A DNA stretch of 47,905 bases, taken from positions 1-47,905 of the forward strand of contig JAANWY010000149.1 in assembly GCA_018263655.1 (NCBI GenBank). The letters are read 5' to 3'. The number at the start of each line of letters is the position of its first letter. Position 1 is the first letter of the stretch. The notes beneath the pieces are model-generated. The model ran no database searches and had not been told where the DNA came from. It was given only the letters and a program-made list of their open reading frames with translations. The stretch comes from Anaerolineales bacterium (lineage in GTDB: Bacteria; Chloroflexota; Anaerolineae; Epilineales; JAANWY01). The position numbers were made by a program, and so were the translations under genes. This document shows positions 1 through 47,905 of the stretch, piece by piece.

Positions 1-284
<284 letters not shown>

Positions 285-310
285 CCAGGTTGTCGTGATC
301 TGACCTGACC

Positions 311-346
311 GCTGGCGGCTCTGGCACTTAGCACAGAGCCGCCAGC
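311..346 (+). terminator. Perfect 13-bp hairpin after the binding-protein gene (weak T-tract)
   Basis: Arms gctggcggctctg / cagagccgccagc with a 10-nt loop, 27 nt after the stop codon. Confidence 0.4.
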
Positions 347-364
347 ACATTAGTTGATTTGGAG

Positions 365-497
365 GTAAGCGTTCAGCCACCCTTGCGAAGGTTGAGAGTA
401 GCCGTGGCAAGAGGCCGATTTTCGACTGGTGAGAGGTCTTTCAACCCGAATGCGATTGGCAAACCTTCGCAAGGGTTCTCCGCCCGAGTAGTTACGT
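365..497 (-). repeat. Family-A ~133-nt palindromic element, copy A1 (inverted relative to A2/A3)
   Basis: Starts GTAAGCGTTCAGCCACCCTTGCGAAGGTT and contains the inverse AACCTTCGCAAGGG. Roughly 85-90% identical by eye to 24463-24595 and 46205-46336. Confidence 0.85.
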
Positions 498-534
498 TTA
501 AGTCGCTATTCAGTTTCTTCGATAGATAAATCTC

Positions 535-674
535 GAGTAAGCGTTCACAGGGTGTCATTACGAGGAGCGGGTTTTGCGACGAAGCAATCCAAGAGATTGC
601 TTCGCAAAAATCGCTCGCAATGACAAATCCGGGAGGGGTTTAGGCCCATTCTGGCTACCCCCTGAACGGTTACA
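535..674. repeat. Element with the same terminal inverted repeats (GTAAGCGTTCAC ... CTGAACGGTTAC) but a different core
   Basis: Terminal motifs at 535-548 and 661-673. Nested inverted repeats gtcattacgagg..cgctcgcaatgac and gaagcaatc..gattgcttc. Confidence 0.7.
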
Positions 675-865
675 ATTGGAGATCAGGTGATGTGGGCCGT
701 TACTCACCATAAAGCATGAAAATGGCTCAGCGTAGGCTATCTGACGAGACGATACTTAGCTATGAGAGATCGGATATTAGAAATTGCTTCGATGAAACGA
801 TTGCTCATTCTGCCGTGTGCGGGTGACTGGCTACGTCGGCTATTTTCAGAAAAGAGGTTTCATTG

Positions 866-1642
866 ATGAGCGCTGTGATGAGCCCGGTCGTCAGTGAGGC
901 GACAAGTGTCGCCCAGGCTGACCCGTATCCTTACGGTTGGCGCTATGTAGAATATACCCTGCCTGATGGGAGACCGAAATGGAAGCGCGTGCCGCTCACT
1001 CTCGAAGACATTCTGCACCCGCAGGTCGAGGATTTCAGAATGCACAGCGATGAACATCAGCAAATCTGTATCTACCTCTATAATGTGCTGGTTGCAATCC
1101 TGGATCGCATCTCCCACTCTGTCGTCCTGCATGACGTGCGCGTGGCTTGGGACCACCCCACCATCAGGCCCCACGGGCCTGACATTGCCGTCATCTTCGA
1201 CGTCCGCGAACGGCGCAACTGGAGCACCTTTGACGAGGCAGAGGAGGGGACCAGGCCGAGCTTGATTATCGAAGTCACGTCGCCAGGCACTCGCCAGGTT
1301 GATTTGGAGGACAAAGTTGATCATTATGCGCGGGTAGGTGCGCCGTATTACGCGATTGTGGACATTTACCAGGAGGGTGGGGAGACGAAGCGGCGCTTGT
1401 TGGGCTACGAGCTAACGCCGGCCGGCTACGCAAACCTGCCCCTGAATGATCGCGGCTGGTTGTGGTTAGACCCCGTGCGCTTGTGGTTGGGCATACGCGG
1501 TGATCGAGTAGCATGCTATGACGAGAAGGGTGACCTGATCGAAGATTACACTCGCGTGACGGCTGCGCGCGCCGAGGCCGAGGCGCGCGCCCACCACCTT
1601 GAAGCCGAATTACGCCGCCTGCGAGGTGAAGAGGATAATTGA
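866..1642 (+). CDS. Uma2-family (DUF820) PD-(D/E)XK-like endonuclease
   Basis: ORF 863..1642. ATG at 866 follows aaagagg. Motifs PDIAVIF ... IIEVTSPGT ... DLEDKVDHYARVGAPYYAIVD are typical of Uma2 proteins. Confidence 0.8.
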   Translation: MSAVMSPVVSEATSVAQADPYPYGWRYVEYTLPDGRPKWKRVPLTLEDILHPQVEDFRMHSDEHQQICIYLYNVLVAILDRISHSVVLHDVRVAWDHPTIRPHGPDIAVIFDVRERRNWSTFDEAEEGTRPSLIIEVTSPGTRQVDLEDKVDHYARVGAPYYAIVDIYQEGGETKRRLLGYELTPAGYANLPLNDRGWLWLDPVRLWLGIRGDRVACYDEKGDLIEDYTRVTAARAEAEARAHHLEAELRRLRGEEDN

Positions 1643-1720
1643 GAACCGATGAAGCGGGGTCTACCGAGATTGGAGATCGGATGACCTGAGCTACTGCTCA
1701 CCGTACCAAGGGAGTTTGCT

Positions 1721-2731
1721 ATGCGTGGTCTAACACCTGGATACCTGATTCGACGCCTGGGCATGTTTGTGCTTACCGTCTGGCTGGGCGCTACCCTGAT
1801 CTTCATCATCCCCCGCCTGGCGCCGAGCGATCCAGTGGCAGCCATGGTCAGCCGCTTGCTGGCCCAATCCGGCTCTGTGGAAGGCAGTGCTGAGATGATC
1901 GAGGCGTGGCGAGCCCGCTTCGGCCTGGACGCGCCCCCCCTCATCCAGTACTTGCGTTACATGCGCAACATGCTAACCTTCAACCTGGGTTACTCGTTGA
2001 CTTCGTTTCCCAGCGAGGTAGAAGACATGGTGGTGCGGGCTCTACCCTGGACGCTGGGGGTGCTCAGCATCGCTACGGTCGTGTCTTTTGTCCTGGGCAA
2101 CACCGTTGGCGCCCTGCTGGCCTGGCGACGCACGCCGGGCCTCGTCAGAACCCTGCTGCCTTTGAGCTTCACGTTTACGGCCATCCCGTTCTTCATGTTG
2201 GGCATCTTGCTTATATACATCTTTGCCTTCGGCCTGGACTGGTTCCCCGTGTCGGGCGCCTACGGCCGGGCTTTGACCCATAACTGGAACTGGGAGTTTG
2301 TCAAGAGCGTGATCCATCACGGTACCTTACCCGCTTTGTCAATCGTTGTTACCTCCATGGGCTTCTGGGGCTTGGGCATGCGGGGCATGATGATCACCAC
2401 CGACGGCGAGGATTACATGATCCTGGCCCAGGCCAAGGGCCTGCACCCGCGCCGAATCTTCTGGCTGTACGGGGTGCGCAACGCCCTCCTGCCCCAGTTC
2501 ACGGCCCTGGCCCTGAATCTGGGTCTCATCGCGGGTGGCTCTGTCCTGGTCGAGTATATTTTCGCCTACCCGGGCATGGGCTACTTGCTCTACCAGGGTA
2601 TTGTCAATACCGATTACACGCTTATCCAGGGCATTGTGTTCATCATGATCATGGGAACAGCCCTAGGTGTGTTAATGATTGACCTGTTGTACCCCTTTAT
2701 CGATCCCCGGATTACGTACGAAACGAGGTAG
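1721..2731 (+). CDS. Peptide ABC transporter permease (DppB/OppB-like)
   Basis: 336 aa, multi-TM. N-terminus YLIRRLGMFVLTVW. ABC permease signature region around AKGLHPRRIFWLYGVRNALLP. Confidence 0.85.
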   Translation: MRGLTPGYLIRRLGMFVLTVWLGATLIFIIPRLAPSDPVAAMVSRLLAQSGSVEGSAEMIEAWRARFGLDAPPLIQYLRYMRNMLTFNLGYSLTSFPSEVEDMVVRALPWTLGVLSIATVVSFVLGNTVGALLAWRRTPGLVRTLLPLSFTFTAIPFFMLGILLIYIFAFGLDWFPVSGAYGRALTHNWNWEFVKSVIHHGTLPALSIVVTSMGFWGLGMRGMMITTDGEDYMILAQAKGLHPRRIFWLYGVRNALLPQFTALALNLGLIAGGSVLVEYIFAYPGMGYLLYQGIVNTDYTLIQGIVFIMIMGTALGVLMIDLLYPFIDPRITYETR

Positions 2732-2734
2732 TGT

Positions 2735-4829
<2,095 letters not shown>

Positions 4830-4833
<4 letters not shown>

Positions 4834-5882
4834 TGTCTGAGCCCCTTCTCGAAATCCGTAATACCACCAAGATTTTTGGTGGAGGTTTTCTTCAGTCCAG
4901 TCCGCAGACGATCGCTGTTCAGGATTTCGACCTGACGATAGCCAAAGAGCCGGCGACGATCACGACGATTGCCGGCGAGAGTGGCAGCGGCAAGACCACG
5001 CTCGCCAACCTGATTCTGGGCTTCATCAGCCTGACCTCCGGGCAAATCCTCTACAAGGGACACGACATCGCGACCATGGACGAGCGGCAGAAACACGAGT
5101 ACCGGCGCGAGGTGCAGGCTGTGTTTCAGGATCCCTATGCGGTCTACAACCCTTTCTACCGCGTGAAGCACATCTTCGATCTGGTCATCAAGCACTTCAA
5201 GCTTGCCGAAAACAAGCAGGAAGCCCGCGAGTTGATCGAACATGCCTTGAACGTGGTGGGCATGCGCGGTGAGGAGGTGCTGGAGAAATACCCGCACCAA
5301 CTCAGTGGCGGCCAGCGTCAGCGCATGATGGTGGCCCGCGCCTACATGCTGCGCCCCCGCCTCATCGTAGCCGATGAGCCCGTTTCGATGGTAGACGCTT
5401 CCTTGCGAGCCATGATTCTGGACATCATGCTGCGGCTGCGGGACGAGGAGAACATCTCCTTTCTTTACATCACCCACGACCTGAGTACGTCTTATCAAAT
5501 AGGAGATAAGATACACATCCTGTATCAGGGTTTGGTCACCGAAAAGGGTGACACATCCAAAGTGATCGAACACCCACACCACCCTTACGTTCAAGAACTT
5601 ATCGATTCTATTCCCGTTCCTGATCCCAACGAGAAGTGGGATACTACCATATCCCTGCCGTCGGAAGAAGAGTTGCGTGCTCATGTCGAGAGCGGGTGTC
5701 GTTTCTATCCCCGCTGCCCACACCGCATGGACCACTGTTTGACCAAGTACCCACCGCTTTACCGGATAGACGGTCTCGATCACCAGGCCGCCTGTTATCT
5801 CTATGATGAGGGTGTCGTGGGGACAGACCAAGAATTGGACGTCATCGAGAAAGAGAAAGTCACGAGTGAACTCGCGACCTGA
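4830..5882 (+). CDS. Peptide ABC transporter ATP-binding protein (DppF/OppF-like)
   Basis: Walker A GESGSGKT, LSGGQRQR, LIVADEP. 4-nt overlap with the previous gene. Confidence 0.9.
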
Positions 5883-5930
5883 TGGTGCGATAGCTAAGGG
5901 TAGCCGGCTTCAACATCCAACGACATCCGC

Positions 5931-6890
5931 ATGACTCAACGCGCTGACATCGGTAGCCGGCGCCTGATCAGCCTCGCGCCCACTGCGTGGGTGCGCTGGC
6001 TATTAGGCGATGACACACTCGACGCCATCGACCTCCTCTCGGCTGACTTTCAGTGGGTCAGTCGTGAGAGTGACACCTTAATTCGGGCACGCAGCCCGAC
6101 CCTCGGCGACTTCGTCGTGATCAACGAAATACAGCTCCGATATGACGCTGAAATGCCCATCCGCATGTGGGCTTACACTGCTCTGTCCCACGAGCGCTAC
6201 CGCCAGCCCGTGTATCCGGTGCTGGTCAACATCCTCCCGCCGCCAGCTGGGGTCGACATCCCGACTCGTTTCGAGTACGCGTTCCTGGGTCTGAAAGCGT
6301 TGTTGGATTATCGAGTGATCAATCTGTGGGAAGTAGAGGCCGAATGGGTCCTGGAGGCCGAGTTGCTGCCGTTGCTGCCGTTTGTGCCGGTGCTACACGG
6401 CGGACAAGAAACACCATTGATCCGGCGAGCGTTGACGCGGCTACGGGCAGAGCCTCAGTTGTCAGAGTTGGAGTCACTGCTGGCATTCTTTGCCAGCTTT
6501 GTGTTGGAGACCGAGTTAGTTAGAAAGATCATGAGGTGGGATATGACTGTGCTACGTGAGTCGCCGTGGTATCAGGAAATTCTAGAAGAAGGTCGCGAAC
6601 AAGGCCTAAAGGAAGGGCTAGAACAGAGTCGTGAGTCGCCGTGGTACGAGGAGATCCTTCAGGAGGGTCGCGAACAAGGCCTGGATCAAGGCCTGGAACA
6701 AGCCCGCAAGGCCCGGCGGGATGACCTGCAGCGCGTGCTAGTGTATCGCTTCAGCGAGCTGCCGGCGGAGATGGAAGAAACGCTGCAGCCGCTGAATCTG
6801 GAACAGCTCGACCGGCTGTTCGGAGTTGCTCTGGATGTTGCAACACTGGACGAGTTCCGCACTCATCTACCGCCGGCCGACGCCAAATAA
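5931..6890 (+). CDS. Rpn-family recombination-promoting nuclease / putative transposase-like protein with a DUF4351-like C-terminus
   Basis: 319 aa. N-terminal PD-(D/E)XK-like region (INEIQLRYD). ESPWYxEILxEGREQGL box present twice. C-terminal LxxRF..L..E....L..L..EQLDxL region. Confidence 0.6.
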   Translation: MTQRADIGSRRLISLAPTAWVRWLLGDDTLDAIDLLSADFQWVSRESDTLIRARSPTLGDFVVINEIQLRYDAEMPIRMWAYTALSHERYRQPVYPVLVNILPPPAGVDIPTRFEYAFLGLKALLDYRVINLWEVEAEWVLEAELLPLLPFVPVLHGGQETPLIRRALTRLRAEPQLSELESLLAFFASFVLETELVRKIMRWDMTVLRESPWYQEILEEGREQGLKEGLEQSRESPWYEEILQEGREQGLDQGLEQARKARRDDLQRVLVYRFSELPAEMEETLQPLNLEQLDRLFGVALDVATLDEFRTHLPPADAK

Positions 6891-6912
6891 TCTGACGGCG
6901 ACCTTGGCTCGT

Positions 6913-7076
6913 CCGAGTCTCCGTAAATCGCAAAGCCCGTTCGTAGTGAACGCGGATGCGCACATCCGTCCGGAACGCAGTGGAGTGCCGTCGTGGTACT
7001 GCAGGACGCCGGGACGCCACTCCGGCTTCGCCTCCGTGGCTGACTACGAACCTGGATTGCGGTTTACCGAGTCTGA
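6913..7076. repeat. Family-B long nested-hairpin element, copy B1
   Basis: CGTTCGTAGTGA...GCAGTGGAGTGCCGTCGTGG...CCACTCCGGCTTCGCCTCCGTGGCTGACTACGAAC. Near-identical copy at 20629-20790. Confidence 0.85.
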
Positions 7077-7410
7077 TTGAGACCATGAAACGATCCGTTG
7101 ACCCAGCAGTTTTTGAAGGGCCCCATGCCTGACAACCCCCGCATCGCTGCCATCCAGATGACGTGTCGCCTGGGCGACGAACTCTTCGACCTGGCGCTGA
7201 TCCGCGATCAACTCCTCCAAGAACCCATCCTGCGCGGCTTCCGACCTGAATTCTATCGCTTTCGAAACGACTAGCTCGACTCGATCTGGCCCGACACCGC
7301 GTGCTGACCTTACCCGTCCCTCCTAATCCCCCTGAATGCAGCAGCCACCGCGTTCGGGCATCTATTCCGCATCTCTTGGTAAATCAAGACCCATTGTACG
7401 GAAGGGCGCC

Positions 7411-8613
7411 ATGTCAAGCTCGACGGTAACGGCAGAACGCAAAGCCGGCGCACTCCTCATCGGCGTAGCCTACGTGAATTTCGTCGTGTTGGGGTTAGCG
7501 GGTGGGATGCTGGGCGTAGCGTGGCCGTCCATCCGCGAATCGTTCCACCTTTCGCTGGATGCGCTGGGCATCCTCTTGATATCTTCCACGCTTGGCTTTC
7601 TGCTGTCCAGCTTCAACAGCGGACACATCACGTCCCGTATTGGGATTGGCTCATTGCTGCTTATCGGCGGTCTCGTGAGAAGCATGGGGCTCCTGGGGTT
7701 TGCCGTGGCCCCGTCCTGGTGGACTATGGTGTTGCTCGGCTTGTTCTCAGGGCTGGGAGGCGGCTCAATAGACGCCGGCACGAATGCACATTTCGCCACC
7801 AACCACAGCGCACGCCTGATGAACTGGCTGCACGCTAGCTTCGGGCTGGGAGCCACCCTCGGGCCACTCCTGATGACGACCGTATTCAACCTGGGACAGT
7901 CTTGGCGCTGGGGGTACGCCATCGCCGGCGCTCTCCAGGGGCTGCTCGTGATCGTGTTTATCTTGACTCGAGGAGCGTGGCAAAGCGCCGGGACAGAAGC
8001 GGCGGGTGCCTCCCCCGATTCGCTGTCGGGGCCGGCAACGATTACAGCAACTCTAAAAGCACCGACAGTCCTGCTGGGGATTGTCTTGTTCTTCGTCTAC
8101 GCCGGCATTGAAGCCATCACCGGGCAATGGACCTTCACGCTTCTCACCGAAGCCCGCTCAGTAGCCGTGAGCACAGCCGGATTCTGGGTCAGCTTCTACT
8201 GGGGCAGCTTCACCGCAGGTCGCTTACTGTTTGGCGTCGTAGCCGACCGCCTGAAGCTGGTTCCGGCACTGCGCCTATGCATGCTCGGCGCCATCATTGC
8301 ATCTGTACTCATTTGGTTGAAGGCTCTCAATGCTCTCAGTTTGTTCGGTCTGGCTCTGATGGGCCTTGCACTGGCGCCCATCTTTCCGCTGCTGGTTTCG
8401 GCTACACCCAAGCGCGTCGGCGCTGAAAGCGCAGCCAACGCCGTTGGGTTTCAAGTGGGTGCAGCGGGCCTCGGGATTGGTGCGTTGCCGGCGTTCGCCG
8501 GCGTGCTGGCGGAACGCATCAGCCTGGAGATCATCGGGCCGTATTTACTGGCAGCCTCCATCACCATGTTCTTGTTGCACGAGAAGATCATCCCCCCATC
8601 GAATAGACGATAG
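7411..8613 (+). CDS. MFS transporter
   Basis: About 12 predicted TM segments. ATG at 7411 preceded by ggaaggg. The track ORF starts at 7336, but the first 25 codons look non-coding. Confidence 0.75.
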   Translation: MSSSTVTAERKAGALLIGVAYVNFVVLGLAGGMLGVAWPSIRESFHLSLDALGILLISSTLGFLLSSFNSGHITSRIGIGSLLLIGGLVRSMGLLGFAVAPSWWTMVLLGLFSGLGGGSIDAGTNAHFATNHSARLMNWLHASFGLGATLGPLLMTTVFNLGQSWRWGYAIAGALQGLLVIVFILTRGAWQSAGTEAAGASPDSLSGPATITATLKAPTVLLGIVLFFVYAGIEAITGQWTFTLLTEARSVAVSTAGFWVSFYWGSFTAGRLLFGVVADRLKLVPALRLCMLGAIIASVLIWLKALNALSLFGLALMGLALAPIFPLLVSATPKRVGAESAANAVGFQVGAAGLGIGALPAFAGVLAERISLEIIGPYLLAASITMFLLHEKIIPPSNRR

Positions 8614-8620
8614 GTGACTG

Positions 8621-10024
8621 ATGAACTTCAATCTCAAGCTAGAACCACCCGACCAGGCGGCAATCTGGGCCATCGGCGTGCTGGTGGTCCCGCTGCTGGC
8701 ACTTGTCGCATATTTCTCGTATGTGCTCTACTTCCGTGATGTCTGGGCATCCTGCCCCCCCGACTGCCATCAGGCAGATCTTACGACGGTCGACGTCCAC
8801 CAGATGGATTTCCGCCGGGCTGATCTCAGCGAGGCCAGCCTGACGAGCGCCAACCTGGAGGGGGTTGACCTGGAGGGGGCAAGGCTGTACTTTGCTAACC
8901 TCAAAGAGGCGAACCTGCGCGGAGCAAATTTACAGGCGGCCAGCCTGCGGGGGGCGCTGCTGTTCGGCGCAGATCTGAGCCAGGCGGACCTGAAACAGGC
9001 CGACTTGAGCGGCGCTCGTCTGGGTGAAGCCAACCTGTTCGAAGCCGACCTGCGGGGGGCGAGCCTCCGGGGCACTGATCTCAATAGGGCGCATCTGCGC
9101 GCCGCGCGAGTTGATGAAACGACGGTTCTGAGCCCGAAGTGGAAACTGGTGTGGGAGATTGTGAACGAAGACCAGGCCGGCCGGAGCCTGTCGGGCACGG
9201 ACTTGAGCCAGGCGGACCTCAGAGAGGCCGATCTCCAGGCGGCCGACCTGCGACAGGCGAATCTGAGATCGGCCAACCTTGCCGGTACTGACTTGACGAC
9301 AGCACGTCTGGCAGGCGCTCAGCTACACCAGGCGACCGTGGATGAGACGACGAAGATCGCTCCCAAATGGCGCCTCGTTTGGCACATCGTCAACCACACC
9401 GACCCGGATCGCGCTTTGGCCGGCGCTGACCTGAGTGGAGCCAATCTGAACAACGCCTACCTCCGCCGCGCCGATCTTACAAGGAGCAATCTGGATGACG
9501 CAACCTTGGTGGAAGTTGATCTGCGTCAGGCTAACCTGAGTAGTGCGAGCGTGCGCCAAACCGATTTGACTGAGGCCGCCTTGCACCAAGCGAACTTGCA
9601 GGGTGCTGACTTGACGGGAGCCAATCTGCGGGGCGTCGATCTGCGCGAATCAAATCTGCGCCAAGTTATCTTGAGCGAGACAACCGTCATCTCGGCCCAA
9701 TGGCGGCTGGTCTGGGAAATTGTCAACCATGGGGCAGCGCACCGCAATCTCGCTCAGGCACGCTTGAGTTGGGCTGACTTAGCCGGCGCCGAACTGGCAG
9801 GTGCGAATCTGGAAAACGTCATTTTCAACAACACCAACCTAAAATATGCAAACTTGGCCGGCGCCAATCTGACCGGCGCTGACTTGCGGAAAGCCAACTT
9901 GCGCGGGGCCGACCTGACCGGCGCCAATCTGACAAACGCTGATCTCACGGATGCCGATCTTAAAGGCGCCATCCTGACAGAGACTCAACGACAAGGCGCC
10001 ATCTTACCCGACGGCAACAATTGA
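8621..10024 (+). CDS. Membrane-anchored pentapeptide-repeat protein
   Basis: N-terminal TM helix, then four blocks of A(D/N)LxxA(N/D)L pentapeptides separated by three conserved linkers (DETT...W.LVW.IVN). Confidence 0.9.
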   Translation: MNFNLKLEPPDQAAIWAIGVLVVPLLALVAYFSYVLYFRDVWASCPPDCHQADLTTVDVHQMDFRRADLSEASLTSANLEGVDLEGARLYFANLKEANLRGANLQAASLRGALLFGADLSQADLKQADLSGARLGEANLFEADLRGASLRGTDLNRAHLRAARVDETTVLSPKWKLVWEIVNEDQAGRSLSGTDLSQADLREADLQAADLRQANLRSANLAGTDLTTARLAGAQLHQATVDETTKIAPKWRLVWHIVNHTDPDRALAGADLSGANLNNAYLRRADLTRSNLDDATLVEVDLRQANLSSASVRQTDLTEAALHQANLQGADLTGANLRGVDLRESNLRQVILSETTVISAQWRLVWEIVNHGAAHRNLAQARLSWADLAGAELAGANLENVIFNNTNLKYANLAGANLTGADLRKANLRGADLTGANLTNADLTDADLKGAILTETQRQGAILPDGNN

Positions 10025-10084
10025 CGAACCCGACTATCTTGACAATGTCAACTTCGACAATCTATCCCGATACCGAATGGGACC

Positions 10085-10363
10085 GTGTCGCTCCGGGCGA
10101 CGCAGACCGCACCCGACATTCGCGCAAACTGCCCCCGGGAGCAGTGGAAGTACGGCTACGGGTTCTGGACCAACGACCATGGACAGCTCTGGCCCAATCT
10201 GCCCCGCGATTCGTACGCTGCCTCGGGCGCCGGCAGCCAGCACATCTGGGTCTGCCCCAGCCTCGATCTGGTCGTGGTGCAGAGCCCGGGGCTGTGGGAG
10301 GAACAGGCAGAGAACGACGCCGGCTTGCTACGGTTGGTAGTCGATGCCTATGACGAGTTCTGA
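10085..10363 (+). pseudogene. C-terminal remnant of a beta-lactamase-related serine hydrolase
   Basis: YGYGFW...AASGAGSQHIWVCPSLDLVVVQSP resembles the C-terminal end of class-C-like serine hydrolases. Only about 90 codons remain. A possible N-terminal stub (DTEWDRVAPGD) sits in another frame at 10060-10100. Confidence 0.5.
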
Positions 10364-10590
10364 CCATCAAAATCGGTAACTGGATAACGCCATCTTGTTC
10401 GTAGTGACGGTGCGACTTTCGGGAAGTCGCCTTACACAAAGGTGGTGAAGAGCGATAAGCTATTCCTGCTGACTTTTCAATCGTCGCCCCCCCCGTTTCT
10501 GCTCTCTCCTGCATAACGCACGACGGCGTCCCACAGTTTTACATAGCGACGGACCACCCACTCGCCGGTTGTCGAAGATAGGAGGGACGC

Positions 10591-11805
10591 ATGCAAACCC
10601 GCACCGAACACCTGCCCATCGCCGTTAGGCCGCAGGTCGCGCACCTGGTCGTTGTAGTCATTCTCACGGTCCTGCTGGCTCTTGCCTTGCCTCGCTTCGG
10701 GCTGCCGTATGGACGCTGGGATTGGACGGTCCACTCTCAGCCCTATGCCACACCGACGCCCAGCGCGACGACGGTCACGACGACGGTCGCGACGACGGTC
10801 ACGATCGATGCCATCGCCGATGCCACACTGGACGAGGCAGTGCCGGCCGAGAACCAGGGCGACCTCGACGCCGTCTGGGTCGGCCAGGCCGAGAACCAGG
10901 AGCCGGCCGCACGCCGTGGTCTGCTCCGCTTCGACCTCAGCAGCGTACCAGCCGGCGCCACCATCGAGCATGCCACACTAGAACTCTACCTGGGCAGCGC
11001 CGCCAACCGAAAAGACACGAAAATTGCCGTCTTCGGTGTCCTCGACGCTTGGGCTGAAGGCGAGGTTAGTTGGAACTCTGCCCCTGCCCTGTCGGGGCAA
11101 CTGACCGCAGCGGAGGTGGGGTCGGAGAGCGGCTACTACGCCTGGGACGTGACCGCCCTCGCTCAGGGCTGGCGCGCCGGCACATTTGCCAACCACGGAC
11201 TCCTGCTGCGCGACACAGACGAGAGCACTGCTGTTCTGCGCGGATTCTTCAGCCGCGAAGCCGGCACCCATACACCTCGCCTGGTCGTGACCTACACCCA
11301 AGCTCCGCCGCGCCCACCAACCCCGACGCCGGCCGCCACCCAGCCGGCAACCTCGACGCCGACTGTGACGCTCACAGCTGCACTGACGCCCACGCCGACG
11401 TCCACCCCCGGGCTCGGCGTCTGCGATCCGGCGGACCCAGCAGCGGCGTGCTCAGCCACGCTCACCGCTCAGGCCTTCGTCGACCACCGCTGTGATCAGG
11501 CCTTCATCCTGGGCGTCGATCGTCCTATCAGCGGAGCAACGATCACCGTCAGCATGGCAGATGGCGGCCCGCGTACCGCCGTGACGAACGAAAATGGCTA
11601 TGCCACGTTCGTGCAGTTACGGGCGCCGGCCGGCACCACACTCACGGTGTCCATCGACTATCCGCCAACAGGACCGGATGGCACCGCCGTTGTCCCGTGC
11701 CAGGGCAGCCCGGAGACCGTCCCCCTGACCGCCGCCGATTTTGGCTTCGGTCAATTCAAATACGTGCTATTCCGCGCTCAGCCGGCGGCGTTTGGGGCGC
11801 CGTGA
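10591..11805 (+). CDS. Secreted/anchored DNRLRE-domain protein with a Pro/Thr-rich linker
   Basis: N-terminal TM. ADATLDEAVPAENQGD...RRGLLRFDLSSVPAGATIEHATLELYL...WAEGEVSWNSAP...YAWDVTAL...NHGLLLRD. PT-rich linker. GGAGGG 6 nt before the ATG. Confidence 0.75.
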   Translation: MQTRTEHLPIAVRPQVAHLVVVVILTVLLALALPRFGLPYGRWDWTVHSQPYATPTPSATTVTTTVATTVTIDAIADATLDEAVPAENQGDLDAVWVGQAENQEPAARRGLLRFDLSSVPAGATIEHATLELYLGSAANRKDTKIAVFGVLDAWAEGEVSWNSAPALSGQLTAAEVGSESGYYAWDVTALAQGWRAGTFANHGLLLRDTDESTAVLRGFFSREAGTHTPRLVVTYTQAPPRPPTPTPAATQPATSTPTVTLTAALTPTPTSTPGLGVCDPADPAAACSATLTAQAFVDHRCDQAFILGVDRPISGATITVSMADGGPRTAVTNENGYATFVQLRAPAGTTLTVSIDYPPTGPDGTAVVPCQGSPETVPLTAADFGFGQFKYVLFRAQPAAFGAP

Positions 11806-11948
11806 TACGACAGCTCTCCGTCGCATCCGTCCTCTCCAGTGAGAGCAGGTCCCGTGTTGCGTACCGGGTGTTCCGTTGGAGCCCCACCACGCAGTACGCA
11901 ACACGCCGCCGGCTGACGAGGGCAGCGCCAGACACTTTACAAGGTGCA

Positions 11949-12206
11949 TAGTAGTGCTCGGCAGAAATCCTTCACCAGTTAGATCAAGACAGCATCCCTT
12001 CGACAAGCTCAGGACGCCGCCTGAGTAGGCCGGAACGCAGTGGAGGCCGTATCGAAGGGTGCGGGTTCAGGATAGTACGGTGCTTAGGTTCGAGCCGCAC
12101 CCCCTTCGTCAAGCTCAGGACGTCGCTTCGATACGCTTCGCTACTCAGGATGCTAGCCGTGATTTCGACGGATAACTGGTGACTCATTTATGCCGAGTAC
12201 TAATAG
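11949..12206. repeat. Composite REP-rich element bounded by inverted repeats tagtagtgctcggca / tgccgagtactaata
   Basis: The core (about 12012-12160) is homologous to 13750-13890. Contains rc copies of the REP-C motif CGTCCTGAGCTTGTCGAAGGG. Confidence 0.7.
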
Positions 12207-12280
12207 GTGGACGTTCTGCTACATGATGGCCTATCGCCTGCATGGCCTGTTGCCTGCAACAAGTTGCAGCGTCCAGGCGA

Positions 12281-20386: not shown

Positions 20387-20435
20387 AGTCAGTGAACAGT
20401 GAACAGTCAACAGTGAACAGTCAACGACAAACAGT
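20387..20435. repeat. STRR-like heptamer tandem array ((G/C)AACAGT x ~7) directly upstream of trpD
   Basis: gtcagt gaacagt gaacagt caacagt gaacagt caacgac aaacagt. Confidence 0.8.
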
Positions 20436-20485
20436 GGTCGGCCTGAACAGTGCTTACCGTTCACTCAATGTCATCAAGTTGAGTC

Positions 20486-20620
20486 AGGTGACCGGCACGT
20501 AGTCAGTTTTGACTATCAGGATCGGTAATAGAGCGGGCAGGATTACCATGTTTGATAGTCAAAACTGATTACGGAAATCTGGCCGCGAATTGAGTCTGAA
20601 TTCACAAGTGCCGGTCACCT
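20486..20620. repeat. Nested palindromic element (aggtgaccggcac ... gtgccggtcacct)
   Basis: Outer 13-bp arms plus an inner hairpin gtcagttttgactatca / tgatagtcaaaactgat. Confidence 0.75.
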
Positions 20621-20628
20621 CAAACCTC

Positions 20629-20790
20629 TAGACTCGGTAAATCGCAGAGCCCGTTCGTAGTGAGCGCGGATGCGCACATCCGTCCGGAGCGCAGTGGAGT
20701 GCCGTCGTGGCGCCGCAGGACGCAGGGACGCCACTCCTGGCTTCGCCTCCGTGGCTGACTACGAACCTAGTTTGAGATTTACCGAGACTT
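20629..20790. repeat. Family-B element, copy B2
   Basis: Near-identical to 6913-7076. Confidence 0.85.
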
Positions 20791-20812
20791 AATGACATTG
20801 ACTGAACACTGA

Positions 20813-21385
20813 TCACTGTACACCGGTCGCTTCCAAAAAGTTTCTCAACAGTCGCCGGCCGCCCTCGGTCAGAATGGATTCTGGATGGAACTGGACGCCG
20901 AACATTGGGTAGTCGCGGTGGCGTAGTCCCATCACTTCCCCTTCGTCGGTGAAGGCGCTGACCATCAGTTCAGCCGGCAGCGGTTCTTCGACGATTAGGG
21001 AATGGTACCGCGTGGCCGTGAAGGGGTTCTTGAGGCCGGCGAACAACCCGGTGCCGTCGTGATAGATCGACGACGTCTTGCCATGCATGAGTCGGGGCGC
21101 ACGGCTTACCACACCGCCAAAAACGTGTCCCATACACTGGTGACCTAGACAGACGCCCAGAATCGGCACATCTTGGTGGAAGTGCTCGACAACGGCGTTG
21201 GAGATGCCACCGTCAGCCGGCGTGCCAGGGCCAGGCGAGATGAGGATATGGGTTGGCTCCAGGGCCTCGATTTCTTCCAGCGTGGTCTGGTCATTGCGTC
21301 GCACCACCACATCGGCACCCAATTCGCCGAGGTACTGGACCAGGTTGTATGTGAACGAGTCGTAGTTGTCGATTACGAGGATCAT
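20813..21385 (-). CDS. trpG: Anthranilate synthase component II (glutamine amidotransferase)
   Basis: [38 protein letters not shown] at 21385 preceded by AAGGAG. The longer track ORF runs over repeat DNA. Confidence 0.95.
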
Positions 21386-21498
21386 CGGATGCTCCTTCAC
21401 AGAGAGAGCTGTTGGTGCTGAGAGAGTATACGTCACGCCTATTGACGTAAGACGTAAAACGTGAAACGTAACGGGCTTCAGCAGACAGCTCTGACGTT

Positions 21499-22503
21499 TC
21501 ACGAGTCAGGTATGATGAACCCGACATGCTCTTTGACACGCTTCAGCGTCGGTGTCGATCGCCGGCGTGCTTCTTCAGCGCCAGCTTCCAGTAATTTGTC
21601 GATGGTGGCCGGGTCTTCGGCCAGCTTGTTGTAGCGTTGCTGGATGGGGCGCAGCCCCTCGATGGCGGCCTCGGCTACTTCCGTTTTCAGATCGCCGTAG
21701 CCTTTGCCGGCGAAGTGGTCTTCGATTTCCTGGCTGCTCTGGCCGGTGAACACCTGGTAGATTGTCAGCAGGTTGTTGACGCCGGCCTTCTCTGGATCAG
21801 CGCTAAACACGATGTCGCGGCCCGAATCTGTGACCGCCCGCCGCACGGTGGCCCGAATGTCGTCTGGATCATCTAGCAATCCGATGCCGTGGTAGCGGGT
21901 GTCGGTGCTCTTGCTCATTTTGGACGTCGGATTGTCCAGGCCCATGATCCGCGCGCCGGCCTTGGCGATGAGTGCCTCGGGCAGCACGAACGTCTCGCTG
22001 TGCAGGTGGTTGAAGCGGCGGGCGATGTCGCGCGTCAGCTCCACATGCTGGCGTTGGTCTTCGCCGACTGGAACAAGGTCGGCGTCGTACAGCAGGATGT
22101 CGGCAGCCTGCAATACAGGGTAGTCTAGCAATCCTGTGCTGACGCTTTTCTGCTTCGCCGCTTTCTGCTTGTACTGCGTCATACGTTCCAGCCAGTTGAC
22201 GGGCGTTACACAGTTAAGGATCCAGGCTAGCTCAGCGTGGGCCGTGACGTGGGATTGGATGAAGAGCACGCTGCGGTCTGGGTCGATGCCGCATGCCAGC
22301 AACAGGCCGGCCAGTTTCCGCGTCTGGGTGCGCAGCTCCTCGGCGTCTTGTGGCACCGTGATCGCATGCAGATCTACGATGCAGAAGATGCTGTCGTAGG
22401 CGTCTTGGTTATCGACCCAGCGCTGTATTGCGCCGAGATAATTGCCGATGTGCAAGTTGCCCGATGGCTGGATGCCGGAGAATACGATTTTCTTATCGTT
22501 CAT
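21499..22503 (-). CDS. trpS: Tryptophan--tRNA ligase
   Basis: [17 protein letters not shown] (HIGH-type), [27 protein letters not shown]. Confidence 0.95.
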
Positions 22504-22540
22504 ATGTTGGTCACCTCTCTCATGTGTGTATGGTAACTAC

Positions 22541-22674
22541 TTTGACAATGTCACATTAACATAACAGTGACTCTTTGATCGCCGAAGGTCTCCTGACCGA
22601 GGCGAAATGGGCTCGGTCAGGAGACCTTCGGCCAACGTGGGGCGGCTATGTGACATTGTCAAGATAGTCACTGT
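22541..22674. repeat. Family-D element with a perfect 21-bp hairpin, between trpE and trpS
   Basis: gccgaaggtctcctgaccgag (22581-22601) / ctcggtcaggagaccttcggc (22612-22632), flanked by TGACAATGTCA-type small palindromes. Confidence 0.8.
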
Positions 22675-22683
22675 GTGTGTCTG

Positions 22684-24171
22684 TTATTCGAGTCCTCGTT
22701 CTGCGATTGTGATCGCTTCTGCCAGTGCAGCCGCTTTATTTACTGTTTCCTGATACTCGCGAGCTGGATCGCTGTCAGCGACGATGCCGGCGCCGGCCTG
22801 GATGTACGCCGTGTCGTCCTGCTTTAGGATGGTGCGGATCGTGATGCAGGTGTCCATGCTGCCGCCGTAGCCGAAGTAGCCGATAGCGCCGGCGTAGGGG
22901 CCACGACGCAGACCTTCTAGCTCTTCGATGATCTCCATGGCACGCACTTTGGGCGCCCCGGAGACAGTGCCGGCCGGGAATGTGACCCGCAGCAGATCAA
23001 AGGCACTGTGGTTCCCGTTGAGCCGGCCGCGCACGCTCGAGACGATGTGCATCACGTGTGAGTAGCGCTCGATCGTCATCAGTTCCGGAACCTCGACCGT
23101 GCCGTAGCCACACACTCGGCCCAGGTCATTGCGGCCCAGATCGACGAGCATGACGTGCTCAGCGCGTTCTTTCGGATCGGCGAGCAGCTCTTCAGCCAGG
23201 GCGGTGTCTTCTTCAGGCGTTGCGCCGCGCCGGCGGGTGCCGGCGATGGGGCGCACTTCGGCTATCCCGTGGTCGAGCCGTACCAGCATCTCTGGCGAGG
23301 AGGCGATGATGTCCAGGCCGCCGAGTTCCACGTATACCATGTAGGGCGAAGGATTCAGCATCCGCAGGGCGCGGTAGATGCTGAAGGAGTCGATTTCGGT
23401 CTGGCGGGCGAAGCGCTGCGACAGTACGACCTGGAAGATGTCGCCGGCAGCGATGTAGTCTTTGGCTTGACGTACGGCAGCTCCAAATACCTCTGGCGAC
23501 ATATTCGACTCGAGGTCGCGGGAGCGTGCTGCGTGCTGTGGGCTGCGTGGTGCGTGATGCGTAAGGGGTTGGCGCAATCGCTGAGTGATGTGGTCTATGC
23601 GATCGATGGCGTCGTCGTAGGCCGCGCGCGGGTCGCCCTCGGTGTGGGTCAGGGCGATGATGAGCAGCTTATGTTTGACGTGGTCGAAGACGACGAGCGT
23701 GTCGGTGAAGAGAAAGTCGCACAGGGGTAGACCGAGCCCCTGCTCCGCCGTGGCCGGCAGGCGCTCGAAGAAGCGGACGAGATCGTAGCTCATGTAACCC
23801 ACAGCGCCACCGACGAAGCGCGGCAAACCTGGCGTCTCGACTAGTTGATATTCATTCAATAGCGCCTCGACCACCGTCAGTGGGTCCTCGTCATCTGCCA
23901 ATGGCTGCGTTTTCGCAGAGCCGTTGTCGCGGATGACGACCCGATCACGATACCCCGTAAGCCGGCGCTGCGGAGCGGCAGCCAGGAACGAGTAACGTCC
24001 GACCTGCTCCCCGCGCTCGACGCTTTCCAGCAGAATGGCCGGCCCGTTGCCGCGCAGCTTCAGGAACACCGATACTGGCGTCTCCATGTCTGCCGGCAAT
24101 TCCTGGTAGATGGGAATCAGATTGCCTTGCTCAGTAAGCCCTTCAAATTCCTCGAAAGTTGGTTTGATCAT
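22684..24171 (-). CDS. trpE: Anthranilate synthase component I
   Basis: LLESVE, GDIFQVVLSQRF, NPSPYM, GTLSGAPK-like (GTVSGAPKVRAMEIIEELE), GAIGYF. ATG at 24171 with GAGGAGG upstream. Confidence 0.95.
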   Translation of the reverse strand: MIKPTFEEFEGLTEQGNLIPIYQELPADMETPVSVFLKLRGNGPAILLESVERGEQVGRYSFLAAAPQRRLTGYRDRVVIRDNGSAKTQPLADDEDPLTVVEALLNEYQLVETPGLPRFVGGAVGYMSYDLVRFFERLPATAEQGLGLPLCDFLFTDTLVVFDHVKHKLLIIALTHTEGDPRAAYDDAIDRIDHITQRLRQPLTHHAPRSPQHAARSRDLESNMSPEVFGAAVRQAKDYIAAGDIFQVVLSQRFARQTEIDSFSIYRALRMLNPSPYMVYVELGGLDIIASSPEMLVRLDHGIAEVRPIAGTRRRGATPEEDTALAEELLADPKERAEHVMLVDLGRNDLGRVCGYGTVEVPELMTIERYSHVMHIVSSVRGRLNGNHSAFDLLRVTFPAGTVSGAPKVRAMEIIEELEGLRRGPYAGAIGYFGYGGSMDTCITIRTILKQDDTAYIQAGAGIVADSDPAREYQETVNKAAALAEAITIAERGLE

Positions 24172-24227
24172 GTCTCGCCTCCTCGGCCGTTCAACGTCGA
24201 GCCGAATACGGTTATCCTGTCGTGAAC

Positions 24228-24288
24228 AAAAAACTCCCGCCCCTAGCAGGGACGGGAGGTGATGGCTTCCCGTGGTACCACCCTCGTT
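24228..24288 (-). promoter_or_regulatory. T-box sequence, antiterminator and intrinsic terminator immediately upstream of trpE
   Basis: Minus strand reads AACGAGGGUGGUACCACGGGAAGCCAUCACCUCCCGUCCCUGCUAGGGGCGGGAGUUUUUU. It contains the GGGUGGUACC T-box core, the antiterminator AGGG[UGGUACC]ACGGGA..UCCCGU-CCCU, and a competing 10-bp terminator stem plus U6. Confidence 0.85.
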
Positions 24289-24462
24289 AGACTGGCTCAC
24301 GTCTGGCTCACGTCTGGCTTACGTCTCGTAGTAACGGTGCTAAGGATTGAGAATTAGATAACTTCCCCAATTGAAGCCGAAATCTCAGGCAATTCAACGG
24401 CAAAATGGGCTTAATCCTTAGCCTTAATCGTTGTGACTGCGGTGAACGACTAAGATTATTAC

Positions 24463-24595
24463 GTAACCGTTCAGGTGGTGGGGACCCTTGCGAAGGTTTG
24501 CCAATCGCATTCAGGTTGAGGTGCCCCTCGCCAGTCGAAAATCGGTCTCTTGCCAAGGTGACTCTTAACCTTCGCAAGGGTGGCTGAACGCTTAC
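24463..24595 (+). mobile_element. Family-A element, copy A2, flanked by an 8-bp direct duplication (MITE-like)
   Basis: ATTATTAC at 24455-24462 and 24596-24603 flanks GTAACCGTTCAGG...GCTGAACGCTTAC. Lies inside the trp leader. Confidence 0.8.
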
Positions 24596-24625
24596 ATTAT
24601 TACTACGGCTCAGAGAGAACCAAAA

Positions 24626-24649
24626 AATCCCACGGTGAAACGCGGGATT
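24626..24649 (-). terminator. Terminator-like hairpin with a U-tract inside the trp leader region
   Basis: Minus strand AAUCCCGCG-UUUCAC-CGUGGGAUU followed by UUUUGG. Confidence 0.55.
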
Positions 24650-24777
24650 GGACGCTGTCAGCGCGTGATAAGGCCAGCCTCACTCGTTGCAGATACAGGA
24701 ACGGGAATCCATCACTGGATCAGTTAGTTCCGATATCCTCAGCCTTGATAACGGTGGCGACGCCGGCCCAGCATACT

Positions 24778-24841
24778 TAGTCGATTAGTCGGATAGTCAC
24801 TTAGTCGGGTAGTCATTTCGTCGAATGGTCGGATAGTTACA
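24778..24841. repeat. 8-mer tandem array (TAGTCNNN x8), opposed by an inverted GACTNNNN x4 array at 24947-24978
   Basis: tagtcgat tagtcgga tagtcact tagtcggg tagtcatt tcgtcgaa tggtcgga tagttaca. Confidence 0.75.
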
Positions 24842-24988
24842 CGTATATGGAGAGAACCCCACCACCGGACTAAGAGTCTATCCAAAAATCTGGTCTCGAT
24901 ACGGGCTATGCCCACTCGACCGACAGCTTTTGGACAGAGACAAAGAGACTACTTGACCAACTGACTATGGGACTAATCAACCGTTCAG

Positions 24989-25092
24989 CCGGCAACTCCC
25001 AGGCCCATTCACCCTCACCGTACGTATCGGCCTCGCACCTGCCGCCGACTCTCTGAGACGTCGTTGCGAGAGTTACTCTTCCTGTTCATAGT
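24989..25092 (-). promoter_or_regulatory. T-box Stem I with a tryptophan (UGG) specifier
   Basis: Minus strand AUGAACAGGAAGAGUAAC...CAGAGAGUCGGCGGCAGGUGCGAGG...GGUGAGGGUGAAUGGGCC. It shows the AGUA, CAGAGAG and GGUGCGA motifs and the specifier loop GAA-UGG-G (UGG = 25007-25005). Confidence 0.75.
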
Positions 25093-25118
25093 TGTTGCTG
25101 ATTTGAATTGTAATGGCT

Positions 25119-25147
25119 AGTATAGCACGAGATTGCAGACCTGTCAA
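25119..25147 (-). promoter_or_regulatory. Near-consensus sigma-70 promoter driving the T-box leader
   Basis: TTGACA (25147-25142), 17-nt spacer, TATACT (25124-25119). Confidence 0.65.
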
Positions 25148-25239
25148 ATGTGAGAGCGGAGCGTTAAGGGCTTGGGACGTCGCTCAGGATGCTCCCTGGG
25201 TTACCCCCTGAACGCTTACTGGGGGGACATGTAGGCCGG

Positions 25240-27207
25240 CTACTGATCCTCGGAGATCAAGAGCTTCTGTCCGGCCAGCAGAAAATCGGCCGATTCTAGC
25301 TGATTGATCTGGACCAACATCGCGACGTCCAGGCCGTGACGGTGCGCAATATCCGAAAGCGTATCCCCGGGGTGTATCTCGTACAAGTACGGTGGCATAT
25401 TGATCAACAGGGAGGTACCTGGATCAAGGGCTGTCGGGCGCGCGATATTGTTCAGCTTGGCGAGCCGGCCCACCGTCGTGCCAAAACGAGCCGCTATCGC
25501 GCCGAGCGTATCCCCCTCTTGGACGATGTAGACGTGTGGAGTGGTATCCGCCTGGTTGACTTGCCGGCCGTCGTTCGCTTGATCGATCTGCCCGCCGGCC
25601 TCCGGGTCGACGTCCATCTCATCGACTGGCCTGTCTGTCTTTGGCGTGTCAGAGGGCGTAACTCTGCTACCAATATCATCCCCTCGGGCAGCCAACTGGC
25701 GCTCGAACCTCAACTGCTCCTGAGAGAGACTCACCCAATCCTCGGTGACCGCCCGCAAATCGCCGATGTCACCGCTGATGACGGCTTTTTCGAGATCGAT
25801 CAGGAACTGCCGGCGGTGTTGGAGCACGCCCACGGCCGCCTCGAACACATCGCCGGTCTCTCCAACTTCATCGATCAAATCCAGCCCGCGCGATGTCTCG
25901 CTCAGCGCCTGATACACCTGATCGCTGATGTCCAGATCGACCGGTCTGCCCTCGGCCAGGGCCGCCATGACCTCGGCCATCACCGAGCGCAGAGCCGCGT
26001 CGTCGCGCACGATGCTGACGACGCTCAATTCCTGCTGCGTGTACGCCGGCGCGAAAACGCTGTTGCCCAGCTGCCGGTTGAAGACCAGCCGGCGCTCGCC
26101 CAGGTCGATCAACAACGGTGCGACAGTCTTCAGATCTGCGATGTCTTCGCTCAGGACGGCCGCCTCGACTGCCCGGAGTACGTCCAACTGAGTTCGCAGC
26201 AAGTCTTCGGCGGCCCGAAAAACGTCACCCGTGGCCCCCGTCTCGTACAGCAGGTCAAGCGCTCGCTCCGTGCGCCCTATGGCGCCGTAGATGGCGCTGT
26301 TGTCGTCCAGCGACAGACCCCGGTACTCGCTCAGCGCCTGCAGAATCAGATTGACGACCTCGGACATGTCGGCTTCGCGGACGATGGCGTCAATGGCGGT
26401 GGGGCCGTCACCGGCTTCAGGCGCCCGGGCAGTGACGCCCCCACCGTCTTGCGGCGCACCTGAGGCCGATCCGGCTGGCGCCGTCGGTGGATGGTCCAGC
26501 TCTGGTGTCGTGGTGGGCGCCGGTGTATCCGGTAGCGCGGAGACCTGGGCCGGCTCTGGAACGGGTATCGTAGCCAGAGCCGGAATCCCCCAGTTGCCGT
26601 CAGCGACGGTGAGCAGCATAGCGTCGTAGTCGCGCAGCCATTGCATGTGGATACGCAAGTGGGCGTATGTGGTTTCCGCCTCGCCCGTCTCCAGGGCTAT
26701 CTCGATATTTTCGCGAGCCCAGTCAGCCCCTACCGTCCAGCTTGGCACGGCCAGCTTCAGCAGTCCGAGGAGGTATGCCTCATTCTCGGTCAGTTCTGTG
26801 GAGACATCTGCGGATAGGTTGACGATCACGGAGGCACTCACGAGGTTCTCTGCTGGGCCAACTAATTGGATCACAGTTCGCCCATTTGGAGAGCGTCCAA
26901 GCAGCCTCGGCTCACCGCCGACCTCGGGAGATGTTTCAAAAGTGAAGCCGACCTCCGGCTTTTCAAACACAGACTGGATGCTGTCCCTTGCTCTCCCCAG
27001 GCCAACGATGTCTGCCTGGGCCGGCGGTAGAGCATCGGCTGGGTGAGAGGTGCGGATCGCCGATGTTGCTGAATCGGTCCCAACATCTGTCTGATTCGAG
27101 ATTGGCGGCTCCACGACGTGCGAGTCGAGCACACCCAAGATGTCGAGGAGCCCGAAGAGAACGAATGAGAGAAGCAATCCGCCCAGTAGAGCAATCACAC
27201 GTCGCAC
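25240..27207 (-). CDS. Membrane-anchored protein with two C-terminal LysM domains
   Basis: N-terminal TM. C-terminal YIVQEGDTLGAIAARFGTTVGRLAKLNNI and YEIHPGDTLSDIAHRHGLDVAMLVQINQL. Internal duplicated ~100-aa segment. Confidence 0.8.
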   Translation of the reverse strand: MRRVIALLGGLLLSFVLFGLLDILGVLDSHVVEPPISNQTDVGTDSATSAIRTSHPADALPPAQADIVGLGRARDSIQSVFEKPEVGFTFETSPEVGGEPRLLGRSPNGRTVIQLVGPAENLVSASVIVNLSADVSTELTENEAYLLGLLKLAVPSWTVGADWARENIEIALETGEAETTYAHLRIHMQWLRDYDAMLLTVADGNWGIPALATIPVPEPAQVSALPDTPAPTTTPELDHPPTAPAGSASGAPQDGGGVTARAPEAGDGPTAIDAIVREADMSEVVNLILQALSEYRGLSLDDNSAIYGAIGRTERALDLLYETGATGDVFRAAEDLLRTQLDVLRAVEAAVLSEDIADLKTVAPLLIDLGERRLVFNRQLGNSVFAPAYTQQELSVVSIVRDDAALRSVMAEVMAALAEGRPVDLDISDQVYQALSETSRGLDLIDEVGETGDVFEAAVGVLQHRRQFLIDLEKAVISGDIGDLRAVTEDWVSLSQEQLRFERQLAARGDDIGSRVTPSDTPKTDRPVDEMDVDPEAGGQIDQANDGRQVNQADTTPHVYIVQEGDTLGAIAARFGTTVGRLAKLNNIARPTALDPGTSLLINMPPYLYEIHPGDTLSDIAHRHGLDVAMLVQINQLESADFLLAGQKLLISEDQ

Positions 27208-27263
27208 TGTTCTAACTCATCCTCCTTTTATTGGAGCTATTGCCTTCGCAATTGAAAAATACG

Positions 27264-27297
27264 GAAAAAGGGGGTGGGGGCGTCAGCCCCCTTTTTC
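27264..27297. terminator. A5/T5-flanked palindrome related to 12423-12476
   Basis: gaaaaaggggg / ccccctttttc arms with a 12-nt loop. Shares flanking sequence (aaat.cgg ... ggtct.tcttg) with the 12.4-kb copy. Confidence 0.5.
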
Positions 27298-27697
27298 GGT
27301 CTATCTTGACGCGAGTGCGCCGGCACTGCGTAGTCGCTCAATATGTAAGACTCCGACCGCTGGGTCTCGTTATGCGGGCAGCTATTCTGTATCAGTCGAT
27401 GCAACATTAGCGTAAATACGGTACATGGGGTAGCATTCCCATAGTCTGTGAACGGGTATGGCAAGACACGGAATTTGCTCGATGAATGTGGCGAAAGGCT
27501 ATGGCGAGATTCCCAGTTAGGGACGTGGAAGAAATAAAATGTCCCATTTCGCTCGGCCTGGATTTGACAATCCAGCGGGAGCAGGTTGGGATAATTATTT
27601 CTTTCCGATCTCGGCATGGGACCTTACCTGGTGTTCCATGACGCGAGCGAGACCGCGACTCGTTCGAGTTGTCGGATGGAAATAATGGAGGAGGAAA

Positions 27698-28651
27698 ATG
27701 AGAACGCTCATCTTCGCACCGGCATTCTACAACTTGGCCGAAACGACGCGGGCGGTAGAAATCGCCAAGGCCAGCCGGCATCACTTCGATTGCCGCTTCA
27801 TCAGCTATGGCGGTCAGTTCGAGGACGTGGTGCGCAAAGAGGGTTTCGAGATCCAGCCGATGGATCCGCAGCTTACGCCGGACCTCATCGACCACATCTA
27901 CGCCGTCGATAAGGGCGAGAAAAGGGGCGACATCATGCCTGTGGATGTCCTCGAACAGCGGGTCGCCAATGAGATCGAGTTGTGGCAGGCGGAGCAGCCG
28001 GCCGCAGCGTTGACGGGCTGGAGCTTGGGCGACTACTCTCTCATCGCCGACGTGCCCGAGTTCGCTGGCCTCGAGGCCGGTCCCAACCAGCACTTCATCG
28101 GCCCACTGATCGGCCGGCTGGACGCCCCCATACCCGAGGATCAGCCCATCGTGTATTTTGCCATGGGCAGTTCCGGCACGGCCGGCATCATCGCCGACAT
28201 CATGCCGGTGTTTGCCGGCCAACCGTATCGCGTCATCTCGCCCATCAAGTCGCTGGTCGAGGGGCTGGACGGGCGGTGCCCCACCTACGAAGTGCCGGCG
28301 AACGTCATTGTAACCGACTGGCTGCCGGCTCACGAGGTCAACCCTATGGCCGACATCTCGGTCATTCACGGCGGCATCGGCACAGTGATGACGGCCTGCC
28401 TGTCGGGAACGCCGGTGGTCGGGGTGGGGATGCAGCCGGAGCAGGAAGCCAACCTGGACTGTCTGGTACGCGCGGGGTGCGCTATTCGCCTCAGCAAGCG
28501 GCGTGTGACGGCCGAAGCGGTCGCCAACGCCATCGATGATCTGCTGGGCGACGCAGAAGCCAAGCGCCAAGCGAAGGAATTCCAGGCCATCCTCCAGCGA
28601 TGGGGTAATGGCGGCACCAACGCCGCCCAGTTCCTGGTAGAAACGTTGTAA
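27698..28651 (+). CDS. Glycosyltransferase (GT1/MGT-type UDP-glycosyltransferase family), shorter than typical
   Basis: C-terminal VIHGGIGTVMTACLSGTPVVGVGMQPEQEANLDCL nucleotide-sugar binding region. GGAGGAGG before the ATG. The TAA stop lies inside a repeat terminus. Confidence 0.7.
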   Translation: MRTLIFAPAFYNLAETTRAVEIAKASRHHFDCRFISYGGQFEDVVRKEGFEIQPMDPQLTPDLIDHIYAVDKGEKRGDIMPVDVLEQRVANEIELWQAEQPAAALTGWSLGDYSLIADVPEFAGLEAGPNQHFIGPLIGRLDAPIPEDQPIVYFAMGSSGTAGIIADIMPVFAGQPYRVISPIKSLVEGLDGRCPTYEVPANVIVTDWLPAHEVNPMADISVIHGGIGTVMTACLSGTPVVGVGMQPEQEANLDCLVRAGCAIRLSKRRVTAEAVANAIDDLLGDAEAKRQAKEFQAILQRWGNGGTNAAQFLVETL

Positions 28652-28900
28652 GCGTTCAGGGGGTAACCCATGGAGCATCCTGAGCGGCGTACTGAGCCTG
28701 TCGAAGGGTAGCTCGTAGCCCTTACGGGCTCAGGATAGACTCCGCGGAGAGCGTGCTGGCAGCCCACCGAAACCAAGGGAGCGGGTCTTGCCAAAGCCGC
28801 TTCACTTCGACAGGCTCAGTACAAGGGTTTCGATACGAGCCTTCCACTGGCGTTTCAGACTCTGCGGGCGGCCTCCGCCCGCCTCGACCGGCGCTTTCGC
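28648..28900. repeat. REP-rich element starting with the GTAAGCGTTCAGGGGG terminus
   Basis: 28648-28690 is the rc of the right end of the 13720-13980 element. REP-C variants at 28690-28708 and about 28806-28826. Confidence 0.7.
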
Positions 28901-29229
28901 TCAAGTCGTCTAGCTGGGCTTTACCCTAAGAACTTTTGAAACGGACCACTAGGTGTTTTAGGGGACGGATCAGAGGATACGGAGGATGATGGGTTGGTCC
29001 CACTGGTGGCAGCTATAGCACAGTCAATGTCATTAAGTTAGGAGTGTGGCTGAAGCGCTGCGCTGACAGCGTGCCGAGTTCGGACGGCAGGTTGATCGCG
29101 TTGCCCGGGTGAAAATCGATTTCGACGTCCGTCAACTGGACGCAAAAGTTGATCCCAAACAGAGCAAGCCCACGCCGGCTGATCAGCGTTTCGAAGTTAC
29201 GGATCAGCCGGCCAGAGTGGGCTAATGGA

Positions 29230-29475
29230 TTACCAAATAGTTCGGTAACTGGGCCGCAAGCTATCTTCTAGCTGGACGACGTCCGTCGCCTGGGGCCCCT
29301 TCGGGCTCTTATAGATGATGAAGTCTACGTGCTCACCTTCTTCCAGGTTTTTGAAGCCGATGCCTCGGATACCCGAATGATGGATGAATACGTCCTCGCC
29401 GTCTTCAGGTTGGATAAAACCGTAACCTTTTTGCCGGCTAAACCACTTTACCTTGCCAGTAGTACGTTGTGCCAT
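29230..29475 (-). CDS. Cold-shock protein (CspA family)
   Basis: [30 protein letters not shown] (RNP1/RNP2-like motifs), 81 aa. Confidence 0.9.
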
Positions 29476-29535
29476 AATTTTTACACCCCTTTCTTGGATG
29501 AATGTATGTAGGGGTCGGGGTTAGTCACTCGTCTC

Positions 29536-29662
29536 GAAAAACAAAAGGCCCGCTCTGGCACAGAGGTCAGAGTGGGCATCTGAAGTCGATCTTAGAAAAC
29601 AAACGTCCTGATCCTACAATCTGTAACGTATCTATTATACTTGATCGTTCGGAATCACGCAA
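29536..29662 (-). promoter_or_regulatory. csp promoter (TTGCGT-17-TATAAT) and ~150-nt leader containing a terminator-like hairpin
   Basis: -35 at 29662-29657, -10 at 29639-29634. Hairpin CCCACUCUG..CAGAGCGGG (29576-29549) followed by CCUUUUGUUUUU. Confidence 0.5.
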
Positions 29663-30267
29663 ATCGTCGCTCTTGACGTCAGGGATTCTGAAGCGAGCCG
29701 GCTGGAACTCGCGGTGGGGCGGGTAACCGCCGGCGGGATTTCGTTGGGCGAAAGGCCCCGCAGGCATTCCGCCAGCAGGTCAATTTGGCTGATTAGCGTA
29801 GGTTCCTTCAATAGGCTGTTGCTGTCAGCCTCGGGCAGCCGCAGAACCGCCCGCAAATCGAAGGCGCCCACACCACCCCGCTTGAGCGCCCGCTCCAGGG
29901 TGGTGAAGCCATCGGCCCAGGTGATAATGTGTATGCCAAGCTCCGGCCCCTCCTCGGCCAGGTGCAGCAGTTGCTTGCCGGCCTCGGACTGACCGTAGGG
30001 ATCCGGTGGGCGCAGCTCCCGCCAGCGATGCAGGCCGGCGATGAGGAAATAGACGTCCGGCTCGTCCGGTGTCCCACCCTCCAGGCGCTGTTCCACCAGC
30101 GCAGTCAGTTGGGTCAGCAGCCTACCGACCTCACGCGGACCCGCCGCCTCCAGCGGGTGAAGCAGGGACAGGTCCTCGAACAGGCCGGCGAAGGGAGATG
30201 CCGGGCGGGCGAAGTTGGCCACGAGGAAGCGGGCATCGTCGGGCGCGCGCTGGGCGGCCAGGCTCAA
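29635..30267 (-). pseudogene. C-terminal fragment of an FtsK/SpoIIIE-family ATPase (no Walker A)
   Basis: DVYFLIAGLHRWRELR ... EGPELGIHIITWADGFTTLERALKRGGVGAFDLRAVLRLPEADSNSLL resembles the distal half of an FtsK-like NTPase domain. The frame begins (TTG) right after the upstream gene's stop, and its tail overlaps the csp promoter. Confidence 0.45.
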
Positions 30268-30269
30268 CC

Positions 30270-30668
30270 CTACCCTGTACCGTCAGTGTCATTGAGCAAT
30301 TGCGTCAACGCCGCCGGCCCATCCAGCAGAAGCCGCAGCTCGTTGAGCACATTGCGCCCCAACACAACCTCATCACCCAACTCGTCGCCGACAACGTAGA
30401 TGCCGGGCAACGTCAGCTCGGCGATCTGAAGATCGACCAGATACAAGAACACCGTTCGTCGTTCACCCCACTGGCTACGCAGGCCGGCCTCGAAGGCACG
30501 CCTCGCACCAATCTGCTGTAGATGTTCCACAGGGATCATCGTGCCGTCAGCACCGGTATCGATAATTGCCGTCAACTCGACATTGCGACCAGTGGGCGGT
30601 GCAGTCAACACTACATCGCACACGGGCATCGCAGGATCATACGTGGTGTCGAAGGGAAACTCCGTCAT
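30270..30668 (-). CDS. Retropepsin-like (clan AA) aspartic protease
   Basis: IIDTGADGTMIP (DTGA active-site motif), 132 aa. ATGA overlap with the upstream gene. Confidence 0.7.
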   Translation of the reverse strand: MTEFPFDTTYDPAMPVCDVVLTAPPTGRNVELTAIIDTGADGTMIPVEHLQQIGARRAFEAGLRSQWGERRTVFLYLVDLQIAELTLPGIYVVGDELGDEVVLGRNVLNELRLLLDGPAALTQLLNDTDGTG

Positions 30669-31042
30669 CAGGCTGGCTTGACTCCTTCGATTCGTCCTCC
30701 GATCCAGCGAAGATCCTGGCGCACTCCTGGCTTGACCGGAGCAATCAGAACCGGCAGTAGACCGAATCGTTCCCGAACTCGCCTCTCCAAGCGCGAAACA
30801 TCCTCGTCGTGATCGACGACGCTGCTTTGACGCATGGCGACAAACTGACCGTTATATGTCTTCAACAGTTCTTCGTGCATCGCCCAGAATGCCTCGGTTT
30901 CGGCGTGAATTGCCTGTCGTTCCAGTTCATCCAAGTAGGTCCGAACGGCCGTTTCCAGCACCTGTTCCGCCGGCTGGGTTGTCCCATCGGCCAACTGTTC
31001 TAATTGGCTCACCAGCGTCGGTTCCTTCAACTCTAGTCCCAT
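30668..31042 (-). CDS. Small conserved hypothetical protein coupled to the aspartic protease
   Basis: ATG at 31042 after GAGAGAGGAA. The ...GQFVAMRQSSVVDHDEDVSRLERRVRERFGLLPVLIAPV pattern is reminiscent of DUF5678-type partners. The family call is tentative. Confidence 0.5.
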   Translation of the reverse strand: MGLELKEPTLVSQLEQLADGTTQPAEQVLETAVRTYLDELERQAIHAETEAFWAMHEELLKTYNGQFVAMRQSSVVDHDEDVSRLERRVRERFGLLPVLIAPVKPGVRQDLRWIGGRIEGVKPA

Positions 31043-31201
31043 AGCTTGATTCCTCTCTCGCTCGCTGAATGCGACCAGCCTACCCAATCACATGACATAT
31101 TCTAAATGTTGACTCTATTGTATCAGATAACTATGCTCTGTCGCAAGCTGAAGGTATCTTCTTCAGACACTTCAAGATACTGTCAGCCAAGAGCTCCGCG
31201 C

Positions 31202-31276
31202 TTGACAAGTTTGCGCTTGTAATATACAATCTTCTGTAAGGAGGAATGTCATTCAATAATAATGAATGACATTCCT
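31202..31276 (+). promoter_or_regulatory. Promoter (TTGACA-17-TACAAT) plus a perfect 14-bp inverted repeat overlapping the iclR-type start codon
   Basis: -35 at 31202-31207, -10 at 31225-31230. AGGAATGTCATTCA (31242-31255) / TGAATGACATTCCT (31263-31276). Confidence 0.55.
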
Positions 31277-32110
31277 CGCGCTGTTGGTTGCTTATCAGCG
31301 AAGACTGGAGTGTGTTGCGTGGTCAATTCTGTCCTCAAGGCAATTAGAATCATGGACTTATTCAGCGCCTCCGAAGCACGGCTTAGCCTGGCAGAAATCA
31401 GCAGCCGCTTAGACATGCCAAAGAGCACGGCGCACAACCTGCTAAACACACTCCTATCGGAAGGCTATATCGAAAAGGTTGATGGCGACCTCTATGCCCT
31501 CGGTACAGCGCCCCTGATCCTGACTCAGAGGATACGCGTGAATGTCGAAATTCGCGACCCGGCCGCGCCGCTATTGCGAAAGTTGGCCGACCGCGCACGA
31601 GAGTCCGTTTACCTGACCGTAAAGGATGGCGACTACGCTTTGTACATCTATGCAGTGGAGTCGCCACAGCGCCTGCTGGCCCGCACCGCGGTGGGCGACC
31701 GTGTTTCGCTGCACTGCACATCGGTGGGTAAGGCGATCCTGGCCTCGTTACCTGAGACAGAGGTGGACGCGATTGTCGAGCGGGTTGGGTTGCCGGCCTT
31801 CACCGAAAACACCATCGACAACCTCGACGACCTGAGAACGGATTTGGCGCAGACGCGAGAGCGCGGCTACACGGTCGATACGCAGGAGCACGAAGCCAAC
31901 ACCTTCTGTATCGGCGCGCCCATCTTCGATAGGCGGGGGCGCGTAATCGCCTCGTGCAGTATCTCGGGTGCCAGTCAGAGCATCGTTACTGATAGACTCG
32001 CTGACTTGTCCGCCGAGGTTGTGGATACCGCGCAGGAGATATCGCGCCGCATGGGCTACGTGCCCACCCGAGCATCGTCCATGCTACGGACACAGGTTGG
32101 ACAGCGGTAG
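31262..32110 (+). CDS. IclR-family transcriptional regulator
   Basis: N-terminal wHTH ([41 protein letters not shown]) and a C-terminal IclR effector domain. The exact start is uncertain. Confidence 0.8.
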
Positions 32111-32128
32111 ACGGCATCGGTAGACAGC

Positions 32129-33160
32129 ATGCCTATGTTCAGCAAAGGTCCCATTTTCCAGCAGCTTTCCGACCGTCCTATGGCACATTGCGCAACGTTG
32201 ACCGAGCTACCCGACGGATCGTTACTGGCGGCGTGGTTTGGTGGTTCGTTTGAGACTGCGCCCGATGTTGTGATTCTGGCTTCGGAATATGATCCGGTGC
32301 GCGGGGACTGGTCTCCACCACGCCTCATCGCCGAAGTGCCAGGCCATTCGCTGGGCCAGCCCGTCTTCCTCGTGCGGCCTGACGGTGAGCTGTGGCTTTT
32401 CTTCGTCGTGATCATGGGCGGAGGGGAGGCGCCTTCTCCGCCGGCCTCGTCCAGTCGCAACCTGATGCCACCGTTGGCGGACTGGACCAGTGCGCAGCCA
32501 CACTGGCAACGCTCGCTCGATGGTGGGCGGACCTGGGAGAGCCCAGAGCAATTGATGGATTATGCAGGGTTGATGTTCCGCAGCCGGCCCCTGATCTTGC
32601 CGGACCGCATCATCCTGCCCGTGTACGACGAGAACACCTGGGAATCGCGGATGTTGATCTCCGACGATGACGGGCGCTCCTGGCGGTTGACGGAGCCTAT
32701 CGTCACGTCGCCTGGCAACATCCATCCGTGTCTGGCGCCGCTATCCGATGGACGGCTGCTGGCCTACTTGCGCACGGGCGGTGAAGGCGGCTTCATCTGG
32801 CGCACCGAATCGGCCGACGGTGGGGAAACGTGGGCGACGCCCCGGCCGACATCTCTGGTCAACCCAAACAGCGGTCTTGACCTCCTTCGTTTGCAGAGTG
32901 GAAGACTCGTGCTGGCCTTCAACAACAGCGACCGCTACCGTACACCCCTCTGCGTCGCTCTGGCCGAAGAAGATGAGGTCTGGCAGTGGTGGCGAACGCT
33001 GGAAGATGAGCATGCGGAGTTCTCGTATCCAACACTCTTGCAGACAGAGGATGGGACGATTCACATCGTCTATACTTACAAACGAGAACACATTCACCAT
33101 GCATACTTCACCGCAGAATGGTTGCGAAAAGGCGAGGTTCATGATGAATCTGAAGATTAA
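32129..33160 (+). CDS. Sialidase-like BNR/Asp-box repeat protein (no signal peptide seen)
   Basis: Asp-boxes [25 protein letters not shown]-terminus has no obvious signal sequence. Confidence 0.7.
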
Positions 33161-34046
33161 GGGCGTGATCGTCCCGCTCCTCACACCGTTTGATGAGGGA
33201 GGAGAGGTCAACCCGGCGGCGACAAAACGGCTCGTCGAGTTCTTGATCGCGCGGGGAGTCCGTGGGTTGTTCCCTGCCGGCACCACTGGAGAAGGACCAC
33301 TACTCACGATACAGGAACGCCGGCAACTGGCGAAAGCTGTCGTCGAAGCTGCCGACGGGCGGGTTCCCGTCATCGTGCATGCCGGCGCCACCACCACTCG
33401 TGAGGCGATCGGGTTAACACGACACGCACAGGATATCGGCGCGCAGGCAGCAGCCATCATACCGCCGTATTTCTATCAGCACAGCGACGAGGGCTTGTTG
33501 TGCCATTTCGAATCGGTGGCGCAGCAGGCGCCGGATTTCCCCATTTACCTGTACAACAACCCGCCGGTTTCCGGTCACGATCTGTCAGCCGAATTGGTTA
33601 CCCGGTTGGTCGAGCGTTGCCCGAATGTCGTGGGGATGAAAGATAGCAGTGGCCGGCTGGGAACGTTGGCCGCTTGCGCCTCACTGCGTGACGGAGACTT
33701 CAACACGGCAAACGGCGATGACGGGTTGATCCTGGCTGCCCTGGCCATGGGGTTTGATGCCTGTGTTTCGGGCAACGCAAATGTGGTACCCGAGTTGGTT
33801 GTGGCATTGTATGACACGGTTACTGCGGACAGCCTGGCAGAGGCCAGGGGGCTGCAGAGAAAGCTTGACGCGGTACGGCAGATTCTGGGCGATGGGGGTG
33901 GCTTGTCGTTGTTCAAAGGCGCCCTGGCCCGGCGTGGTCTGGATGCCGGCGGTGTGCGGGCGCCGCTGCTTCAGGCGTCTGAGGCCGCAATCGCAGAACG
34001 CTGGCAGGCCTTGAACGCGCTAGGCCTGGACTTGAATCTCGCCTAA
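33141..34046 (+). CDS. DapA/N-acetylneuraminate-lyase-family aldolase
   Basis: [17 protein letters not shown]..., [15 protein letters not shown], and a lysine region MKDSSG. Start at 33141 or 33144 overlaps the upstream gene's end. Confidence 0.8.
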
Positions 34047-34221
34047 CACCCCGCAAGGAAGGAGGTGGTACACAGCAAGATCGGATAAATCCCACACATT
34101 GTGGCAAATCGGTCAAGTCAACTCGAGTTGCAGGAGGGTGTACATCCCGAATCTGTCCGTCGATTTGCTAAATCGACCTACAGAGGTGGGATGTGCCTCA
34201 TAAGACAGGAGGAGTAGAACA

Positions 34222-35610
34222 ATGAGAAGTAAATTGGCAATTGGTCTGTTGGTGGCTTTGAGCATCGTGCTGGTCGCTTGCGGACCTCAGGCTGCACCTT
34301 CACCTCAGGTTGTCAAAGAGACAGTCGAGGTTGAGAAAGAAGTAGTCGTCAAAGAGACCGTCGAGGTGGAGAAAGAGGTGGTCGTCACAGCCACCCCCGA
34401 GGCAAGGCCGGTGGCAGAGAAGTACTCGCTCTTCTACAACACGCTCTTCCACGGCGGCGATGCCCAAGCCATGGAACGCATCGTGAAGAAGTACAACGAA
34501 GCGCATGGGAATACCCAGCTCACCTTGGCACAGGGGCAGTGGTCTCAATACTATGCTCAGCTCACGAACGCTGTGATCGCTGGCAACGCTCCTCAGATCG
34601 GCATCGTCCACACCAACATGCTGCCGGAGATGTACCCCGCGCTCATGCCGCTGGAGGAGACGCCGGCCGGCAATCTGTTGGAGGCCGGGGGGATCGAGCC
34701 TGGGAACTACATCGAGTCACTCTGGAAGGCCGGCGAGAAGGACGGTCGTCGTTACCTCATCCCGCTGGACACGCACATGTTCGGGATGTGGTACAACCGC
34801 GACATCTTCGAAGAAGCCGGCTTGGACCCCGACAGCCCGCCTCAGACGATGGAGGAGTTCATCGCCGCAGCCGACGCGATCCGCGATGCGGGTTACGCCG
34901 CTTTCCACCCGGCTGAGGATGCACTGCCCAGGAAGCTGCGACGCGCTTGGATGGTCTTCTTCTGGCAGCAGGGCGGCGAGCTGTTCGACGAAGGTTACAC
35001 CCAGGCCACGTTCAACAATGAGCAGGGGCTCAAAGCCCTGGAGTTCCTGGTCAGCATGGTCCAGGAGCGCAGCTGGAACGAGCCCGGGACTGATGGGTTC
35101 AAGCAGTTCACGGCCGGCGAACTGGGCATGTTCGTGGCGGGCAACTGGATGTACTGGACTGCCTCGGAGAGCGACGTCAACTGGGACTTCGCGCCGATGC
35201 CCGTGTTCTTCGATCAGCCGGCTACCTGGGGCAACAGCCACAACTTGGTGATCCCCAAGCAGCCCGGCGGTGTGTCGAACGAGGTACTAGTCAAGGCGGC
35301 CGAGGCGATCAAGTGGATCAACGAGAACTCTGACACCTGGGGCATCTACGGCGGCCACATTCCGGCGTACAAGCCGACCCTCGAAAGCGAGGAGCTGCAG
35401 GAGTCAGATACGTGGCAGGGCGCCCTGGCCCAGTTCGCCGACATGGCGAGCAAGGGCTGGGTCCACTACCCCATTACTCATCCCAAGGCCTCACAACTGA
35501 ATAACGCGATCCAAGTTTACGTTCAGGAGGCCTACAACGGGACGATCTCACCGCAGGAGGCCCTGGACAAGGCAGAGGCAGAGTGCAATCAGATCCTGCA
35601 GAGTGACTAG
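34222..35610 (+). CDS. Sugar ABC transporter substrate-binding lipoprotein (family 1 / CUT1)
   Basis: Lipobox LVALSIVLVAC. 462 aa. AGGAGGAG before the ATG. Followed by two CUT1 permeases. Confidence 0.85.
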   Translation: MRSKLAIGLLVALSIVLVACGPQAAPSPQVVKETVEVEKEVVVKETVEVEKEVVVTATPEARPVAEKYSLFYNTLFHGGDAQAMERIVKKYNEAHGNTQLTLAQGQWSQYYAQLTNAVIAGNAPQIGIVHTNMLPEMYPALMPLEETPAGNLLEAGGIEPGNYIESLWKAGEKDGRRYLIPLDTHMFGMWYNRDIFEEAGLDPDSPPQTMEEFIAAADAIRDAGYAAFHPAEDALPRKLRRAWMVFFWQQGGELFDEGYTQATFNNEQGLKALEFLVSMVQERSWNEPGTDGFKQFTAGELGMFVAGNWMYWTASESDVNWDFAPMPVFFDQPATWGNSHNLVIPKQPGGVSNEVLVKAAEAIKWINENSDTWGIYGGHIPAYKPTLESEELQESDTWQGALAQFADMASKGWVHYPITHPKASQLNNAIQVYVQEAYNGTISPQEALDKAEAECNQILQSD

Positions 35611-35634
35611 CGCTCTATCGGTATAGGATGGCTT

Positions 35635-35689
35635 GTAGTGGCGACTTCAGTCGCCTATCGAATCACAGGACGACTGAAGTCGTCACTAC
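35635..35689 (+). terminator. 19-bp (one mismatch) hairpin after the SBP gene, related to family-B termini
   Basis: gtagtggcgacttcagtcg / cgactgaagtcgtcactac, followed by the family-B-like ACTACGAAC. Confidence 0.45.
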
Positions 35690-36044
35690 GAACTCGTCAG
35701 AATTGGGTTGAGGGGGCATTAGAGCGCGTGGGTTTGGAGGCAATGGCGGCCGGCAGTGCATCGCGCCCCCAGTTCACTCTGAGCGTGAGGGGTACACGAT
35801 GCGCTGTCGGCCCCAGGTCAGCGAACATGTTATATACGTAATACAGCTTGAGCTGACGGGAGATCAACAGCCCCCACGGACGGAAAGAAACACGGATAAA
35901 AACAGAAAAAGATAAACATCCGTGTTTTCTTCTATCCGTGAGGAGATTTCTTGCCGTCCGTTCGCGATCTACGGTAAGCCTTGCGATGACTTGTTACGTA
36001 TAAGTGATCACCGCTTACTGATGACTGACATATGTGGGGAATGC

Positions 36045-36938
36045 ATGAAAGGGCCACTACGGCGTCTCAGACGAAACAAGGAAATCGAGGGACTACTCTT
36101 CATACTGCCCTATGGCATCGTGTGGGCGGTTTTTCTCGTCGCGCCTGTCGTTTATGGCTTCTATATCAGCCTCTTTAAATGGCAGCCACTGTTGGGCTCG
36201 GAGTTTATCGGGCTCAAGAACTACATCAACCTTCTCCATGACTCGCGATTCTGGAATGCTTTTCGGAACACGGTCTGGTTTGCGGCGTTGACTATTCCAC
36301 TGATTCTGGGCATCGGGTTGTTGTATGCCTTGATCTTGCGCGGGGTTGAAAAATGGAAAGGCAGCGGCTTCATAGAATCGGCGTTTTTCTATCCTTATCT
36401 GCTAAATGTGTCCATCATCAGCATTGTCTGGAAGTGGTTACTTGACCCCGATTTCGGCCTGGTGCTGGGCTACCTCGAATCCGTAGGCATAGACCCGCCC
36501 CATTTTCTGAATCATCCCTTCTGGGTGATACCGGCCATTGCTTTCGCGACAGCGTGGTGGCTGGCCGGGTATCGGATGATCGTCTTCAAGGCCGCGATAG
36601 AGGATATCCCGACTGAGATCTACGAAATGGCCGAAATCGACGGCGTTAATGTCTTTTCGCGTTTTCTGCGTATAACGCTCCCTCTCTTGAAGCCGGCCAT
36701 CTTGTTTTCGCTGGTCTTGACAGCGATCTCGGCGTTTCGCGTCCTGGGTCAAATCCTGATGATGACGGAGGGCGGCCCCGGGCGATCATCAGAGGTCATG
36801 GCTTTGTACCTCTACCGAGCCGGCTGGCAAGCGCTGGAGATGGGTAAAGCCGCCGCTATCGGTTTCATTCTTTTCCTCGTCATCCTAGTCTTCACGCTCT
36901 TAGGGTTCAGGTTCTTGGGGTTTGAATCTGAACTGTAG
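36045..36938 (+). CDS. Sugar ABC transporter permease (MalF/UgpA-like)
   Basis: Multi-TM with the EAA-like region EMAEIDGVNVFSRFLRITLPLLKP. ATG at 36045 preferred over the longer track ORF. Confidence 0.85.
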   Translation: MKGPLRRLRRNKEIEGLLFILPYGIVWAVFLVAPVVYGFYISLFKWQPLLGSEFIGLKNYINLLHDSRFWNAFRNTVWFAALTIPLILGIGLLYALILRGVEKWKGSGFIESAFFYPYLLNVSIISIVWKWLLDPDFGLVLGYLESVGIDPPHFLNHPFWVIPAIAFATAWWLAGYRMIVFKAAIEDIPTEIYEMAEIDGVNVFSRFLRITLPLLKPAILFSLVLTAISAFRVLGQILMMTEGGPGRSSEVMALYLYRAGWQALEMGKAAAIGFILFLVILVFTLLGFRFLGFESEL

Positions 36939-36944
36939 GCCTGA

Positions 36945-37883
36945 GTGGACGATCAATTGACATCGACGGAGGGGCAATTGGTGGAACAGAAACCTGGTGC
37001 GGCTACGGCTGCGGACTCACGGGCGCGCGCAGTGCCCGCTGCTTCGCGGAGCGTGATCAGCGTGCCGGCGCTGCGCGACGCCGTCAAATACATTCTCGTG
37101 GTTGGCCTCGCGCTGGCCTGGATGGTGCCGATTCTGTGGATGATGGACACGGCGTTCAAGCCCAATCCCGAAATCTTCACCCTGCCGCCGCAGTGGATTC
37201 CGTCTCGCTTCACCCTGAAACATGTTCAAGATGTCATTCACGACTGGCCTTTCCTGCGTTGGGTCCTGAACAGTGTGATCATTGCTGGGTCTTCTACGAT
37301 TCTCTCACTGGTCCTTTCTGTTCCGGCGGCGTTCTCCTTCGCTCGTCTCCGTTGGAGGGGCAGGAATGTGATCTTCTTGATCTTCATCTCGTCCATGTTG
37401 ATCCCCTGGCAGGTCAATGCTGTTCCGCTGTACTTCATCATGAACAAGTTGGGTTTGCTTAATTCATACCCCTCCGTGGTATTGCCCATCGTAGCGATGC
37501 CGATTGGCATCTTCCTGTTGCGCCAGTTCTTTGTGAACATCCCCCGCGAGCTGGAGGATGCGGCCCGAATCGATGGCTGCAACAGCCTCGGGCTTCTTGT
37601 GCGTATCATTCTGCCGATTTCGAAGCCGGCGCTAGTGGCCTTGGGGATCTATCAGTTCATTTTCTCCTGGAACGAATTCTTCTGGTCGATGATCGCCCTG
37701 CAGCGGCCCCATCTTCTGACCCTGCCGATCGGCCTGAAGGCGTTGCAGGGGGCGTATGACATAAAATACGGACTGTTGCTGGCCGGCGCATTTCTCGCCT
37801 CCTTGCCCGTGTTGATCGTGTTCTTGATCCTCAGGCGCCGTGTGATCAGAGGCATGACGCTGACAGGCGGCATCAAAGGCTAG
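36945..37883 (+). CDS. Sugar ABC transporter permease (MalG/UgpE-like)
   Basis: Multi-TM with EDAARIDGCNSLGLLVRIILPISKP. Confidence 0.85.
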   Translation: MDDQLTSTEGQLVEQKPGAATAADSRARAVPAASRSVISVPALRDAVKYILVVGLALAWMVPILWMMDTAFKPNPEIFTLPPQWIPSRFTLKHVQDVIHDWPFLRWVLNSVIIAGSSTILSLVLSVPAAFSFARLRWRGRNVIFLIFISSMLIPWQVNAVPLYFIMNKLGLLNSYPSVVLPIVAMPIGIFLLRQFFVNIPRELEDAARIDGCNSLGLLVRIILPISKPALVALGIYQFIFSWNEFFWSMIALQRPHLLTLPIGLKALQGAYDIKYGLLLAGAFLASLPVLIVFLILRRRVIRGMTLTGGIKG

Positions 37884-38039
37884 GCCTCCTCTTCATCTCC
37901 AGCATCCAGCCGCTCCTTGTGGCGCTGGTAGGCGTCGAGGTGACCGAGCGGTGGCAGGGCGATCAGCGGTTGCTATTCGTGCTCAACCACACTGCTGCTG
38001 GGGCGCATTGCGGCCGCGCTGCCCGAGGCGCGGTTTCTG

Positions 38040-38345
38040 ATGATTCACATGGGCGGCGCCGGCACGCCAGCGCTGGATCGGTCCGCCGTCGAAACCGCCG
38101 CTGAGCACCCCAACATCACCCTGATCGGCAGCGCCATCGGCGAACGGGCGATCTTGAACGCCATCAAGATATTGGGTGCTGACCGCCTCTGCTTTGGCAG
38201 CGACACGCCCTTCTGTCTGATGCACGTCCGGCTGGCTATGTATCGGGCACTGCTGCGGGACTTCGATGAGGATGAACAGGCCAAGATCCTCGGTGGCAAC
38301 CTAGCACGTCTGCTAATGATTGAGAACCAAATAGCCTCCACATGA
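38040..38345 (+). pseudogene. C-terminal remnant of an amidohydrolase-2-type metal-dependent hydrolase
   Basis: ...ARFLMIHMGGAG...RLCFGSDTPF...ILGGNLARLL. The upstream frame is open only from 37944. A GH42-like C-terminal stub (VEVTERWQGDQRLLFVLNHT) sits in another frame at 37919-37990. Confidence 0.5.
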
Positions 38346-38499
38346 CCCCTGAATCGAAATTTTAAGGAACCTTAAAGGAAAGTGCATCAAAGCCCGAAAA
38401 CCACAATCTGTTGGGATCCCGCCGCTGCTTCACCCTACATATAGTGGTTGAGGTTCCAAAAACTCATCGGAGTCCTCGAAACGAATTTCGAAAAAGCTC

Positions 38500-38528
38500 T
38501 TGACAAACGAGCCGTAATCCACTATAAT
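38500..38528 (+). promoter_or_regulatory. Perfect consensus sigma-70 promoter (TTGACA-17-TATAAT)
   Basis: TTGACA 38500-38505, 17-nt spacer, TATAAT 38523-38528, in a locally AT-rich stretch. Confidence 0.7.
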
Positions 38529-38535
38529 GCTTTAT

Positions 38536-38827
38536 ACAGAAGTCCTGAGAAGCATGAGGAACTCTAACAGAGGAAGATAGCTGGAAGTGTCCTGAAGGTG
38601 GCAAGCGGTGGAAGCTCCTCGCCAGGGGGGTGGAAGCCGTGAGTTAGTGGAAAGGTAGTGGCCCCAGGTGGCGCTACTGAGGAAGCTAACGGGCCGAAAG
38701 CTCGGTCGAAGGGTTGAGCCGGTAGGTGAGCCAGGGTAAGGGAGCCCTCCCGTGCAAGCGAGAGGAGGAGTAGGCTATCGGAAACTGGGTGAGATATCCG
38801 AGGTTACTTGGGACTTCTGCTTTTTTG
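38536..38827 (+). ncRNA. Candidate ~290-nt structured non-coding RNA, family unassigned
   Basis: No ORF longer than 8 codons. A 13-bp helix pairs the 5' end (38537-38549 cagaagtcctgag) with the 3' end (38807-38819 cttgggacttctg, two G-U pairs), followed directly by T6 (38821-38826). About 10 GGA/GGAAG motifs. Further long-range complementarities at 38576-38581/38774-38779 and 38615-38622/38758-38767. Confidence 0.55.
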
Positions 38828-38885
38828 TGCAAGACGTCGCTCTCACTGGGCGGCGTTTCTGTTTGAAGGCGAAAACGACCCGCGT

Positions 38886-39896
38886 TCACTCCCTCCGCTT
38901 GCGCCACTGATCAAACATGATCGCCAGGATGATGACTGCGCCGATGGCGGCCGGCTGCCAGTAGGTGGGGAATCCCAGCAGATTGAGGCCCGTGCGGATC
39001 GTCTGCATCAGCGCTGCGCCGATGAGCACTCCCAGAATGGTCCCCTCGCCGCCGAACAGGCTCACACCCCCAATGACCACCGCAGCGATGATGTCCAACT
39101 CATAACCTGTCGCGGCCGTGGGGGCTGCTACACCCAGGCGCGCCGTCATCAGGATGCCGCCGACGCCTGTGAGAAGACCACTCGACGTGTAGACGAACAC
39201 CTTGACCCAGTCTGTGTCGATGCCCGATACCCGCGAGGCCTCCTCGTCACCACCGACGGCGTAGATGTGGCGCCCGCGCACCGTCCGGCTGAGGAACAAG
39301 GAGACCAGCACTGCCAGGACGACCATGACGATGACGGGCAGCGGAACTTGCCACAACCCCAAAGGTACGTCCAATTGCCCTAGCATGTTGAAGCCCTTGG
39401 GCAGTTTGCGTACCGGCCAGCCGCCGGTGGCGCCGAAGGTGATGCCTCGGGCGACGCTCATCGTGCCCAGCGTGGCGATGAAGGCCGGCAGGCGGAAGCG
39501 GGTCACCAAGAGCCCGTTCGCCATCCCGACGATACCGCCGGCGAGCAGCCCCCCCAGCACGGCGACCGGGACGGGAAAACCGTTGGTGAGCAGCAGCGCC
39601 GCGCCGAGTCCCGACAGGGCCATATTCGAGCCCACTGAGAGATCGATGCCGGCGGTGAGAATTACCAGCGTCTCGCCAAAGGCGGCGATAGCGATCCACG
39701 AGAAGGCCCGCAGCATATTGAAAACATTGGTGGAAGTCAAGAAGGTATCCGTCGCTACGCTGAGGAGCCCACACCAGAGCAGGAAAATGATCAGGATGCC
39801 GATTTCCTGCAGGCTGATGAGGTCCCACCAGCTAGACTCGTTTCGTCGACCCAGCGCTTGTGGGGCCGGCGTTGCTGCTCCGGCTCGATTACTCAT
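38886..39896 (-). CDS. Sugar ABC transporter permease (RbsC/AraH family)
   Basis: 336 aa, about 9-10 TM, with [14 protein letters not shown] and RVSGI motifs. Confidence 0.85.
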
Positions 39897-39937
39897 TCAC
39901 GCACTCCGTATCAGTACTCTTGTTCATCTGTAAGCTT

Positions 39938-40222
39938 GTAAGCGTTCAGCCGCCCTTGCGAAGGTTAGGAGGAGCCTTGGCAAATCGCAGAGCCCGTTCG
40001 TAGTGAGGCACGTAACGCAGTGGAGTGCCGTCGTGGTACCGCAGGGCACCGGGACACCACTCCGGCTTCGCCGTAACGCAGTGGAGTGCCGTCGTGGTAC
40101 CGTAGGGCACCGGGACACCACTCCGGCTTCGCCGTAACGCAGTGGAGTGCCGTCGTGGTACCGTAGGGCACCGGGACACCACTCCGGCTTCGCCTCCGTG
40201 GCTGACTACGAACCTATGCAAA
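39938..40222. repeat. Composite repeat: truncated family-A terminus fused to a family-B element containing 3 x 61-nt tandem units
   Basis: GTAAGCGTTCAGCCGCCCTTGCGAAGGTT at 39938-39966. 61-nt units start at 40011, 40072 and 40133 (cgtaacgcagtggagtgccgtcgtggtaccg.agggcaccgggacaccactccggcttcgc). Ends CTGACTACGAAC. Confidence 0.85.
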
Positions 40223-40226
40223 GTGC

Positions 40227-40259
40227 GTCGACGAGGAGCGCGATTAGCTCCTCGTCGAC
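40227..40259 (-). terminator. Perfect 13-bp hairpin downstream of the binding-protein gene (no clear U-tract)
   Basis: gtcgacgaggagc gcgatta gctcctcgtcgac. Confidence 0.4.
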
Positions 40260-40321
40260 CCGCCCGTGTTGTCACTGAAGCGCCAACGCACCCCAGTTCA
40301 ACACCAAGCGTCGACTTACCC

Positions 40322-42355
40322 CTACGGGAAGGCCGGCGGCAGCGGCTGGGTGAAGTCCGACGTCTCCCAGGCCTCGATCATGGCATCTACGTTGTTGTCA
40401 GTGACGATGTCCATGCCGGAGTCTGTCCAGTCGTCGTATTCCGCACCCTCGACGATCTTGTCATAGATCATCTGTACCGTGTCGTAGCCCCAGCCCCAGT
40501 ACTTCTGACCCACCAGGCCGTGGAGCAACCCTTCCTTCTGGTACTCCAGCTCGACCGGCAGCGTGTCAAAGGCCACCGTCTTGAGCTGGCCAGACTCGGC
40601 GGCTTCCTCCCACAGCGGCATGGAGCCGCGGTCGGCGAAGAGCGGCCACAGCCCGACGAAGAACCAGCCGTCTAGGTCAGGATGGGCCTGCATGGTCTCC
40701 TCGACCACCTGGACGCCCTGGTTGATGTCGTCGTAGCACGCTACGGTGGCGACGATCTCGATGTCGGGGTAGTCAGCGACGCCATCCTCGAAACCGCGCA
40801 TGCGCTCCTCCAGGTTGAGGGCGCCGGGCACGCCGGTCAACATGGCCACTTTGCCGCTCTCACCCATAGCGCGCACCAGCAAGTCGGCAGCGGCCACGCC
40901 GCCATCGTAGTTGCTGACGCCCAGATACGTGAAGCGCTTGCTGTCGGGTGAGTCGGAGTCCCAAGTCATGACTTCGATGCCGGCTTCCACGGCCTTGTTG
41001 ATGGGATCAACGCAGCCGTCCGGGTCGTTGCACGACACGCCGATGGCATCCACGCCTCGGGCGATCATGTCCTCCATCACCCGCGCCTGTTCCGCTATGT
41101 CCGAGGCCACCGATCCGACATACTGCACGTCGACTTCGTACGGCCCTTGCGCGGTCAGCTCTTTGCCCTTGGCCAAGGAGCCGTCGCGACCCAGCTCAAA
41201 CACAGGATTGTTGAGCGCCTTAGGGATCCAGGCAATCGTGATCTTACCATCCTCCAGGGCCGGATGCATCGGCTTCTCTGCCTCAGGCTCGCCCCACTGA
41301 GCGACTTCGTCGGCCTCAGCTTCCCAACCCTCGACGCTCCACTCGTGGGGGATGCCCTTGGTGTCGAGGCCGGCCGCATAGTCCTTCAGGCTAGCTTGAG
41401 TGATGACGTCCACACCGGTGTCGATGATGCCGTCCTCCACACCCATGTCCGCGAAAGCCTTCTCTTGGCCCTCGTTCGCGATCTTTTGGATGATGTGGAC
41501 GGACTTGTAGCCCATATCGAACTCGCGCTGGGCGATGGTCGCATCGAGGACGCCTTCCTTGATGCCGTTGATGATGTCGGTGGTGGCGTCGAAGCAGACG
41601 ACCTTGATCTCGTCTACTTTGTTGGCCTCCTTGACGGCGGTTGCCCAGGCGGGACCGTTGTAGGCGTACACGCCAAAGGCGCCGGCCAAGTCCGGATTGG
41701 CGGACAGAACGGAGTTCGCCAGCCCGAGCGCGCGGGCAGCGTCCTCCTTGTCGTTCACTGGCTCCAAAGTCTCGATATCTGTGCCGCTGATGCCTTCCAG
41801 GAAGCCATCAGTGCGCTGCAGGGCGTTGAGAGCGGTATCAGAGCCGCGGCCAATGCCCGCCTTGCCGCCTCCCGGCAGCAAGCTGGCCATTGTCTCTCCC
41901 GCCACCTTACCCGCCGAGTAGTTGTCCGTGCCGATGTAGACTTGGGACACGGAGTCATCGACGGGCGGCGTGTCCAGCGTGGTGACGATGATGCCGGCCT
42001 CGTCGGCCTTCTTCATCACCGGCTCCAAGGCGTTGGGGTCCGACGGTGCGATAGCAATCCCCGTGACGCTCTGAGCAATGTAGGTTTCCATCGTCTCGAT
42101 CTGCTTCGCCACGTCCTCCGTGGGCGGGACGAAGAAAACGGCTTGATCGTCCGATAGACCGAGATCCCCGGCTGCAGCTCGCACACCCTTCTCTACGTTG
42201 CTCCAGTAGGGGTGCACCGATTTACCGATGACGACGACTCGGAACTCCTCGGGCGCCGCCTCCTCGGGCGCCGCCGGCGGTGCAGCCGGCTGTGCGCAGG
42301 CAGTTGCCAAACTGACGAACAGAACCACAAGCAGCAACAAACTTAGACGTTTCAT
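40322..42355 (-). CDS. Sugar ABC substrate-binding lipoprotein with two tandem type-I periplasmic-binding (RbsB-like) domains
   Basis: Lipobox LFVSLATAC. Domain 1 [20 protein letters not shown]...IAPSDP...TLDTP.... Domain 2 [21 protein letters not shown]...VSCNDP...TWDSD.... ATG at 42355 after GGAGGGAG. Confidence 0.8.
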
Positions 42356-42461
42356 TTTACTCTCCCTCCGTTGTTGAGAGTTACTATGGGCCAATGACGG
42401 CCCAATCTTCACTGATTTGTCGCGTCTAGGTTATGTCTCTCCAACCAGTCTGTCTCAGCAA

Positions 42462-43256
42462 TCACCTCCTCCCGTTTCCGGTATCTTCGGCGAAGTCATC
42501 TCGAGCGCCGACCATATAGGCCACAGCTTCCTCGCGGAACTCGTGAATATCGCCCGTGATGGGCCGGTCAGCCACTCTGCGCCCGTGGCGCAGAACCATT
42601 ACCCGGTCACCCACTGCATGGATGTCTTCCAGGCGGTGGCTGATCATAATGATGGCTACGCCTTGTGCTTTGAGCTCTTCGATCAGGTCCAGCACCTGGC
42701 CGATGGCGGCCACACTGAGGGCGGCCGTGGGCTCGTCCATGATGATGATCTTGGCGTCGAAAGCCGTCGCGCGGCCAATGGCCACTGACTGGCGCTGACC
42801 ACCGGATAGGTTCTCCACCTTCAGGCGCACAGAATCTATGTCAATCTTCAGGCGGTCCATCAACTGTCTGGATCGATCTTCCATGCGGCGCTTGTTCATC
42901 ACGCGGATGGGGCCAAGCTGCCAGCGCACGATTTCCTGTCCCAGAAACACGTTGCCGGCTACGTCCAGGTTGTTCGCCAGGGCAAAGTCCTGGTACACCA
43001 TCTCGATGCCCAGCCGGCGGGAATCTTCAGGTCCTTCAATGCGTACCCGCTTGTCGTCGATGAAAATCTCACCTTGGTCCGGAATGTACGCTCCACTGAG
43101 AACCTTCATGAGCGTGGATTTGCCGGCCGCGTTGTCACCAACCAGGCCCAGCACCTCGTTGTGTTGCAGCGCCAGATCGACCCCGCGCAGCGCCCGAACG
43201 GCGCCGAAACTCTTCTTGATGTTTCGCATTTCGACAATGGGTGTGTTGTCTACCAT
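42462..43256 (-). CDS. Sugar ABC transporter ATP-binding protein (single NBD, FrcA-like)
   Basis: Walker [28 protein letters not shown] at 43256 preferred. Confidence 0.85.
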
Positions 43257-43270
43257 AAGACACCCCACTG

Positions 43271-43471
43271 CTCGCCGAGGTCTCCTGACCAAGGCGTATA
43301 CGGGCTCTTGTTATCACGCTCGCCGAAGGTCTCTTGACCAAGGCGTATACGGGCTCTTGTTATCACGCTCGCCGAAGGTCTCCTGACCAAGGCGTATACG
43401 GGCTCTTGTTATCACGCTCGCCGAGGTCTCCTGACCAAGGCGTATAGGGGCTCGGTCGGGAGACCTTCGCC
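43271..43471. repeat. Tandem array of 4 x 48-49 nt derived from the left arm of the family-D hairpin
   Basis: Units start at 43271, 43319, 43368 and 43417 (ctcgccga(a)ggtctcctgaccaaggcgtatacgggctcttgttatcacg). Only the last unit carries the complementary arm ctcggtcgggagacc. Confidence 0.85.
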
Positions 43472-43525
43472 CAGCATTGTAACAACGCCCAGCATTGTAA
43501 CAACGCTCAGCATTGTAACAAGTCG
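43472..43525. repeat. 3 x 18-nt tandem repeat (cagcattgtaacaacgcc)
   Basis: Units start at 43472, 43490 and 43508. Confidence 0.85.
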
Positions 43526-43537
43526 TTAGTGCGCCCC

Positions 43538-44551
43538 TTACTGACGGCGGCGCCACGTGTCGTAGGTGACGGCAATCACTAACACAACACCGAGTACGAC
43601 GTCCTGCAGATACGACGATAGATTCACCAGCACCATGCCGTTAATCATGACGCCCATGATGGCGGCCCCCAAGATCGCTCCCAACACGGTCCCCTGACCC
43701 CCAAATAGGCTGGTGCCGCCGATCACTGTGGCGGCGATAGCCCACAACTCGTAGCCGCTACCCACGGTCGGCGTCCCCTGCCCGAGGCGCGAGGCCCACA
43801 GAATGCCGACCAAGCCGGCCATCGTCCCGCTGCCGACGTAGCTGAAGATGCGTACGCGATCTACATTGACGCCCGATACCCGCGCAGCTTCAATGTTGCC
43901 ACCGACGGCATAGATGTGGCGCCCCAACGTCGTCGAAGTGAGGATGAAGAAAGCCACGACGGCCACAACGACCAGAGTGACAAACATGATGGGAATTTGA
44001 AAGATTTCGCCTTGGCCCAGGGTGAGAAACGGGAAATCTGAGGGGAAAACGATGGGGTAGCCACGCGTGACGAAAGCTGCCGCGCCGCGCGCTATCAGCC
44101 AGGTGCCCAGGGTGATGATGAACGGTGGGATGCCGAGCTTCGTGACGCACAGCCCGTGCCAAGAGCCCACCAGGCCGGCGACAATCAGAACAATAACGAT
44201 TGAAGGCGCGATGCCAAGTGGTGAGAGGGAGAGGAAGCCGATACCCTTCATCATGAGCGTCGCAACCAGCACACCGGTCAATGCCGTCATCGAGCCAACC
44301 GAGAGGTCAATCCCCCCGGTGATGATCACCAGCACCTCGCCGATGGCCAGGAGACCGAACGTCGCTACAAAGCGCATGATGACGGCGAGATTGGCCGGCT
44401 TTAGGAAAACGTTAGGGTTTCGCCACCAGAAGAACAAGCACAATGCCAGAAAGGCCATAATGATGCTCGCCTCGCGGAACCGGAGGATGGCGGACAACGT
44501 TCTGCTGCTCCATCCGGTCGATTCGCGGGGCTGGGCTGCGGTAGTTGCCAT
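43538..44551 (-). CDS. Sugar ABC transporter permease (RbsC/AraH family), second paralog
   Basis: 337 aa. [20 protein letters not shown]. Confidence 0.85.
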
Positions 44552-44749
44552 TTGTTGACCTCGCTTCTTGACCTGCCTGATTGATTCAGACGATGCTCCG
44601 AATGCCTGCGGTGAGCCCGACTGTCCGTGGTGTGCGAGACGTGCGAAAGCGTGCCACTATTACTATACACCTTGGACAGACAGTTGTCAATGCACCGCGC
44701 TGGTAAGCGACCGCTAAGTAGCCTCAACAAATATCTTGATAAGCTGGGC

Positions 44750-44796
44750 GAGGTCTCCCGACCGATGCCCCCTCTGCGTCTCGGTCGGGAGACCTT
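44750..44796. repeat. Family-D hairpin copy
   Basis: gaggtctcccgaccga ... tcggtcgggagacctt. Confidence 0.7.
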
Positions 44797-44877
44797 CGAC
44801 GAGCATAGGCCGGCCAGCATGCTGAGTAGTGGGCGTATCGAAGCGTGCTGGCCGCACAACAAGCACACAAATGCACA

Positions 44878-46098
44878 TTACAAACGGTCGTCTGGGCCGT
44901 GCCAGAGAGATTGTTCATCACCCCAATGCCAGTCTGGCAGCGACAGATCCACTGCTAGGCGATCCCAGCCGGCCCCAATTCGCTCCTGCACTGTTGACCA
45001 GCTCGGCACCCCGCTCACGGCGTCCACCCCCTCCACACCGCATGCTCCAACGGCCACGGCGGCCGTCATGGCACCGACCGGTGACAACCCTTTAACCACG
45101 CCGGCCAGGAATCCGGCCACCGTGCAGTCGCCGGCCCCCGTCGTCCCGCTGACGTCCACCTGAAAACACGGGGCCAGAAGTTCCCGATCCAGCCACTGCT
45201 CCACCGCTTGGGGGCAGCATGGGCCTATGTCGGCCAACCGATTAGGGTCATTCGTTGTACGCAGGTAGGCTCCTTGCTCGCCCAGCTTCAAGACGACGAT
45301 GGCCGCTCCCAATTGCAGTAATCGATCCGATACCTCACCGAGCAGAGAACCATCTGCCCCTGGTACGACATCGGCCGGACCATGATGCTCTTGCATCCGC
45401 TCGAAGCGCTCACGATCCAACATGAACATGATTTCGTCGAAACTGGGCAGAAACACATCGACCTGGGGCAGCGCACGCTCCAGCAGAGCCGGCCAAGCCG
45501 CTCGGCCGGCTTCAGATTCTGGATCTGGTTTTGACATATCCAGCGACGTCGTGACGCCGCGTTCTTTCACGCGGCCAAGTAGCGCTGCCAGTTCTCGGCC
45601 TTCGTCAATGTACATCCGGCGCATGAGGGGCGGATAGCCGAAATGGAACAAGCATGCGCCATCCAACTGCTCGTACACGACGTCATCCGCACCGAACGTG
45701 TCATTCGGCCCCGGGTAGTGAAAGAAGATCCGATCCACGCCGGGGGGGTTGATCACGACTGTATACGAACTGTGTTCGCCCGCTGAGACGATCATGCCAT
45801 CCGCCAGCGTGGGTTCATGCTGGCGCAACGTGTCCAGGATTGCACGTCCCACCAAGTCGTCGCCCACTTTACCCATCAGGCGAGTCCGTATGCCGAGCCG
45901 ATGCAGAGCCAGACCGGCGTTCGGCACCGCGCCGCCTGTCGCCGTCACGGCCGGCCCGACTTCAAGGAGCTGCCCCGGTACGAAGAGGGCTTCAACTCCT
46001 TCTTCCCGGCCGGCAAACGTCGGGATGAAGTCCAGGCAGGTGTGGCCGGCTACGACTACTTCTGAATGTTCCTTCTGCACACTGATCCTTCCCATCAC
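44878..46098 (-). CDS. PfkB-family carbohydrate kinase (longer than typical, with a C-terminal extension)
   Basis: VVVAGHTCLDFIP..., GGAVPNAG, and C-terminal DVSGTTGAGDCTVAGFLAG (the PfkB signature). Confidence 0.8.
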   Translation of the reverse strand: MMGRISVQKEHSEVVVAGHTCLDFIPTFAGREEGVEALFVPGQLLEVGPAVTATGGAVPNAGLALHRLGIRTRLMGKVGDDLVGRAILDTLRQHEPTLADGMIVSAGEHSSYTVVINPPGVDRIFFHYPGPNDTFGADDVVYEQLDGACLFHFGYPPLMRRMYIDEGRELAALLGRVKERGVTTSLDMSKPDPESEAGRAAWPALLERALPQVDVFLPSFDEIMFMLDRERFERMQEHHGPADVVPGADGSLLGEVSDRLLQLGAAIVVLKLGEQGAYLRTTNDPNRLADIGPCCPQAVEQWLDRELLAPCFQVDVSGTTGAGDCTVAGFLAGVVKGLSPVGAMTAAVAVGACGVEGVDAVSGVPSWSTVQERIGAGWDRLAVDLSLPDWHWGDEQSLWHGPDDRL

Positions 46099-46204
46099 CC
46101 TTCATCTTGAAGGAAACCAGGTTTTTTCATCACTGAGTCAATCTGATCAGTAACCGTCCTTCGCCTACTTACGTCGCCGCTGAGAGGGTTGTCAAAAACC
46201 TGGT

Positions 46205-46336
46205 GTAACCGTTCAGGTAGTGGGACCCTTGCGAAGGTTTGCCAAGCGCATTCGGGTTGAGGTGCCCCTCACCAGTCGAAAATCGGCCTCTTGCCACGGT
46301 TATTCTAAACCTTCGCAAGGGTAGCTGAACGCTTAC
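46205..46336 (+). repeat. Family-A element, copy A3
   Basis: GTAACCGTTCAGGTAGTGGGACCCTTGCGAAGGTT...AACCTTCGCAAGGGTAGCTGAACGCTTAC. Same orientation as A2. Confidence 0.85.

Positions 46337-47905: not shown

Follow-up and report, generated by a model that had tools for sequence, protein, structure and literature searches.

Analysis of the DNA upstream of trpE in a 47,905-nucleotide stretch (the window) from an Anaerolineales bacterium suggested, with a probability of roughly 70%, that the trpE-trpS-trpGDC...FB operon is under the control of a single, complete T-box transcription attenuator specific for tRNA-Trp, which carries two lineage-specific blocks in the tips of its helices. The leader is 854 nt long in the window compared with about 350 nt typically, and its specifier lies 728 nt from the T-box sequence, whereas this distance is 130-248 nt in 28 Chloroflexota trpE T-boxes. 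The T-box parts, from promoter to terminator, each occur once and in canonical order. The original prediction had read the region as a Trp-specific T-box leader colonised by repeats, with about 700 nt between Stem I and the T-box core; the UGG specifier, the mobile element with its target-site duplication and the gap were all correctly read. The features are as follows.

25147-25119, minus strand: promoter; -35 TTGACA (25147-25142), 17-nt spacer, extended -10 TG-n-TATACT; 11 of 12 matches
25098-24989, minus strand: Stem I; AUGA/GGAAG K-turn region, AGUA, CAGAGAG, GGUGCGAG, specifier loop GAA-UGG-G with UGG at 25007-25005
24993-24981, minus strand: Stem II base, 5' strand GCCGGCU (24993-24987), GAAC of the S-turn region (24986-24983) and GG
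24980-24779, minus strand: insertion 1, a net gain of about 190 nt near the tip of Stem II; opposed tandem 8-mer arrays close it into a foldback
24778-24766, minus strand: Stem II 3' side; AAGUA (24778-24774) and UGCUGGGC (24773-24766)
24765-24686, minus strand: Stem IIA/B region; F-box CCGUUA (24754-24749) and a clade-specific hairpin GGAUAUCGGAAC...GUUCCUGUAUCU
24685-24673, minus strand: discriminator 5' flank; purine string GAGUG (RRRxG, 24685-24681) and Stem III 5' strand AGGCUGGC (24680-24673)
24649-24622, minus strand: internal terminator-like hairpin AAUCCCGCG-UUUCAC-CGUGGGAUU; U6 at 24627-24622, of which the first two U also close the stem
24605-24304, minus strand: insertion 2, about 300 nt; within the loop of Stem III, it separates the internal U-run from the 3' strand of that stem (columns 549-850 of alignment A2)
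24595-24463 (24603-24455 with the duplication), no strand assigned: MITE, 133 bp, terminal inverted repeats GTAACCGTTCAG/CTGAACGCTTAC
24324-24292, minus strand: 3 x 11-nt tandem repeat, AGCCAGACGUG twice and then AGCCAGUCU; the last unit supplies the Stem III 3' strand
24296-24287, minus strand: Stem III 3' strand GCCAGUCU (24296-24289) and flanking AA (24288-24287)
24284-24248, minus strand: antiterminator; A1 AGGG, bulge UGGUACC (24280-24274), A2 ACGGGA...UCCCGU, A1' CCCU
24258-24228, minus strand: terminator CUCCCGUCCCU-GCU-AGGGGCGGGAG (24258-24234) and U6 (24233-24228); 11 pairs, 8 of them G-C
22684-24171, minus strand: trpE, heading trpE-trpS-trpG-trpD-trpC-...-trpF-trpB (Pfam)

The near-consensus promoter of the original prediction is present where it had been placed, with an extended TG in addition, and TTGACA...GUGCUAUACU upstream of the T-box is kept in the related leaders L165, L163 and L168. 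A sigma-70-type scan of 24100-25300 found this site to be the only promoter-like one, so that a separate trpE promoter, which had been named as a sign that Stem I is a relic, is not seen in the sequence of this interval. The same type of scan found no promoter on the minus strand ahead of trpS. Because no other promoter-like site occurs in the leader or ahead of trpS, this gene appears to depend on read-through of the leader. The UGG (Trp) specifier agrees with the genes downstream (trpE, trpS, trpG, trpD, trpC, trpF and trpB), and the order trpE-trpS-trpG-trpD also occurs in L163 and trpE-trpS...trpD in L165. A search of the whole window for tRNA genes found none. Other transcribed spacers within the trp operon have similar foldback inserts beside intact genes.

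Analysis of Stem I gave the first of two matches to the Rfam T-box model RF00230 (25098-24938, 70.5 bits, E 5.8e-15), with zero non-canonical pairs flagged, and a Stem I profile built from 22 relatives matched the window only once (25097-24992, E 3e-24). Both the predicted site of Stem I and its GAA-UGG-G specifier are confirmed by these results. Identity of the window Stem I to that of relatives is 79-87%; the relatives are 80% identical among themselves. The 5' base of Stem II is identical to that of L165 and L163 (GCCGGCUGAACGG/GCCGGCUGAACAGG) in alignment A2, and the equivalent positions in L168 are placed as Stem II by the Rfam model. The 3' side of Stem II aligned to AAGUAUGCCUGGC in L165 and AAGUAUGCCAGGC in L163, and the GCC:GGC and GC:GC pairings between the two strands, as read from the sequence, are kept. 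The F-box CCGUUA and the S-turn strands GAAC/AAGUA align with those of close relatives, to which the Stem IIA/B region is 81-87% identical.

A profile of the middle module, built from 11 relatives with the window excluded, matched 24767-24621 (E 8.9e-18) over model positions 2-116 of 117. This module comprises the Stem II 3' strand, the F-box region, GAGUG, the Stem III 5' strand and the hairpin with its U-run. The view that the two halves of the leader are joined by a long linker purely of mobile DNA was therefore not upheld, the central 150 nt or so (24767-24621) being conserved T-box core. When RNAalifold was applied to this module as aligned by MAFFT, the resulting structure was poor (-1.17 kcal/mol) because hairpins were misaligned; per-sequence folds and a fixed-register alignment of the arms were used instead.

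The discriminator motif of T-boxes is 5'-RRRxG-Stem III-AA-3', located immediately upstream of the T-box sequence (PMC7583486), and GAGUG, AGGCUGGC...GCCAGUCU and AA have this form in the window. GAGUG was also considered as the 3' strand of the IIA/B pseudoknot; this was dropped, RRRxG being the purine string of Stem III (PMC7583486). All eight positions of GCCAGUCU pair with AGGCUGGC, one of them as G-U. The 3' strand in relatives is GCCGGCCU, GCCAGCCU or GCCAGUCU, and in L168 AGGCUGG...CCAGCCU is placed as Stem III by the Rfam model. Among 16 sequences 85.6% of the Stem III cells are paired, compared with at most 43% when the partner is slid, and four of the eight pairs are changed on both sides; the 3' register for L075, L156 and L158 was chosen, and this choice favours pairing.

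The second match to RF00230 (24406-24245, 25.4 bits) aligned to the model's T-box sequence and helices. A 7-nt bulge lies between A1 and A2 (AGGGUGGUACCACGGGA...CCCGUCCCU), and a T-box core profile gave a single match on the minus strand (24291-24226, E 9.7e-14). The 5' arm of the terminator overlaps the 3' half of the antiterminator in sequence, which makes the two mutually exclusive. The T-box core and the antiterminator/terminator pair predicted ahead of trpE are borne out by this second partial match and by the 11-bp terminator with its U6. Overall, the conserved boxes, the basal helices and the purine string are unmutated in the window.

At the gathering stringency of RF00230 (score 93) no match was found in the whole window. 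The two partial matches were obtained in E-value mode and both fall under this score, so the Rfam check proposed earlier detected each half of the leader and returned nothing at gathering stringency. Close relatives that are free of inserts score 107-115 bits, and the failure of the window to reach the full-length gathering score is attributed to its inserts. That a complete T-box can be overlooked in this way at Rfam gathering stringency indicates a practical limit of covariance-model annotation.

The inserts were delimited using relatives whose TrpE is 79-82% identical, obtained by a protein-cluster search and contig look-ups; relatives from TrpE scans of GTDB genomes and JGI metagenomes have at most 64% identity and define the family, but are too distant to delimit the inserts. 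Alignment A2 with the leaders of the 79-82% relatives revealed two blocks found only in the window, of about 190 nt and about 300 nt. The relatives have the same leader, with 76-97% identity per block, and lack both of these blocks. The expectation that the block 24300-24985 might be absent from relatives holds for these two sub-blocks, but the middle module between them is kept.

In insertion 1 the arrays at 24939-24981 and 24780-24822 form 43-nt arms that are 77% complementary. The Stem II tip segment has 204 nt in the window; L165 and L168 have 13 nt there, and L163 has 40 nt. The minimum-free-energy fold of 24996-24758 (-104.3 kcal/mol, z -7.7) keeps the base of Stem II closed. A search for a target-site duplication around insertion 1 found none. 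Two hairpins followed by U-tracts had been predicted: the one at 24649-24626 passes the terminator criteria, whereas the one at 24921-24882, within insertion 1, is an interrupted hairpin with U5 and fails them.

In insertion 2 the MITE has landed within a structured insert that is older and about 160 nt long (hairpins at about 24339-24455). The distance from the U-run to the Stem III 3' strand is 325 nt in the window, compared with 19-23 nt in close relatives and 3-50 nt across all 15 relatives that have the hairpin. The minimum-free-energy fold of insertion 2 (-150.6 kcal/mol, z -6.0) is closed by Stem III across 376 nt. The tandem repeat at its end has a period of 11, 3.2 copies and 95% matches; this repeat, the opposed 8-mer arrays and the additional hairpins are present as first described. 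A second CACCGUUA at about 24338 in insertion 2 was considered as a duplication, and a 10-mer found both at the end of the MITE and in the 5' strand of Stem II as a sign of targeting. By estimate, chance alone would give about 2 common 8-mers and about 0.2 common 10-mers; both matches are within chance expectation and hence give no evidence of duplication or targeting.

The 133-bp element predicted with an 8-bp target-site duplication was confirmed at 24463-24595, flanked by the exact direct repeat ATTATTAC at 24455-24462 and 24596-24603. The other copies are at 46205-46336 and 476-365 (89-92% identical), with a partial copy at 39967-39937; a target-site duplication is seen only at the leader copy and not at the other two full copies. 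The terminal 12-mer of the element occurs 12 times in the 48-kb window compared with 0.15 expected. The element is classed as a MITE, being short and non-coding, with terminal inverted repeats, multiple copies and, at one copy, a target-site duplication. No transposase partner of the element was identified. The exactness of the 8-bp duplication shows that the insertion is recent.

We favour the view that the leader still senses tRNA over the view that Stem I is orphaned, and on balance, judging by the sequence, the enlarged switch would still work. Each insert folds on itself and the basal strands can pair, so the T-box core can be reconstituted across the inserts. The blocks were added where a helix can absorb them, about 190 nt at the Stem II tip and about 300 nt in the Stem III loop, and RNA polymerase starting at about 25112 would read through both. 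Uncharged tRNA-Trp held at Stem I and Stem II would then pair through its GCCA end with UGGU (24280-24277), and this pairing would stabilise the antiterminator over the terminator at 24258-24234. The long-range closures of Stem II and Stem III are predicted by folding models to form; co-transcriptional folding could trap local structures. As the wait from specifier to T-box is about three times that of relatives, control would be nearer equilibrium than kinetic.

Several points count against function. Transcription proceeds at 20-25 nt/s and the dwell time on Stem I of glyQS is about 4.5 s (PMC5951919), whereas 728 nt would take about 29-36 s, several times that dwell. The polymerase must also pass the hairpin and U-run at 24649-24622 and the weaker site at 24921-24882 before it reaches the T-box. 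Lastly, the distance from specifier to T-box never exceeds 248 nt among relatives. These points also favour the strongest alternative, an unlikely one, in which the inserts, or terminator-shaped hairpins that they introduce or uncover, have uncoupled Stem I from the discriminator and the riboswitch is disabled, Stem I being a relic too recent to have decayed. Transcripts that start at the 25147 promoter would then mostly stop at 24622 or about 24880, leaving the operon on leaky read-through or an unrecognised promoter. The spacing outside the range of all 28 relatives, the two hairpin and U-tract sites, the short tRNA dwell suggested by glyQS kinetics and the full-model score below Rfam gathering are all consistent with this. 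The stronger of the two sites, however, is old: insert-free relatives share it at 97% identity, and 15 relatives with otherwise intact T-boxes have it. Moreover, no other promoter-like site is found in the leader or ahead of trpS. The intact target duplication of the MITE marks the insertion as recent, and selection may therefore not yet have acted on a damaged switch, but the basal helices, purine string and conserved boxes are unmutated, both inserts are apical and self-folding, and similar foldbacks lie between intact genes of the same operon.

The internal hairpin (24649-24626) has nine pairs, five of them G-C, a dG of -11.8 kcal/mol, U6 and the tail TTTTGG, and matches the terminator pattern. 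It had been counted among the mobile load of the leader; this is contradicted by its presence in 15 relatives and by its 97% identity in four close relatives, where it is the best-conserved block of the leader. The equivalent hairpins in the 15 relatives have dG values of -10 to -18 kcal/mol, U4-U8 and stem sequences that differ and covary; 12 of the 15 relatives are above the Rfam gathering score, and the T-boxes are otherwise intact in all. Judging by this conservation, the hairpin is an inherited feature of a T-box subfamily. UGGC in the Stem III 5' strand is invariant in all 16 leaders with the hairpin, and persists despite mismatches in its Stem III partner (C12:G17 is paired in only 7 of 13 distinct rows). 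It is lacking in all 11 inspected T-box leaders without the hairpin, two of which have UGGU. Both hairpin and UGGC are absent from L004 and L005, though the TrpE tree groups these with L084 and L003, which bear the hairpin. Between GAGUGA and the loop of the hairpin, complementarity summed to 91, above the values for shuffles (mean 68.6, maximum 81). A T-box-like antiterminator around UGGC, with an A1/A2 pair set against the hairpin, was tried on 16 sequences; only GUGA:UCAC recurs, and no conserved A2 helix was found. By analogy with the position of the U-stretch pause in B. subtilis glyQS, the hairpin is read most simply as a programmed pause or a leaky attenuation point. A deep set of Chloroflexota trp T-boxes shares the hairpin and the invariant UGGC in Stem III, and literature searches for an internal terminator within T-box Stem III found nothing specific and no description of them.

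Several of these observations would also fit a T-box with two checkpoints, in which the Stem III-loop hairpin and U-run are a true regulated terminator in an Anaerolineae subfamily, passed before the canonical bulge decision. UGGC, which is complementary to the GCCA 3' end of the tRNA, and/or GAGUGA, which is complementary to the loop UUCAC, would act first, and the window would have a 300-nt insert between the checkpoints. We consider this improbable. The invariance of UGGC in 16 of 16 leaders, even with a mismatched partner, its absence from the 11 leaders without the hairpin, the joint lack of both features in L004 and L005 despite their grouping with L084 and L003, the 97% conservation of the hairpin block and the loop complementarity above shuffles (91 against a maximum of 81) all point to it. 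However, the sequences are related, so that both the invariance of UGGC and the shuffle test make the evidence look stronger than it is. No conserved A2-like helix or competing pairing was seen when the 16 sequences were inspected manually, the T-box core profile has no match at the hairpin, GAGUG is already known to serve as the purine string of Stem III, and a pause would account for the position equally well. It is similarly doubtful that a deep-branching set of Anaerolineae/Caldilineae trp T-boxes, this one included, has one decoding domain and two successive checkpoints, of which the second still works 300 nt downstream here; if true, it would mean that a T-box can run near equilibrium rather than under kinetic control.

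A misjoining of repeats into the leader during MAG assembly is very improbable. The source is indeed a MAG contig, the region is repeat-rich and Logan contigs break within the MITE, but independent Logan contigs match exactly over 27544-24568 (promoter, Stem I, insertion 1, middle module and left junction of insertion 2) and over 24387-22616 (right part of insertion 2, T-box and trpE). Insertion 1 is contained exactly in the Logan contig L169, which together with L001 covers both outer junctions of insertion 2. These contigs were seen in several sequencing runs, and only 24567-24388, the MITE interior, is uncovered.

The option of a degenerate tandem T-box, with a first antiterminator at 24686-24620 and a second T-box that lost its Stem I, is the least credible and was rejected: AACGAGUGAGGCUGGCC..ACGCG superficially resembles AACGAGGGUGGUACCACGGG, ACGCG can pair with CGCGU of the 24649 hairpin as read from the sequence, and tandem T-boxes are known ahead of trpE in bacilli (PMC2494555), but every module occurs once, the Stem I, middle-module and T-box core profiles giving one match each in 47.9 kb and the E-value Rfam scan no further Stem I. 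The supposed weak second T-box-like string AACGAGUGAGGCUGGCC is not a T-box sequence; it is the RRRxG purine string GAGUG with the Stem III 5' strand AGGCUGGC, as Rfam aligns Stem III in L168, and insert-free relatives bear the same string inside a single T-box. The ACGCG:CGCGU pairing is lineage-specific, not being kept in L163, L167 and L168. A second UGG Stem I, which would have undone the original prediction, was searched for with the Stem I profile and the Rfam scan, and only 25097-24992 was found.

T-box riboswitches are usually seen as kinetically tuned, the time from Stem I to the T-box matching the dwell time of the tRNA. The attenuator with two enlarged helix tips favoured here constitutes a natural test of this view, as about 500 nt of repeat-derived RNA triple its spacing and closely related insert-free controls exist. 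If the leader still responds to tRNA-Trp, the T-box core can bear long delays and very large loads at its periphery, which would bear on models of co-transcriptional sensing and on T-box engineering. If it is unresponsive, it would be a dated case of a mobile element disabling a riboswitch ahead of an operon with a tRNA synthetase gene.

Comparison with known systems revealed likenesses to several of them. Tandem T-boxes ahead of trpE or thrZ in bacilli (PMC2494555) share with the window a long leader ahead of trpE and more than one terminator-shaped hairpin, but there the whole unit of Stem I and antiterminator is repeated, whereas the window modules are single. In B. subtilis glyQS, RNA polymerase pauses at a U-stretch in the Stem III loop, at position 138 (PMC5951919, PMC13001445). 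The U-run of the window likewise lies within the loop of Stem III, downstream of the decoding domain and ahead of the T-box sequence; unlike that of glyQS it is preceded by an 8-12-bp G+C-rich hairpin, giving it a full intrinsic-terminator shape. Bacterial MITEs and palindromic intergenic repeats resemble the window element in its 133-bp size, terminal inverted repeats, 8-bp direct repeat, many copies, lack of coding capacity and strong self-folding; the window copy differs from bacterial MITEs in sitting in a riboswitch helix loop.

Insertions occur in every T-box domain (PMC7583486, a review). The staphylococcal glyS antiterminator has a lineage-specific, genus-wide stem Sa of 42 nt that engages tRNA functionally (PMC5622331, PMC9177973). 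As in the window, this extra RNA is peripheral to a conserved helix and leaves the T-box core intact. The window inserts, at about 190 and 300 nt, are larger than stem Sa; relatives whose TrpE is 79-82% identical lack them, and at least one is a mobile element flanked by a target-site duplication. Trp-specific T-boxes ahead of trpE have been reported in Chloroflexota for Dehalococcoides (PMC2494555). The window leader has in common with Chloroflexota trpE T-boxes (RF00230) the UGG Stem I, Stem II, Stem IIA/B with F-box, RRRxG-Stem III-AA, the UGGNACC bulge, the antiterminator and overlapping terminator, and its location upstream of trp biosynthesis genes and trpS. It differs from them in its 854-nt length, its 728-nt spacing compared with 130-248 nt, its two partial RF00230 matches below 93, and a Stem II and a Stem III that each enclose hundreds of nucleotides of repeat-derived RNA.

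As the original prediction of a tryptophan T-box in two halves about 700 nt apart had proposed, the Rfam T-box model RF00230 scored both halves, as two partial matches in E-value mode; at gathering stringency it reported no T-box in the window. The first match takes in the complete Stem I, GAA-UGG-G included; none of its pairs is non-canonical, and the model is deleted over its 3' half. In the second, convincing alignment is limited to the T-box sequence, the antiterminator and the segment directly before them. The minus strand was also read through 25300-24100 for leader features, and the promoter is the sole sigma-70-like site on either strand of the 1.2-kb leader region scanned. The predicted features were found where they had been placed.

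Features of the trpE leader in the window
25147-25119, minus strand: promoter TTGACA-17-TATACT with extended TG (sequence and promoter scan)
25098-24938, minus strand: first RF00230 match, 70.5 bits, E 5.8e-15
flanking the insert in the Stem II tip (insert 1), minus strand: Stem II base strands GCCGGCU and UGCUGGGC
24754-24749, minus strand: counterpart of the relatives' F-box
24685-24672, minus strand: GAGUGAGGCUGGCC, counterpart of the relatives' GAGUGAGRCUGGC
24685-24681, minus strand: purine string GAGUG
24680-24673, minus strand: Stem III 5' strand AGGCUGGC
24673-24677, minus strand: terminal UGGC of the Stem III 5' strand
24463-24595: MITE, 133 bp, with GTAACCGTTCAG/CTGAACGCTTAC as its ends, flanked by an exact duplication of ATTATTAC
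24406-24245, minus strand: second RF00230 match, 25.4 bits, E 0.0023
24292-24324: tandem triplication, 3 x 11 nt, its last unit being the Stem III 3' strand
24296-24289, minus strand: Stem III 3' strand GCCAGUCU
24288-24287, minus strand: AA after Stem III
24258-24234, minus strand: terminator of 11 bp and U6, overlapping at its 5' side the 3' half of the antiterminator

Profile HMMs for Stem I and for the T-box core each gave a single match in the 47.9 kb searched (25097-24992, E 3e-24, and 24291-24226, E 9.7e-14, respectively), with no further match at E < 0.6. A profile of the middle module, which runs from the Stem II 3' strand to an internal hairpin with its U-run, was made from 11 relatives with the window sequence excluded; it matched the window at 24767-24621 (E 8.9e-18, model positions 2-116 of 117). 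Since Stem I, middle module and T-box core match once each, the profiles indicate one T-box and not two. A tandem T-box is thereby dismissed, no second Stem I being found within 200 nt of 24290, and so is a single long linker, the middle module lying inside the supposed gap. Judged by sequence, the leader has everything expected of a T-box apart from a full-length Rfam score. The T-box bulge is UGGU in the window (24277) and in one close relative (L165) and UGGC in all other relatives' leaders read; each is compatible with a G73 discriminator. No tRNA-Trp gene is present in the window.

TrpE relatives of at most 64% identity were found in GTDB representative genomes and JGI metagenomes, mainly in Chloroflexota. 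A full T-box above gathering score precedes trpE in nine of the 20 Chloroflexota-type loci scanned, spanning 258-357 nt. The distance from the GAAUGG specifier to GGUGGNACC is 130-228 nt in 25 T-box-bearing relatives, 224-248 nt in three closer ones and 728 nt in the window, whose spacing is therefore a true outlier. A protein-cluster search identified TrpE relatives at 79-82% identity (contigs L163/L164, L165/L166, L167 and L168), in which trpS lies directly 3' of trpE, with trpD further on in L163 and L165. RF00230 scores 106.7-114.5 bits in the four close relatives whose contigs hold the entire leader. A MAFFT alignment of these with the window revealed conserved blocks of 76-97% identity and two window-only blocks. 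The comparison of orthologous leaders suggested in the original prediction thus bore out the absence of extra sequence in relatives, as two blocks, but the middle module is conserved there. Stem I identity is 79-87% between window and relatives and 80% among relatives.

The close relatives have a second promoter, TTGACA-17-TACACT (TAAACT in L168), about 100 nt upstream of the T-box promoter, preceding a conserved G+C-rich hairpin GGCGGGCAUGGCUGGUCGU...GCCGGUCGUGCCCGCC (L163 ~1680-1790; L165 ~1945-2060; L166 1-110; L168 ~270-390). Promoter and hairpin may represent a small RNA. The window is without them and has a LysM-domain gene upstream instead.

The relatives' leaders follow a fixed order: Stem I, Stem II (xxGAAC...AGUAxx), CCGGAG-GCCACCGUUAUC (F-box), a hairpin, GAGUGAGRCUGGC, a variable segment, GCCAGYCU-AA and the T-box. 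A conserved purine string, 5'-RRRxG-Stem III-AA-3', has been described as a single unit with the antiterminator (PMC7583486). In the window, GAGUG fits RRRxG exactly, and both Stem III strands and the following AA fit the motif exactly as well; in L168 the Rfam model places AGGCUGG...[70 nt]...CCAGCCU as Stem III. What had been taken for a second T-box-like string is the purine string with the Stem III 5' strand. Over 16 sequences the eight pairs of Stem III are 85.6% paired (at most 43% with a slid partner), a figure favoured by the register having been chosen for three of them. Both sides change at four of the eight pairs (A-U/G-C, G-C/C-G, G-C/A-U, C-G/U-A).

Insert 1 falls between the GAACGG and the AAGUA of Stem II, whose apical portion measures 204 nt in the window (24982-24779) vs 40 nt in L163 and 13 nt in both L165 and L168. 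The insert is a foldback of opposed tandem 8-mer arrays (24939-24981 vs 24780-24822), whose 43-nt arms, 77% complementary, prolong Stem II right after the S-turn strands. In the predicted fold of 24996-24758 (-104.3 kcal/mol, z -7.7) the Stem II base is closed. At the centre, an interrupted hairpin precedes AUUUUU (24921-24882); it fails terminator criteria. The native Stem II strand CUGAACGG with the first UU of insert 1 forms a 10-nt match to the MITE terminal repeat.

Insert 2 (alignment columns 549-850, ~24605-24304) lies between the U-run of the internal hairpin and the Stem III 3' strand, a distance of 325 nt in the window vs 19-23 nt in close relatives and 3-50 nt across all 15 hairpin-bearing relatives. 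The MITE is nested in an older structured insert of ~160 nt. The predicted fold of 24690-24286 (-150.6 kcal/mol, z -6.0) has AGGCUGGC:GCCAGUCU as its outermost helix. Independent Logan contigs match 27544-24568 and 24387-22616 exactly; hence MAG assembly error does not account for insert 1 or for either outer junction of insert 2. The original interpretation of a leader colonised by repeats is supported. The terminal 12-mer GTAA(G/C)CGTTCAG occurs 12 times in the window vs 0.15 expected, bounding elements of ~133, 137 and 261 bp and also occurring as solo ends, one of them 60 nt upstream of the T-box promoter.

Repeats and related features elsewhere in the window
46205-46336; 476-365; partial 39967-39937: further MITE copies
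25208-25219; also 365, 537, 662, 13720, 13969, 28648, 39938, 46205, 46325: GTAA(G/C)CGTTCAG sites
20380-20830, 22495-22690, 16140-16400, 24779-24980: long foldback inserts in transcribed spacers of the trp operon
40011-40194 and 43270-43453: near-perfect tandem repeats, the first of 61 bp x3.0 (99% matches), the second of 49 bp x3.8 (96%)
21499-22503, minus strand: trpS (tryptophanyl-tRNA synthetase), in the order trpE-trpS-trpG; trpE-trpS also in L163 and L165

The hairpin at 24649-24626 with its U-run has intrinsic-terminator shape and had been counted as part of the intervening DNA. It is the best-conserved leader block (97% identity in four close relatives), and sequence comparison marks it as inherited, not part of the mobile load. 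An equivalent hairpin (-10 to -18 kcal/mol, U4-U8, 25-46 nt past the Stem III 5' strand) occurs in 15 relatives (L165, L163, L168, L167, L083, L084, L088, L120, L123, L003, L040, L075, L069, L156 and L158), scattered across the TrpE tree and differing strongly in stem sequence. UGGC is invariant in 16 of 16 hairpin-bearing leaders, even where its 3' partner is mismatched; the T-box leaders inspected that have no hairpin also lack UGGC, among them L004 and L005, whose TrpE groups with that of L084 and L003, both hairpin-bearing. This UGGC is complementary to a GCCA tRNA 3' end. Complementarity of GAGUGA to the hairpin loop (UUCAC, UUUCAC or AUCAC) sums to 91 vs a mean of 68.6 and maximum of 81 for shuffled loops, the sequences not being independent. 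In B. subtilis glyQS, RNA polymerase pauses at a U-stretch within the Stem III loop (PMC5951919, PMC13001445), which is the nearest parallel on record; by this analogy, the hairpin and U-run are read as a putative pause or leaky attenuation point. Less probably, they may be a regulated second checkpoint. No description of a Stem III-loop hairpin was found in the T-box literature searched.

The genes 3' of the leader on the same strand are trpE, trpS (class-I Trp/Tyr-type tRNA synthetase), trpG, trpD, trpC, trpF and trpB, which the UGG specifier fits. Because trpS lies inside the operon, one T-box would govern both Trp synthesis and tRNA-Trp charging. The promoter scan found no other promoter-like site in the leader and none before trpS on the minus strand, and the synthetase gene therefore appears dependent on this leader. 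Comparable foldbacks occupy the trpE-trpS, trpG-trpD and trpB-trpF spacers, adjoining intact genes; several are closed by opposed tandem 7-8-mer arrays (e.g. CAGTGAA x5 vs ACTGAAC x3, with an MFE of -207 kcal/mol for 451 nt). In L003, L084, L088 and L163 the same architecture recurs past the T-box terminator and ahead of the trpE ATG, built of units unrelated in sequence (GAGAUUG, GGAGUAA x16, CGUGAAA). The foldbacks look like an Anaerolineae element class defined by architecture, not sequence. The 61-bp tandem unit resembles sequence within the trpG-trpD foldback. The 1.47-kb trpC-trpF gap (17077-18547) is without a long minus-strand ORF and holds a plus-strand promoter-like site at 18496-18524.

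Overall, all conserved elements of a T-box occur once each, in the canonical order and without mutation, and the additional RNA is placed in the tips of two helices; folding predictions suggest that the basal helices of Stem II and Stem III can close. We place the probability of this architecture at roughly 0.9. In a working switch, transcription would start from the 25147-25119 promoter and pass both inserts; UGG and the Stem II/IIA-B platform would read tRNA-Trp, the 3' end of uncharged tRNA-Trp would pair with UGGU (24280-24277), and the antiterminator would prevail over the 24258 terminator. Retention of this function is favoured with some reserve, supported by the absence of any other promoter-like site, a Stem I no more diverged than those of relatives are from each other and the foldbacks beside intact genes elsewhere in the operon. 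The leader may instead be a relic that has lost its function: the MITE insertion is recent, and closure of long-range helices during transcription is not assured. At the 20-25 nt/s reported for transcription (PMC5951919), polymerase takes ~29-36 s from specifier to T-box, whereas the glyQS Stem I dwell time is only ~4.5 s (PMC5951919).

T-boxes of Trp specificity upstream of trpE have been on record for Chloroflexi since 2008 (PMC2494555), and insertions have been noted in every T-box domain, their function being unknown and named as an open question (PMC7583486). The best-studied of these, stem Sa, measures 42 nt, and the inserts in the window are far larger. Unusual besides their size are an origin that is double, nested and demonstrably mobile, the insert-free orthologous leaders available as controls and, in Stem III, a hairpin and UGGC specific to this subfamily. 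This leader constitutes a useful natural experiment and an annotation lesson, and would represent a new mechanism beyond the known systems only if the two-checkpoint reading is true.

Follow-up and report, generated by a model that had tools for sequence, protein, structure and literature searches.

6S RNA and Ms1 are stand-alone, single-copy RNAs that regulate transcription globally by binding RNA polymerase: 6S binds the holoenzyme and serves as template for pRNA, and Ms1 binds the core enzyme. Both are unbranched rods that open into a central bubble and whose 5' and 3' ends pair in a long closing stem; in 6S the bubble is large and lies between this closing stem and an internal stem. The internal loops of 6S closing stems are not sequence-invariant; Ms1 has an actinobacterial distribution. 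The raiA motif RNA, OLE, ROOL and GOLLD instead have complex covarying folds with multiway junctions and GNRA loops, their own promoters and terminators, and narrow ranges, while the CsrB/RsmZ sponges are purine-rich RNAs with many GGA triplets. RNAs of such kind have repeatedly proved important, as with 6S, OLE and raiA. Wastewater sludge, sediments and hot springs all harbour many Chloroflexota, and to our knowledge the non-coding RNAs of this phylum are almost unexplored, with the large surveys consulted containing one Chloroflexi-specific motif or none. The locus described here, from uncultured Caldilinea-like Chloroflexota, has features in common with each of these systems and matches no catalogued family. 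As judged from sequence comparison, it is very probably a genuine, independent gene for a structured non-coding RNA, with a purine-rich core of ~290 nt (~330 nt including the terminator). We consider it likely that this uncatalogued RNA is vertically inherited and single-copy in Caldilinea-related Chloroflexota; more tentatively, it may act in trans as a protein-binding or ribonucleoprotein (RNP) RNA.

Homologues of the RNA were reached by walking along neighbouring genes, beginning with contigs that carry the permease P0005 and using the adjoining CPBP/Rce1-like protease as the next anchor. Full-length homologues were found in three further lineages (Logan L249/L250, JGI L258-L260 and NCBI MAGs L261/L262), so that with the window, by which we mean the whole 47.9-kb stretch of DNA analysed, the hosts comprise four lineages so far. 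The RNA is 78-87% identical between lineages, and the lone indel is a 13-nt deletion at a hairpin tip. For the adjacent genes, nucleotide identity is 74-78% overall and 42-51% at fourfold-degenerate sites; by this comparison, purifying selection is stronger on the RNA than on the neighbouring protein-coding genes. The eight copies match a covariance model (R1) with 343-369 bits, and nothing else matches it. Relatives with 76-83% identical permeases (L005-L011 and L251-L254) have no RNA at the syntenic site, and its absence there from L007, L253, L254 and L005 indicates that the distribution may be patchy.

Two scans of whole sequence collections returned only spurious loci: a genome-contig pattern (GGAAG/GGAAAG in hairpins A and B) gave 69, all low-complexity coding repeats, and a metagenome-contig pattern (TGGAAG...TGGAAG...GA...TGGAAAG) gave 51, all noise. 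Both patterns were too strict, since GGAAA, GGAAC or GAAAA stands in place of these motifs in the homologues, and the phylogenetic range is therefore under-sampled. JGI contigs and an NCBI MAG carry the RNA although these scans missed them. Scans of viral contigs, including one with a conserved 19-mer, gave no genuine match, and a blastn search in distant mode against plasmids and phages gave none.

The original prediction placed a perfect consensus promoter within an AT-rich pocket, and both observations held. The 12/12 match to TTGACA-17-TATAAT is the sole such match in the whole window, none of 100 shuffles yields one, and GC content over 38300-38599 is 0.455, versus ~0.6-0.68 in the flanks. 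L249, L258 and L261 share both hexamers and a 17-nt spacer whose sequence has diverged, and perfect hexamers are kept in 4/4 lineages. We infer that transcription starts at about A38536. Further upstream, several sequence blocks (Table 1) can be aligned in all four lineages despite a differing upstream gene, with homology beginning directly 3' of the stop codon of that gene or gene remnant. The region 38355-38499 probably has a regulatory role, and its conserved AT-rich sequence together with its palindromes suggests that a strong promoter is regulated here. Concerning the remnants that the original prediction saw upstream, one is clearly the C-terminal third of an Amidohydro_2 protein (E 6e-10), while the other matches a C-terminal fragment of GH42 only marginally (E 3e-4).

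Table 1. Features of the RNA locus in window coordinates; transcription signals and helices are as predicted from sequence and consensus folding.
Feature	Position	Strand	Remarks
Conserved AT-rich upstream region	38355-38499	+	Blocks align in 4/4 lineages
Upstream block AAATTTTAAGGAACCTTAAAG	38357-38377	+	Holds TTAAGG-AA-CCTTAA palindrome
Upstream block ACCACAAT	38400-38407	+	
Upstream block TATAGTGG	38440-38447	+	
A-rich sequence directly 5' of -35			Part of conserved upstream region
Sigma-70-type promoter	38500-38528	+	TTGACA 38500-05, 17-nt spacer, TATAAT 38523-28
Structured RNA core	38536-38820	+	Closed by P1
P1 closing helix	38537-38549 / 38807-38819	+	13 bp; pair probability at least 0.99
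Rod 5' strand	38551-38581	+	Pairs with 38774-38805
Rod 5' helices	P1b 38551-53, P2 38558-60, P3 38562-64, P4 38568-70, P5 38576-81	+	
P6	38589-93 / 38740-44	+	Consensus fold
P7	38598-602 / 38730-34	+	Consensus fold
Hairpin A	38605-38640	+	Basal stem, GGAA/GGAA loop, 7-bp inner stem, tetraloop
Hairpin B	38643-38690	+	6-bp basal stem, purine-rich internal loop (GGAAA / GAGGAA), variable tip
Hairpin C	38693-38727	+	3-bp base, loop-E-like internal loop, 8-bp stem, tetraloop
Hairpin F	38745-38765	+	Invariant GCAA (GNRA) tetraloop 38753-56
Rod 3' strand	38766-38806	+	Includes 3' strands of P5-P1b
U-rich linker after P1	38820-38833	+	C + U6 at 38820-38826 in window
Intrinsic terminator	38834-38864	+	ACGUCGC / GCGGCGU (38834-40 / 38850-56), 9-nt loop, tail UUCUGUUU

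At the other end, a closing helix between the RNA termini followed directly by six T residues had been proposed, and this arrangement is recovered as P1 and the start of the linker. The U-run is not kept in the homologues (UCUUUCC in L258 and CUUUUCAGG in L261), so P1 plus U6 is probably not the main terminator. A separate hairpin with a T-run, constant in place across the lineages although its stems are unrelated in sequence, is predicted to end the transcript near 38864, for a total length of ~330 nt. A terminator scan calls this hairpin in L249, L258 and L261 and misses it in the window, only because its loop there exceeds 8 nt. The terminator shares no nucleotides with P1, and the 14-20-nt linker between them is not conserved.

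This layout bears on whether the RNA is a cis-regulatory leader or riboswitch for a downstream gene on the same strand, a reading that we regard as very unlikely. A terminator directly after a structured domain would suit it, as would the co-oriented gene that lies ~100-800 nt beyond the terminator in L258-L262. In the window and L249/L250, however, the next downstream gene is convergent (a permease in the window and L249), yet RNA, promoter and terminator are fully conserved. The downstream gene of L258/L261 encodes a conserved protein of 202-236 aa, and the window lacks a homologue of the 202-aa protein. In addition, the separation of P1 and terminator leaves no expression platform that overlaps a sensing domain, and no Rfam riboswitch model matches.

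Pfam annotation of the neighbours in the window, L249, L258 and L261 identified ABC transporters, CPBP proteases and small ORFs of unknown function. Among them we found no reverse transcriptase, IscB/TnpB, recombinase or Cas genes and no TROVE-domain protein; around the RNA there was no phage or mobile-element context, and no linked partner gene was found for it. With no such neighbour genes, we rejected retron msr-msd, IscB/TnpB omega RNA, IS110 bridge RNA and tracrRNA as candidates, and the HEARO and retron Rfam models gave no match. A bacterial Y RNA (YrlA) was likewise set aside, there being no TROVE (rsr) neighbour, no tRNA-like element and no match to an Rfam Y RNA.

We examined the folding of the RNA in several ways. 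The window sequence has a minimum free energy of -113.2 kcal/mol, with a z-score of -2.79 for the + strand compared with -0.94 for the - strand, and the homologues give z = -4.0, -2.6 and -5.0 in the three lineages. A consensus fold contains 90 pairs, 12 of them with compensatory changes on both sides, versus 0-6 in controls with slid partners; 96.9% of alignment cells are paired, compared with 37-47% when the partners are slid. In a non-circular test, the fold was taken from the window sequence alone and the homologue substitutions were set against 3000 permutations. These substitutions break 9, 14 and 4 pairs where random placement breaks 17.5, 21.2 and 14.8, and 1, 25 and 0 of the 3000 permutations do as well. 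The same test gave no such signal on the - strand, and the structure signal is confined to the + strand. With only four independent lineages (n=4), the covariation rests on few events.

The consensus architecture is a rod (P1-P5) leading to a three-way junction formed by P5, P6 and hairpin F, then through P6-P7 to a four-way junction with hairpins A, B and C; the model has four branch points in all. Between the helices of the rod lie purine-rich internal loops that hardly vary, A-GGAA (38571-75) among them. The long-range pairing GATAGC/GCTATC (38576-81/38774-79), already noted in the original prediction, corresponds to P5 and is supported by covariation, with GC, AU and GU at two pairs. Because P2-P4 are invariant, covariation neither supports nor contradicts them, and P6 and P7 are mostly invariant, with one mismatch in each in the window copy; all five are candidate pairings of the model. 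The outermost pair of hairpin F occurs as four pair types (CG, UA, GC and UG).

Two of the proposed pairings gave way to others. CTCCTCGC had been matched with GCGA..GGAG; both sequences are present, and CTCCTC pairs locally with GGGGGG in hairpin A rather than with 38758-67. The inner stem of this hairpin has three compensatory and three one-sided changes with 100% of cells paired, its internal loop is a symmetric GGAA/GGAA (38610-13 / 38632-35), and its tetraloop is GCCA in the window and GCGA in L258/L261. The hairpin CCGA-AAGC-TCGG has three pairs broken in L249 and is replaced by GCUCGGUC-GAAG-GGUUGAGC at 38700-38719, the stem of hairpin C (38700-07 / 38712-19). This comparative hairpin C takes the place of hairpins C, D and E of the window-only fold, which we dropped; it too has three compensatory and three one-sided changes with 100% of cells paired, and its GAAG loop is UUCG in L258. 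Hairpin B has one compensatory and two one-sided changes in its basal stem, and its tip is 13 nt shorter in L258-L262. The internal loop of hairpin C (GAAA / (G/A)GUA) is loop-E-like, with AGUA at 38722-25 opposite GAA at 38696-98, and an equivalent loop-E/S-turn-like module places AGUA (38769-72) opposite GAA (38584-86).

The claim that no ORF exceeds eight codons stands for ATG starts, the longest being 8 codons (ATG 38554), and fails for GTG/TTG frames on the + strand, which reach 14 to 39 or more codons; on the - strand, which is rich in pyrimidines, runs of 66-80 codons are free of stops. Translations of all long stop-free frames had no match among 5.8 billion proteins, the 13-nt indel would shift any reading frame, and the 8-codon ORF has lost its AUG in L258.

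That the sequence is no functional RNA gene at all, and instead a MITE or other transcribed repeat, or what is left of a protein gene amid gene remnants, was raised by its position beside the truncated amidohydrolase and GH42 fragments, by the inverted repeat formed by its ends and by its resemblance to a REP-like family with 10 copies in the window. The resemblance is genuine and short, amounting to strings of 8-10 nt: TCGAAGGGTT is common to the RNA and three REP-like copies, and GTCCTGAG is common with the other REP half. This explanation is nonetheless extremely improbable. Searches with blastn, nhmmer and the covariance model show the RNA to be single-copy in the window and in every homologous locus, and the copies across loci are orthologous, with their 78-87% identity kept in lineages whose synonymous sites are saturated and with compensatory changes at the 12 pairs. 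Only on the + strand do the two mismatches of the terminal repeat become G.U pairs, and a compensatory A-U to G-C change is also seen. The REP-like string lies within a covarying helix of hairpin C, and L258 has UUCG/GGCC instead. Finally, there is no similarity to any protein or to the genes occupying the site in L007 (AFOR, ADH and MR_MLE), so that a decayed copy of these was rejected. Conserved promoter and terminator, purifying selection, covarying structure specific to the + strand and a lack of coding potential are what is generally expected of an independent structured ncRNA gene, and the locus has all of them.

A cmscan search of 38300-38950 against Rfam 15 gave no match at the gathering threshold and no match at E≤10, a search of the homologue loci at E≤1 gave none, and an ARAGORN scan of the window for tRNA and tmRNA was negative. 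RNase P RNA, tmRNA and SRP RNA were rejected on these grounds, in agreement with the earlier failure to find their hallmarks or those of cobalamin or T-box riboswitches. The core of the original prediction, a new stand-alone structured sRNA outside the recognised families, is supported by the homologues, the covariation, and the conserved promoter and terminator.

The same searches weigh on the suggestion of a 6S/Ms1-like RNA. An abundant RNA that binds RNA polymerase and modulates global transcription, with the P5/P6/hairpin-F junction as its bubble and an elaborated apical domain, would fit a gene that is stand-alone, single-copy and vertically inherited, and whose consensus sigma-70-type promoter implies high expression. 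The size is close to that of Ms1, and the closing rod of ~46 nt per strand leads into an asymmetric junction. We find such a functional analogue unlikely: the Rfam 6S (RF00013) and Ms1 models do not match even at E≤10, the closing rod is followed by three-way and four-way junctions rather than a central bubble, and its internal loops are sequence-invariant, unlike those of 6S closing stems. For Ms1 there is also the mismatch between an actinobacterial distribution and a Chloroflexota host.

The richness in GGA and GGAAG seen at first is real. The RNA contains 12 GGA triplets, five GGAAG motifs compared with 1.7 in dinucleotide shuffles (40 of 2000 reach five) and eight GGAA motifs compared with 3.3 (11 of 2000). 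A CsrA/RsmA-type protein sponge would show such enrichment, and the purine-rich character recalls CsrB/RsmZ; its GGA triplets, however, lie outside hairpin loops (0/12 in such loops, eight in internal loops or junctions, three in helices and one straddling a helix end). Only 6/12 are conserved in the four lineages, the others turning into GAA, AGA or CGA, and no Rfam CsrB/Rsm model matches, which leaves a sponge of this type with hardly any probability. We also rejected GGAGGAG (38763-69) as a Shine-Dalgarno mimic, since homologues read GAAGAAG, GCCAAAG or GGAAAAG.

The fold is composed of recognisable modules: GNRA and UUCG tetraloops, GGAA/GGAA internal loops and the two loop-E-like AGUA/GAA modules. 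Loop-E/sarcin-ricin and tandem G.A modules of this type are familiar as protein-binding elements of rRNA, 5S rRNA and SRP RNA. The likeness is one of short modules, and none of the Rfam models for 5S, SRP and rRNA matches. We propose that transcription would start from the consensus sigma-70 promoter at ~38536, that the + strand RNA would fold into a 5'/3'-closed rod carrying a multibranched apical domain, and that the separate hairpin would terminate it near 38864. The compact folded RNA would then act in trans as a scaffold or a sequestering RNP, with its invariant internal loops as the binding sites for one or more proteins. A trans-acting folded RNA appears most likely given the GNRA/UNCG tetraloops, the AGUA/GAA modules and the conserved GGAA-type purine loops, the lack of a long conserved single-stranded 'seed', and a promoter and terminator of its own whatever lies downstream; base-pairing or cis-regulation appears less likely. 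The assignment to protein binding or an RNP draws on motif types known from other RNAs, and by this analogy is plausible, if tentative.

The same modules could belong to an 'ornate', self-contained RNA machine, that is, a ribozyme or a self-assembling RNA of the ROOL/GOLLD/OLE/raiA type. The multiway junctions, the very highly conserved internal loops and the two-fold symmetric GGAA/GGAA loops would all be in keeping with this, and homo-oligomers have been described for large bacterial RNAs of unknown function (PMC12286853). We consider it improbable, as the RNA of ~290 nt is smaller than OLE, ROOL and GOLLD, comes from another phylum, matches none of the corresponding Rfam families, and has neither associated protein genes nor a phage or mobile-element context. 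A broader and rather doubtful version would make this RNA the founding member of a new Chloroflexota-specific class of highly expressed, tertiary-folded RNA. In that case the RNA architecture would itself provide the activity, be it that of a ribozyme, of a self-assembling particle or of a novel RNP built around it, and the RNA would not be a regulator of the 6S or sponge type.

This RNA of ~300 nt is better conserved than the surrounding proteins, its promoter matches the consensus perfectly in each lineage, and its modules are of the sort seen in ribosomal RNA and ribozymes; even as a lineage-specific regulator of limited range, it would be a clean new family of Rfam grade. The alignment, the covariance model and conserved probes make its distribution, expression and partners directly testable. 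The most conserved stretch is the 3' strand of the rod, where AGTAGGCTATCGGAAACTG is the same in the window and L249 and can serve as such a probe. GCAAGCGAG...AGTA[AG]GCTA provides a second search pattern for homologues of the RNA.

The TTGACA-17-TATAAT promoter proposed at 38500-38528 was found there; it is the 47.9-kb window's sole perfect match to the sigma-70 consensus, and 100 shuffles gave none. It lies, as predicted, in an AT-rich pocket (GC 0.455 vs about 0.6-0.68 in the flanks), between what is left of an amidohydrolase (the C-terminal third, E 6e-10), a GH42 C-terminal fragment (a marginal match) and a convergent gene for a ribose-type ABC permease, whose 3' end is the nearer. The RNA downstream agrees with the original prediction in belonging to no known family. 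Rfam 15 (4227 models) gave no match at gathering thresholds in the whole window or at E<=10 on 38300-38950, placing the RNA outside every Rfam family. ARAGORN found no tRNA or tmRNA, plasmid and phage collections held no sequence similar to the RNA region, and the large ncRNA surveys consulted have either no entry for Chloroflexota or a single one, Chloroflexi-1 from Chloroflexus aggregans, which is in Rfam. A 6S/Ms1-like RNA that binds RNA polymerase is an unlikely identity.

Permease homologues put the host organism near Caldilinea, Chloroflexota, and the locus is identical in four Logan runs. We reached homologues of the RNA by stepping along neighbouring genes. The contig of P0005, an 83-84% identical permease, carries a gap-free RNA copy, 80% identical, on the opposite strand (Logan contigs L249/L250); the CPBP/Rce1-like protease beside this copy was then the anchor that led to JGI contigs L258-L260 and NCBI contigs L261/L262, from MAGs GCA_003694395.1 ("Chloroflexi bacterium") and GCA_964474265.1. 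The RNA is known from four independent lineages, window included; several further relatives (L005, L007, L253, L254) lack it at the syntenic position. A covariance model of 333 positions and 90 pairs scored 343-369 bits on the eight copies and matched nothing further in 245 kb of related loci. Whole-collection DNA pattern scans demanding GGAAG in internal loops returned low-complexity coding noise only.

Neither the two promoter hexamers nor their 17-nt spacing vary between lineages, while the spacer sequence has diverged, and in a promoter scan every lineage has a 12/12 site. Helix P1 is followed after 14-20 nt in each of them by a canonical terminator hairpin with T-run, whose stem sequences are unrelated between lineages. 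Since homologues do not keep the window's U6 behind P1 but all have this hairpin, we place the 3' end most likely near 38864, giving a transcript of about 330 nt. Going by these alignments, the RNA gene forms a putative transcription unit of its own, whose predicted promoter and terminator are conserved. About 150 nt of AT-rich sequence 5' of the -35 (window 38355-38499) is also alignable in all four lineages, despite upstream genes that differ (amidohydrolase remnant, CPBP protease or a 133-aa ORF). Its conserved blocks include AAATTTTAAG(G/C)AACCTTAAAG, ACCACAAT and TAGTGG; the window has AAATTTTAAGGAACCTTAAAG, with a TTAAGG-AA-CCTTAA palindrome, ACCACAAT and TATAGTGG. No second promoter or ORF is conserved there across the four lineages, and the region is probably regulatory, acting on the RNA promoter.

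The 292 nt downstream of the promoter fold at -113.2 kcal/mol (z = -2.79 on the + strand vs -0.94 on the - strand), and RNAalifold on six sequences gave a consensus of 90 pairs. The 13-bp closing helix anticipated from sequence has pair probabilities of at least 0.99, and the GATAGC/GCTATC complement is P5. All strings named earlier are present at the positions given for them, but two proposed pairings, CTCCTCGC/GCGA..GGAG and the hairpin CCGA-AAGC-TCGG, are contradicted by the homologues. Standard pairs occupy 96.9% of alignment cells, vs 37-47% with partners slid 1-3 columns, and 12 pairs show two-sided changes, vs 0-6 slid; no shuffle of 500 reached 12 (mean 6.6). Covariation support comes mostly from P1, P5, the terminator and hairpins A, B, C and F; P2-P4 are invariant and P6 and P7 nearly so, and these helices therefore yield little information for or against themselves. 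Because testing a consensus fitted to the same data is circular, we also predicted a fold from the window alone and scored homologue substitutions on it with 3000 permutations. The substitutions break 9, 14 and 4 pairs, vs 17.5, 21.2 and 14.8 at random placement, a level equalled in 1, 25 and 0 permutations; the - strand has no such deficit. Homologue MFE folds, computed independently, gave z = -4.0, -2.6 and -5.0, that of L261 being nearly identical to the consensus. Comparison thus shows a predicted structure that is multibranched, strand-specific and covariation-supported. A local hairpin at 38797-38812 (UCCGAG-GUUA-CUUGGG) competes with P1/P2 and occupies the same columns in all homologues, with two compatible one-sided changes, A for G in L249 and C for U in L261. 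This hairpin may represent an alternative conformer or a folding intermediate.

Elements of the RNAalifold consensus (window coordinates), and positions of REP-like copies
Feature	Coordinates	Remark
P1	38537-49 / 38807-19	closing helix
P1b, P2, P3, P4		short rod helices, three pairs each
P5	38576-81 / 38774-79	
Hairpin F	38745-65	invariant GCAA loop; three-way junction with P5 and P6
P6	38589-93 / 38740-44	
P7	38598-602 / 38730-34	leads into four-way junction
Hairpin A	38605-40	
Hairpin B	38643-90	
Hairpin C	38693-727	
REP-like, window	11997, 12020, 12284, 12322, 13555, 13751, 13828, 13896, 16873, 28679	10 copies
REP-like, L258	3399, 5367, 11897, 11931	4 copies

RNA core identity between lineages is 78-87%, with a single indel, where hairpin B has lost 13 nt from its tip, vs 74-78% overall and 42-51% at fourfold-degenerate sites in the adjacent permease and protease genes; on these figures the RNA is constrained more strongly than its protein-coding neighbours. 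The alignment shows strong purifying selection, and a repeat or pseudogene is exceedingly improbable. Conservation is highest in both rod strands and at the hairpin F junction. Purines predominate in the RNA (G 110, A 72, C 55, U 48), and its predicted GGA/GGAAG richness is real, with GGAAG 5 times vs 1.7 expected and GGAA 8 times vs 3.3. That the RNA is a CsrB-type sponge is nonetheless hardly credible. GGAGGAG (38763-69) is not conserved, which rules out a role as Shine-Dalgarno mimic, and there is no long stretch, both unpaired and conserved, that would point to an antisense seed. Among GNRA hairpin loops, GCAA is invariant and GCGA occurs in two lineages; one GAAG loop is swapped for UUCG. 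AGUA lies opposite GAA twice (38769-72 with 38584-86; (G/A)GUA 38722-25 with 38696-98), which we take to be a loop-E/S-turn signature. Symmetric purine loops separate helices in hairpin A (GGAA/GGAA) and the rod (A-GGAA/GGAA-A), and G-to-A variation leaves them purines only.

As judged from sequence, the RNA is non-coding, and it has a single copy in the window and in each homologous locus. The expectation of no ORF above 8 codons holds for ATG starts and fails beyond them. An 8-codon mini-ORF inside the RNA (38554-38580; AUG AGG AAC UCU AAC AGA GGA AGA UAG, MRNSNRGR) lacks a Shine-Dalgarno sequence; it is kept in L249 with synonymous changes, reads MRNSNRGK in L261 and has AUG changed to AAG in L258-L260, and is probably coincidental.

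The window encodes peptide and sugar ABC transporters, trp genes, sialic-acid genes and sugar kinases, and no RT, Cas, IscB/TnpB, recombinase, TROVE or other RNA-partner protein in the neighbourhood. The RNA stands between a remnant and the convergent permease in the window, between a CPBP protease and a convergent permease in L249, and between a CPBP protease plus 133-aa ORF and a co-oriented 202-236-aa ORF in L258/L261. These arrangements agree with vertical descent of a stable RNA gene whose surroundings were rearranged locally, and with neither mobility nor cis-regulation. A cis-leader is very improbable. An RNA-only machine or ribozyme is quite unlikely. Our preferred reading, held tentatively, is a trans-acting, compactly folded RNA that would act as or within an RNP, its invariant purine internal loops recognised by proteins. 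We regard the RNA, on comparative grounds, as a genuine new family of uncultured Caldilinea-like Chloroflexota. It showed none of the features that define known families, and its novelty is at the level of the family, stand-alone structured bacterial RNAs being a familiar kind; it would reach Rfam-submission quality once further members are gathered.

The 133-aa ORF (L258 7031-7432 and L261 11227-11628, both - strand), missing from the window and L249, is 92% identical between these two lineages, exceeding the conservation of its neighbours. Divergent in orientation to the RNA, it has its own predicted 11/12 promoter TTGACA-17-GATAAT (L258 7638-7610, L261 11705-11677) and no Pfam or NCBIfam match; its motif FTPDFYLP...LYVELT makes it a candidate PD-(D/E)xK nuclease. 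In L260, two weak CRISPR-DR28-like matches (3677-3700 and 3796-3819, 119 nt apart, E 0.14, below gathering score) sit downstream of a 206-aa ORF.

The segment likened to the genome's REP motif is present and is the covarying stem-loop of hairpin C, replaced in L258 by GCCUGGUC-UUCG-GGCCGGGC, so the likeness is, by this comparison, incidental. The dispersed REP-like element itself, CCTGAG[C/T]-(3-30 nt)-TCGAAGG, frequently with GCGACGT ahead, has no Rfam match and no copy in L249, L261 or Caldilinea loci; two copies contain a 22-nt insert that comes from a different repeat family, and at 13889-13926 the element's first half forms a 12-nt tandem. A 61-nt unit, CGTAACGCAGTGGAGTGCCGTCGTGGTACCGTAGGGCACCGGGACACCACTCCGGCTTCGC, which looks like a hairpin-forming intergenic repeat, has three tandem copies (40011-40194, 99% identity) in the ribose-type ABC operon, between permease and binding-protein genes, and single copies at about 6970, 20684 and 46352. 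A 49-nt tandem repeat (3.8 copies, 96% identity) and then an 18-nt one (3 copies) lie at 43270-43521, both between ABC ATPase and permease genes, and two intergenic 134-nt direct repeats (24481-24614 and 46222-46355) are 87% identical and 21.7 kb apart. The tryptophan biosynthesis cluster at 14825-24300 (trpE, trpG, trpD, trpC, a PALP enzyme, with a TrpRS gene embedded) has no T-box or leader detected by Rfam, and 8621-10024 encodes a 467-aa pentapeptide-repeat protein.
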